From assembly GCA_034780895.1 (NCBI GenBank), contig JAUZTB010000064.1, forward strand, positions 113,182,645 through 113,246,644: DNA of 64,000 nt. The letters are read 5' to 3'. This stretch comes from Rhynchobatus australiae. Its lineage: Eukaryota. Shown here piece after piece: positions 1 to 64,000 of the stretch. Made by a program: the position numbers and the translations under genes. Under the pieces are notes generated by a model that made no database searches, was not told the DNA's origin, and worked only from the letters and a program-made list of their open reading frames with translations. Numbering within the stretch: the stretch's first letter is position 1; every line of letters begins with the position of its first letter.

Positions 1-168
1 ATCACCTGCCAGCTCTTGCTCCACCCCTTCCCTTCACCTTTTTATACCGGCTATCTCCCCTCTGTCTTTCAGTCCAGATGAAGGTCTCAATCCGAATCAT
101 CGACCGTCCATTTTCCTCCATTGATGCTGCCTGACCCACTAAGTTCCTCCAGTATCTTTTGTGTTGCT
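1..168 (+). mobile_element. Penelope-like element 3' end / pseudo-LTR with degenerate hammerhead motif
   Basis: cagtccagatgaaggtctcaatccgaatcatcgac followed by gatgctgcctgacccactaagttcctccag; same family as 13895-14065. Confidence 0.7.
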
Positions 169-559
169 GTAAGTGTAAAGGTTGGTTCCAGGACACTTAG
201 ACTTGAAGCAACTTAGCTGGTCAGCTATCTGCCAATGGGACTTGGAGATTCCAGTCACATGGAGTAGATCTCAGATGCCTCCACAGTAACATAAATAGGG
301 ATTAGTTTGTACAGATACCCTGCCGCTCACTCCACAAGATCCACAACCCTGGAAGTAACTGCTGGGATCCTCGCTTAGAAGTTTTCTGGTCCAATGTATT
401 CAGGTTCTGGCATGGGGTTTACAGACACTACCTCATTCAAAGGCAAGTGTATTGCAAACTGAGACAACACAGTGAATGGTTCAGAGTCGAGGTGATGTAG
501 GGTTGATTGGGAATCTGCGATGGGGCTTTGTGAATTTACCATGGGCAAAACAGCAATTT

Positions 560-780
560 GCACACTGTGACAAAGCAAAACATCAGAAGACACTTCACAG
601 GAGGGTTATTAAACACCATTTGATGATGAGCCACAAAGGAGATATTAGGATGGGGGAGAAAGCAGTTGGCTTTAAGGATCAGTTTGAAGGTCAAGTTGGG
701 GAGGAAGGCAGCAAGTGGATTCCAAAGCTTAGAGGCTGGACTACAAAAGGCACAACAACTAAATAAGGGTATGGTCAAGG
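560..780 (-). mobile_element. Old L2-type LINE 3' fragment
   Basis: Resembles the decayed L2-like 3' tail (gagccacaaaggagatattagg...ggattccaaagcttagaggc); related to 7000-7240 and 59690-59920. Confidence 0.4.
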
Positions 781-782
781 TC

Positions 783-1053
783 AGATATCTTTATTAGTTA
801 CATTGAAGCACACAGTGAAATGCATCTTTTGTGTAGAGTGTTCTGGGGGCAGCCCGCAAGTGTCGCCACGCTTCCGGTGCCAATATAGCATGCCCACAAC
901 TTCCTAACCCATATGTCTTTGGAATGTGGGAGCAAACAAGAGCACCTGGAGGAAACCCACGCAGACATGGGGCGAATGTACAAACTGGGAGCGGCCAGAA
1001 TTGAACCCAGGTCGCTGGCGGTCTAATAGCATTACGCTAACCACTACACTACC
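783..1053 (-). mobile_element. tRNA-derived V-SINE-type element
   Basis: Minus strand has a tRNA-like head (ggttagcgtaatgctattag...gggttcaattc) and V-domain-like ggtttcctccaggtgctc...cccacattccaaagac; close copy at 40876-41155. Confidence 0.85.
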
Positions 1054-1084
1054 AGACATGCAGCCAGATGTGCAGCTTAACTTA

Positions 1085-1160
1085 ACACCATGGTTGGCAC
1101 AGGCATCTTGGGCCAAAGGGCCTGTTCTTGTGCTGTACAATCCTATGTTCTATGTATGCT
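1085..1160 (+). mobile_element. CR1 LINE 3' tail
   Basis: tgggccaaagggcctgttcttgtgctgtacaatcctatgttctatg, typical CR1 terminal hairpin plus short repeat. Confidence 0.7.
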
Positions 1161-2019
1161 CTATGAATGCAAGTTTGACACAGTTTCTTGTAGAATAAAC
1201 TGCAACCCATAGTAAAGGTAGGGAACAACAGAAACATAATGGAAGTGAGGGAGATTGAATGAATGACAGGAGATTTTTTTTTAAATCACAAGTGGAGAGC
1301 AAGGAGTATCGTGGGCAGTACAACCTTGGCATTAAGGCTGATGTGCAAATTTGGCAGTGTTCTGTAAATGGGTTGACTGCTTATCTTGAGTTAGCCTAAT
1401 TAGGAAAAGAGATGTATATGAAGAGGAAGTAAAAGGAATGTTGGTGAAGAGGTATAAATACAATTTCCTCATATTGCTGACATTTCCTAGTTTGCTTAAT
1501 AACCGGAAAGCAATAAAGAGGGGATAATTAAATTTAACGGTAAATGGAAAGAATGATGTAACTTTCAATCAACTGAAGAATGACACTTACATAAAGACAT
1601 GATTCATGAGATTTTTCTTCCACCAAGATTCTGTAGAGGTCAGACTCTTGCCTGATTATTGAGGCTAATGGTTCTCATGCTACAATAAATAATGGTAAAA
1701 GTAGTCATACACAGCCATTATTGAATACTTTATAGCAAAATGAAAACTGTGAAATAGTCAGCCATTATCCAAACTTGTTCTTTGTGGGAAGAATAAAATA
1801 TTTTGATCCATTTAACAAAGTTTGGAACAAATCCAAATTTTTGTAAAGCATATTAAAACAAGTAAAGTTAATCTCATATAAAAAAGCTTTCTCTGAATGC
1901 AAAGGCAACTGTTAGACCGATTTGATTTCAGCTGCAGTACTTAAATGACATTTTTCAGACAGTAAGTTTACTTTGTCTGAAACATGTGATTGCTGGTAGT
2001 ATTATTCTTGTCCAGTCAG

Positions 2020-2845
2020 GTAATGTTTTGTGTACATTGCTGGAGCCTCAGCAATTGATGACTTAGATGAAGACACCAAGTGTAAGGTATCCAAGTTTGT
2101 TAATGATGTAAAATCAAGGAAAGTAAGGTAGGAGGAAGTTGGAAGATTTCCGTGGAAGAATGTAAACAGATTAGATGAGTGTGTGAGAAGATAGCAGGTA
2201 AAGTACAACATGGGGAAATGAGGTTATTCATTTTTGAAGAATAAGAAAATGTCTTAAATGTTAAACTTGAAGTTTAGGGACCTGGTGGTCCAAATATCCT
2301 TGTACATCAAGTTAACATACAGGCACACAAAGCAATTGGGAAGATAAGTGGTATGTTCGCTTTACTGCAAAAGAGTTGGACTCCAAGGGGAACAGATTTT
2401 TGCTTCTTCTAAAATTTCACTGAGTCATAACTGGAATACAGTGTGCAATTTTGGATATGCTTGCATTAGGGGCAATACAATTGGATGAAGATGATGACCT
2501 ATGAGGAGATATATGCACCAAAGTTTATAAGAATGGCAAATGATCTCTTTAAGACATAAGATTCTGAGAGGCTGTTTACTGTAGAATCAAGAATGAGGGT
2601 GTAAAGTGTCAGGATAAGTAGTCAGTCATTTGGAATGGTGATAAGGAAATCTTTCTTAACTCAGGGGATTGGGAATCTTTGGAATTTGCTAATCCACAAG
2701 GCTGTGGATGCTCACATTGATTATATTCAAAACTGGGACTGATAGTTTTTGGGAAGTCAGAAGTACTTGTGGAAAAGTGTATTTAAGGTAAAGCTCTTAG
2801 TGAATGATGAAACAGACTCGAGGCCATGTGGCTTACTCCAGTATC
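2020..2845 (+). mobile_element. Decayed CR1 LINE, RT C-terminal part and 3' end
   Basis: gtatccaagtttgttaatgatgtaaaa resembles SKFADDTK; downstream CR1-like cagtgtgcaattttgg, ttcttaactcagggg...aatctttggaatt and a 3' tail. Confidence 0.7.
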
Positions 2846-5800
2846 AAAATGTAAAGAAATTAAAAATTGGATATTTTGCATTTTCTATGAAAGTACTTGA
2901 AATTAGTGCATGTTGTTTATACTTTGCTGAATAATACAACTTGTATTTACTTTAAATTGTGACTGTGAAAGACAAATTGTCATGCTTTTTAGTTCGGGTG
3001 TTGTAATGAAAGAAATCTTCTGTGGGGAATTAGTTTTCATATGGAGATGGGTTTTATATGTTCTGTCGAATGCTTTCAGACTGCAGAGAACTGTTAAATT
3101 TGTTAAAATCTCAACCTTGGTGCAGTTGGTACTCTCACCTCGGAGTTCATGAGAATAGAATAAAATAATTTTTTTGCAGGGTACTATTCTAAGTTACATT
3201 GCTGTGATGGTAGTTGCATATTGGTAATTCTGAAATATGTGGTTTCACATGTTGATCAGTCTATGGATTTGCAAGATTGAAATAATTATTTAACAAGATT
3301 AGTGTAATATTTTTACTGGAGGATTGAGTAATCTGTTAATATATTTGATATTGGCTAAAATCAGTCAGGATGATATTGGTTCTATTTGCCTGGGGGAAGG
3401 CAGGGAAACATAATTTTCTAGTCCTATGTAAGAGGATGCAGATTTGATTCAGGTTATGTCATGATTCAGACAACCTGCAGAATAATTTCTATTCACAGAA
3501 CTGTCAAAATTGCTAATCTGTGAGCATTTTCATTACCTTCAGTTGCGCTGAATATTTTTCCTTCCCTTTGTAGAGTATTGAATCCTGCATACTACTGTTA
3601 CAAGGCAGCCTTTGAACCAGTATTTAAGCAACAGAAATAGCAGAAGACTCTTGAGTCAAACCTAGTGATTTTCCTAGCCTGAAGTAAGTTGCTGGAGATG
3701 TGATAGTAAGCCAGCCTGAATTTTGCTTCTCTAGCTCTATAAAGTGGTCTAGCAATGAAAGGACTCAGCAAAGAGAAACATTGAAGTGTGGGGTTCCTGC
3801 CACAACCAACAAAGAGATAGAACCTTGGTCCATAATCAAATGATGTTCTGTTTTACATAAAATTGTTTGGGCAGTTCACAAATTTAAAAGAATCAAAAGT
3901 TGTTAATGTATGAGATCAAAGTGGTTTACATAACAACTGCATAAACTTCTTAGTGTCAAAAATTGATGTCTAGTGCTGGATTTCCTTGTTCTGTTTAATT
4001 GATTAGGGCCTTTGCTACAGAACTGATCACGTGGGTAAATCAGGATTCTTTTACCTACCTTTTGGTTCCCACCTACTGTAAATACGTGCACTGCAACTGA
4101 ATAATTGTAGTCTTGACACACTTGTAATTAATTGGATCTTTAATCTTTTCTAAAACATAAACTATTGTTAATGCAGAGATGTCATAGATTACTGATATTT
4201 TGTCATTATCACAAATGAAAGTGCACTGTTATTTTAGATCATTGATTTTCATTTAATATAACCATGCACAAATATGAGTTGAAATATCATGTATGCAGCA
4301 AGAAGTTTCTCATTTGCCCACTGTTACATGTCGGGACTTGAAAAGAAGTTAGGTTTTATTAAAGAGTGAAACCAGAATTTTAAGCTCAATTTTTACACTA
4401 TAATCCATGTTAATTTTAAATCATAATAATTATGATATGACGATGTATCCCATTTCCATTAAGTCAAAATCTGGAATTCTACCATCCCTGTAAAACTTGT
4501 ATTTTCTCATAATAAACATTGGGCAACATTTTCCTTGGCCTTCCGCCAGGAGTATGCATCAGGAAATTCTTCAGGAACTGTTCTGCTTATTCTACAGCAT
4601 GCCTGCCAGTTCCAGAATTTCATGCCAAATGTACATGAGACCAATACTATAAAAGTGTACACAGTTCCATGGTATGTAAGTTGGAGGAATTTTGTTTTTT
4701 GATGTTTGTTGGCTGCTGGTATTTCTGGTATGGAGTGTTGCTGTGACAATATAGAAGGAAACTTAAGAATTTAGTGGCTGCATTAGATTAGCCAATAACT
4801 CATAATCAATTTAAAACAAATACTAAGCCCATAACATAGGGCTACATAACACTGTTTTTATCAGTGGTGAGGCTGCTGATATGCTTTCAATCTTGTTTGT
4901 GAATTGCCAGCAAACCTTTTTAGCACAACTCTTGTTACAAATTGGATTTATTTGGTAGAGCATTCATAATGCATGCACATTGCGAGTTAATGATGTTGAT
5001 CCTATTGCAATATCAGAGCAGCAAAACTGAGTTGCAAAGACCCAGCAAATGCCATGTGTGAAGCATGTTCTAGACATTGATAAATAACACATTGGAGCAC
5101 CAGTGGCATGCCTTAAATGAATAATGCTGCACTGAGTGCTAAGTATACATCTAGTCTCCATTATATGAACAAACCAAAAATGCGACGAAAATGACGTCCA
5201 CAAAAATGGTAAAGGGGTCAGTTAAATGAATATGGGAACATGCAGAAATATGTTCAAAAGATGATCTTAAGCAAAAATGAAACGGTTACAAATCATAACA
5301 AGAAACTCTTACAGTAATTTATAAGCAATCTCATTTCTATGTAGGCCCAGGTTGGTAGTGGCATCTTTCATCCAGCCCTTGATGACTGTGGCTGCCTCTG
5401 TGCTGCTTCTGTGAACTTCTATTGGAGTTCAGCAGGGCATTGCTATCTCTCACTGGCATTGAGCTCTCTGATTAGGAAGTCTGCCCCTGTGTTCCCACAC
5501 AACTTTGTCTGTGGTAGAGTTGCAAAAGTACTTATTCAGATAAATGGGAGAAATTCATTCCTGGGAGACAGGAAACTGATTGTTTTTTTTTAATTATGCA
5601 TTTATGTTTGTTTCTATTACTTTATTATTTTTTAGTATCTGGCTGTGCATTTGAGGTTTATGAATGTAAAACAAGACCTGAGCAATATTTTTATTTTCTT
5701 TATGTCCCATATGTTATTGAATGTTTGTGCATGTTGAAGGCGTTCATGTACATTCAATGGTAGCTTTGACAGCACATGAGTCTAGGGGGATGGGACCTTA

Positions 5801-6319
5801 CTGGCTATGAAAGTAGTTCTGTGAGTCTAGCTGGCTGCCTGGGCTGAGACATTCTCTGTGCTACACTGAGCCATGCTGATGTGCTGGAAGCTGTGCTCCC
5901 AGTTGAAAACCTGCACCAGAAGCCAAGCTAGAGCAAGCTGTATGTTGGAGTGGCAGTTTGCCAGCAATTCTGGGGCAATGCAAGATCTGCTCCATTGATA
6001 TATATAAAATATGTGATTGAATTGCTAATAAAACTAAGAGGGACCAAACTGTAAATAATCTGGGACAGTATATATGTTGGAGTGCTAAGAGAAAATGGAA
6101 GAGATGGACATTCCTGAGGAATCACTGAATTGTAGCCAGTATGACACAAGTTGCATAAAGCAGAAGAAAATGTAGGAAGTGCAGCAGTCAGTTTGAACAC
6201 AGCAAGTTCTAAATCCTGACTAAATAATTTATAATTTAATTGATGTNNNNNNNNNNNNNNCAACAGGATGATGTTTTAGACAGGATCACTGGATACTTAT
6301 CCACAAACTATTTTCATTT

Positions 6320-6500
6320 AACACGTTGGGATCTCTTGCGTTCGCTCGAGAGCATGGACGTGGGCTCATATTATTCAATAGAGCTGCTTCTGACAATGCA
6401 GCACTCATTTAGTGCCACACCCGAATGTTAGCCAATTTTTATTTTGACCTCAAGTCTCTGGAATAGTATTTGAATTGCAAAATGTGCTACCCATTGAAAC
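6320..6500 (-). mobile_element. DeuSINE (SacSINE1-like) 5' fragment
   Basis: ctgacaatgcagcactcatttagtgccacac...caagtctctggaatag is the reverse complement of the Deu-domain/head motif. Confidence 0.5.
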
Positions 6501-6879
6501 ATTCAATGAGACAAATGTCCTGTGATGGCAACCTTGTGGACTTCTGATGAAATTACATTCCAGGTGTATTGAAGAGGTCCACGAGGCTTGGTAGAATTGA
6601 CACTCAGTATGTCCAAGCTATGCAGATACTCAGTGGTATCACTGAAGATATTGGAACATTGAACAATAAAATGCAAACAGTAGAATACAAGTCGTAGGTG
6701 ACAATTAAACAGCCTAGTCCTCTTTGAGTTACATTTGAATAGTGTCAGCTCTCAGAGTAGGGAACCTCCCCATTGGAAAAACCAATTAGATGCAACAATT
6801 TGTGGATTTCAGGTGCAACAATTTGTGCATTTGGGTGGAAACATTGAGCTTAGGTGAATAGCCTCTCATCTTCGATTTT

Positions 6880-6985
6880 CTTGCAATCTTAAGTGCAAAA
6901 TGTGGATCACTTTCCATATCTTATGAGCCACTGTTCAATAAAGGCAGACTTCAGGGACATAATTCAGCAGTGTGCCAGCCAGCCT
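6880..6985 (+). mobile_element. RTE-clade LINE RT fragment
   Basis: NVDHFPYLMSHCSIKAD resembles the RTE V..F.YLGS.LS..AD motif. Confidence 0.5.
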
Positions 6986-6999
6986 AGGCCAACAGCCCA

Positions 7000-7240
7000 A
7001 GCATCAAGACTCAAATCAGATTTGGCCACCTCTTTATTTCTGACTTGTTCATTGTCCTTGTTTTTCTCCCCCCTCCTTTAATGGGGGCTGTACCTTCAGC
7101 TGCCAAGATCCTAACCTCCAGAAAGCTCTGGAAATTCTTTTTGGCCTTTTTCGTTCATTGATTTGGAATCAAGTTTTGTTTCGTAATGCTCCTGTGAAGA
7201 CCTTTTGGGATGTTGGTTTCATTGAAGGATCGAACCAAAA
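7000..7240 (+). mobile_element. L2-type LINE 3' tail fragment
   Basis: ccttcagctgccaagatcctaacctccagaa...aatgctcctgtgaagaccttttgggatgtt. Confidence 0.5.
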
Positions 7241-7989
7241 CAAGTTATGGTAGTGTGTTGATGAGCTGCTACAGTGGATCATAGGCAACATTTTCCATAA
7301 TTGATATAGTACATTGATTACATCAGCAACAGCAAATACAAGAAATGCCAAGCAAGTTGGACAGCATCTTTTTGAAGAAAATCACTTGAAAGGAATTGAA
7401 TGATTTATTTTATATTTGCAGTATTCACATTTTGATTGTGGAGTCCAGATCATAGCATTCTAACAAACTTGCAAATTCACATTTTTCAATACCCAGTCAG
7501 TTTAACTCATTGTTATAAATATCCTATGTTGTGATATCAACAATGATCTGGGCTGTTCAGGGGTATGCAATTTAAGAGGCTAAAGACAATCTCCCATTTA
7601 TATCTACCAATTTTTATTTGCCATTCTATAAAGACATTTGAAATGCCAGCAAACCATAAAGAATTCAAAGCTGTTTTCTTTGGCAATCTTGAATTTGTTA
7701 GAATGGGATGGGTATATGTTTATCTGTTTCTAGTTTTAGATGTAGCAATTGGATAAAATATGCACAATTGTATCTGGAACCTAGGGAGCTAAACATTTTA
7801 AATTTATTAATCTACATTTTTAATCTAAACTTAATTCTTATAGTCACAGAGCAATATAGCATGGATACAGGCCCTTCAGCCCAACGATTCCATGCCAACC
7901 ATGGCGCCCACACAGCTCATCCCAATTTCCTGCGCTCGGGCCATATCCCTCTAAGCCCCACCCCTCCATGTAACTCTCCAAGTGTTTCA

Positions 7990-10555
7990 TAAATGATACT
8001 ATTGTACCTGGCTCAACCACTTCCTCTGGCAGCTCACTCCTTATACTCACCACTCTCTGTGTGGAAAAAGTTGCCCCTCAAGTCCCTTTTAAATCTTTCC
8101 CCTCTTACCCTAAATCTATGCCCCTTAGTTTTAGACTCCCCTACCCTAGGAGAAAGATTGTTACCATCCACCTTATCTATGCCTCTCATAATTTTAAACA
8201 TTTCTATAAGGTCGCCCCTCATTCTCCTACATTCCAAGGAATTGAGACCTAGCCTGGCCAGCCTCTCTCCCTATAACTCAGGCCTTCCAGTCTTGGCAAA
8301 ATCCTCATAAATCTTTTCTGCACTCTTTACAGTTTAACCACATCTTTTTTATAACATGCTGACCAAAACTGTACACAGTACTCCAAGTGCAACCTCACTA
8401 ATGACTTATCTGCAACTTAATGTCTTAACTCAATGTCTCAATGCCCTGACTGATGGAGGCCAGCATGCTAAATGCCTTTTTCATCATACAAGTCCTATGC
8501 TGGCTTGACTTTCCAAAGTGCATCAACTCACACTTATCTGTATTGAAATCCATTTGCCACTCCTTGGCCCACTTTGCTAACTGATCAGGATCCCCCTGTA
8601 ATCTACAATAACCTTCTTCATAATCAACAACGCTTACTAATTTTGTGTCATCTGCAAACTTACTGATCAAGCTTTGTGCATTTGCACACTAATCATTTAT
8701 ATGAATAACAAGGGTCTCAACACCTGCAGCACACTACTAGTCACCAGCACACCACTTCTGAGAAACAAACTTCACCCTCTGCTTCCTACCTCTGAACCAA
8801 TTTTGAATCTACCCAACTAGTTGTCCCTGGATTCCATGGGATCTAACCTTCTAGACCAGCTTACCATATAGGACTTTGTCAAAGGCCTTGCTAAAGTCCA
8901 AATAGACAACATCCGCTGCCCTACCCTCATCTACCTTCTTGGTTACCTCTTCAAAAGAAACTCCAAAAGGTTTGTCAAGCACGACTTCCCGTGCACAAAG
9001 CCATGCTGACTCCTCCTAATCGGACTCTGTCTATCCAAATCCTGGTAAACCCTGTCCCTCACAATTCCCTTCAGTAACTTCCCCACTACTGATTGTCAGG
9101 CTGACCGGCCTGTAGTTCTCTGACTTGTCCTTGCTACCCTCTTAAACAACAGAACAATGTTAGCTGCCTTCGGGAACTTCATCAGTGGCTAACAATGAAG
9201 CAAATATCTCTGCAAGGGCCTTTGCAATTTCTCTGCGAGCCTCCCACAAAGTCCAAGGATATACTCTGTAAGTTCCTGGGGATTTACCCACCTTAATGCA
9301 CTGTAAGGCTGAAAATGCCTCCTCCCTGGTAAAATGCATTTCCTCCAAAACATCACCATTTGTTTTCCCCTATCTCTTGAACAACCATGATTTTCTTCTC
9401 AGTAAGCACCGAGGAAAAGTATTTGTTGAAAAATCCCTCCCATCTGCAGCTGGAGACATAGTTGGTCCTGCTGTTCTCTAAGGGAACCTACTCTCTCCCT
9501 GGTCACCCTTTCAATATAACTATAGAATCTCTTGGGATTTTCCTTAAGCTTACCTGCCAGATCCATCTCATACCCTCTCTTTGCCGTCCTGATTTCCTTC
9601 GTAAGTGTATTCTTAATCTTTCATGGTCATCAAGGGATTAATTTGTCCCTCACCTCCTAAACCCAATGTATGCTTCCTTCTTTTTCTTGGCCACAGCCTC
9701 AATGTCTCTTGTCAGCCAAGGTTCCCTAAATTTGCCAGGTTTACCCTTCACCCTAACAGGAACATTCTGCTCCTGGACTCTTGATAACACACTCTTAAAA
9801 GCCTCCCACTTGCCATTCGCTCCTTTCCCCTCAAACGGGCTCACCCAATTGACCTCTGTTAGATCCTGCCTAATTCACCCAAAGTTAGCCCTGCTCCAGT
9901 TTAGGACCCTAACCTGTGGACCTGTCCTATCCTTTTCCATCACTATCTTAAAACTAATGGAATTGTGGTCACTAGAGCCAAAGTGCTCCCTGACCACCAC
10001 CTTGTTCCCTAAAAGAAGGTCCAGTATTGCACCCTCCCAAGTAGGTCCCTCTATGTACTTTCCTGGACTCATTTCACAAATTCCACCCCATCCAGGCCCT
10101 TAACACTCTGGGTAGTCCAGTCAATACTGGGGAAAGTATAATCTCCCACTAATACAACCCTATTATTGTTACAACTATGAGCAATTTCTCTACACACCTC
10201 CTCCTCAAGTTCCCACTGACTACTGTGGGATCTATAATACAGCTCCACTAGAGTGACCTTCCCCTTCGTGTTTCTAAGTTCTACCCATATGGCCTCACTG
10301 GACAATCCCCCAAGAACGTCATCTCTAATTACTGCTATTACATCCTCCCTTATCAAAAAGACAACACCCCCACCTTACCTGTACCTCTGTCATGCCTGAA
10401 GCATCTATATCCTGGGATATTGAGCTGCCAGTTCTGCCCTTCCTTCAGCCAGATTTCGGTTATGCCTATAACATCCCAATCTCAAAGCCAATCCACGCTC
10501 TGAGTTCGTCTGCCTTACCTGTTAAACCTCATGCATTGAAATAAGTGCAGTTTAA
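7990..10555 (-). pseudogene. CR1 ORF2 (APE endonuclease + reverse transcriptase), disrupted
   Basis: Starts LNCTYFNA*GLTGKADELRAW; ORF-track fragments 10069-10356, 9875-10072, 9650-9844, 9160-9348, 8425-8670, 8034-8237. Confidence 0.9.
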
Positions 10556-10716
10556 CTGAGTATTCTTTTCCCTGCTTTTAGTGTCCCTGGCTATCCTGAT
10601 TACTAAATGCTCTCGCTACTGCTTTATTCCATGACTTGCTCCTGCTCAGAGTTAACCAAACCACCCCCCACCCCTCACCCCTCCCCCCAGCCCTGGCCAA
10701 TCTAGTGTAAACCCTC

Positions 10717-11690
10717 TCATGCAGCATTAGCAAACTTCCTTGCAAGGATATTGATCCCTCGCTGGTTCAAATGCAATCCATCCCTCTGGTACAGGTTGCC
10801 TCTACCCCAGAAGAGATCCCAAAAATGGTCCAAGANNNNNNNNNNNNNNNNNNNNNNNNNNNNNNNNNNNNNNNNNNNNNNNNNNNNNNNNNNNNNNNNN
10901 NNNNNNNNNNNNNNNNNNNNNNNNNNNNNNNNNNNCCAGCTTCTCAGCCACGAATTCTTCTGGCCTATCCTTCTATTTCTGATCTCGCTAGCACGTGGCA
11001 CTGGAAGTAATCCAGAGATCACCACCCTCGAGGTCCTGCTTCTTAACTTCTTACCTAACTCCCTAATTCATTCTGCAGGACCTCATCCCTAGTTCTACCT
11101 GGGTCATTTGTACCAACATGTACAATGACCTCTGGCTGTTCGCCCTCCCCCTCGAGAATTTTCTGCAGCCACTCAGAGACATCCTTCACTCTGGCACGGG
11201 AGAGGCAACGGACCATCCTGGCCTCTCTTCTGCAGCCACAGAATCTCCTGTCTGTCCCTTTCACTATCGAGTCTCCTATCGCGATCACCCTGTCTGATTG
11301 CACCCTTTCTCTCTGAGCCTCAGAGCCGGTCACAGTGCCAAAGACCTAACTACTGCTGCTAGCCCCTGAAAGAACATCCCCCTCAACAGTATCCACCTGT
11401 TAGTGAGGGAAATGGCCACAGGGAAACCCTGCATTGACCGCCTACTCCCCTTACTTCTGGGGGTCACACACCTAACTGCAGCCTGTACCTTGAGTGTGAC
11501 CACCACAGTAAAAGTCTCAGCTGTGATGTTCTCAGCTTCCCAGATGATCCTGAGTACATCCAACTCCAGCTCCAGTTCCTTGATCTGGTCTGTTGGGAGC
11601 TGCAACTGGGTGCACCCTACAGATGTAGTCATCAGGGAGACCATGAGGTTCCCTGACTTCCCACATCTTGCAGGAGGAGCATTCCACTGC
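10717..11690 (-). pseudogene. CR1 ORF1 (coiled coil + SGNH/GDSL esterase), disrupted
   Basis: IAIGDSIVKG, VIVHVGTND, VISGLLP and DGLHLN SGNH blocks; LQL..QIKELELELDVLR coiled coil. Confidence 0.9.
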
Positions 11691-12259
11691 CCTAATCAAA
11701 GTTTATTTTTTTCCTCTTATAACAGCATTGGTGAGAATTTTCACAATTTTCTATGGAGATCATAAGATTCCTATTTTACTTTTGTACACAACCTAATTAG
11801 ACAAATTTGAGGTCCAGGTGNNNNNNNNNNNNNNNNNNNNNNNNNNNNNNNNNNNNNNNNNNNNNNNNNNNNNNNNNNNNNNNNNNNNNNNNNNNNNNNN
11901 NNNNNNNNNNNNNNNNNNNNNNNNNNNNNNNNNNNNNNNNNNNNNNNNNNNNNNNNNNNNNNNNNNNNNNNNNNNNNNNNNNNNNNNNNNNNNNNNNNNN
12001 NNNNNNNNNNNNNNNNNNNNNNNNNNNNNNNNNNNNNNNNNNNNNNNNNNNNNNNNNNNNNNNNCTTAGGGGATACTGTTGAAACTTCTGAGTTCCCTCT
12101 GAGCCTGGCAGCCTTCCCCTAGCTTTCCCTTTTCCTTCCTTCCTCAATATTTCACTAATAGCTCCCTTGTTCCTGAAGAACAAAACTAGCAGTTAGTGGC
12201 CATTGAAGGAGAATCATTAAAAACAGGAATTGAGTAATTGTAAACAGCCTACCCATGCT

Positions 12260-12715
12260 CTCTAGCCCAAGGCACAGCAATTCTGTATTTTCTGACAGAC
12301 AGTAAAGGAAAAAGCTGAGCTTTGTAGACTTGTGATGGAATTGTAGAATTCTAGGGGCCTGTGTCCCAGGATCAAAGCCTGATTGTTTGTGAGACTCCAT
12401 GAGGAGTCCGTCATGAATACAGAAAAGGGATTAGAACAGAAAAAAATGTGTCACTCGATGTTAGCTGGTATTTCTTGTACGGGCTGCTGATAAATTGTTA
12501 AATATCTCCCCTTCATAAAGCAGTTACAGTCTTGTTCATTTCCTGTTCTTGCAACATTTTCCCTCCACTTGAAAGTCTTCATATTGACACCTGCAAAATA
12601 TGTATCACCATTAAGATTTAATTTTGAATTCTTCCCTTTTTTTATATAATAGTGACTAATCTTTTGAAGCATAGTTCTTATGACACTTTTGTATCCTGCT
12701 TTCTTTCCCATTAAT
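12260..12715 (-). pseudogene. Restriction-like endonuclease (RLE) domain remnant
   Basis: With frameshifts: IQK(C)H..MLQKISHYYIKKG (RHN motif; R>C fits CpG decay), VT.LYEGEIFNNLSAARTR/KKYQ (DVT..FE...L..AR..K..KY), SSWSLTNNQALILG (GSW...N...L..LG). Confidence 0.6.
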
Positions 12716-13259
12716 TTTGTTTAACAACAAATAGTGCAACTTTTTTTTAACATGAGACTTGATTGTGAACAAACAGAATGCAAATGATGTTTGGTAATTG
12801 GGTTACATCAGACAAAGTTGGAGAACAACAAAACGTCAGAAAGGCTTCCTGCATTTGAAACATTACCAATTACTTTGGCAATGCACACAATTATTTGTCT
12901 AACTTGGGGTATAGATGGGGATGACATGTTCTCTCAAGTAATTGATAATTATTAATAAAACAAATTTTTAAAAGTTACTGGGTTAAACGCAATTTTAATT
13001 GCACCATTAAATAAGAACAGAATGATTTTGAATGATCTGACATAAAATGCTTTGCCTAATAACCTCTAATGATATAATTTAGAATCACCACCCTGTTCAA
13101 AATCTTCTTTTGGCTTGCCTCTATCTCCGATACCTCCTATAGTTCTACTATACTCAAATTCTGTATTCTAGCTATTCTGGCTCCCTTTGCATCCCTTATC
13201 CTTGAATATATGTTGAGAGGTTTGGCATCAAGATCTGCATACTCTACATACTTAAAGCA

Positions 13260-13487
13260 GTACCCTCCCTCCCCCACAACTTCCTCTTTCTCCAGTCCTG
13301 CACACACTACAACCCCTCTGATTCTCCCTCTCACTCAACTCCATCCCTCCCAGCCCTCCACTTTATCCTCACATTCCCCCTTTCTCCCTCTCTCCACTCT
13401 GCATTCCCCTTCTCTCTACCAATCTTTCCTCTTCCTGTTTCCACTGTCCCCTGCTCTCCATTCATTTTTCTCTCTGCCACTTTCCTC
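13260..13487. repeat. CT-rich low-complexity tract
   Basis: Pyrimidine-dominated sequence running into an N gap. Confidence 0.8.
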
Positions 13488-13587
13488 NNNNNNNNNNNNN
13501 NNNNNNNNNNNNNNNNNNNNNNNNNNNNNNNNNNNNNNNNNNNNNNNNNNNNNNNNNNNNNNNNNNNNNNNNNNNNNNNNNNNNNNN

Positions 13588-13730
13588 CCAGCTGGTACAA
13601 TTCCGAATGGGATTTTCACGACTGGGACCTTTCCCATTAGGTATGGTTCTGACTGGGAACTTCCCAACAGATACCATCCCAACTGGACATTCCCAACAGG
13701 ACCCTTGCCAGTGGGCACTGCCCAGGCTGA
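13588..13730. repeat. Degenerate 15-bp tandem repeat, about 9 units, consensus near CCAACTGGGACNTTC
   Basis: cgactgggacctttc, ctgactgggaacttc, ccaacagataccatc, ccaactggacattc, ccaacaggacccttg. Confidence 0.6.
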
Positions 13731-13894
13731 GTTCTTCTCAGCAACTATTTTTGCCAATTCTCATCCCTAAGCAGTTGGTTGAGTTAATTCCAAATACAAG
13801 GACGTCAAACCTGAAGGAAGTATCTGCTGAAATATTTTGTAGTTCCCTTGCTGATCTACGTTCCCTTCAAATGCAAGACTTCAACAGTGCAATC

Positions 13895-14065
13895 CTTGTC
13901 TGGATCCACCTATCACCAGCCAGCTCTTGCTCCATCCCTTCCCCCCACCTTTTTCTACTGGCCATCTCCCCTTTTCTTTGCAGTCCAGATGAAGGGTCTT
14001 GACCCGAAACGTCGACTGCCTATTTCCCTCCTTAGATGCTGCCTGACCCTCCAGCACCTTTTGCA
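13895..14065 (+). mobile_element. Penelope-like pseudo-LTR
   Basis: atccacctatcaccagccagctcttgctccatcccttccccc...gatgctgcctgacc; same family as 1-168. Confidence 0.8.
13981..14018 (+). ncRNA. Minimal type I hammerhead ribozyme motif of a Penelope-like element (core variant CAGAUGA)
   Basis: cagtc-cagatga-a-gggtc-tt-gaccc-gaaac-gtc-gactg: stem I cagtc/gactg, stem II gggtc/gaccc, GAAA, GUC cleavage triplet. Confidence 0.65.
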
Positions 14066-14329
14066 TGTACATCTTTAACATGTTTACTGATTATTAGGGA
14101 GGGGTGAGTGGGAGAAATAGTTACTCGCCTGCACAAACTCAGTAATTACATTAATACTAAGGCATCCATATGTCTATAAACAATGCTGTTTATCTGTCTT
14201 GAGGTGAGGACTGGGTCCACTGTTTGGCCATAATTTGTCAGCAGTTTGTCAAGTAAAGCCTCTTTGTTAATCACCTATGGATGTCTTGTGAGTGGCATGT
14301 GAAGCGCACTTATTTGCAGTCTTTGTTTA

Positions 14330-14750
14330 GCAACCCTGCCCACTTGGCTTGAATATAAGAGACATAGGTATAAAAAATAGATCTAGCAAAAAGCAGAGAG
14401 AAAAAAAAACAAAGAGCGTTTCAACTGCAGAAGTGGAAAGAAATAGCTCATGAAGGCTGTAGCTTTAGCCTTATTTGGAGAGATCCAAATTTGGTTGCAT
14501 TAAAAAAAACGTATCATTTTGTTGATAATGTAAAACAGGTGATCTGAAACAAACAGGTAAAACAAGCAATCCAATATATTGCTGCTAAGCTAGATAATCT
14601 GATAAATATTGTATAATCTGCACTCTACAACAATGATTGTCAAACATATGATAATTTCAGTCTGCTAATTTGCTATGATTTGATTTTTTTCACATTTCTG
14701 GTCAGTTCAGAGACATTTTCAGACATTGTTATTGTTTGTCAAATCAAGTA
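14330..14750 (+). pseudogene. Linker and CCHC-knuckle remnant of the same element, inverted
   Basis: LQKWKEIAHEGCSF (W....QG..F), QYIAAKLDNL (A.K.R.N.L), SSETFSDIVIVCQ (ET..HIL..C). Confidence 0.45.
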
Positions 14751-15384
14751 TTGTTAGTTATGGCTTGGCACATTGGGTATCTCAGTTATTGAAGAAAAAG
14801 CTTCAAACAAATGCAACAGGCTTGGTTTTATAATAAATTGCATCAAAATTGGTGATGGCAATAATATACCTGCATAGTCATCCATTGCCACTTATAGATC
14901 TCCTAATCCAGGGTTCACACCTCTGACTAAATTTTTCCAGTACATGTTCACAAACAGTTCTATTGATCATTCTTAAATTAAAATATATGACTTTATAAAA
15001 TATATTGTTGACACAGAGTTTTATTGCTTTTTAGTTAGGACTTTGGAAGTGTTTTTCCAGTCACTATTGGTAAGAGAGGGAAAAAATTCTGCCTGTTGAG
15101 GACAGCATGTGTTCAACCGTAATGTTTTACATCTTTGTATTCTTTAGAGATCAGTAATAATTATCACTAACATAATCAAGAAATACTACATCCAATTTAA
15201 ATTGGAAAAGTACAGAAAACTGTATATGATTATTTTTCACCAACAGAAAGGAGATTTACTGAGCAGTTAAAATTTTCACTAATTTTCTTACAAAGCTGTT
15301 TAAGAATTAGTTTATTGTCCATCTCTCCCTTGACATCAATCCTGAGAACCGAGTCTCCAACAATGAAGCAATAAGCAAAATATT

Positions 15385-15530
15385 ACAAGAAAGGGGAGGC
15401 ATGTAGGGGGTGGAAGTGGGGACAGTGGAAAACAAAGAAGGGAAGGAAAGTAGGGAAGCAGGGAATGAACGAGGAGAGGAGAAAGCGAAGGAAGGAAAGA
15501 AGATAATGTTCGCAAGTTACAGAAGAGAGG
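15385..15530. repeat. GA-rich low-complexity tract
   Basis: Purine-rich run. Confidence 0.7.
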
Positions 15531-15805
15531 AAATTTATAAAACCGAGATGACAATTGATGAACAAGGAATGATGTTTCTTAATAAATTGCCAATTAAATA
15601 ATACAAAATAAATTCATTAAACTCCTGAGGCATTTGCAGATCGTCATTAAACAAACAGCAGTAAGGATGCTCCAAAAGATAAATAAATACTTCTAGTGGT
15701 AAATCAGTAATTCAACAGGCAATGTTGTAGCAAATTGTGAATCAGAATTAAAGAAAATAGAGATTTGATAAATTGAGGGCAAACAGAAAATGACTGTGAA
15801 ATGTG
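15530..15805 (+). pseudogene. RT subdomain 6/7 and thumb start, inverted
   Basis: YKTEMTIDEQGMMFLNKLPIK*YK..FIKLL/GI (KYLGI-like) and ESELKKIEI**IEGKQKMTV (L..I..S.L...QK). Confidence 0.45.
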
Positions 15806-15814
15806 TCTGTGGTG

Positions 15815-16060
15815 GGTGAGACAGTGGTGTGGCTAGAAGAGCTGCTATCTCACAGCTCCCTCGACCCAAGTTCAATCCTGACCACTAGAGCTTACTGTGT
15901 TGAATTTGCAATGTTCTCCCTGTGACCCAGAGACTTTCCTTTTGGTCCCACATCCAAAGACATGTGGTGGGTTATTTGACCACTGTAAATTATCTCTAGT
16001 GAATAAGCAAGTGGTGGAGTTTGGGGGGAGTTGATAGGATTGGAGAGAAATAAAATGGGA
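15815..16060 (+). mobile_element. V-SINE (HE1-like) inserted in the fossil RT
   Basis: gagctgctatctcacagctcc...caagttcaatcctgacc...cccacatccaaagac. Confidence 0.7.
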
Positions 16061-16149
16061 TTTATTTGCCAGATCCTTGTCCACTCACTTTACCTCTTGA
16101 TATCCCTCCATAGTCTATTTTTAGCCTCTTCACAACTTACTTTCCTACC

Positions 16150-16770
16150 CATCTTTTATTGCCTTCAGGCTGATGATTAATGGGCAATGAATATCACTCA
16201 GCAAAGAACAAATTAAGGAAATGTTGGTGAGTGCTTGACACCATTGCACTGGAAAGTTTCTGATCTCTTTCTGATTGTGAATCAGCACTTCAGAAGAAAA
16301 GCTGCCTCTAAGGGAAAGAAACTGGCCGTATAATATCAGTGAAAACAAAATTACAATGTGACGATTCCACATTTCCATTTGTAAAACGCACATTCTGCTG
16401 TATAAATTGGTTCTTGATTTAAAACCAAGAAATTTAAACTGATCACTAAAGTTTTGCTATTCACAAAGTGATACCAGATGACATTGTGATTTAGATAAAC
16501 ATATAAAAGGACACATATTTATTACAAGCCTGACCATCTTAACATTCATTCTGACACATTGATGAGAATTTTCCCGCTGAACCTGACTTTATTTTCCCTA
16601 TTTCTGTTTCTATTGATTATTGGGTATAGATCTAGTCATATGGCAAGATTTCTTATCTGTGTGATCCAGCACAGCCATCAGAAGGTTCCAGAGCTGAGTT
16701 TCTGTGTTTAACCATTTCACATCACAGAAATCTTTGTGCCAGATGGAGAAGCTGAGGTCATTTAACTTGA
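16150..16770 (-). pseudogene. Reverse transcriptase subdomains 0-4 remnant
   Basis: KLND/SASPSG (K..SAPGPDG), SCHMTRSI, FSDQFKFLGF, FTDIIR (D..KAF), NGVKHSPTFP*FVL (GVKQG.PLSP.LF), PLIISLKAIKDG, all in the expected order. Confidence 0.6.
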
Positions 16771-17683
16771 ACATCATTCACAATGCACAAGGGGAGTGAG
16801 CAGAATGCAGTGATTTATTGTAAATCAATCCAATGCTTTTAACAGCTAGAAAAGTATAATCATTAAAAATATCAGTATTGCAATATTAAACTGCAATTTA
16901 TAATCACACCATGAGTTGAAAATGATTATTAATCACTTGACAGGCCACTTAGAATGTTAAAGAAGTTGATAATGCTGCTTTAAATTATTTTGTAATGCTA
17001 TAATGTTTATAATGAACACAACAACAGAAAATACTTGGTTTTTGCAGATATCATTTAATAAATTGGTCAAAGTTGTATTTTTTAATTGTTTTTATATGAT
17101 AATTTTACATTGTTTTACTTTGATATTTGCTTTGTGAGTCATGTCTGATTTTCTTAAGTGTTGGAAACAATTCTTTAATGATTGAAAACTCTTCTATACT
17201 AATTGTATTCAAAGAAGAGGTTTCAGAAGTATGAATGATTGTTTAGGTTATAATTACCTTCTGTCCAATCAATAGGTTTTCTCTTCCATTTTTAACATCC
17301 TTAAAAATGTAATAGTATGCATCTATATACGTAATCTTCCAGTTTTTATATAGGTTGTTAACAATTGAACTGGGCTCTGAATACTTTAATACATCTGCTA
17401 AGATGGTTAAATTTATTTTCTTCTATGTGACTCTTCAATCTTTTTCTTTCTTTATTCCCATTTTACACTATTTTAAACACTCCATAATTTCATCTGTTAA
17501 TTGCTGTATACTCAGTGAGGTGCTTGAAATCACATTTATTAAAATCCTTGAGAATGATTTTGCTCTTAATAGATTTTTTGTGGAACCTTACAATTGTTTT
17601 ATTATTTGTCATTTGAGAAGCAGTCGATACAGGATATTTTATTTTTGGTTGAGTCTTTGTTGCAGTAAAATCTGCATTCTTGA

Positions 17684-18498
17684 AGTATGTCCACATGAAA
17701 TGCTGTCACGTAGGTAGGCAGCATATCCTACTTAGTCATGCTGTTTATGACGGTACTCCACACCTGTTGTCTGTATCATAGGAAGTTCCATGGGAATTTA
17801 TGCAATTCCTGGCATTGCTTATTGTTGTCCTGGGAACATGATGTACCCAAATATATAAAAATCTGTGGCACTGGAAGCAATCAACATAGATCGTTGAAAA
17901 TAATTGGCATAATTCGGGTTTTATCTCTAAGGGGCTGATCAACAAATGTGATCACATATCTCAGCTGAATGTATAGCAATGAAAGAGAATATTATAGTAT
18001 CTTTAACATTATCAAAGAAGCAAAATTGATAAAAGCAGACTGAAAGGTCTGGCATAAGGAGGGATGGATTCAAGATTATGGACAAGAAATTCTTCTGCAC
18101 CAGAAAAGACTTGTTAATTAAATAAGAGACTTGTTTTGTGTGAAGACTGCCTGGTGCAAACTCCATTGCACATTAGGTCTGAGTTAGGAGTTGCGATTGG
18201 GTGGGGGTGGGTTGATCATAATCTGCCCGGTNNNNNNNNNNGAGCCACAGTAAGGGCTAAGTTTGTATTTAAAGTAAATGCAGCCATGTGTGCAGGACCC
18301 ATAGGTGATTTTGCATATTTTCTTAAAGAACCATTAAATATGTTTTTCAATGAAATTCTATCATATCGTGCACATAAGTGTTTTAAGAGATTTAAGATAA
18401 ATGCAGTAGAAAAAGATTTTTTTTTACAGAGACGGCTAAGCTATGAATTTAGTTTGAAAATCTGTCAAAATAATAGTTTAATTCCAGTGTTTCTAAAA
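17684..18498 (-). pseudogene. Ubiquitin-specific protease (USP/peptidase C19) domain remnant
   Basis: Cys-box-like FRNTGI/NYYFDRFSN*IHSL (18440-18498), QVFSGAEEFL (18081-18113), CQLFSTIYVDCFQCHR Zn-ribbon (~17862-17912), His-box-like KQHD*VGYAAYLRDSISCGHT (17684-17746). Confidence 0.6.
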
Positions 18499-18704
18499 TG
18501 AAGATATACCTACATGATGACTCCAACAGTATTTAAAAACTGTATTTATCNNNNNNNNNNNNNNNNNNNNNNNNNNNNNNNNNNNNNNNNNNNNNNNNNN
18601 NNNNNNNNNNNNNNNNNNNNNNNNNNNNNNNNNNNNNNNNNNNNNNNNNNNNNNNNNNNNNNNNNNNNNNNNNNNNNNNNNNNNNNNNNNNNNNNNNNNN
18701 NNNA

Positions 18705-18790
18705 ATATGACACCTGGCATATGAGTGTTAGCAGAAGGGTACACGATGCCTGCTGGGAAAGTACTTTTGGCATTTTGCACTGTCAGTGTT
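18705..18790 (-). pseudogene. N-terminal CCHC zinc finger remnant (R2/Utopia type)
   Basis: With frameshifts: QC..CQKYFPSRH...SANTH/YARC; another Cys pair (SRCWDCDRL) at ~19015-19040. Confidence 0.5.
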
Positions 18791-20149
18791 TAGAGGAGAG
18801 CAATTTAATCATAGATCATGACCATTTGTAGAAAATGACCAATTTAATCATAGATCATTACTGCAAGCAGGTAAAACATAATAGCCTTTGACTCCTACCG
18901 AAGTTGTTACTAGAAAACTAAAGACAAGGGGCTAACTGAAACACTTGGTCTGCAGTTTTATCCTTCTGGTCAACCTGTTCATTTCTACATATAATATAAT
19001 CATTATGTGTAATAAGTCTGTCACAGTCCCAACACCTGCTTTGTTTTAATGAGTGGGATTGAGAACACAATTCATCATTGCCTTTTATGTTGTTAGTCGT
19101 ACACTGAGTCATATAAACTGAGCAAGACTGAGCATGCAACTAAGTATATAAAAGGCAATACATTTCACTTGATATCCATCATCTATAAGTTATTTCAGTT
19201 GTTTAATGAGTCAGTTCAATTATTACTGATGTTCAAGTGTTAGTCTTGACACCAGCTGGTGAGCTTTAACAAAAAGAGTTCCTAGACCACTCTATCTTTA
19301 TAAAAATGAAGTTGCAACTAACTTGAAGATTCTACTAATGTCAGGATTAGAGCAAATATATTCAAGCAAAAGTAAACAAAATCATAAAAGGAAGAACTGT
19401 TCAATTGTTGATTTTTATGGCTACTAAGTTGAATATCTTCAATCATTGAACATGGAATTTTTTCTCTTTCTTTTCCTCAGTCATCTTGTCCGGAAGATGC
19501 TACTTTTTTATGGTGGATTATGATTGTAGAATAGTAGCTCTTGTAATGGTATCTTGTGTGAGTTTAGTCTGTGAGAACTGTTGGGAGAACTTGAGTATGG
19601 CGACTGTCAAAACAAGCCCAGTACTGCACTTAATTGTTGCTCCTAAGAATATAATTGTTGGCTGCTGTTCTTGGACAGAAATTAGAACCATGAACCCTAA
19701 AGGAGTTTGAAACTCAATTTGAATATGTTGGAAACTCTCAACAGGTCAGGCAGTATCTGTGAAAGCATAAATAGAGTTAACACTTCAGTTGAAGACCCAG
19801 CATTAGACATGAGAATATGAGAAAACAAATTAGGCGCAAGTTGCAGAGAGGGTGGGGGAGGGAAAGATGGGTCAAAGGGAATATCTCTGATGGGGCGAGG
19901 CCAGGGTCATTGACGTGATCCAGTTGTTTACAAAACTGTTTGTTTAATAGATTAATGTGGGCATTCAGAGAGAAGGACAATGAACAAAAGGTCATGAAAA
20001 AGCTATACAATACAGGTCAGAGCTGTTTCTGAAATATGAAACCAAAAGGAGAGTGCTGGAAATGCTCGGCAGATCAGATCATTTTGTGGAGAGAGAAAAC
20101 CTAAGTTAATATTATGGGTGGATAACCTTGTATTAGGAATGGGCAGACC

Positions 20150-20530
20150 CAAACTGGAACTGTTTTCTGTGGACAGGACTGTTTTCACTGGAGCGAAGGA
20201 GGTTAAGGGGTGACCTTATAGAGGTTTATAAAGTCGTGAAAGGCACAGATATGGCAACTGATCACAGTCATTTCTCAAAGTAGGGGAGTCTAAAACTAGG
20301 GGGCATAGGGCTTGGGTGAGGTGGGGGGGGGGGGATGGACTGGGATGAGCTGCCAGAAGAAGCTGTAGAGGTCAGAACAATGACAATGTTTAAAAGACAT
20401 TTGGGCACGCTCGTGGATAGGCAAGGTTCTGTGGGATATAGGCTAAATGCAGGCAATGGGACTACCTCAGGAAGGTACCTTGGTTGCCATGAACAAGTTG
20501 GGCTGAAGGGCCTGTTTCTATGCTCTATAA
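20150..20530 (+). mobile_element. CR1 3' fragment nested in the Penelope element
   Basis: ttttcactggagcgaaggaggttaaggggtgaccttatagaggtttataa...gggctgaagggcctgtttctatgctctataac. Confidence 0.85.
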
Positions 20531-21208
20531 CCCAAACAGAAGATGATGAGCTGTTCTTCAGGCTTTATGTTGGGCCATGTTGGAACCGTGCAGAAGGCCA
20601 CAGGTAGGCCAGAGTGGGTTCCAGTGACAGGCTGCTGGAAATTCAGGGTTGCCCTGCAGACTGAAAAGAAGCACTCTGCAAAGCAGTCACCCAATCTGCA
20701 GTTGGTTTCTCCAGTATAAAGGAGAGCATGTGGTGAGCACCAAATGCAATACCCTAAATTGGAGGCAGTGCAATTGAATTGCTGCTTCAATGGGAAGGAC
20801 TGTTCTAGCCCCTAGATAGTCAATGGGGACAAGATAAAGGAGCGAGTATTGCATTTCCTACAGCTGCATGGGAAAGTGCCCTAGAAGGGAGTGGTTGGTG
20901 GAGATGAAAAAGTGAACCAGGGAGTTGTGAAGAAAATGATCCCATCTGAATGCTGAGAGGGGAAGGTGCATCCAAATCTCAGTGAAGGAGGAGGAAATTA
21001 TGAAGGATAATCCATTGAATTCAGAGGCTGAATAAGGTGGGATTACTGGAACTCTCTCATTGCTCTGACCAATAGCAGAGGTGCAGGAAACTGAGAGGTG
21101 ATCAAGGGTTTTGTCCACTATGATAATGGGGAAGCCATAGTTAAAGAAAAAGGAATATATCTCAGAGGCACTCATGTGAAAAGTCTAGTCATCAGAGTTG
21201 ATACGCTG

Positions 21209-21402
21209 GAGACAGAAGAATGAAAGAAGAAAGGTGGGTGGAATTATAGCTGACCAACAAACAATTGGGCCCGTCCTGATGCGGGGTTTCAACCTGAAGC
21301 ATCGACGATTCTTTTCCTCCCAGAGATGCAGCTTTACCCACTGACTTCTTCCAGCAGATTGTTTGTTGCTGCAGATTCCAGCATCTGCAGTCTTTTGTCT
21401 CT
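21209..21402 (+). mobile_element. Short Penelope pLTR-derived element with degenerate hammerhead
   Basis: cgtcctgatgcggggtttcaacctgaagcatcgacg; gattccagcatctgcagtcttttgtctc. Confidence 0.65.
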
Positions 21403-23989
21403 CAGAAATGTAGTTGAGATGGCTATGGGAATCTGTGGGCTTGTATTGGAAATTGGTCACTAGACTATTCACAGATATGGAGGCAAAAATCCAGAAACCC
21501 AAAAAGGGAAGGGGAAAATCAGGGATGGACTATGTAAAATAGAAAATGTTTTGAGAACCACATGACCTAAATGAATTTTAACTTGCAATAGAAATTTGTT
21601 AGCAAAACTAACAGTTTTCAGAGATCCAATGGAGGCTTAGTGACACATACTTATCCATGAACATAGCAAAAAGGGAGCATGATTGTTTTTTGCATTTCAT
21701 AAATTAAAATCAGTTATCATACTTAATAGATTGCAATATAAATGTAACTTTTATCACAAATCTTTCNNNNNNNNNNNNCTGCAGTAATCTGAAGGGGAGA
21801 CAATATAAATAATACATTATATTCCTTTCACGTTTGTAGAGAATAGTTAAATCAATAGTTTCAAAAAAAGAATATAATGCTCAAAGGGCATTTTAAAAGT
21901 ATGAATTGTGTCAAAATAATTTAAATCAATTTTCTAAACCAGAATTTTCTTTGTAAGGAAACGTATAAGGTTTCCTTAAAATTTGGAGTCAGCACATTTG
22001 TTAATAGCTCACTTTCAGGTATTGTTTAGATGAGGCCCAAAGTGTACAGGTTTTGGAAGCCCAGCTGCATTTCCAATTGAGATATACAGGTGTTCCAAAT
22101 CGACATCAGTGTCGTGTGTCATGTCACTTTTCCAGCTAGTTGTGTAACTGTTAAAGAAGTCTGTAGGTTTGTTGATGGCATTTGCATTCTGTTAAGTGTT
22201 GAATTCTCAATAAAACTCATGGCAATAAGGTGACAAGCATATGGGTATAACGTTTATAACTTAATGTTTTCAATTGGAGTTCCATACCATATTTTGTCTG
22301 GGTTGAAACTTTTAGTGAAAGCAAAGATCCAGACAGCAGGAAGTCAAGAGATCAGTGTCTGGATCAGCAATGAATTACAATGATGTACAAGCAGAATATT
22401 GTTCCATTACATAGACAAAACTCCAAATCCCATGCACAGTATAAAGGCTTGTAGGATTGTGAAATGGACTTTGTTAAACTTGTACCTAAGTTAAATATGC
22501 GGTTATATTTCTTTTTTTTTAGTTTTTGAACCCAACTTCATTTAACTCTTGGTGAGATACTTTGCTTCACCAGTCCAGTTTCTGTTATGGGAAGGGATTT
22601 ATGTTTCTGGATTGGGATGTGTTAGCCTTTTGCTTGCAGCAATTAGTGAATTGATTTGATATTGAGCCAGAAATTGAGTGGTGGAGGGGATGATATGCTG
22701 CATAGAAACATATCATACCATGTCAGTTTTCATTAGCCTGACTTTTGTCTTTAGAGTGCTTTGATATCATTTTCTAATATTGCTCATTCATAAACAGCAA
22801 GAATGAAGGAGGATTACTGATTCCTGTTCAAGATGATGCATGCAATCTGATTCAGCTTTCCACAATGAGAACACAAAGTTGTGTGTGTTTATGTATGTGT
22901 GAATGTGCTGACAGCTGCTTTCTCTGAGGACAGGGATGTTTTGCATTAACAGAGAGATGGCATACAAAGAACTAACTTCCTTTTCCTCTGCTTGTGAGCT
23001 ATTAACCTCTACATGATGTAGAACTTTTTTCCCACGATGTTCAGTAAAGCTGGTGACTCTCAAATAACTTGTGTAGAAAGGCTTTGTTTGTGTACAAATG
23101 ATACTATCAACCTGGTTTGTCAAAAATCCATTTGGAGTACTGACTTCCAGTTGCAGTTTCTAATCCTGAAAGAACTTCCAGGACATACAAGTAAATGAGA
23201 TACTATTTTATCAGAAAGCAGTGTAGTAGGGGTAGGGAATGAAAGTATTTGAAATTAATTACTTGGACTTTGTCTGGAAGCAGCATGTAGAACTTCTACT
23301 TTTTAAAAAAAAACATGCAGTTAGCTTTGAAATTAACCCATCTAGGTATAAGATTTCTTTTGCCCTCCTGAACGTGTAAGTATATTTCCTAGCTGCACAG
23401 ATTTTAAGACTTGTATTGTTTCCAGATTTAAGAGCTCCTTATTTTATAATCTGTTATCTGTTACAGTCTTAATCTTCTTGTAAAGTGTTTCCTTTAATAA
23501 AACTAAATATATAATTTAAAAATAACAGGAGATCTGTAATATTACTTTTGGAAGTGTGAGCAAGAGGTATGTTATGAATGAGATATTTGATATATGCTCT
23601 GTATTGGTGAGGGATACATTATAGTGAGATGTGACATTTGGTTTCTTTTAATGAAGGAGCTATAAAATGCATTATGTCTTGTGTATGGCTGCTTATGCAA
23701 CAGATTAAAGTTGAAAACAGATTAAAGGAGAAGATTGTGAATCCACTCGATATCTTTGGGTGAGGGTGTATGAATAGGTGCTATGTGATCACTAAAAGAT
23801 CATTAAGGACAAGGAATGACAGGCATGCACCAGCTTGGGCCTTTTCTTCAATTTTCATTTGTGTGGCAAGATTTCTGATCTTCAGTTGACCAGTTATTTT
23901 AAGGAAGGTTAAACCAGAAATTTATGTAGATTTGTGAGTGATAGTAAAAGGCCACTGCACTATTTTCTTTTAAGATATTCCTATCCGTT

Positions 23990-24295
23990 CCTGAAATCAC
24001 TGTCTCATCTTGGGCTGCTCAAGTGGCACCTGCTTCCTTGATTGAGCTGATGAAATAAAATTCATTGATTTAACCATGGATTTTAAAAGAAGAGAATGCC
24101 CTGTTCTTTTCTGATGTCCATACCTTCTGCCAGAAGTCGGTGGATAGTAATGGCTAATTTATTTCTTCCCCCTACCCTTCTCGCTCAAGCAAACTGAGGC
24201 CAATTATGGTGTAGTTACTGTTGCCTTGGCAAAGATCAGATAACTAAGCACAGATCAAACGTGGCACCTTCTGGTTCACGCAGTGTAATATCCAA
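23990..24295 (-). mobile_element. AmnSINE2-like ancient SINE
   Basis: Reverse strand accagaaggtgccacgtttgatctgtgcttagttatctgatct...ataattggcctcag resembles the AmnSINE2 consensus as recalled. Confidence 0.55.
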
Positions 24296-24529
24296 AATAA
24301 ATAAAGCCATGATTTGCAGCAGTGAAAGACTTCAAAATCCATCAAAGGAAATGTCACTGATTCAAGTGTAATACTTATTTTCTGGTCTGGATGTTCAGTG
24401 TTATTTTCCAGTTTCATTCTTTTTTTTTAAAAAAAACATGTTTTTACTAAACTTACATTGTCTTCGGCTACACGTTTTGCTTTTCAAGTCCTGGCCACGT
24501 CTTAGTTTGGACCCATATTCAAAAACAGC

Positions 24530-26345
24530 TGAGTGCAAACGGGAGAGAGCCATTATAAAGAAGTGAGGGGTAGGGGTGAGGTCAGAACTGGCAAGCAATA
24601 GTGGAGCTAGGTGAGGAGGGGTTCAGAAGAATCAGATTTATTATCACTAATGTATGACGTGAAATTTGTTGTTTTGCGGCAGCAGTACAGTTCAAAGTCA
24701 TAAAAATCTATAAATTACAAAATTAAATAAATATTGTACAAAAAGAATAATGAAGTAGTGTTCATGGACCATTCAGAAATATAGCAGAGGGGAAGAAGCT
24801 GTTCCTAAATCGTTGAGTCTGGGTCTCAGGCTCCTGTACCTCCTTCCCAATGATAGTAACAAGAAGAGGGCATGTCCTGGATGGTGAGGCTCCTTAATGA
24901 TGGATGCCACCTTCTTCAGGCACCACCTCTTGAAGATGTCCTCGATGGTGGGGAGGGTTGTGCCCCTGATGGACCTGGCTGAGTCTACAATCTTTTGCAT
25001 TGGAGTCTTCATACCAGGCTGTGATGCAACCAGTCAGAATGCTCTCCACCGTACATCTGTAGCCATTTGCAAAAGTCTTTGGTGACATACCAAATCTCCT
25101 CGTCTCCTAATGAAGTAGAGCCACTGACATGCCTTCCTCATGATTGCATCAATGTGTTGCAGCCAGGATAGACCCTTTGCGATGTTGACGCCCAAGATGG
25201 TGAGCTGATGGAGCCAGATGGGGGAGGGAGGGCTGGAGTAGCAGCAGNNNNNNNNNNNNNNNNNNNNNNNNNNNNNNNNNNNNNNNNNNNNNNNNNNNNN
25301 NNNNNNNNNNNNNNNNNNNNNNNNNNNNNNNNNNNNNNNNNNNNNNNNNNNNNNNNNNNNNNNNNNNNNNNNNNNNNNNNNNNNNNNNNNNNNNNNNNNN
25401 NNNNNNNNNNNNNNNNNNNNNGGACCAGGGTGACTCAGGAGGAGAGAGAAAGGAATAAAGAGGGTGTGGGTTACCTGAAATTGGAGAATTCAATATTCCT
25501 GGCAATGGAGGAGGCCAAGGACCAACAGGTTGGTATGGGAATGGGGAGTAGAGTTGAAATGGCATTCAATCGGGAGTTCAAAGTGGCCATTGCAGACAGA
25601 GTGCAGGTGCTTGGCAAAGCTATTGCCCATTCTGCGCTTGGTCTCACCAATGCAGGGGGAGTGGGGGGCACATTGAGAACACTGAATGCCATAGATAAGG
25701 TTGGAGGAGGTGCATGGAAATCTCTGCCTCGCATGGAAGGGCTTTTTAGATCCCTGGACGGTGGTGAGGGAGGTGGTGTAAGGACAGATGTTGCATCTCC
25801 TATGGTTGCATGGGAAAGTGCCAGGGGTGGAGAGGGATGATTGTGTGTTTGGAGAGTTGCAGAGAGAGTGCTCCTTTCAGTAAGGAGTGGGGAGGGGAAG
25901 ATGTGACTGGTGGGATCGTGTTGCAGCTGGTGGAAATGATGAAGGATGATGTGGAGGCTGGTGGGGTGAAAGTTGAGGACCAGGGGAACTCTACCTCTGT
26001 TTTGTCTTAGGGAGAGGTGGGGTGAGAGCAGAAATGTGGGAAATGAAGGAGATGCAGGTGGGGGCTCCATCAATTACAGTAGAATGAAAGCCATGTTTCC
26101 TGAAAAAAGTACATTTCAGATGTCCTGGAATGGAAAGTCTCATCTTGACAATGACATAAACTGAGAAAAACTGATGGCATCCTTACAGGAGACAGGGTGA
26201 GAGGAGGTGAAGTCCAGGTGGTTGTTGGATTAAGTGGGTTGAGATTAAACGTCAGTGGATAGTTTGCCACCTTAGATGGAAGCAGAAAGGCCCAGAAAGG
26301 GGAGAGTGGTTTCAAATAGTCCAACAGAAGTTGATGGTGGATTGG
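24530..26345 (-). mobile_element. Penelope-like element, decayed, interrupted by a Rex/Babar-type LINE
   Basis: RVPLVLNFHPTSLHI (25471-26073 frame), frameshifted GIY-YIG region, pLTR piece at 24530-24625. Confidence 0.85.
24628..25192 (-). mobile_element. Rex1/Babar-type LINE 3' fragment
   Basis: YRCTVESILTGCITAWY and SIIKEPHHPGHALF.LL..GRRYRS motifs. Confidence 0.8.
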
Positions 26346-26689
26346 AAGTATTATGGGACTGATTTAATATAAGATGTATTCTATATTGAATTCCTTAATT
26401 ATTTAAAGCTTATTTTACACTTCATTGAAACATTCCTCCTTTAATCGTCTTTGTGTACAACAGTCTCGCCAAGTACATGTGCATTGAAACTCAAACAAAA
26501 TTAAAGTGGAAAGAGATAGCTCCACAGAAATGGCAAAATATGAGTTTAGATCCCTTGTCCTTGAATCAAAATATCATAGTATTTCTTGCAACTGTTCAAA
26601 GAGGGGCAGTTACTGGCTCCGAATGCCCAAGCTAGTAATTGGTGACTGACATCACTAATATATTATAAATTTATCTATATCTTTTCTTA

Positions 26690-26815
26690 ATCGGTGTGTA
26701 AACTGCCCATGCTTACCATTGTCAGTGTATTTAGCTTTTCTTCAAGACGAGCTGTGAAATGCTTCGGGGGGTATCCTGAGGACTTGCAAGATACTTTATA
26801 ATACCAAGTTCCCTC
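26690..26815 (+). mobile_element. DeuSINE 3' fragment
   Basis: gctgtgaaatgcttcggggggtatcctgaggacttgcaagatactttataa. Confidence 0.4.
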
Positions 26816-28554
26816 TTTTCTGAATATTGCTAAATTGTGGATGCTCTTTCTGTGCACTAACTATATAAAATGCAGTTGGTTGAAATACATGAAGTATTTG
26901 CAGCTCTACTGATTGTAGTAAGAAGGGCAATTGTCAGGAATTCCAATGAAATGGTATTATGTTCCACCGGCAATTATTGTCTTTTCTACACTTCATCTAA
27001 TGTTCATTAAGCACCACAGAAATGTGATTGTGAAGGCTGAACTGCACTTCCCTGAAAATTAAATGTACATTGCCAGTTGGAATATGACTGATTATAAAAG
27101 CACACTTTTTAATAAAGTGGTTGTGATTAAAATAGTCAGCTGCAAAGTTTACCAATTGGACATTTCTGACACACATTTTGGGAGGGCTGAAAATGGTACC
27201 ACGTTGTCCCCATTATGTTAACCCCTGGGATTTGGATTAAGATTAGTTCTTAAATGGAGTGGTAGTCAGAAATCCCACTCTGCTACAACCAGTGGTGGAT
27301 CCTTAAGAGTATTTGTAACACGGAGTATTCTTAACTAGATATATCCAGTTCCACTCTATTGCCAGTTTTTATTTCTCTGAGCATGACCACTTTTTGCTGT
27401 CTTAACCCACTTCAATTCTATTTTCTCTTGGTAAGAAAAAAATTTAAAAGAATCACTTTGCTTTGGAAATTCCAGTTGTGACCTAGACATCAATGCCAAA
27501 GACCAGGATGTAACAGTGTTCACACACTGAAACAAGCTACAGTCAATAACTAAGCAGCACCACTCCACAGGGGAACCTAGAGTTATTAAAGAGATCAGCT
27601 TGGACTCAGCTTGGTGCTAGTTTTTAAATATGCACAGAGCACCGAGTCCAAATGCTGACTGTGTGAAATGCTTTTAAAGGTTCTTGTGAAATCACATCGC
27701 AGAATAATATTAATGCTGATGGGCTAGGATAATGTAAAATTTGCAAATTAACTGTGGTACATCCCATTCACTTATGCCAAAAGGTCTTTTTTTATACTTT
27801 GTTTTTCTGTCCCTTTTCTCAGTTTTCCATTTCTTTCTTCCTCACAATCTCTGTTTCCTCAATTTTTCCTTCCTTCTCTTGAATCAACAAGAGATGGAAA
27901 TCACACAAGAGGAAACTATTTGAATAATACTTGTACTTTAGGCTGATATGTTTTGAGATTAAATGTTAACCACGTAAAATGTTTGTACAGGATTTTATGA
28001 AAACATCTCACAGACTAGTTTTGGTGCCGATGGGCTATGAAAACATCTTGCAAATCTGATTATGTTGATCATTTCATGATCCTGCTCAGTCCAGGCATAT
28101 CATTGTTTACCTGCATAGATTTTCCCTTGGTTATGGGGGAGTTTGTGGCAAGATTACCATAATTTGCTTTGGCAGCTCCGCACTAAATGGTACTGAAGCA
28201 ACATGCAATAATATTGAAATCGGGTTATGAAAAATAGTCAAAGCGAGGATATCCTGTGGCACAAATGGGCAGATGGCTCATAGCAGTTTTGCTGGGCTGA
28301 TTAAGTAATATGGTCTAGTTAAAGACTTACAGAAGTGGAATAAACTTCTTTAGGACAATAAATTTTTGGAGCATTTGTGAACTTTTAAAGGTGGTAGGAT
28401 CATAGCAACAAGAATACCCTTTGTTCTATATTGAGTGTGATCCTGTCTGATCTGTGATTTTACTTCATTACCCTGCCTTTGCTTCATATCTCCAATATAG
28501 TGGGTTAATGAAAGGTTATCAATCTCCTTTAAAATTAATAAATCACCCAAAATA

Positions 28555-29650
28555 AGTGGTCAAGAAATTATTAGAAAATCTTTTGCACTTGGAGAGGCAG
28601 GGATTGATCATTGAAAGTCAGTGTGGCTTCCCAATGGGAGATCCTCTCTGACTAATTTGAAAGAATTTTTTGATGAGTTGACCAAGTGTGTCAATGAGGG
28701 TAGTGCTGTTGATGCAGCCTACGTGGACTTCAGTAAGGTTCCAATCAGATTCCACATGGTAAGGACCCATGGGATCCAAAGCAATTTAATAATTGGAACT
28801 GAAGTTGGCTTAGTGATAGCAGACTGAAGGTGATGATGATAGGATTGTTTTTATGATAAGAAATCTGTAACCAGTGATGTATTGGGACCCTTGCTGTTTG
28901 TCAAAAACATTTGCAGTCTAGATGTGAATGTAGCAGGTGTGATTAGTAAATTTGCAGATGACAAGAAAATTCGCAGTGTTGTTGAGAGTAAGGAGATAAT
29001 CTTCATCTAAAGAACAATATTGATGATTTGGTAAACCAGGCAGAGAAGTAGCAGATGGAATTTAATCCTGAAAAATGTGGTATGATACATTTTGGGAAGA
29101 TAATTAAAAGTTGGATATACACAATGAATGGTAGGACCCTAGAAAGTACTGAGGAACATAGGGACCTTAACATAAATGTGCAAGGATCCCTGAAGGTAGA
29201 AAGCAAATGGGATACTTGCTGTCACTAGCCGGGGCACGGAATGTATGAGCAAGGAGGTTATGGTACAATTATTTAAACTATTTCTTAGGCTATAGTTAGA
29301 ATACTGGTTGTCACACTGTGGGAAAGATGTGATTGCACTGGAGGGACTGCAGAGGAGATTCATCAGGATGCTGCATGGGTTGAATCATTTCTGTTATGAT
29401 GAGAGACTGAATAAGCTGGATTTGTTTTCCATGCAGCAAAGAGGACTGAGGGATGATCTGATTGAAGCTTATAAAATAATAAGAGGCATAGATAGGGTAA
29501 ATAGCGATTAACTTTCTGATTAGCATGATTAGAAGCATTGCTTTAAGGTATGGGGATGGGTGTTTTAGCAGAGATTTGAAAAGATTTTTCACCCAATGAG
29601 CAGTTGAAATCTGGAATACAGTGACAGGTGGGTGGTGGAGGCAGGTACTC
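28555..29650 (+). mobile_element. Decayed CR1 RT fragment
   Basis: SLTNLKEFFDELTKCVNEGSAVDAAYVDFSK; ISKFADDKK; LEGLQRRFIRML. Confidence 0.9.
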
Positions 29651-29659
29651 CAGATTGCA

Positions 29660-29870
29660 GCATTTTTTCCTGCTATTGATATTAGGTTTTCCTTTTTCTC
29701 TCTCCTTTCTTTCTTAAATAGTGGGGTCACATTTTCTACCTTCTGATCCACAGGAACACTTCTAGAATCTACAGAATTTTGGGAGATGAAAACCAGAAAG
29801 TTCACTACCTCTGTAGCTATTACTTTCAAAACTCTGGGATGTAGATCAACCATTCTTTGAAATTTGTTAA
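29660..29870 (-). mobile_element. CR1 RT N-terminal fragment
   Basis: LHPRVLKVIATEVVNFLVFISQNSVDSRSVPVDQKVENVTPLFKK. Confidence 0.8.
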
Positions 29871-30134
29871 TATTTTAGTCTCTAGTGTTTTTTCAACTAA
29901 CGCTGCTTCCTTCAATTTCTAATTCTTGCATGCTCCTTGAACACACATAGAAACTAGTTGTTTAATTTAATTTCTCTGACAGTTTCTAATAGTATTGATT
30001 GATTCTTCCATTTTGAAATATGCATTCTCATATTGTACATTTTAGCAATGGACAATCATTAGGTAAACTCTGCTTTCTGTCAATCACCACCTCCCATCCC
30101 CCCGCCACTTCTCCCTTCTCATTTCCATTTCCAT

Positions 30135-30190
30135 GGAGCAGACTCGATGGGCCAAATGGCTGCCTTCCGCTCCCTTATCTTGTGATCTTG
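30135..30190 (+). mobile_element. CR1 3' tail
   Basis: ggagcagactcgatgggccaaatggctgccttccgctcccttatcttgtgatcttg. Confidence 0.7.
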
Positions 30191-30419
30191 TATTATAAAG
30201 ATATGATAAAGATTACACCGATCACCATAAATATCACCTTTCTTAACTTCTCTAAAGATTTTGCAGTCTGATCCTAGCAATTTAGCAGTGACTGGACTTG
30301 TGCAGTTCTGCTTTTCATCTCTCATCTCTCTGGTCATGCTCTTTCTCGGTTTCTTTCTCTTACTGACACCATTCTGTTCCCTTCTTGAATTTCTCTCTCC
30401 ATAATTTTTAAGAATTATC

Positions 30420-30545
30420 TAGACAAGCTCTTGAAGTGCCTAGGGTTTAGATGGCTGCAGGCCAGGTGGTGGAAAGTGGGATTAGTGTAGATGGGTACTC
30501 AATGGACATTGACTCATTTCTGTGCTGCGAGACTCTATATGCCTT
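30420..30545 (+). mobile_element. CR1 3' tail
   Basis: tagacaagctcttgaag...ggaaagtgggattagtgtagatggg...ctgtgctgcgagactctat. Confidence 0.55.
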
Positions 30546-30689
30546 GTACATTCTTTTTCTACTTCTCAAGTGCAGCTTTATCTTTCTCTCTACTTAACAG
30601 TCCCTTTGCAAAGATTTTCTTGCACCTGGGTTTTTACAAAACATGTAAAATAAAATTAACTAGAACATTCAAGTACTGAAATTGTGGAG

Positions 30690-31105
30690 TTCGGAAAGGC
30701 TGTACTGTACCTATTTGGAAGCTCTTTCTTGAGCTTTGTCTACTGAATGAGAGTATCTTGCAAAGCTGAATCTGCCTTCATGCTCTCCAATGAAAAGTCA
30801 TGGGCAACATATGCAGTATGTCGAGTCAATAAATGTAAAGTGCTGCTTCATCTCAGAAGTATGTTTGGATTTCTGACTTATGGAGAAGCCGAAGGTAAAG
30901 GGGCAACTGTTGCTTTTCATTTAGTTATATGGGAAGGTGAGTTGTGGAGACGGAAGAGTGAACCAGAGCATCCCATAAGGAATAGTCCCTTTGAAATGCT
31001 GAAGGGAAAATGTGTTGGTGGTGGCACTACTTCGGAGGTTGTAGAAATGGCAAAGGATGGTTCACTGAATGTGCAAACTGGTGGGGTGGAATGTGAGGAC
31101 CCATG
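30690..31105 (-). mobile_element. Penelope-like fragment
   Basis: Similar to 20560-21050 (gcaaagctgaatctgccttc...ggtggggtggaatgtgaggac). Confidence 0.55.
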
Positions 31106-32877
31106 CATTCAGAAAAAAACTACTGTGTCTTATAATTGTATGCTACAATATTATTGAACCTTTCTCAAGCTCCCAGGTGAGCTTTTGAGTTGTGTGATTT
31201 TTCAAATATGTTGAAAGAGAATCAGAACACTAGATGTGATGCGGCCAGGTGTGAAATATAAAGATGCTTTCATTCATAAACAGCAAGTGATCATGAAGAA
31301 GAATAATCAGCAACTTTTAGCCGTATTATCTTTTTTCTCTCCTTAAAAAAAGGAAAAAGTAATAAACTGTACTTCCTGTGGTTTTCCTGTGTAACTTAAA
31401 AATTTTGGGTTTCTAATCACAAGAGCCAACCTTTTGTATTTCAATTTTCAGCTGTAGGACATGGGTCCACATTTATGATTTAAAATCCAATTGGTACTTC
31501 ACCAGTAGATTTCTCAATTAAAATTGTGACCAGTCCTCCTATTTTAAGAATTCAGNNNNNNNNNNNNNNNNNNNNNNNNNNNNNNNNNNNNNNNNNNNNN
31601 NNNNNNNNNNNNNNNNNNNNNNNNNNNNNNNNNNNNNNNNNNNNNNNNNNNNNNNGTGGTATTGTTAAACTTAAATAGAACATCTCCTGCCAGGTGTTGG
31701 TGCTGAACAGGAAACCCACACCTAAAAGTATATGGTGTCTGTTCAGGTCTCAAAACACTTTAATTTTGCATGACAGGTCATTTATCGCTCCCTTAAATGG
31801 TCTGAACATCTTGCATTCAGGATGTATCTGTACTACCCTGTATATAATTATATGATAGTGAACTTCAGAGCACCTGAATGTGGTATGGCAGGTCATTTCA
31901 AAATGAGTGGGGTCATCTGGACCTGCAATAGGACAATTGACCATATTTCTTGAATTATTACCTTCCATAAATTGGTCCATCTGGTTTTAATACGCATCTT
32001 CAATGTGTACACTTGTGGCCTTTTTAAAAAGTAAAACTCTGCTAGTTTAAAAACAAAAGGTCCTTTCAATGGAGAAATGAAAGATTAGAAATCCTGACAA
32101 ATGACAATTCTGTTGCTGGATGGATTGATTAAAACCTAATTCTGTTTGGATTTCCGTTGTGACCATTCCAGATGTTGTGTGCATTTGTATTGAATGTACA
32201 TTCCCTATTTTTCTTATTTTATGGAGGATATCTACAAATTGAGGCATCAATTTAATTCATTAAAAATCTGCCATTCAAACTCATTGGTAGAACTGCAGTT
32301 TACACAGTTTAATGTAAATGGTGGGTCGCTAGAGGTGCAGCTGTTTCTGGAGAATGGGTCTTCAACAGCTTGGGCAACCATAACTAGTCCTATCAACCAT
32401 TTCTTCCTATCAAGTGGAATGATTTGAATTGGCTGAAGAAAGGCTTCTGCAATGGTGGAGATCTCAGGAGAAAATCAGGATGGGTTATTGTCTTTAGTAA
32501 TCCCGTGCAAAACCCCCTCGACCCATCGTTGAGGATGAGGGTGATATTCTTACAGCCCTTTCTCCCTCGTGTTAACAAATTATCTGCCTACCATTCACAT
32601 TAGAGCAGCTGCAGTTTAAACATTCTGATTGAATGAATTTTATGAATTAAATTGATGTCTCAATTAGCAGATATCCTGTTTTTGTACTTATACTCGTAAA
32701 GAGAGATATGCAAATGATCAGGTCCACACCTGCATATATCAGGACNNNNNNNNNNNNNNNNNNNNNNNNNNNNNNNNNNNNNNNNNNNNNNNNNNNNNNN
32801 NNNNNNNNNNNNNNNNNNNNNNNNNNNNNNNNNNNNNNNNNNNNNNNNNNNNNNNNNNNNNNNNNNNNNNNNNAGTC

Positions 32878-32960
32878 CTTTACTATCAACATCGCCAAGT
32901 ACCTCGCTATCAAAAATCTAGGGGTCACCACTAACCAGAAGCTCAGCTGGACCAGCCAAG
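32878..32960 (+). mobile_element. CR1/L2-group LINE fragment
   Basis: IKNLGVTTNQKLSWTSQ; same family as 44880-45545. Confidence 0.6.
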
Positions 32961-33499
32961 TAGATAAGAAAGGTTAAAGTATTTTTAAGTTATTTGCTTG
33001 ATCATTCAAGTGCATAATACTATCTTTTTCCAGTGTTCTGCAATTGAAAATTGATTTTTTTTCCCTGCAGTGTAACACGATAACTATAATTTCCATTTTG
33101 TTTTGTGTCACTCTGGAAATTTGACCTGTTGCAAGTCAAACTCGCAGCCCTGACATGATTAGTGTTTCAAGGATGCATGTGGTAATCTTATCACCTATGC
33201 ACCGCTCTTTTGGAACATTGTGGGATGACTTGGACCACATTATTCCTCTTCCAGTTGGAAACCAGCAGAGGGCCAGTGGTTGTTGATGCATTGCTGCTGC
33301 ATCTATCCTGTGCACTACATTCAGTGCACTTGAATTTCCAGGCAGTTGTTTATTAAGGGCTAATTTGGAACATTAGTGGTAACAGAACAAAAATGTCCTC
33401 TGTGAGTTGTTGTAATAATTGACTTCCTGAAAATGTTTTTGTTTTATTTTCTGAGAGCAGTGACTCACTTGAGTAGTTGTTCTTTATGTTTTTACCCAA

Positions 33500-33885
33500 T
33501 CAATCTGGTCAGTCTTTGAAGATCTACAAGACCTCAAACTTGGCACAAAACTCGTAATCTTCCAGGCAGCCATAATTCTTGTCCTCCTGTATGCTTCTGA
33601 GACATGGCCAACTACAGCAGTCAACTCAAGACCTGGAGAGATACCATCAAAGCTGCTTAGCAAAATCCTTCTAGTGGAAAAATAGTGAGTTAGCTATCAT
33701 CCCCAGCATTGAAGCCCCAAATTCACTCAGCTGGCCACGTCAATTGCATGCCCAACACCAGTCTTTGAAAACAGGCACTCAACTTTGAGTCTGTCACAGC
33801 AAGAGGTTAGCAGATGAACAGAGGAAAAGCTTCAAGGATGTTCTCAAAATTTTCTTGAAAACTGACGACATCCCCACTGACTCAT
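33500..33885 (+). mobile_element. RTE-clade LINE fragment
   Basis: ctcctgtatgcttctgagacatgg (LLYASETW), AGHV..M and QRK.FKD.LK motifs. Confidence 0.75.
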
Positions 33886-33899
33886 CCGAAGGAGGGTGG

Positions 33900-34050
33900 G
33901 AAATTGGATGCACAGTTGGCTCAACCTTAAGTTATGGTTTGAATGGATTTATGGCTGGTTCCAGTAGGGTTCCACAGGGCTCAGTACTTGGTGCTTGCTG
34001 TTTGGGGTATATGTTAATTATTTATACTGAAATGCAGGGAACCTGATGAG
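33900..34050 (+). mobile_element. CR1 RT fragment
   Basis: SSRVPQGSVLG motif. Confidence 0.6.
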
Positions 34051-34064
34051 GATAATACAACAAC

Positions 34065-35785
34065 AAATATTATTATTTCACTCTCCACTATCACCCTACC
34101 CCCACTTTTTCTCTCACTTCTCACCTCCCGTAATCCCATGACGACCCTGACTCTTCCAACCTCATCCAACCCCTACTGTACTCCAGCTCGATCACTCTTC
34201 CTCCCGAACTCTTTCCTTCTCCTTCCTTGTGGCTTTCATCTGCCACTCCCCCCTTGCCCTCCATCTGTAACCCTTCTACTCTTTCTCTCTGTCCCGCTCC
34301 CTTCTCCCCTTGTTTCTTCCCTTGCCCCTCCCCTGCCCCTCTCCCCTCCGTTCCCCACCATCTTCCCCTCTATTTTCTCCCTGCACCCTCCACTCTTCCT
34401 CCCTCCTCTTACCACTCCTAGCGCCTTCTCTCATTCCTCCTTCCTTCTCTTCACACCTTCTTTTCCTTTTCACCTCTTCCTGTTCCACTAACTCCAGTTC
34501 TGCTTCTTCAGGCTTGTTTCCTCCTCTTCCCCTACAAAATCCTTCATTCCCCTATCCCTACCCCTACCAAATCCTTCATTCCCCTATCCCTGCTCCCAAT
34601 CCAATTTTTTACCTCCTTCCAATCACATGTGACTTCCTCCTTGCTCTCCCCACTCTGCCTCTCCCCCCTTACCCTTTCTCCCTTCATTATCCTCCCCTTC
34701 CGCTCACCCACTTCACCTTCCTCTCCCTCCCAGAGCACTTGCTCCCTTCACTCCCCATCAACATTGCACAAGCCCTTTCCCTCCTTTCCCCCTTTACCCC
34801 TCCCTTTCCTCCACCTCATTCATCTTTCCCCTCTGTCCTAGTCGCCTTCCATCTCCCCATTCCCCTCAACACATTCGCCTACCTCCTCTAACCCCCCTTT
34901 CTTCCACCCACCATGTCCCTTTCTCTTCAGCATACCATGTCTCCCCTTCTCCCCTTCCCCTCTTCCTGCTTCCTCTCCAGTTCCAACACTCCCCTCCAAA
35001 ACTCCCACATTCCCTCCCCATCCCACTTCAGCCCATCCACTTCCCTCTTCAGCACATCCCCATTTCAACGTTACTGTCTTTTTCCCTCTGTTCCCTTTGA
35101 ACTTTCCCTCCTCCTCCCTTGCCTCACCGCTTCTTCGCTGCCTCTACCTACCTCTTCTTTTCTACTTCTCCCTTTGTCATCATTCTTTCCTATCCCATCT
35201 CCTTCCCTCTCCCTATCCCAACCTTCCTCCAGCTATATCCCTTCTTCCTGCACTTATCCCTGACCCCACGCGCTTCCCATCTACCCTTTCCCTCTCCCCT
35301 CTACTCCCTTCTCCATGATCCCTTCCCTTCCCCATCCCTTTTCACCCCTCCCCTCCCTCTTCCCCCTCTGCTCTCCTCTCCCTTCCCTCCTCTCCTTTCC
35401 CTCCTCTCCTTTCCCTCCTCCTTTCCCCATTCCTTCACTCCCCCTTACCCCTATTGCCCCTCCACTCCCTCCTTCCACCACTCCCTTTCCACCCTGCTCC
35501 CCTTTGCCCTGCTCTTTCTCCCCTTCCCCTCTCCCTTCCCTCCCTCCCTCACACCATTCCCTCCACCTTCCCCTTCCTTCCCCCACTATCCGCCATCTCC
35601 TCCACCTCTCATTCCTCCCCTTCATCTCTCCCCCTTCTTACTCCCTCTTCCCCTCCCTGTCCCTCCTCCATTTACCCTCTTCCCCTTTCCCTCCCCCATT
35701 CCACACCCCGCCCCACCTCCCCCACTCTCCCCCNNNNNNNNNGTCCTCCTCTCCAACTTCCCCCTTCTCCTCTACCCTCTCCACA
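34065..35785. repeat. 1.7 kb polypyrimidine (C/T-rich) low-complexity tract
   Basis: Very few G on the plus strand; cctccc/cttccc runs without a fixed period. Confidence 0.95.
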
Positions 35786-36529
35786 ATAATGGAAAAGAGA
35801 CAAAATAGGGTGAAAGGGGCAAGAAGATTATGATAGAGATCTGCTTTCAGCTGCCACAGCTCCTGCTTCACTCAGTTGCTATGCTCTATCAGCCTGGAGT
35901 AGTTCTGTTGGAAATCCGACCTTGTTTGTCTTATTTCCTAATTACTTATCAGAAGCTAGTTGCTAAGAGTGGTTGAAACGGGTGATATGGTGGCTCGACT
36001 CTGTCATTGTGTTTTTGTGTTGTCTGTGTCTCAGGAAGAGGTGTGGTGTTTCTTGCCTGCAGTAAAACTGATGACATGGCCTGATAGATACCACTACAGA
36101 GACCAGGAGGAATTTATAGGCACCTGAAGCAATACAAGCTGATGATGAAAGGGGCTTTAAATGTAAGATACTAATTCATGGTGAAATAAAAACCTTAGAA
36201 AAGCTTTGTGTCTGTTTTTTATTTTGCATGATTAAAGCTAGCTTCAAAACCTTTGTGATGGAAACAGAATGTTGGCAGTAATGTGGTGCCAAGGAGCAGT
36301 TAGAATCACACAGAAATCCAGGTAATCATCAGGCCTTCATTGTTTTCATTAAGTCTTTTTGTTCCCCAAATAGAGAAAAGTAAATTGTTCTTGTTGGGTA
36401 TATTAATTATATAGTTCATTAGCTGCTCTAACATAATTGTTCTGTTTACATTGGGGATGGCTCCAATGGCTGTTCATGTAGTTAATTTGACTATGTTCAG
36501 TGAGACAATGCATTTTAGTTAATTAGTCC

Positions 36530-36835
36530 TTATTTCAACGTAGTTATTTGGTGCCTTAATCACCTCAAGATGTCTCAGTGTTATACTTAGTTATGTATGA
36601 GATGTTGTTACTTGTTGTACTCGACAGCCATTCTGAAGCTCCATTTGTTCCACAATGTCAATGAAGTGATCTTATGGTAGTTGGGAAAGGATTTATGGCT
36701 AGGGCAAGGAACAAACTCGCTGCTCTTTGTATTAGTTAAGCTCCAGCTGAATACACAAACGAACCTTTGCCTTGATGTCTTATGCAGGATGGCAACTCTG
36801 CTTATTCAGTAGTCCTGATTTACTGTGTTGAATAT
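36530..36835 (-). mobile_element. Highly decayed DeuSINE
   Basis: gtgccttaatcacctcaagatgtctc...ggatggcaactctgcttattcagtagtcctgatttactg. Confidence 0.45.
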
Positions 36836-37884
36836 AAGTAAATGCAGAAGACCTTTCTTTATGTTACAGTTATCTTCAGGAGTGAAGTGCACCCACTTAC
36901 TAGAGTTATTTTGACCTNNNNNNNNNNNNNNNNNNNNNNNNNNNNNNNNNNNNNNNNNNNNNNNNNNNNNNNNNNNNNNNNNNNNNNNNNNNNNNNNNNN
37001 NNNNNNNNNNNNNNNNNGACCTTTTCTTCAATTCCTTGGTGTTCTGGCATTCAATTAATACGTCGTAAAATATCACAAGTGCTGCAGAGAGGAACAGATT
37101 AGCTTTGCTAACTTGTATCAAATTCTATGTCATTGTGATGAACATCAAACATAAAACTTGGGTACATAGCCAAATATTGAGCCACTTATATTTGATAACC
37201 CCAGCAAACATCATTGTACCAGTTATTTAGAGGGTAATAAAAGTGTGCTGCAACAGCATTCTGCAGGTAGGTTGTTGATAACACTGTACTGCTTGAAAGT
37301 AGCCCATGCGTTTTATTTTGAAGCTCTGCAATCATTGATAAAATCTTATCCTGTGGGTTAGCTTCTCCATTAGAGAATCTTTTTTTATTCATTGGCAGCA
37401 AGTTTGTTAGTTGTTCTTCATACTGTGTGACAGGAAGTGAGTTATGACATTTGATTAGGATTATAATGTTACTTCAGAATCATTTAAAAAAACATGCTCT
37501 CCAATTATTTAATTTTATAGATATTAATGGCATATTGATTACTTTTTAGTAAAAAGGTCAGGGAACACTTTGTTGATGAAATAATCATAGATGGAATTAG
37601 CTGGACTGGCTTGCTAGGACAAATAATGTGTGATTGTTNNNNNNNNNNNNNNNNNNNNNNNNNNNNNNNNNNNNNNNNNNNNNNNNNNNNNNNNNNNNNN
37701 NNNNNNNNNNNNNNNNNNNNNNNNNNNNNNNNNNNNNNGTTCTGCACTTCATGTTTCCACTTGCCTCATGTTTGTGAAACTCTTCATCTTGTTTTTCACT
37801 CTGTTTTAACTGGTATTTTGTGTTATAGACCGCTGGCTGCATTTATGAGAGTTATGTAGGAGAATTTTGATGTAATTTGTTTAA

Positions 37885-38010
37885 CCATATTTCTCTTTAC
37901 CTTTTTCTTTCCCTTTCTTGATCATTTTTCTCTCTTGCTCTTCCTCTCCTCTCTCTTGCTGCTCCTCTCCCCCTCCATTTTTCTCTCTCTCTTTTCTCTC
38001 ACAAACCTCC
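37885..38010. repeat. CT-rich simple tract
   Basis: ctctcttgctcttcctctcctctctcttgc. Confidence 0.75.
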
Positions 38011-38595
38011 ATCAGAAAAGGCACATGATTGAAGATTCTGAAGATTGTACATGGAATTACAAGGATCATTTAGGGAAAATTCTGCTATAGCATAGTTTTA
38101 AATAACATTGGTTATATGTTATAGAAAGGTAGTTGGAAAGAAAAATGTGTATTTGTGTGGCAGTTTACACAGCCTAAGCTCACCCTAGTTTTTTTTTCGC
38201 AGACAATGAAGTAGCTTTAAAGCACAGCATTAGTTATACAATGTCAATGTTAGCCTGCATTTATGTTCCATTCTGCAATAAAATTCAAAGTATAACTGTT
38301 CTGAGCTGGAATGAATGGCATACTTTTAAAACTAATGTTTTTTGTGAATGTTTGTGACATGCAACTTCAATTACAGCTACAAAATATACATCGTTGACTT
38401 GAAGTTGAGGATACTTTCTAAATTAGTCACGAGATTAGTTGTTGGTTTCTTTTCCAATGCAATGAAAAAACTGTTATAATTGAAATATATTTCAAATAAA
38501 CAGATTAATACTTCTGTTAAAATTGAAAAGAAAGCTATTAAAACAAACATGTCAACTTTTTATATCCATATCCCACGGCATAATTCATAACCTAT

Positions 38596-38733
38596 AAACA
38601 GAAAATGCTACAAAAACTCAGTAAGTCAGGCAGTATCTGTGGAAAGAGACCCTTCATCAGACCCAAACCTGATTTGTTTCTCTTTCCCCAGATGCTGCCT
38701 GACGTGTCGAGTTTTTTTTATAGCATTTTCTAT
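38596..38733. mobile_element. Palindromic (inverted pLTR pair) Penelope-derived miniature element
   Basis: Left arm agaaaatgcta...agtcaggcagtatctgtggaaagaga pairs with right arm tctctttccccagatgctgcctgac...tagcattttct. Confidence 0.65.
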
Positions 38734-39289
38734 ATTTATTTAAGATTTTTAGTTTCATTTATGCNNNNNNNNNNNNNNNNNNNNNNNNNNNNNNNNNNNN
38801 NNNNNNNNNNNNNNNNNNNNNNNNNNNNNNNNNNNNNNNNNNNNNNNNNNNNNNNNNNNNNNGTTAGCTGTAGTTTAAGTCTTGAATTTGATAATGTAAT
38901 ATAAATGTTCCCTAAACCTACAGGAATAATCTTAATCTGACAGGTTACTTAATCAATTCAATTATCTAGAACAAGACATGGGATGTGGCACTGGCAAAAC
39001 TTGCATGACAAGTCATTGGCTTCTGTTATGGTGGCTTCAGATCAGTCCTTTTGCTTTTGGAGGCAATCTGTCAACATTGCTGATTCCTGTCATGAGCACA
39101 GCCCCAAGCAGTCCAGGATATCACTTTTACACTTTTTGCATTTTCTGCTCCATCCTCACCCAAAAGTTGCCACAGAGAGGCACTAGTGTACTCGGGAGAT
39201 GTTGAGAATTAAGGGGGCTTGGTGAGTAGAGGGGAAGAAGAAGACTGAGAAATGAGTAGGGAAAAAATGGAGATTGGAAGGGATGAGGC

Positions 39290-39420
39290 TTAGAAAATGG
39301 ATACTGAGGGAGAGGTGGATACTAGGGAATGGAAACCAAGTTTAGATATGGATACTGGGAAATGGAGGTTTGGTGGAGATGGATACTGAGGAATGGAAAT
39401 GGGTTGGGTGGAGGATGCTG
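39290..39420. repeat. Degenerate purine-rich minisatellite (core tggatactgrggaatgg, 4-5 copies)
   Basis: tggatact recurs at ~39298, 39316, 39348 and 39380. Confidence 0.6.
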
Positions 39421-39559
39421 ACCTCAGGAATGACAAAAAAAAACATAATCATTATTATTCAGGAGAGAATTAACAGTTTGGACTCTGTTCACAAAAAATA
39501 CTGTGGGATGGGCTAAAAGGAATCTTTAAATTATGAGAGTTTGATAATGCTTTTGCTTC

Positions 39560-40085
39560 AGGGGAATGTTTAAATAAAAACATTTCACATTCTTTTAAAT
39601 TCTATAGTCTGTAGGTTTGACCTTTGTAATCTTTCCTTATTAGAAAACCCCTTCATCCCAGGAATTATACCAATTAACCTTCATTGAACTGCTTCCACGA
39701 CAAGTGGAATGCACTTCCTTAATTTACGAGACCAAGATTTGATGTAGTACTCCAGGCACAATCTCACCAAAGCACTGTGCTATTGTATTTAGTTTGTGGA
39801 ATTTATGCTCATCCAAAGCCGCCAATTAATACAAGAACGTAACAACATTAGAAAGTAAGAATAGGAATAGGCTACATGGCCCCTCAAGCCTGCCCCACCT
39901 TTCAATGTGATCATGGCTAATCCGCTGCTGGATTTATCTCTTCTGTGCTAGTTCCCCTTAGTCCTCAATTCCCTAATCCTTCAACAAAAAATTATCTACC
40001 TCCTCTTTAAATACCCCCAATGATCTAGTCTCCACAACCCTCCAGGGTAGAGAATTCCAGTGATCCACTACTTCTGCAAGAATAA
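39560..40085 (-). mobile_element. Two CR1 3' fragments
   Basis: gtagtactccaggcacaatctcacc; agaataggaataggctacatggcccctcaagcctgccccacctttcaatgtgatcatggct. Confidence 0.75.
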
Positions 40086-40875
40086 ATGCTATTTTTCAGG
40101 ACATTATTTCTGATTAAATGATGTCCACCTTAGAAACACATTTGGGAGGGCAATTGATTCAGTGCATCTGAATATAAGTTCCAAATTTATTTATGTGTAA
40201 ACACTAATGAACCTAAAGAGAAGAAAATAACCTTTTGACTTGGATTTCTTGGGTTTTATTCAGTAAATGTGACTTTCAACCCTTTTAACTCCTGAAAATT
40301 GAAGGAATTTTTATTACATTTTAATGAGAATCATCTGATTTGGCCCAATGTTTAGAAGTGGTTAAACTGGGGAATTTTCATCATTAATTATTTGAATTGT
40401 TTTCTGTGAATATGACAGCAACAGCCTTTTGAAACTCCTTGCTAAGAAGCTTGGAACTACTTGTGTCATTAATTGAAATTAATTGATACATGTCAACTGA
40501 AAAATTGTCCATGTCAAAGGAATGAGATTGGGGGCTAAAAGATGTTTCACTTTTAAAATCTTTGGCTTTCCAGTATTAGACAAGTTTCGCAGGTTGATAT
40601 TAATGAAGTGAGCCTCACAATATTTGCATTAGTGAAATATATAGCTGGTTCACATCTCCATTCATATCTAGATTCACTTTTTGAGTAAGAGTGTTCTGGT
40701 ATCAGTGGGATGGGAGGTTCTGTTGAATTATTTTGTAATATGAATTTCTGCTGTCTGATGCAGAGAAGAGAAATTGAAAGGAAAAGAAACCGAACTTTAA
40801 ATTTAATATAGAAAAAATGAAGTTGATGTCATAAATGATGCCTGTGAATGATTTTTGATGCTTACCCAAAAGAAT

Positions 40876-41155
40876 GTAGCAATTAGTGTAACACTATTAC
40901 AACGCCAGCAACCCAGGTTCAATTCTAGCCACTGTTTGTAAGGAGTTTGTATGTTCTTCCCGTGTCTGCATGGGTTTTCTCCGGGTGCTCCTGTTTCCTC
41001 TCACATTCCAAAGACATTCGGGTTAGGAAGTTGTGGACATGCTATGTTGGCACCGGAAGTATGGCGACACTTGCAGGCTGCCCCCAGAACACTCCATGCA
41101 AAAGATGCATTTTATTGTGTGTTTCAATGTACATGTGACTAATAAAGAAATATTA
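40876..41155 (+). mobile_element. tRNA-derived V-SINE-type element (same family as 783-1053)
   Basis: ttagtgtaacactattacaacgccagcaacccaggttcaattc...gggttttctccgggtgctcctgtttcctctcacattccaaagac...gtgactaataaag. Confidence 0.85.
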
Positions 41156-41490
41156 TCATTGACAGATTAATATGAAGGCCTTTATGCAGGGCATCTTCAC
41201 AGCTTAAAGAATAAAATAAATGTCCTGGTATTTTCTTTGAGGAATGTTACTGATTAGCTGCTATAACTCTGGCAGTGATCCCAGGCAGATAAATAAACAG
41301 GATTTCTGCTGAAATTACAGAAACCAATCAGGAGAACATGAGGAAATTCTCAGCAATGAGGTGAACATAGCAGTTTGATGAGCCAGTTTCAAACCTAAGA
41401 GATTGCAGATTGTAAGAGAAGATAGACAAGTGAGAAGATCTTGATAAACGATGAATTTGTATAAGGGACCCTGTGTTGCACAGAAGGCAA

Positions 41491-41575
41491 CAATCTGTCA
41501 ACATTGCAGATTCCTGTCATGAGGACTGCTCCAAGCAGCGGGGAAGTGCTCATGACAGGAATTAGCAATTTGAAA
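41491..41575. repeat. Short palindromic interspersed element; partial copy at 39064-39111
   Basis: attgcagattcctgtcatgaggact pairs with agtgctcatgacaggaattagcaat. Confidence 0.7.
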
Positions 41576-41884
41576 GAAGACAGGAAAATTCAGAGGAGCA
41601 ATGGCCTTAGCAGTTTCAACCTAACAGACTTTAGGTAAGTTGTGATTCACAAGAGGATATAAAGGCTACACGTGTAAATCACACATTTAGTTGCTTTGAG
41701 TTGTTATAAGTATAATAGGGGTTTTTAAATGCTAAAAGGTTTTGATAATGTTAATATGGGCAGGTATTTTGTCTATTGGGGATACCCAATTTTAAACTTA
41801 GAGCCAGGAATGAAAGTGAAAAATTGCAGTTTCCTTCACCATAGAGCTTTAGATCTTAGTTCAATTCAAACTTAGACCCTGTGA

Positions 41885-42310
41885 CGATTGAAGACCAAGT
41901 TGTATTTCCAAATCAGAATGGTGTGAGGCTGAAGATGGTGGTGTTCCTATGTGCCTGCTGCCCTTGTCATTCTTGATGGATCAGGGAGATGATGCAATGG
42001 GGGACTGAGTACTGGAAGCTGGACGAGGAGAAGGAAATGTCAACGTTGAAGAATAACAGACAGGTTTTGGGAGAGTGAGGGTGGGAGATTTAAAGTGGTC
42101 CTTGGAGGGAGGAAGTTAGCGATGTGAATTGTAAGGAGAGTAGGACCATTATTGGTTAGGGAAAATGACAAATCATGCTTGGAATTCAGGTGTAGGGTGG
42201 CAGCTATTGGGGAGAAATTGGCAAGGGGAGAGAGAACACCCACCTGAAGGAAAGGAATGATGGATCAAACTTGGTTGGGCATCCAAACTGATGCTGCAGA
42301 GAAATAATGT
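41885..42310 (-). mobile_element. Old L2/CR1-group LINE fragments
   Basis: gaagatggtggtgttcctatgtgcctgctgcccttgtc matches the tail family at 56480-56750; an L2-like purine-rich segment follows. Confidence 0.45.
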
Positions 42311-43624
42311 ACTGTGAAAGAAATAATCAAATTTGGATAAGCTTCTAAAGGGAGAGGTGAGATTAGAAGAAGTAGTGAAGCCAAAATTACTTGTAGATTA
42401 AGCACCAAGGGCAGTCATATGGAAGGTATGGAAATTATTCAGATTGGGGAACAAAAGGAGCAGATGAATGCACCAGAATTAGTTAAATTACAGACCCCAT
42501 TACACACACATGCAGGAGAAGAATGCCCAAAGTTTGTCTCTGGCAAGGCATTATCTGATGTGCAACTGACTTTCACAGAAGAACCAGCTTTTAATTATGC
42601 TAAAGATTCAAACTGAACATTATTTAAAGGGCCAGGCAGATCCCTCCAGCTGTCATAGGCCAGAGTGTTGCTCAACTGTGTAAAACAAATCTCGGTCAGA
42701 TTGACCTAAACCGGGGTCCCAGGCATGACAATATCTGGTGGTTTCAGCAGAAATCCCCCTGCCCAATCCCACCCCTTTAGAATTACATGGCTAGAAATAC
42801 TACAAAGAGAAAATTGTTCCATATTTGTCCGATCAAATTAGACCAGAAGGGAGAGTAAAAACACAAGTAAGACACCTGACAAAAGATGTGGTGCCCAAAA
42901 TCATCTCCACCTTTCTTCACAATTCTGCCCTTAAAGAGTTGCACCACAATACAAACAGCAACTCTTTCAGCAACTGGGGAGTGTTGGCAAGGAATGAGTG
43001 CATTCCTCAACAGGGGGGGTGGCAGAGTTCTGTCAGTGGGTANNNNNNNNNNNNNNNNNNNNNNNNNNNNNNNNNNNNNNNNNNNNNNNNNNNNNNNNNN
43101 NNNNNNNNNNNNNNNNNNNNNNNNNNNNNNNNNNNNNNNNNNGGCAAGGAATGAGTGCATTCCTCATCAGGGGGGGTGGCAGAGTTCTGTCAGTGGGTAT
43201 AGTAACCTGTACAGGATTATCAAGAATAATGCATGCGGAAGGAGCTTCTTTGTGCATAGGCCACTTGTAGAAGCACATTTGAGGAGCTGTCACTGAGGGC
43301 ATTTGTGTACTCTTTGAATGCCTGTACCTTTTGGAGCCCTGTAATGTATCCAGATGTCCTTAGCAAGTGAGAATGCAGAAATTGCATTAATCAAAAATCA
43401 AAGTTTCCTCACTTTGAAACTGGGTTTTCCTTGATTTCTGGAGTGTAGCAATGTGCAAGTGTCAATTGTGGCAGAGAGAGCAGGTGATATTTCTGAGAGT
43501 GAGGGTGATTCTGACTTTGAAAGCAGTGCAAGCACTTCTGTTTGTTTGCTGTTTGAGGTTTGTCTATGGACTCTGAAAGCCAAACTTGTTAGGATTATTT
43601 CCTAAGGTCAGAGCTGTGAGAAAA

Positions 43625-43835
43625 GAGGGCAGCACAATGGCACAGCTAGTGGAGCTGCTGTGTCACTGCTCCAGAGGCCTGGGTTCAGTCCTGACCTCGG
43701 ATGCTGTATTTGTGGAGTTTGCATGTTCTCATGCAACAGCGTGGGTTTACTGTTGGTGCTCCGGCTCAATATAAAAATTAAGCGGTTGATGATTGGTGCG
43801 GACTTGATGGGTAGAAGGGCTTGTTTCTGTGTTCT
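43625..43835 (+). mobile_element. V-SINE (HE1-like) with CR1-type tail
   Basis: gggcagcacaatggcacagctagtggagctgctg...gggttcagtcctgacctc...gatgggtagaagggcttgtttctgtg. Confidence 0.75.
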
Positions 43836-43874
43836 CTCTCTCTCTCTCTCACTCTGTCATAAGGAATAGTGCTT

Positions 43875-43975
43875 ATCAGTTCTGAAGAATTGGCTTTAAC
43901 TGGAAATGTTAACTCTGTCTCTCTGCACATGCTTCCAGACTTATTGAGTATTTCTACCATTTTCTGTTATGTTTC
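43875..43975 (+). mobile_element. Penelope pLTR-like fragment
   Basis: cagttctgaagaa...gaaatgttaactctgtctctctgcacatgcttccagacttattgagtatttctaccattttctg. Confidence 0.55.
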
Positions 43976-44879
43976 CTTCAGCAGCGTTACTGACAACTGG
44001 TGCCCATGGGAACAGTGTGGAGCACAACATGCCTGATTCAAAATGAATCATCGCGTGCAGCTGAGTGTCCACTAGATTACTGTGCTATTAATGGGCCCAT
44101 AGAGAGACAAAGAATTCTGCAACTCTTTTTAAACAAAGAATGACTTTGCCAACTTGTGAGCTCCACTTGGGGTGCCAATATTTCAGGCTAAGTTCATTTG
44201 CTCTCTTCCCATTATTATTATCTCTTTTCTATGCTGATTCTGATGTGTGGTCTTACAGCAGTCAGCTGGGTAATGTTCAGAGGGTCAGTGATATGGTTTC
44301 ACTGGAATAACCCTATTACATGATGTAGCTGCTCGTTAATTTATAGTCTAACAAATGCTACCAATCCTTCCCTCCTGTTGTCCAGTTGAATGAACACTGC
44401 AGTGTCATTATTTCTGTATTGAAAAGATGTGCTTTCAAAGTAACCACTTTGAAGTAGGAGTAAGGTATTCAGTTGAAGAAAGCTGACTGGATCCTGTAGA
44501 CTGGTATGAGACTAGAATATTTGGGGAAAAAAAGGCCCAAGTGTCTATGTAACTTAATTTGAATTGAGTGAACAGTGTTTTCAAAGTTGTAGTAATTGCC
44601 AGCATATTGGAATAAGTGAGACTGCTTTAATAGTATTACCACACATCTTGAAAGGATTGATGACTTAATTCAAATATAATCATGTCCTTGTTCTTAACAA
44701 CGATTCTATCTCAATACCTATTAGCCAGATGTGGAATTGTACCTTTAATCTTTTTTGGTTACTATTATTGGCATATCTTCACATTGATAACTGAATTAAT
44801 TGCTTTCTATTGAGACTATGTATATTAATAAGCTGGTTAAATGGTGGGTGCTATGGATTAATTTGCTGACACAGGTCAT

Positions 44880-45545
44880 ATAACTATGTGGAAGTATAAT
44901 GGAAGCCAGCTATTGCTGTGGAAATTGATAGGTGAATCTTTCAACTCCACAGCCAATGAAGTAGTCCTTGCTTGCACCAATACCGAGACAACATTCACAT
45001 GCACTGAGGGCATGTAACATTCACACCTCAAAAGTAGCAAATAACATTCATTCAAAGTCCAACAAGAGAGCATCTAGCCACGTACCCTGAGCAGTCAATG
45101 GCATAATTGATTCCTCCGCCCTCCCCATGCCACCCCATAGATATCCTGGGTGTCACCATTGACCAGAAACTCAACTGAACCAGTCACATAAATACCATGG
45201 TCAAAGTGTAGATCAGAGGCTGGGTACCTTGTGGTGAATGACTTGCCTCCTGACACCAAAAAACCTTTCCACTACCTGCAAGGTACAAGTCAGGAGTGCC
45301 TTGTAGGTGGCGCCGCCACAAGAATCCTCTCCAAGTAGTATACTATTCTGATTTGAAAATATGTTGCCAATCCTTCGTCATCATTAAGGATAAATCCTTC
45401 ACTCCCTTACCCAGCAGCACTCTGAGAATACCTTCACCACAAAGATTGCAGCAGATCAAGTAGGTAGTTTACTGCCATTTTCCCAAGGGCAAATAAAGGT
45501 GAGCAATAAATGCAATGTCCAGACCATGGCAAATGAATGAATAAA
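44880..45545 (+). mobile_element. CR1/L2-group LINE 3' portion
   Basis: ILGVTIDQKLN*TSHI motif; ctgcaaggtacaagtcaggagtg; tail ccaagggcaaataaaggtgagcaataaatgc. Confidence 0.7.
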
Positions 45546-46689
45546 TGAAAAATCATCCACTTGTGCATCTCCTAGCAGCAACTTTAAACAGAGGCCTGGA
45601 AGCACCTTCCCTAATTTTCCTACTGATCATATATGGTGCATAGTACCTCTCTGGGATATTAAGGCCAATTGTTACACCTCCCCGTCCCCAACCCACCAGC
45701 TAAAAATAGTGATTATTTTAACCTTTCCTATTCAGTATCTTTGTTTTTTTTTACTTACACAATAAGCTGGATTCTAAAGCACAATATTACATTATTAGAT
45801 GCATGGTTGTAATCCTGTAGTTATTTATCTTTGATTCCTGTTGAGTCAGCTGCCTTGCACTATGGGGGTTATAATCCTTACAAGCTGATAAATCTAATGA
45901 TATCATCGGCACTCATTTTTAAAGTAGAATATGCCAGCAATATATTGAGGTGAAAATAAAACAATGTTAACATGTTGATATTCTTTAATTTTGATGTAAA
46001 ATCTTGGCAATATCATTATCTCACAAAAGATGAAATTACCTTAAAATTAAAACTTTCTGCTAGCTTCACCAAAGTTTATTTCTCCACTTTCCCTGCAAGC
46101 TATTACAGGCTTCTATAGTTCATGGTAACCATGTCATTATGGAAGGCAGCCTAGCTGTGAAGTTGCACCTGACATAATAGAGGATAGGGCTCGCTGTCCT
46201 TGTATCTTTCCTGAAAAACACTAAGGTAAAACTGAAGCACTCTGTTAAAACTTGAACTGAAGAATAACAAACCATTCTTTAATTGGATGTTTATTTGTGA
46301 TGTAAAACTTATTACATCTGGTTTGTAAAACAAGACGGATGGAAGTGCGTGACTCGTTCTCTATTGACGCAAATCCTTGAACTACTCTTCCCTTTGGAAT
46401 TTTTCCAATGTTACTATTTCTGCTCTTGTTTGAGTCATTTAAGAGGTTCCTATGTGAATGCTGTAGTGCTATTTGCCAGAATTCCTCTCTTAGGTTTCTT
46501 ATGTGGGCCTCACTGGTAGGAATTACTGAATTTGGGATCAGCAAACATCTGTAGAATTTGAGCTGATTGCTGTAAAATATGTTGCATAATTTGATATTAG
46601 TGTTATTTTATCCCAGAAGAAATATAATTTCTGTCATGGTAACTCTGTCTGAATTGAGGGGAGAAAAATGGCAATGTGATAATTCGCAT

Positions 46690-47200
46690 TGTGTTAAGCA
46701 AACCAGTGTCAGTGTTCTCTCCCAGGTCATCATCCTAGACATTGAAGCTCCAGTTACACCCAATCAGCTCCATTGGGCAGGCTTTGTTGATTACATGACC
46801 ATTACCAAACCTCCAAAACAGCCACTTTATTCCAAGCTCTGGCAAATGAAGATATTACCAGGTGGATAGAGGAAAGGTTTCAAGCACGCTCTAAAAGTGT
46901 CCTCGAAAAAATGCATCACCTTCACTGACTCTTGAGAATTCCTGGTTCAAAGTGGAGGAGAAGCATTCAGGAATGGTACTGAGAACCTCAAGTTTATGCA
47001 TCAGGAGTGCACAGAAGTCCTGCATAAATGGTGAAAGGAGCATGCCACCCCACAAACTACGCAGCTACCTGCCCCATCAGGCAACTCCTGCCCCTTCTGC
47101 AGAAGAGTCTACAGTTCCTACATTGGCTTCATCGGTCACCTCAGAACCTGAATGAAAGCCAGTCATCCTTGATCTTGAGGGATTGCCTAAGAAGAAGATT
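46690..47200 (+). mobile_element. RTE-clade LINE 3' end
   Basis: QLHWAGFVDYM...PKQPLYSKL; terminal gtcatccttgatcttgagggattgcctaagaagaaga. Confidence 0.8.
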
Positions 47201-49226
47201 GCGGGAAAGATTGGACGTTAGCTACGTATTTCTTCAACATTGGGCCATTTTAGAAAAAGTGGCGAGATAAGCCTTTCAGTCTTTGATTTAAAAGCTGCAA
47301 AACTTACAAGGCAGTTCATGTTTTTAAGAAGCAGTTGAAGTCGTTAGTGTTAACAGTGGGGTTTCACAAAGCTCAGTACTTAACCACAAGGGAGAAGCAA
47401 ATGGAAGTTATGATATCAGAGCTAGAGGAAGCCTAGTGGGAACAGGCTCAAGTTGTGGACCGATGAATGAAAACTGAGTCTGCTGAAACATTTCACCACA
47501 CAACACAGGTAGTTTTCCTGCACTGCATTTCTTTTTACAGTCATGTCTTTGCCCCAAATTTTGATGACAATGTGCACCATAGCTAATGTAGAAACTTTTC
47601 AGAAAGAGGTCATGTACAAATGGCTTTGTTTCTAGCACCTTTAACCTTTCTGAATAATTCCCTTCAGAAATACTTTGTCTAATATTTCAAAATATTGAAT
47701 GCTCACTTGCAAAAGGCTAATTTTGGAACTCAGAATTAAATAAAATGCAAATTTTTTAGTACATTTTACTTTATTAAAACATTGGCAGACTGACGTTTGT
47801 ATGTCTGAATGGCTTTTTGCCATTGCATTCCTTACTTAGAAGCCGTTGGTGCGGGAAGTGGCTTAATTAAGACATAAACATCTTCCTGCAGTGCCGCTCC
47901 AATTAGCATATGCTGGCTCTACTTTAGCTATAAACATGGAGTCAAGTTAGAACACATGTCACATTTCTTCCAAACAGTTTATTAAACCTTCATGGCCCCT
48001 GGGACAACTGTGGAAACAGTTTAGTCCAACAGACAGAAACCAATAACATTACAGTAAAAAGTCAGAGAAGACAAATGACAGAGCTATTTTATCAAGCTGA
48101 GCAAAGGAGGATAGAGGACAGAGTTTGTATATTTTCAATGACGCTTAACTCACATGTAAAAAGTTTTAGTGCACAATTGCAGGGAGCAAATTTTTGTTGC
48201 TTTGTTTTTTTCAACATTCCCAGCATTTTTCACAAGGTAAGTTATAATTCAAAGTTAAGGTAACTAACATTTTAGGAACTTATAAGCTGCACCCTTGTTG
48301 TTTTACTGGACAAAGATAAAAAAAGTGCTGCAATTGTGAATTGACTGAAGGAAATCTAAACCAAATTTACAAATTCTATCCTTTATTTGCATTACTCACT
48401 GTTCCCATTAATTTCTGAAGTACACTTCACTGTTTGAATTTGTTTGGTCCTTGTAGCACAAAAAAAATGTCTGATTATCACTGAACATGGGAATGTCCTC
48501 TTGTAATTTTAAGACATTGGCCCTAAAATTATACTGAGCACATAATACAAAACTCTGAAATTTCTCTCTCTAGGAGAACTATTAACCTGTTTAAAATAAA
48601 TAGTTAAAGACCTCATCTGAAATGCAGAAAATGCTATTTCAGATATATTGTTTAAACATTTATATACTAGTGTCACAGTCAATAATCTCTGGGCAATATT
48701 ACCTTGTAACCCCAAGATAAAGGCCAAAGGTTCATTTTGTAGTTGCAAGAAGTTAAAATGGTAGGTAGTAATGAGTAGACGAGACTGAAAATTGTTCTGG
48801 ATAGAATGACTGACTAAATTANNNNNNNNNNNNNNNNNNNNNNNNNNNNNNNNNNNNNNNNNNNNNNNNNNNNNNNNNNNNNNNNNNNNNNNNNNNNNNN
48901 NNNNNNNNNNNNNNNNNNNNNNNNNNNNNNNNNNNNNNNNNNNNNNNNNNNNNNNNNNNNNNNNNNNNNNNNNNNNNNNNNNNNNNNNNNNNNNNNNNNN
49001 NNNNNNNNNNNNNNNNNNNNNNNNNNNNNNNNNNNNNNNNNNNNNNNNNNNNNNNNNNNNNNNNNNNNNNNNNNNNNNNNNNNNNNNNNNNNNNNNNNNN
49101 NNNNNNNNNNNNNNNNNNNNNNNNNNNNNNNNNNNNNNNNNNNNNNNNNNNNNNNNNNNNNNNNNNNNNNNNNNNNNNNNNNNNNNNNNNNNNNNNNNNN
49201 NNNNNNNNNNNNNNNNNNNNNNNNNN

Positions 49227-49300
49227 TACCTTGACTAATTAGATATCTGTCTATCTCCTCTTTGAATGCACCCAATGATCTGGCCTCCACTACTGTACGT
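49227..49300 (-). mobile_element. CR1 3' fragment beside an N gap
   Basis: VEARSLGAFKEEIDRYLISQG. Confidence 0.65.
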
Positions 49301-51344
49301 GGCTATGATTGGCAGAGAAAACCTTGAATATTAAGCAAGTGTTAATGAGAATGTATTATGCATTATTTTTATGCTGCTTGAATGTAGCTACTTTGTTACA
49401 CTTGAAAAGCTTGTTAGGTTCTAGGGAAGCTATGTTCTGAACATTCTCCTGGAAAATGTGTGTGCCACCAATCAACCCTATAGTTCCTTAGCAACACACT
49501 AAGGAGGCAAAGCTAATGAGATTTGTTATATGGAGGGGCGGGAACAAAAATTTGAATTTGAACTTGGTTCTGCTCATATTTACCATCTAAAACAATTACT
49601 TCTCTAATGGATTTTTAAAAAATCAAACCAAGTTATTATCTCCACAGTCACTTCAGCATGACTCACACTGTCCATGCATAAAGAGTAACATTCACAATCA
49701 TGTAAAATTCATGGTAGCTAAATGTAATACAAATGGAAATGCACTCTTAAGGAATCATACACATTTTCCATATTATTCCAAACAACACAGCTAATCAAGT
49801 ACATGCAATCATGTTTCAATTAATGTACAAAGAATGTAGAAAAACTGCAACAAAATCTTGCCCTCATTTGATGTTCAAAAATCAGGATCAGCTGAAGCTG
49901 GAAGAGTGCAGTAATTTAGACCTCTTGCAACCTCCATCAGTGAGAGTTCATTGGCAACAGGGGAGGTATAAACCAAAATTATATTATTGCCAACAAGCAA
50001 CAAGATCTATTTGTATAAAATTTATAAAAAAAGGTCCATTTCTAGGGGAACTCAGTTGATGAGAGGACAGATAGAATGTTAGTAGCAAATTACCTGGAGG
50101 CACATAATTGATCTAAATTCCTAAACGTGGGAAATTGTCTCAAGGATGTTGAATAAAATAAGATTCCTTATTCAAATCCTGAACCATTAACCCATTCCCT
50201 GTCCTTCCAGGAGGACTTATTTTTTTTCTTAATTTTAGGTTGACCAAGTATTAAAACAAGTAAGTTAAAGAAGATTCTTAAAATATGGGGCACCTCAATT
50301 GAAGACAAGACATTTTAATCTGGGAAGTAAACCATGTCTTCACCTCCCAAATAATGATGTAGCCAAAATAAACTCAGCAAAAGTGATTGAATAGCCGTAC
50401 CCTAAAGAAAATTGACCCAGATTGACAAAGAGTGTCTCCATTATAATCTGTCTGTTTTACTGGCAAGATGTTGATAAGGTGTTAAAATTTGAGTCTCTGC
50501 ATTAGGGAAGTGATAACACAGACATGCTGCCTGCTGCAGATAATTTCCCAGTTATTCCAGCTGGAAATCAGGTAAGTATAAGGGAGTAATTAAATAATCT
50601 GTTGACAGGCTTCTAACTTCTCAGTGTCCACTTGGCAAGGTACTGGTGGCTGGCAAATACATTTTCAGCTGTATTTCATTGAATAGAATGGGGCAAAGAA
50701 GTGATGAAACAAAAAAAGAGGGAAAAAGCATCTCTGAAAAATGTTGTCCTGTTGCATCTTATAGGAAGCAACGTAAATGTATAATATTATCCAAAATTAT
50801 CAACAAGAATTTATCTTGGTGAATTTATCAGGCAAAAATGAAGATCTGTATGAAGTGAACTGAACAAAACCCTTGCTTTGGCAAATCTGATAGTCATGAC
50901 TCAAAAAAGAAACATTTGTATTTGCAGAATCTTGGTTGTAATCTCTAACTTCAAAGGTATAATCAATACAATCTTCATATATGAACAGCAGGACACTTGG
51001 CATTAGAAAGAAAAGTTCACATTTCTGGCAGGATCCTTAATCAGCATGCTGATGTAGGATCCTTTTCTAAGTAGCAGATGTCTTTTGTTCCAGAGTGATT
51101 ATGTACCCTGTATTATTTCAGTGCTGATGCCGTACTTTATCTTTTATTGTTTTATTTTGAAGCATTTGCCTTTAAACAGAGACAATAGTTGACCTTGTTG
51201 CTCTTACTGCCCTTTTTGATCTGTTTTCTACTAATTGGCTTCCCCTTCCTGACCTAATTCACCTTAGTCTTGTAATGAATTCTTCAGATACCTTACTAGT
51301 TACCATGAGTAAGTGAATCTTACAAACCAAGAGAATCCCATATT

Positions 51345-51650
51345 CAATCTATAGTCTGACTTTTGTAGTGGCCTTATCACCACAGAATAAGAGTAGGGAA
51401 AAAAAAAGTCATCCAAGGATTCTACTCCTGATTGCTCCTGTGCAGATGTTAATGCAGATTTGGCCAGGAATATGCCAAATTGATGCCCCTCTTATTGTAA
51501 GGATTAACATTTTCAGAAAGCAAGGAGAGAACATTGCAAAAATGAGAGAATTGAGTTGTGCTGAACTTTCCCATCCAGGTACTTCTCAAATCCTGTACTG
51601 TATGAGAGTAAAGCATCCTATGGAACTTGGGGAGATGTAACCTTCTGATG
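51345..51650 (+). mobile_element. AmnSINE2-like ancient SINE, decayed
   Basis: agtagggaaaaaaaaagtcatccaaggattctactcctgattgct resembles AmnSINE2 ggggaaaaatcagccagggttcccgctcctgatcgct. Confidence 0.45.
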
Positions 51651-53724
51651 CAGTAATACAGACATACTTTTAAGAATATAAGAAAAAGGAGTAGGACAAT
51701 TGGCCCTTCTATTTTAAGGACACACAATTTTGCAGACACTAAAATCTGAGTGGGTTGTCAGAGATTTTGATTAAGGTGCTGGTATTATTTCCTAAAAGAT
51801 CTTGAAGATCTTGCATTGGTTGGCTTTGATTGGACATTGTTATGTATGACAAATGTTTTGAGTTGAAAATCTGGAATATTTTTGGGGTTAAAAAATTTAA
51901 TAGACTATTGAATGGCCTTAATCTATATAATTAGTAGAAAGATAGCTCACTGACATCTGGCAAAGATTTTACGCCAAATGTTCTTTCTGTTCTCAAGATT
52001 TGACTTTCGGTTGTATTACTGGTCCTTAACACTTCTGAATTTTTTTCATTATTATGCATCTTTAGTGTTCTTTATGGGAAAAAAAGAATCAGTGGAACAA
52101 AAATGGATCAATGAAGTAACTTGGTTATTGCCAGTAGGGTGATAACATCTTATAATGTAGTCACTATGACATATAATTGGTTTAAAAAATATTCAGCACA
52201 TGAATAAGAAAGAAGTCATAGCTCAACAATCCCAGTTCCATATAGATGTCTGACCTGTTGAGTATTTCCTGCATGTCATAATTTAGTTTCAGACTTTTGG
52301 CAGCTGCAGGATTTTGCATTTGGAGTAAATTACAACTATGAAGTAGTCAGCTTATAAAAGGAATGAATTCTTGGTAAATTTTTCTTCAAGTAAAACTTTA
52401 TAAATTGAAAAGGTGGGACGAATTGCATTATGATATTTTGGTACTTGTATTCCTAGTAATTGAGTGTGGAGTTCTAATCATTATTGTAACAAATGAATTT
52501 GTAAATTGAAGATTCTACCCCAAAGAGTCAATGGTGGTGTAGTGAATGTTTGTAAATAAAGGAATACCTGAATTTCCCAACCTAGTCTGCACTGATTATT
52601 CATCTCAGACATAGTGATGGGAAGAGCATTCCCACTGACTTTAAAGAGCTGATGCAACTTGGTCATGAAGTCAACAGGAAGAAAACTGGTAAGATGTACA
52701 AGAGGCATCCAGTCTACCATGACCTCCAATCAGTCCCAAACCCACATATAAGCCAGGGAAGGGGACAAAATTCCCAGTCTTCATTACCACTGTGACTAAC
52801 TTATGCACATGTGAACCTTAGGATCTTAGCCCTCCAGCTTTTACCATATGGCCTTGTATTTAATTCTTTTTTAAAAATCCAGGAGTGTTACGGACCAGTA
52901 ATACAACCAAAAGTCAAATCCTTAAGGAGGACAGAAAGAAAATTTGGTGCAAAATCTTTGCCAGATGTCAGTGAGCCATTCTTTCTACTAATTATTAATA
53001 GAGCCACTCTAACCATATGTTTGCTTTCAGAAGGGGCAAACAGCATTTACATCAGGTGGTTCATCAAGAAAATTGCAGGCACACTATTTGGAAGGGAAAA
53101 AAGTCTTGTGGAAATGAATGAGTTCCTAGGCATTGGCAGTATTGGAGGAAATTTACCTTGGCATACTAAACCACTGGTTGTAAATAGCTAAAACATTAGG
53201 TTTGTTTAATGAGAGAACCAGTCTAAGCAGCATATATAAACAGAGCACTATGATTAAGCAACAATGACTACCTCAGAGGGCTCTGTTTTTTTCTATGAAT
53301 GAGGTCTTTTTAAAGGATTTGAAAGATTGTGGAGAAAGTATCATAGGTCTGCTGTATCTAAATCTTATCTGTTTGGTGGTATGGGTGAGGATTAATGTGA
53401 TTTGTGACATGATATCACAAATTGAAGGAATTAATAGCCTAGGTTAGAAAGCAGGGATGGTTGGTTACATAGCTTGAAAATCTGTGGCTTTATATTCCTA
53501 ACAAGAAACCAAAAAACAAAGCCTATCTGCCTCTCTCTCTCTTATTCTCACACAATCCAACTTTGGAAAGAAAGGTAGAATTTTTAGGACTTGCAAGCAT
53601 GCAATGGAACAGTTGTGGCTGCTGAAAGCTATCCAGGACTGAAATCTGGCAAAATATTTTTTTCTAACTTTTCAATTTCATTTTCTCCAACAGGCATAAT
53701 TGGAGCAAAATCTGAATAGTTTTA

Positions 53725-54915
53725 ATTGCTTAGGCAGTTCTCAGAATTGAGGATGACTTGCTTCCTTTTCTCAGGTGCAATTCAGACTACTGCAGAAGGG
53801 GCAAGAGATGCCCGACAGGGTGGTGTTTGGTAGTTTGTAAGGAGGTGTGCTCCCTTTGCTGTTTACACAGTGCTTCTGTGTGCTCCAAATGCCTGTATTC
53901 AGGGTTCTCAACACAATCCTGAATGCTGCTTCTCCACTTTGAGTTTTTTATGGGCCAGTGGTGATGTTGTTTAAGGAGGCTTGGTAAGAAGGTCCTTTCA
54001 ATCTTTTCTTCTCTCCACTTGGCAATGGCTTCCTGCGAGAGCGCAGTATAATGTGTCAAAGTCAATGTTGAGTTGACGGAGGAGCTGACTGATGTAATTA
54101 GACCCTCAATGTTGGGATGTTGGCCTGGGAGAGGGCATAATTGGTTCAAATCCTTCCCGTAAACCTGAAGGATTTTGCAGAGATGTCATTATTCGTATTT
54201 CTGAAGTGCCAGCTGTTGGTAGTCCAGGTCTCTGAAGTATATTATAAAGTCACAGAGTCGTACAGCACAGAAACAGTCCCTTTGGTCCACCAGGTCTACG
54301 CTGATCTTTTTTCCAATCTAACTAATTTCATTTGCCCATATTAGGACTGTATTCCTTTTTGCCTTGTCTATTTATGTGTCTGTCTAAAGGCACCTTAAAC
54401 ATAGTAATTGTATCTAATTCCACAATTTCCTCTGACAGCATGTTCTAGATATCAACCATCTGTGCATATATAAAAAAAAACTCACTCCTCAGATCCCCTT
54501 TAAAACTCCTTCCTCTCACCTTAAGTCTATGGCCTCTTTTGTTTTTATATCCCTACCATGGGCAAAAGGTTCTGACTGTCTACCTTACTATGCCTGTCAT
54601 AATCTTAGGTACTTCTGTCAGCTATTGGTGGGCAGGGATCACTGTTGCCCAGGAGATCATAACTTTTGTGCCAGATTTGAGATCTTTATCTTCAAACACC
54701 CTTTTCTTCAGTTAACCAGAGGCAGTGTAAGAGCAAAGAAATGTCATCATCAATGTCTTCCTTTGCTGAGCAGTGGCTTTCTGAGTAATGTGAAGTCATC
54801 CACATCTTCAGAACATGAACCATTGTAGTTAGAAGACAGTGTGGTATATCAGGGGCAGGTTGGTTGAGAATTTTTGTCATGAAAAAATGTTGAGCCCATG
54901 GCACATGTTCTTGTA
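53725..54915 (-). mobile_element. RTE-clade LINE 3' portion split by a CR1 insertion
   Basis: Terminal ttaggcagttctcagaattgaggatgacttgc; RTE-like segments at 53725-54240 and 54610-54915. Confidence 0.75.
54245..54610 (-). mobile_element. CR1 3' fragment nested in RTE
   Basis: cacagagtcgtacagcacagaaacagtccctttggtccacc...cagatcccctttaaaactccttcctctcacctt. Confidence 0.8.
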
Positions 54916-54999
54916 TGTTTCAGTGAATGAGTCCATGCACAGCCTCGTATCATTGCATAATGACAAGGGAACAGAAGCTATTTAGCAATTCTTAGGCCA

Positions 55000-55545
55000 A
55001 ACTTTCTTGTCCTGTTCTTCAATAACAGAATGAAATTTTCTCTGTCACCTTTATTAGCTCCCCAAAATACTTGAAAACTTGGATCAAATCATCCTTTTAA
55101 CTTGTTAGTTCCAAGGAAAGTTTATGTAACTTTTTTGCATATCTTAATCAATGGAGTTAAGATATCAATCTAGCAAACCTATTCTGTGCTCCTACCAAGC
55201 CTAAAGTATGCTTTTAAAGATATTGCATCCAAGCAGTATTGTTGGTGTGGGGTGACCCAGGTTGATCAGCTGCATCATGATTTGTATAATTTTGTATAAT
55301 AGTTCTCTTGGTAAAATTGCCAGCATTTCATTATCCTTTTCATGTCATATACCTACTTATAACATTTAAATATTCAATATACTTGGACATCTGTCCTTTT
55401 GGGGTAGAATGGATATAGTGGGTCAAGTAACCTCTTCTGTGCCATAATTTTGGTTCTAATATCCATTGTTTCTATCTTTGCTTTATATGTTTTAGTGGAT
55501 GGCATCATTCTTGCCAATGTTGAAATCCATTTGCCTGATTAATAT
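55000..55545 (-). mobile_element. Highly decayed CR1 fragment
   Basis: gatcaaatcatccttttaac...gttgaaatccatttgcc. Confidence 0.45.
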
Positions 55546-55789
55546 TTTTGTAATTTATGCAAGTTCAGTCCATTAAATTAATCTGGAATAAGAAGCTGAC
55601 AAACATATTGAATTGTTGGAAAAACACAAGAGAGTTTTGTGATTTCAGATCCACAACAAGGTTGTCATCATTTAACTGTCTCCAACAGTGGTAAGCCATG
55701 AAGTGTAGGAAAACTACAATGTTGAAACACATTGAAAATAAAACTGGAAAAATTACCAGGCATTCATCTGCCTTTAAGTTTCAGACATG

Positions 55790-55990
55790 ACATAAGACCA
55801 TAAGAAGCAAAGTGGCAGTAGGTTAATCTTCTCCTCATCCATTCAGTAAGATTAAGGCTGATCTACTACCTCAGCACCCCTTTCCTGCACTAACCCTATA
55901 TCCCTTGATTTCCAAACATCTATAAATCTCTGCCTTCACAGCGTGATGAAGCTCCATCCCTTCCATATCTATGAGACAATTTAGCACTTG
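55790..55990 (-). mobile_element. CR1 3' tail
   Basis: cataagaccataagaagcaaagtggcagtagg...ccattcagtaagattaaggctgatct. Confidence 0.7.
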
Positions 55991-56039
55991 TGAAGGGTAC
56001 TTTGCAGTGCTGACTAGCATGGGTATATCTCTGAGGTTC

Positions 56040-56260
56040 AGTTATTGAACAGAAGATGGAGATTGGAAATAAATGTTTTTCTTTGGCAAGGCTATGACTA
56101 ATGCAGTACCATGGGGATCATTGCTGAGACCCCAACTGTTAACAGTCTATGTCAATAATTTCGACGAGAAACCAAGGAAATATATCCAAGTTTGCTGATG
56201 ATTCAAAGCTGGATGGCGGTGTGATTATGAGGAGGCTGAAAAGAGGTTTCAAGGGGATAG
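56040..56260 (+). mobile_element. CR1 RT fragment
   Basis: VPWGSLLRPQL; ISKFADDSKL. Confidence 0.75.
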
Positions 56261-56261
56261 G

Positions 56262-56382
56262 GAGACACAAGAGATTCTGCAGATACTGGAATCTGGAGCA
56301 ACACACACAAAGTGCTGGAGAAACTCAGCAGGTCAGGTAACATCTATGGATGGACATAAACATTTCTGGCTTCTGTCCTCTT
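56262..56382 (-). mobile_element. Penelope pLTR
   Basis: agattctgcagatactggaatctggagcaacacacacaaagtgctggagaaactcagcaggtcagg. Confidence 0.7.
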
Positions 56383-56482
56383 NNNNNNNNNNNNNNNNNN
56401 NNNNNNNNNNNNNNNNNNNNNNNNNNNNNNNNNNNNNNNNNNNNNNNNNNNNNNNNNNNNNNNNNNNNNNNNNNNNNNNNNN

Positions 56483-56745
56483 TACCCATCCTGTATTGTT
56501 CTGAGAAGGTGATAGTAAACCACTTTCTTGAACCACTGCAGTCCTTACTGAGAAGGTACACCCACAAAGCTGTTAGAAAAGTAGTTTCAGGATTTAGAGG
56601 CAATGGCAATAATGGAATGGTGACATATTCACAAGTCAGAATTATGTAAGACTGGAGGAGAATGTGCAGGAGTTGGTGTTTTCCTAAGACTGAAGCCTCG
56701 GTGGTAGAGGGTGAGCGTTTTGAAGGTGCTGCTGGAAGAGGCATA
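56483..56745 (-). mobile_element. CR1/L2-group LINE 3' tail
   Basis: cccatcctgtattgttctgagaaggtgatagtaaaccactttcttgaaccactgcagtcc; same family as 45300-45545. Confidence 0.7.
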
Positions 56746-57149
56746 TCAAACAAATAGAATAATTATCAATCAAAAGGCAGCATTCCTCAATTAAATTTCA
56801 CTGTATTTTATACATATTTCAACATTAAATTCATTCTTTATTGAAGATGGAACAGTCATTTTCCTGTTATATTCAGGCTTTATCAGTACCCTGATGACTG
56901 TATTGGCAATACTTGCTTTTGTACAGAAACAAAAAATTCATTGCCTTTTGTGCCAATTTCCACCCTGCTCATTTTCACGTGATCCATTTCTGATGTTCCC
57001 TTGCCTTTCTTGATACCTCTTTTTCCATCTTGTCAGTATGCATTAAGTCCACAGACATTCGCAACTGTCTAGACAACATCTTCCCATCTTGCTTTCAGTA
57101 AGAAATCCATTTCATTCTCCCAGGTTCTCCTCCTCCATAATTTATTTGT

Positions 57150-58295
57150 ATCGTAAGCTGTATACTAGAAGGAATGCAAGTGAATCACCGTTTCAACTGT
57201 TTCATTCCCTGGATGGTGGAAGAGGAAGAGATTAAGAGGCAGGTGCTTCATTTCTGGGAAAGTGCTGGGAGTGGCTGGTGATATGGAAGAATGAATCAAG
57301 AAGTTGTGGAGTAAACAAGCCCTTCAAAGCTGGAAGGGGAGAGGCACACTAGTGGTTTAGAAATGTTCTTTTTCCTTAACCATGGATTCCCTTCTATCAA
57401 AATTGACAAGGCCCTCAACTGCATCTCCTCTATTTCCTGTACTTCTGTTCTCCCTCCATTTTTCCGAGCCAGAATAAGGATAAGAGTTCCCCTTGTTCTT
57501 ACCTTCCATCCACCAGCTTCCACATTCAATGGATTATCCTCTGCAATTTCTGCTACTGTTAACTGGATTCCACCAGCAGACATCTCATCTCCTCCTCTCT
57601 CCTCCTTCCAGCACTTTCCCAGATGACTGCAGGGAAACAAAATGCCTGCCCATCCAAGCCCCCAGGAGTCATACCTGGCGGAACAGCAATTCACTTGTAC
57701 TACTTCTAATCTAATGCTAATGATGTGGTCTCCTCCACATTGGAGAATTTAAACTCAGGTGTTTTTTTCACCTCTTTAGAGAAATCTCTTTGTTCATTCC
57801 ACAAAGGTGACCCTGAACTTCCATTCACCTGTTACTTTATTAATTTTCTGTCCCATTCCTGTTCTCATCTCTCTGCCTGGGACCTCTTGCTCTATTCCAA
57901 TATGGCCCAACCTGAGCCTTGGGGACAAGACCTCACCTTCCATTTAGGCACATTGCACTCCTCAGGACTCAATATCGTACTATGCTATTTTGAGTCACCA
58001 ACTACTTTTTCACAGATATTTCTGGATGTTGCTGGATATTTCAATTTTAATTTGTTTCCATCGTTTCCTTTCTGTCTCTAATTCTGGTACTTAACGTGTG
58101 GTTACCTTAACAACTGTGGTCTGCACCATCTTACAGACATTTCCTCCTCCCCCATTCTGCACCTTAAAACATGATTGTTTACTCACTTTTCCAGTTCTGA
58201 TGAAAAGTTATTGACATGAGAGGCTGGCTGTTTCTTTTTCCTTGTATGCTCCCTGACCTGCTGAATACTTCCGGCAATATCTGTTTCTGTTCCAT
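57150..58295 (+). mobile_element. Penelope-like element with an inverted 5' segment
   Basis: FFLNHGFPS..IDKAL, RVPLVLTFHP, GIY-YIG remnant and pLTR at 58190-58295 on plus; 57150-57345 is Penelope sequence in the opposite orientation. Confidence 0.75.
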
Positions 58296-58439
58296 GATTA
58301 AAATTGTGATTGATAGTTGGGCAAAAGAATTTGAAAAATTGTTAATGAATACATAATCTAAGCATGTTTAGGTTTATGTTTGTGACTGATGATAAAGATT
58401 GAACAGTATTTTTTTATTTCATTAATTCTGCTTATATCG

Positions 58440-58690
58440 TTGAATCATAGAACTGAGGCCATACAGCCCATCATGTCTGTACAGCCATCAACTTGAGCAA
58501 TCCTGTCAGTCCCATTTGTTTGGTCTTTTGCCATAGTTGTGGAAATTGGTCTCTCTCAAATCCTGTATGAAGGCACTCAGTTTTGTTTCAATCATCCCTG
58601 CAGGCAATAAATTCCAGATTACAATTACTTTCTGCTTAAAAGAATGTTCTCCTGTCCGCCCTGAATGCTTTGCCTCAAAGTTTTAAACCT
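58440..58690 (-). mobile_element. Decayed CR1 3' end
   Basis: gaatcatagaactgaggccatacagcccatcatgtctg...aattccagattacaattactttctgcttaaaagaatg. Confidence 0.6.
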
Positions 58691-59689
58691 CCAAGCATCG
58701 TCCTCGAAATATAAGAAGCCTTTGCACCAGCATTAGTACAGCCATTGATATGATACCTAGCAATGGCTTAATCTACTTTTAACTTTGGATATTAATAAGT
58801 ANNNNNNNNNNNNNNNNNNNNNNNNNNNNNNNNNNNNNNNNNNNNNNNNNNNNNNNNNNNNNNNNNNNNNNNNNNNNNNNNNNNNNNNNNNNNNNNNNNN
58901 NNNNNNNNNNNNNNNNNNNNNNNNNNNNNNNNNNNNNNNNNNNNNNNNNNNNNNNNNNNNNNNNNNNNNNNNNNNNNNNNNNNNNNNNNNNNNNNNNNNN
59001 NNNNNNNTGAGGAATTGCGTGCTATAGCAGTAATCAGTGTGTGAATGTGGTATTGTCAGATGACACTGGTGGGTTATAACAGTAATTTTGATCAGGCAAG
59101 AGAAATCCTTAAATTGTCTGCAGAGTGTGACAAGGTTTATGTTGGTTCATTCTTGATATTCTTGCCACCTACCGATGCCACCTCATTTTTGTACAGGAGT
59201 TGTTCTTGGCACCCCTGGTGTCAGACAGCCCTCTTGTACTATACTTGTCTTTTAAGGATTTAAAGAGGAAAAAGTATCAAATTTGGACTTGCTCCCTGCC
59301 TAGTGGAAGGTCCTTTGCAATCAAATATTAGATTGTGTATCTACGTAGCTCCTCAACGGCATCCAACAGTGCATGGACCCCTGCATCAAATGGCACAAGA
59401 TCATTTTCACAGGTGAATGTTATGGGTTCAATAACTCACACTTTATACTCAGTAATAGGAAAATTATTGTACCTTGCATTTTATACTCATGCTCACACCA
59501 TTATAGGAAGAGCACTGTTGAAATCCTTGCTCCAAGTGTGTCCAGATAAAGAGGTCCAGGTTCCCTAGGCAATGCTACTTTAGCACTTGTATTGAGGGCT
59601 AAGGAATTTCCAGCCCACCTAGCTATGTCTTTTAGCACTTTGCTCAACTGATTGTCTGGGCAATATCAACATGTATTTATGTAGCACCA

Positions 59690-59920
59690 TTCAATGAAGA
59701 ATGGATTCATTGCTTAAAAAAAATGTGTAAAATATGGTAAAGGCACAGACAAGGGATGTGTTGGAACAGTTTAGGAAAAGTAATTAACCAAAACATTGGA
59801 AAGAAAATGGTTTCTGAACAGGCTTTTAAAGGGTCAGATCTGAAAGGAACAGTTTCAGACAATACGGCCAAGACAGCAAAGACTGCGCAATCAGTTATGG
59901 TGTGAAGGGAGTGGGAGGCA
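59690..59920 (-). mobile_element. L2-type 3' fragment
   Basis: ttatgtagcaccattcaatg...aaccaaaacattggaaag...ttttaaagg. Confidence 0.4.
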
Positions 59921-59959
59921 GTAAGTGCTGACTTGCTATTTTACTAGAGAGAAAATCTC

Positions 59960-60125
59960 AGTTGACCCTGACTCCATAATCACCTGTTGTCCATACATTG
60001 ATCAGTAATGGGAACCTTGTATCATCTTCCCTTTTCTATTCTCGAGTTTTGAGCCATCACTTGTGTCTTAGTTAACTGCATTGTTTTTTTGATTAGCTTA
60101 ATGAACCATTAATTGAGCTGGAGTC
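59960..60125 (-). mobile_element. AmnSINE2-like fragment
   Basis: gatcagtaatgggaaccttg...tgagccatc...gattagct resembles the reverse complement of the AmnSINE2 core. Confidence 0.35.
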
Positions 60126-60489
60126 AGTGATTGTGATCCTTCCTGTGTCCCAACGAAGGACAAAGTAACAAAAGTATTTCAAAGAAATTCAGTGGGATCA
60201 GTAAGAAATCCCCTATTTCTGTAAACACATCAATTATTTAGATAAATGTAGGAAGCAATGGAACAATTTGAAACAAGTATGAAAATTTTAAAATTGCAGT
60301 TCTGCTTATCTGCAGTCAGTGTACATCATCAAACACATTGGTGAATAGTGCGAGTTTGGTCGCAGATTTCCAGCTTGCATTAGACTTGCAGATGATAAAA
60401 AATCTCAGGCGGACCATGAGTGATAACAAATTGTTTGACTTCTTGTGTGAAGGATTTAGCAAGACTGTTGCAGCTTGTCACTGTGATTG

Positions 60490-60675
60490 CATTCTTACCC
60501 CAGCAGGGCTTGATACAAGGTTTGAACTCAGTATATGGGTTGAAATTTCAGTGCAATGCTGAGGGAGTGTAGCAGTGTCACAGTTGCCATCATTTGGATT
60601 AAACAATGAAGTGAAGCACATCTCCCTGTTCAAGTCGTTGCAAAAGTTCCTTTGCCAGGGTGACACTCCCCTGCT
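60490..60675 (+). mobile_element. DeuSINE 5' and Deu-domain fragment
   Basis: ttcagtgcaatgctgagggagtgtagcagtgtcacagttgccatc. Confidence 0.6.
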
Positions 60676-61974
60676 GTAAGATCTTCAAATTCCACTTCGC
60701 ACTACACTATGTTGTCAGACTTCAATTCATCACACTCTTCTGTTAGATCTCAAACCCCACAAACCCAATTGCAGAAGCTCCAATGCCCGTCCCTCCCTAG
60801 TTTTCAGACTAGGCACCTCCCCAAACTGTACCTTTCTCACAGATCAAATTACAGAGTCATATGAATAAAAGGAGCACCTTTCTGACTCAACTGACAGGGT
60901 TCTAGAACATGACCTCCAGCTCTGATTCCCATGCTATTGCTAACAACTGGGTAGTCTATTGGTGTACTATTGTTAATTAACAGCACAATTAAAATCACAT
61001 TCGTTTAAAATCAAACGTTAATTGCAATTTTTTAATTGCTTGATAATCCTAATTATTAGTTATTGTGTTTGGTCTGCTAGCCGTGTAAGTTTTTCACATC
61101 CCAAAATCCTGCTTTTGGATTTTAAGGGAATATCATAACAAAAAATACAATTTCTTTTGCATGTCGATCAGATAAACTTTAAGATTGCTGCAGCTAATTT
61201 AGTGAAGGCTTTCATTATCTGGTATATTCAGAATAATAAAATGATTTAATCTTACTGCTGCAGTGCACTTCCTCTTCACAGCCTGTGAATTTCTTTTTGG
61301 CTTTGTAAAAGCACCATCATGCTCTATGGAATTTGATTTGTATGCAGGTAATGCAAGATCGATGTAGTGCTTTGATAATTCTCACATGTTTACATTAACA
61401 TTCACGCATGATGAAGATCTAGTCCATTATAGTACAGGTCACTTTGACAAGATCATCTTTTCCAGCATCTGCGATAAAACATGATGATGTCAAATCGCAT
61501 GTCTGTTTTAAAAAGATTTGTCTTTGGCAGGTTTTTTGTTTTCTCAAGACACGGTTAAAGAAGGACGATGTAACCATGTACATATTTTAGGCACATGCTG
61601 TAAATAGTGTGTATTTATCATTGAAAGCTGGCAACTTAAATATCTGATTTATATCCCTCATTGGGTGTATACAAGCAAGGTGAATGACATTTGTCAATAC
61701 ATATAGGAAAACAGCATGCTAAGGATTCACTTTTAAGAATGTCCTCCATACATAACCATTTTCCATTGTGACTTCAGTCTATTATGCATGTAGTCTGTAA
61801 AACCTCTATCAAAATTCTGAATCTGAAGTGTAGATTCCAAGCTTTCATCATTTGCTTGTTTCCAGTCTTGTAGGAGAGGGTAAACGCTTGTCCTTGGGCA
61901 TTTAAACACTCTACATAATAGGGTCTAAACATTGTTTTCATTTTTGGAATGTGATTCCATTGACGGTATTCATG

Positions 61975-62220
61975 GTTGGGGTGCCATCTTTTTAATAAGA
62001 TATTAATTTGGGGCCACATAAGATGCTCAGGATATTAGGAGATGATGCTTCAAGTGATCTCCCAATATTTTTGGCAACATTTCTTACTCAAGCAGTTGGC
62101 TGCTGCATTTCCCATGTTACTGCATTAACTACACTTATAAAAGGTAATTAATTGGCTAGGATGTCCTTTGGAGAATCTTGAGATTGTGAAAGGCTCTATA
62201 TAAATGCAAGTCTTTTTCCC
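61975..62220 (+). mobile_element. DeuSINE (SacSINE1-like) body and 3' end
   Basis: ggtgccatctttt...ttggctgctgcatttcccatgttac...gtgaaaggctctatataaatgcaagtcttt. Confidence 0.7.
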
Positions 62221-62439
62221 TAATTAAGTTGCAGTACTTTGACCATGTTAAACAAGGGTTTTCTAATCAAAGTTCAGATTCTCCAGTTTCTATGCAATTT
62301 ATTTTTCTGATGATAAGTGTGAACATTTAAATGTTAGATATATTAGAAAATTCAAACCATGAAGCTAATTCTGGAACAGTGATGAGTTTTGGCAGAGAAG
62401 GAGGAGGAGACTGGATGGTGCATTATATGATCCACTATT

Positions 62440-62600
62440 ATCGGACCATGAATGGCTAAACCAATTGACCACCGGTTGGGTTTGCTTCCCTGTCTCTTAA
62501 ACCAAATCTCATCTGAGAGTTGGCACCTCCAGTGGTGTGGTACTCCCTCAGTACTGTCCAAGAGTATTTGCCAAGGGTTTCTGCTCTGGAATGGGTGTAG
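62440..62600 (-). mobile_element. DeuSINE fragment
   Basis: tctcatctgagagttggcacctccagtggtgtggtactccctcagtactg. Confidence 0.65.
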
Positions 62601-63204
62601 CATCACCCAACTCNNNNNNNNNNNNNNNNNNNNNNNNNNNNNNNNNNNNNNNNNNNNNNNNNNNNNNNNNNNNNNNNNNNNNNNNNNNNNNNNNNNNNNN
62701 NNNNNNNNNNNNNGATGTGACATCAAATTGACAAAATAGAATTTAAAACTTTGAATTCTGGGAGTTTTATTATGAAGATTCCAAATTCATTTTGTGAAAT
62801 TCTGATTTGATTCATTATTTTTGGTGGCTTTCCCTGTTTAATTTTGATAATGCTAAACCAACCAATATTAAGGAGAGCTGGATAAAATGAGTTATTGAGG
62901 GAAATGGAGTTATATGAGCAGCTGATTGAACATTATTTCAGAATCTCTAGGCATTGATGTTAAGTTTATTGCTACAGCCCAACCCTGATACTCATTTGAT
63001 GCTGTTGTCAACATTCCCTGTTTACAGGAACAGCTATTAATATATAACAAAGGATGAATTTCATCTTAATTATTGGAACCATCTTTATTTTTAAGATGTG
63101 CATTGAGATTAAACTCCAAAGAACTTTTGTTCTGAATATTATATTAAATATATTTTAAACATAAAATTACAGAAATCTATGACACCTTACAGAAAGCAAT
63201 TTTT

Positions 63205-63555
63205 TATAAATGGTTGCCTTCATCGGCAATCCCTTGGGATTGAGGATAACTTTCATTTAGGTATTGTGTGTTCGGAGGTGGACAATGTGGGAACTGCAGA
63301 CTCTCTCACAAATCTAGTAGTTGGTGGCTGACAAGACAGGTGGGTGTGTAGTCTGTAATGTAGTTCCACTCCTTCCGTCACTTACGCAGCACCTTTATGT
63401 ACTCCCATTGCACATCTTTCAAGTTCTCAATACTATCCCAATTGCTTCTTCTCCACTTTAAGTGGTCATAGGCCAGAAGTTGGTGAGGATTCTTCGAGGA
63501 GGCTCTGACCACATTCTTGAATCTTTTCTCTGTCTGCCTTTTAATCTTTTCCCAT
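63205..63555 (-). mobile_element. RTE-clade LINE 3' end
   Basis: cttcatcggcaatcccttgggattgaggataact terminal motif, as at 53725 and 47160. Confidence 0.7.
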
Positions 63556-63559
63556 GATG

Positions 63560-63830
63560 TGCTGTTATTGTGGTAATGTGGGAAATGTGGCAGTCAATTT
63601 GCATGCAATAACTTCCCACAAATAACAATGTGATAATGATCAGCTGATCTGTTTTTCTTAAGTGAGGTTGATTGAGAGATTAATATTACCCATGATATAG
63701 GGACTTAAATTCCCTACTTGAAGGAATCTTTTGCACCTCTAAGTGACAGCAGATAGGGTCTCAATTTAATATTTCATTAAAAGACAGACCCTCCATTCCG
63801 CAGTACTGCACTGGAGTCATTGGAATTGCA
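63560..63830 (-). mobile_element. DeuSINE
   Basis: gtaatgtgggaaatgtggcagtcaatttgcatgcaataacttcccacaaataacaatgtgataatgatcag...cagtactgcactggagt. Confidence 0.75.
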
Positions 63831-64000
63831 CTCAAAAGAAAAAGGAATACAACGTCAGCCCCTATTGTGCATTGACCACAAGTACCCAAGGACAAATTTC
63901 TACCCCCTATTGTTCACCCATTCATCCTATTTTGTCCACGCTGGCCAAAAAGGAGCTAATTAAGTTAATGCTGCTTCATAATTCTCTGTCCATAGCCCAC

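Follow-up and report, generated by a model that had tools for sequence, protein, structure and literature searches.

USP-, RT- and endonuclease-like strings in an old, single-copy locus of Rhynchobatus australiae may be chance resemblances

Positions 12260–19100 of the window (the 64,000-nucleotide stretch of R. australiae DNA that was analysed) were initially annotated as a fossil RLE-type non-LTR retrotransposon carrying a USP (peptidase C19) domain. The locus is old, single-copy, AT-rich DNA interrupted by a number of fragments of younger repeats. Its scores are those of background DNA and, whichever reading of its past holds, it encodes nothing at present. The USP-, RT- and endonuclease-like strings may well be chance resemblances that emerge when stops are read through and frames switched, and may well have no coding ancestry. 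We favour chance over a real dead element because the resemblance is no better than that of random DNA in almost every test.

All of the strings listed in the initial annotation are present on the minus strand, in the places and order described there, and most are readable only with a frame change or stop read-through. They span about 6.4 kb of one strand in canonical order. The features, including strings added here and the intervening repeats, are as follows.

18705..18790, minus strand: zinc-finger-like string in two frames, cut by an N at 18703
18425..18498, minus strand: USP Cys-box-like string (FRNTG at 18497, NYYFD at 18478)
18066..18113, minus strand: USP 'QD box'-like string (GAEEFL at 18101)
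17606..17900, minus strand: USP C-half-like strings (CxxC, His-box-like, FYCN.DS,.ILYR)
17250..17700, minus strand: A-rich unique stretch (43% A on this strand) with no copy elsewhere, which the proposed layout reads as a linker
16880..17250, unstranded: AT-rich interspersed repeat of a separate family, between the USP-like and RT-like parts
16160..16770, minus strand: RT subdomain 0–4-like strings (SASPSG at 16755, DQF at 16444, FTDI at 16343, GVKH at 16242)
16064..16157, minus strand: short CR1 RT fragment adjoining the RT-like part (score reached by 3/100 shuffles)
15820..16060, unstranded: common short repeat (some 10 matches across 534 kb of genome loci)
14765..15067, unstranded: old repeat fragment
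14114..14350, minus strand: W.GL...KCAS.H and L...QK-like strings resembling Utopia RT subdomain 6–7 and thumb (new)
12917..14050, unstranded: repeat fragments (12917–13165, 13260–13490, 13890–14050) and purine-rich simple sequence
12360..12690, minus strand: RLE-like strings with Utopia-like spacing (KCH at 12688, YEG at 12517, KKY at 12476, SW at 12402)
12064..12370, unstranded: a different repeat (70% identity to locus L008, 245 nt)

The lower bound of 12260 overshoots, lying about 110 nt inside the last of these repeats.

No excess of the strings over chance was confirmed. The block chains lie at the null median. Controls scoring at least as high as the target numbered 241 of 560 for the RT chain, 394 of 560 for the USP chain, 462 of 560 when all USP boxes were chained, and 390 (loose) or 228 (tight) of 560 for the RLE chain. 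Taken singly, the Cys-box-like string has a block score of −2.4 bits, which 7% of null positions reach, and the QD-box-like string one of 8.0 bits, reached by 53% of 1.5-kb null chunks. The locus was also aligned, with frameshifts allowed, to a USP profile and to 114 Utopia-like proteins; the profiles used covered only Utopia, R2, CR1, RTE and giant-virus and host USPs. In these tests the RT and RLE parts, and most of the USP part, score near the centre of their null distributions. The RT-like part gave a local score of 19.6 (shuffle mean 17.5, maximum 22.2) and the RLE-like part 18.1 (shuffle mean 16.8), while 8–31 of 100 shuffles reached the target with the USP profile. The same code readily detected the window's own CR1 RT with the Utopia profile (66.8 versus a shuffle maximum of 22.4). 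Pairwise comparison of the RLE-like part with 116 single RLE proteins peaked at 27.3, less than the 34.5 that reversed sequence attained.

Forward scores gave a similar picture, with one exception. The RT score is below the null median (127/222) and the USP N-half is at or below the null (220/240 genomic controls). The RLE score was reached by 68/240 genomic controls and 27/120 shuffles, and that of the new 14114..14350 strings by 50/240 and 11/120. The USP C-half scores best of all parts, being reached by 5/240 genomic controls and 0/120 shuffles, for a segment picked after the fact; its block chain lacks significance. Combining five forward tests gave p = 0.16 against genomic controls and p = 0.04 against shuffles.

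Searches for a family or homologue were also negative. With X at stops, single-frame searches gave one chance match in Pfam (12 frames, E = 0.18) and chance matches only in the PDB (3 frames). Two single-frame homologue searches returned 0/1309 and 0/297 candidates, which the tool's own note describes as weak evidence, and one frame compared with 1.84 billion representatives gave 0 matches. No significant UCH, RT or RLE match was thus obtained for the present copy, the outcome that the initial annotation had itself set against its claim. The genome yielded no second copy. The locus is also present in a related species (organism B), whose sequencing reads show the USP-like part running on into the RT-like part without a break; one read run (X8) gave little coverage of the locus. 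Among the differences and indels listed from the reads (40 of 159 and 12 of 37, respectively), none of those checked restores a canonical motif residue.

Several other signals were followed and set aside. Weak protein matches within the genome (L003, L005 and L006), the single match to an RLE motif pattern and an extended but weak similarity between the RLE-like part and L045/L270 are at chance level. The QD-box pattern gave 94 matches; the 30 examined were without USP, several being CR1 ends in another frame. A joint USP+RT path was reached by only 0–2 of 40 shuffles, but we attribute it to composition because its route runs through places unrelated to the motifs. A high USP score on the plus strand is likewise a composition artefact. 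As a separate observation, the plus strand is depleted in stops at 17300–18500 (0/126 controls) and has no Pfam match there; outside 17700–18550, its T-richness is in keeping with part of this depletion.

How strongly these results favour chance depends on the power of the tests. At 25% decay, most simulated fossils passed the tests, and scores down to the level of the target arose in 0/30 (RT), 1/30 (RLE) and 0/45 (USP C-half) simulations. Power falls at 35–45% decay, with little remaining at 45%. A real element would therefore have to be decayed by about 35–45% or belong to an unsampled lineage. The chance reading draws its support from the absence of family or homologue matches, the null-level scores, the ease with which the CR1 control was detected and the many deletions that an element would need. 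It is weakened by this low power, the USP C-half score, the combined p against shuffles, stop depletion in the RT and RLE parts, the extra motif-like strings and a blind optimiser run, which chose the initially annotated places for 2/3 USP blocks and 3/4 RLE blocks.

The first alternative, which we consider doubtful but alive, is a single very old Utopia/NeSL-like non-LTR retrotransposon with one ORF in the order ZF-USP-linker-RT-RLE, 35–45% decayed and split by later repeats. The locus would then be the last readable trace in this genome of an ancient vertebrate lineage that had captured a USP before its RT. It stays alive because extra motif-like strings sit where the layout predicts: the RT6–7-like string lies between RT4 and RLE, where Utopia profile blocks 351–370 and 421–440 peak in order, and the FYCN.DS and.ILYR strings, absent from the initial annotation, lie just past the His-box-like string, which ends in GHT at 17692. 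The single strand, canonical order and contiguity in organism B are also in its favour, as is the RLE-like spacing, 3–14 nt from that of the Utopia profile. Ulp1 occupies the same position in nematode NeSL and Utopia-1_TSP, according to PMC4640811. The USP would strip ubiquitin from the element's own protein, or from host factors where the element inserts, a role modelled on proposals for other transposon-borne deubiquitinases. Against this, no part is significant once the choice of segment is allowed for, there is no second copy and a separate repeat stands between the two halves; its 17 further matches at 16 loci (67–80% identity) never reach into USP-like or RT-like DNA. USP is absent from the 120 Utopia-like proteins listed, from 16 metagenome RLE loci and from the genome's own R2-type copies. 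Many separate deletions would be required, amounting to about 100 codons within the USP, and RT motif spacing departs from that of Utopia by 17–28 codons in three intervals. Tyr stands at the putative catalytic Cys and at the first His of the His box; each codon is one base from the canonical one, which is suggestive only, and the strings as read do not supply the catalytic Cys, His and Asp/Asn. No PF00443 profile match extends from Cys box to His box, the C-half alone, which includes LFSTIYVDCFQCH at about 17900–17862 of the minus strand, being weakly raised. No CCHC knuckle was found upstream of the RLE-like part, where repeats occupy the region, and no single-frame CCHC match lies within the locus (flanking DNA has about 0.3 per 6.8 kb strand).

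It is also possible, if unlikely, that a decayed Utopia/NeSL-like element is real in its RT and endonuclease parts and that the upstream USP reading is due to chance. Stops are mildly depleted on the predicted strand in the RT-like (15/258 controls) and RLE-like (19/424) parts, but not in the USP-like part (47/126). The best alignments of the Utopia and RTE profiles, each non-significant, share an RT0–1 register at 16757–16590, and old RLE (Hero) fossils are known from vertebrate genomes, according to PMC9004415. However, the RT forward score is under the null median and the weak signal is confined to the USP C-half. A CR1 or RTE source for the RT-like part was not indicated (16160–16880 against the genome's CR1 and RTE: 69/100 and 33/100 shuffles reached the target).

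Least probable is a genuine decayed USP of other origin, such as a piece of an HLE2 Helitron or a processed host gene, beside unrelated DNA: the C-half score, the repeat separating it from the RT-like part and the UCH domains of HLE2 Helitrons (PMC11417382) would fit, but no host USP exon matches by DNA or protein, the part is not among the genome's 78 PF00443 matches, its N-half is at or under the null, and no Rep or helicase match was found in the frames scanned with Pfam.

Were the USP-bearing element real, a USP would join Ulp1, Josephin and OTU among the proteases captured by non-LTR retrotransposons, as a fourth ubiquitin-family kind that we hold as doubtful as the element itself, and this would strengthen the view that such elements repeatedly arm against ubiquitin-based control. 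The locus, one dead sequence at the detection limit, cannot carry that claim. It does offer a caution: AT-rich DNA yields, by chance, frameshift-spanning motif chains about as good as the present one.

The proposed layout most resembles that of the Utopia/NeSL clade, with its N-terminal zinc finger, protease, RT and RLE (PMC4640811), and the RLE-like and KCAS.H-like strings are similar in style and spacing. The N-terminal cysteine protease of nematode NeSL and Utopia-1_TSP is, in that account, Ulp1 (C48), whereas the putative domain here is USP (C19), and 114 Utopia-like proteins gave no significant alignment with the window. Utopia inserts at or beside U2 snRNA sequence, but the window contains no U2 snRNA fragment, Rfam giving no match there up to E = 1; this weighs little because reptile Utopias have largely lost U2 specificity, according to the same source, whose host table includes no shark or ray. 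The only RLE-bearing elements found in the genome are R2-type (L117, L123, L290 and L291); these are young, have R2-like motifs, are without USP and are dissimilar to the locus. In the literature searched, no non-LTR element was described as carrying a USP, and a natural Utopia-like protein compared with the Atlas gave no cluster with UCH. USP/C19 capture by transposons is represented by UCH-bearing HLE2 (Helentron/Helitron2) elements (PMC11417382) and by a Trichomonas transposase–C19 fusion (PMC2836005), both of which are DNA transposons rather than non-LTR elements. Josephin-bearing (Dualen/RandI) or OTU-bearing ORF2 proteins of non-LTR elements (PMC13405545) resemble the proposed layout in joining a deubiquitinase at the N-terminus to a LINE RT, but they represent other deubiquitinase classes and other clades, in algae and dinoflagellates.

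On translation, all of the strings named in the initial annotation were found on the minus strand and in the order given, mostly across stops and frame changes. Their proposed identity as a fossil RLE-type non-LTR retrotransposon carrying a USP (peptidase C19) domain received no significant support in searches or alignments. That the strings form a USP–RT–RLE element, significant over background, is unproven. Our preferred, tentative reading is that the locus has no activity and was never coding in the way suggested; it would be old unique DNA with younger inserts. Motif chains of such quality would be common in old unique DNA of this kind. The region has a GC content of about 34%; the contig on which the window lies is 141 Mb long, and the genome measures 2.2 Gb.

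Two reference profiles were assembled. A motif scan of metagenomes yielded intact Utopia-like ORFs; L072, L075 and L066, Utopia-like elements each with one intact ORF, lie on short metagenome contigs. Searching for homologs of one such ORF gave 316 proteins, and the 120 listed contained neither PF00443 nor a USP-profile match; 114 of these 120 made up the Utopia-like profile. The USP profile comprised 46 of 80 viral-contig loci together with host exon pieces. The search patterns were built on a motif consensus, and the USP boxes carry their usual names.

Frameshift-aware local alignment that modelled codon decay scored the RT-like part at 19.6 (shuffle mean 17.5, maximum 22.2) and the RLE-like part at 18.1 against 16.8 for shuffles, while 8–31 of 100 shuffles reached the USP target; looser penalties brought no improvement. 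The RT of the window's CR1 served as positive control: with the same code and a cross-clade profile it scored 66.8, where shuffles reached at most 22.4. This decayed LINE (7800–11700, minus strand) has ORF1, which we take to be of the SGNH type, endonuclease and RT. In conserved-block chains, 560 genomic and reversed controls equalled or exceeded the target in 394 cases for USP, 462 for all USP boxes, 241 and 422 for RT, and 390 (loose) and 228 (tight) for RLE. The best pairwise score among 116 single proteins, 27.3, fell below the reversed-sequence best of 34.5. Whole-domain forward scores were reached by 127/222 controls for RT, 50/240 for RT6–thumb, 68/240 for RLE and 220/240 for the USP N-half; for the USP C-half they were reached by 5/240 controls and 0/120 shuffles. 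The combined p was 0.16 against genomic controls and 0.04 against shuffles, uncorrected for the placing of windows on motifs already observed. Several parameter settings were used.

Power was simulated on natural templates. With 25% substitutions and 2% indels, 69–100% of runs exceeded the 95th null percentile and 0–3% scored as low as the target, a figure that rose to 0–20% at 35% decay and 16–47% at 45%; for a distant lineage this power is overstated, because the templates lie in or near the profiles. A second simulation gave a similar outcome.

Database searches are insensitive under heavy decay. Pfam gave no UCH, RVT or endonuclease match at E up to 1 (twelve frames, X at stops), PDB gave chance matches only (16100–18800, three frames), and 1.84 billion representatives gave none in one frame. 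In two word-based homolog searches 0/1309 and 0/297 candidates scored. The locus is absent from the 78 PF00443 matches in the genome.

Genome DNA searches with the USP-like and 5' parts matched nothing beyond their own locus. When the RT-like, middle and RLE-like parts served as queries, all other matches fell in inserted repeats, no copy of which reached into USP-, RT- or RLE-like DNA. Those inserted repeats are listed here together with two further repeats that adjoin the RT-like part:

16880–17250, AT-rich inserted repeat, 17 matches at 16 loci
16064–16157, short CR1 fragment adjoining the RT-like part
15820–16060, common short repeat adjoining the RT-like part
14765–15067, inserted repeat with genome DNA matches
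12917–13165 and 12064–12370, inserted repeats with genome DNA matches

Contigs of a related species, organism B, cover 16143–16886 and 16865–18543 at about 95% identity; both the USP-like and the RT-like part, together with the intervening repeat, therefore predate the split. That repeat belongs to an old AT-rich family (copies L043–L058, L270–L284). Several copies carry an AT-rich arm, then a purine-rich and later a pyrimidine-rich tract, which suggests a long palindromic non-autonomous element. Elsewhere, at 42783–43359, a short sequence repeated either side of a 100-N run looks like an assembly overlap at the gap.

The alternative, which we consider unlikely, is a dead single-ORF element that would have used target-primed reverse transcription via its RLE, with a USP acting on ubiquitin joined to the element protein or to host factors, a role drawn from other transposon DUBs. 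In its favour, blind optimiser placements coincide with those annotated for 2 of 3 USP blocks and 3 of 4 RLE blocks, and RLE-like motif spacing differs from the Utopia profile by 3–14 nt (our arithmetic). The best RT0–1 register, 16757–16590, is common to Utopia and RTE profiles. Additional strings, FYCN.DS and.ILYR, follow the His-box-like string, W.GL...KCAS.H lies at 14348–14297 and a thumb-like block ends at 14194, each where the layout predicts. Minus-strand stops are mildly depleted in the RT-like (15/258 controls) and RLE-like (19/424) parts, and not in the USP-like part (47/126). None of these signals is significant across the 64-kb window. On the plus strand, stops are unusually rare at 17300–18500 (0/126 controls as low), with two open frames of 127–133 codons and no Pfam match.

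RLE elements resident in this genome resemble R2 and lack a USP. Several (L117 in G000:C72, L123, L290, L291) sit on chromosome-scale contigs with ordinary flanks, and one has long open ZF and RT frames. No USP-bearing non-LTR family turned up in the literature covered, outside which lie most subscription papers and Repbase; passages from PMC13580325, PMC7599744 and PMC6431247 do not mention USP on non-LTR elements. Vertebrate genomes hold old Hero fossils (PMC9004415), Ulp1 occurs in nematode NeSL and Utopia-1_TSP (PMC4640811), LINE ORF2 can carry Josephin and OTU (PMC13405545), HLE2 carries UCH (PMC11417382), Trichomonas has a transposase–C19 protein (PMC2836005), and VTD/OTU DUBs on transposons have been proposed to protect transposition proteins (PMC9741609).
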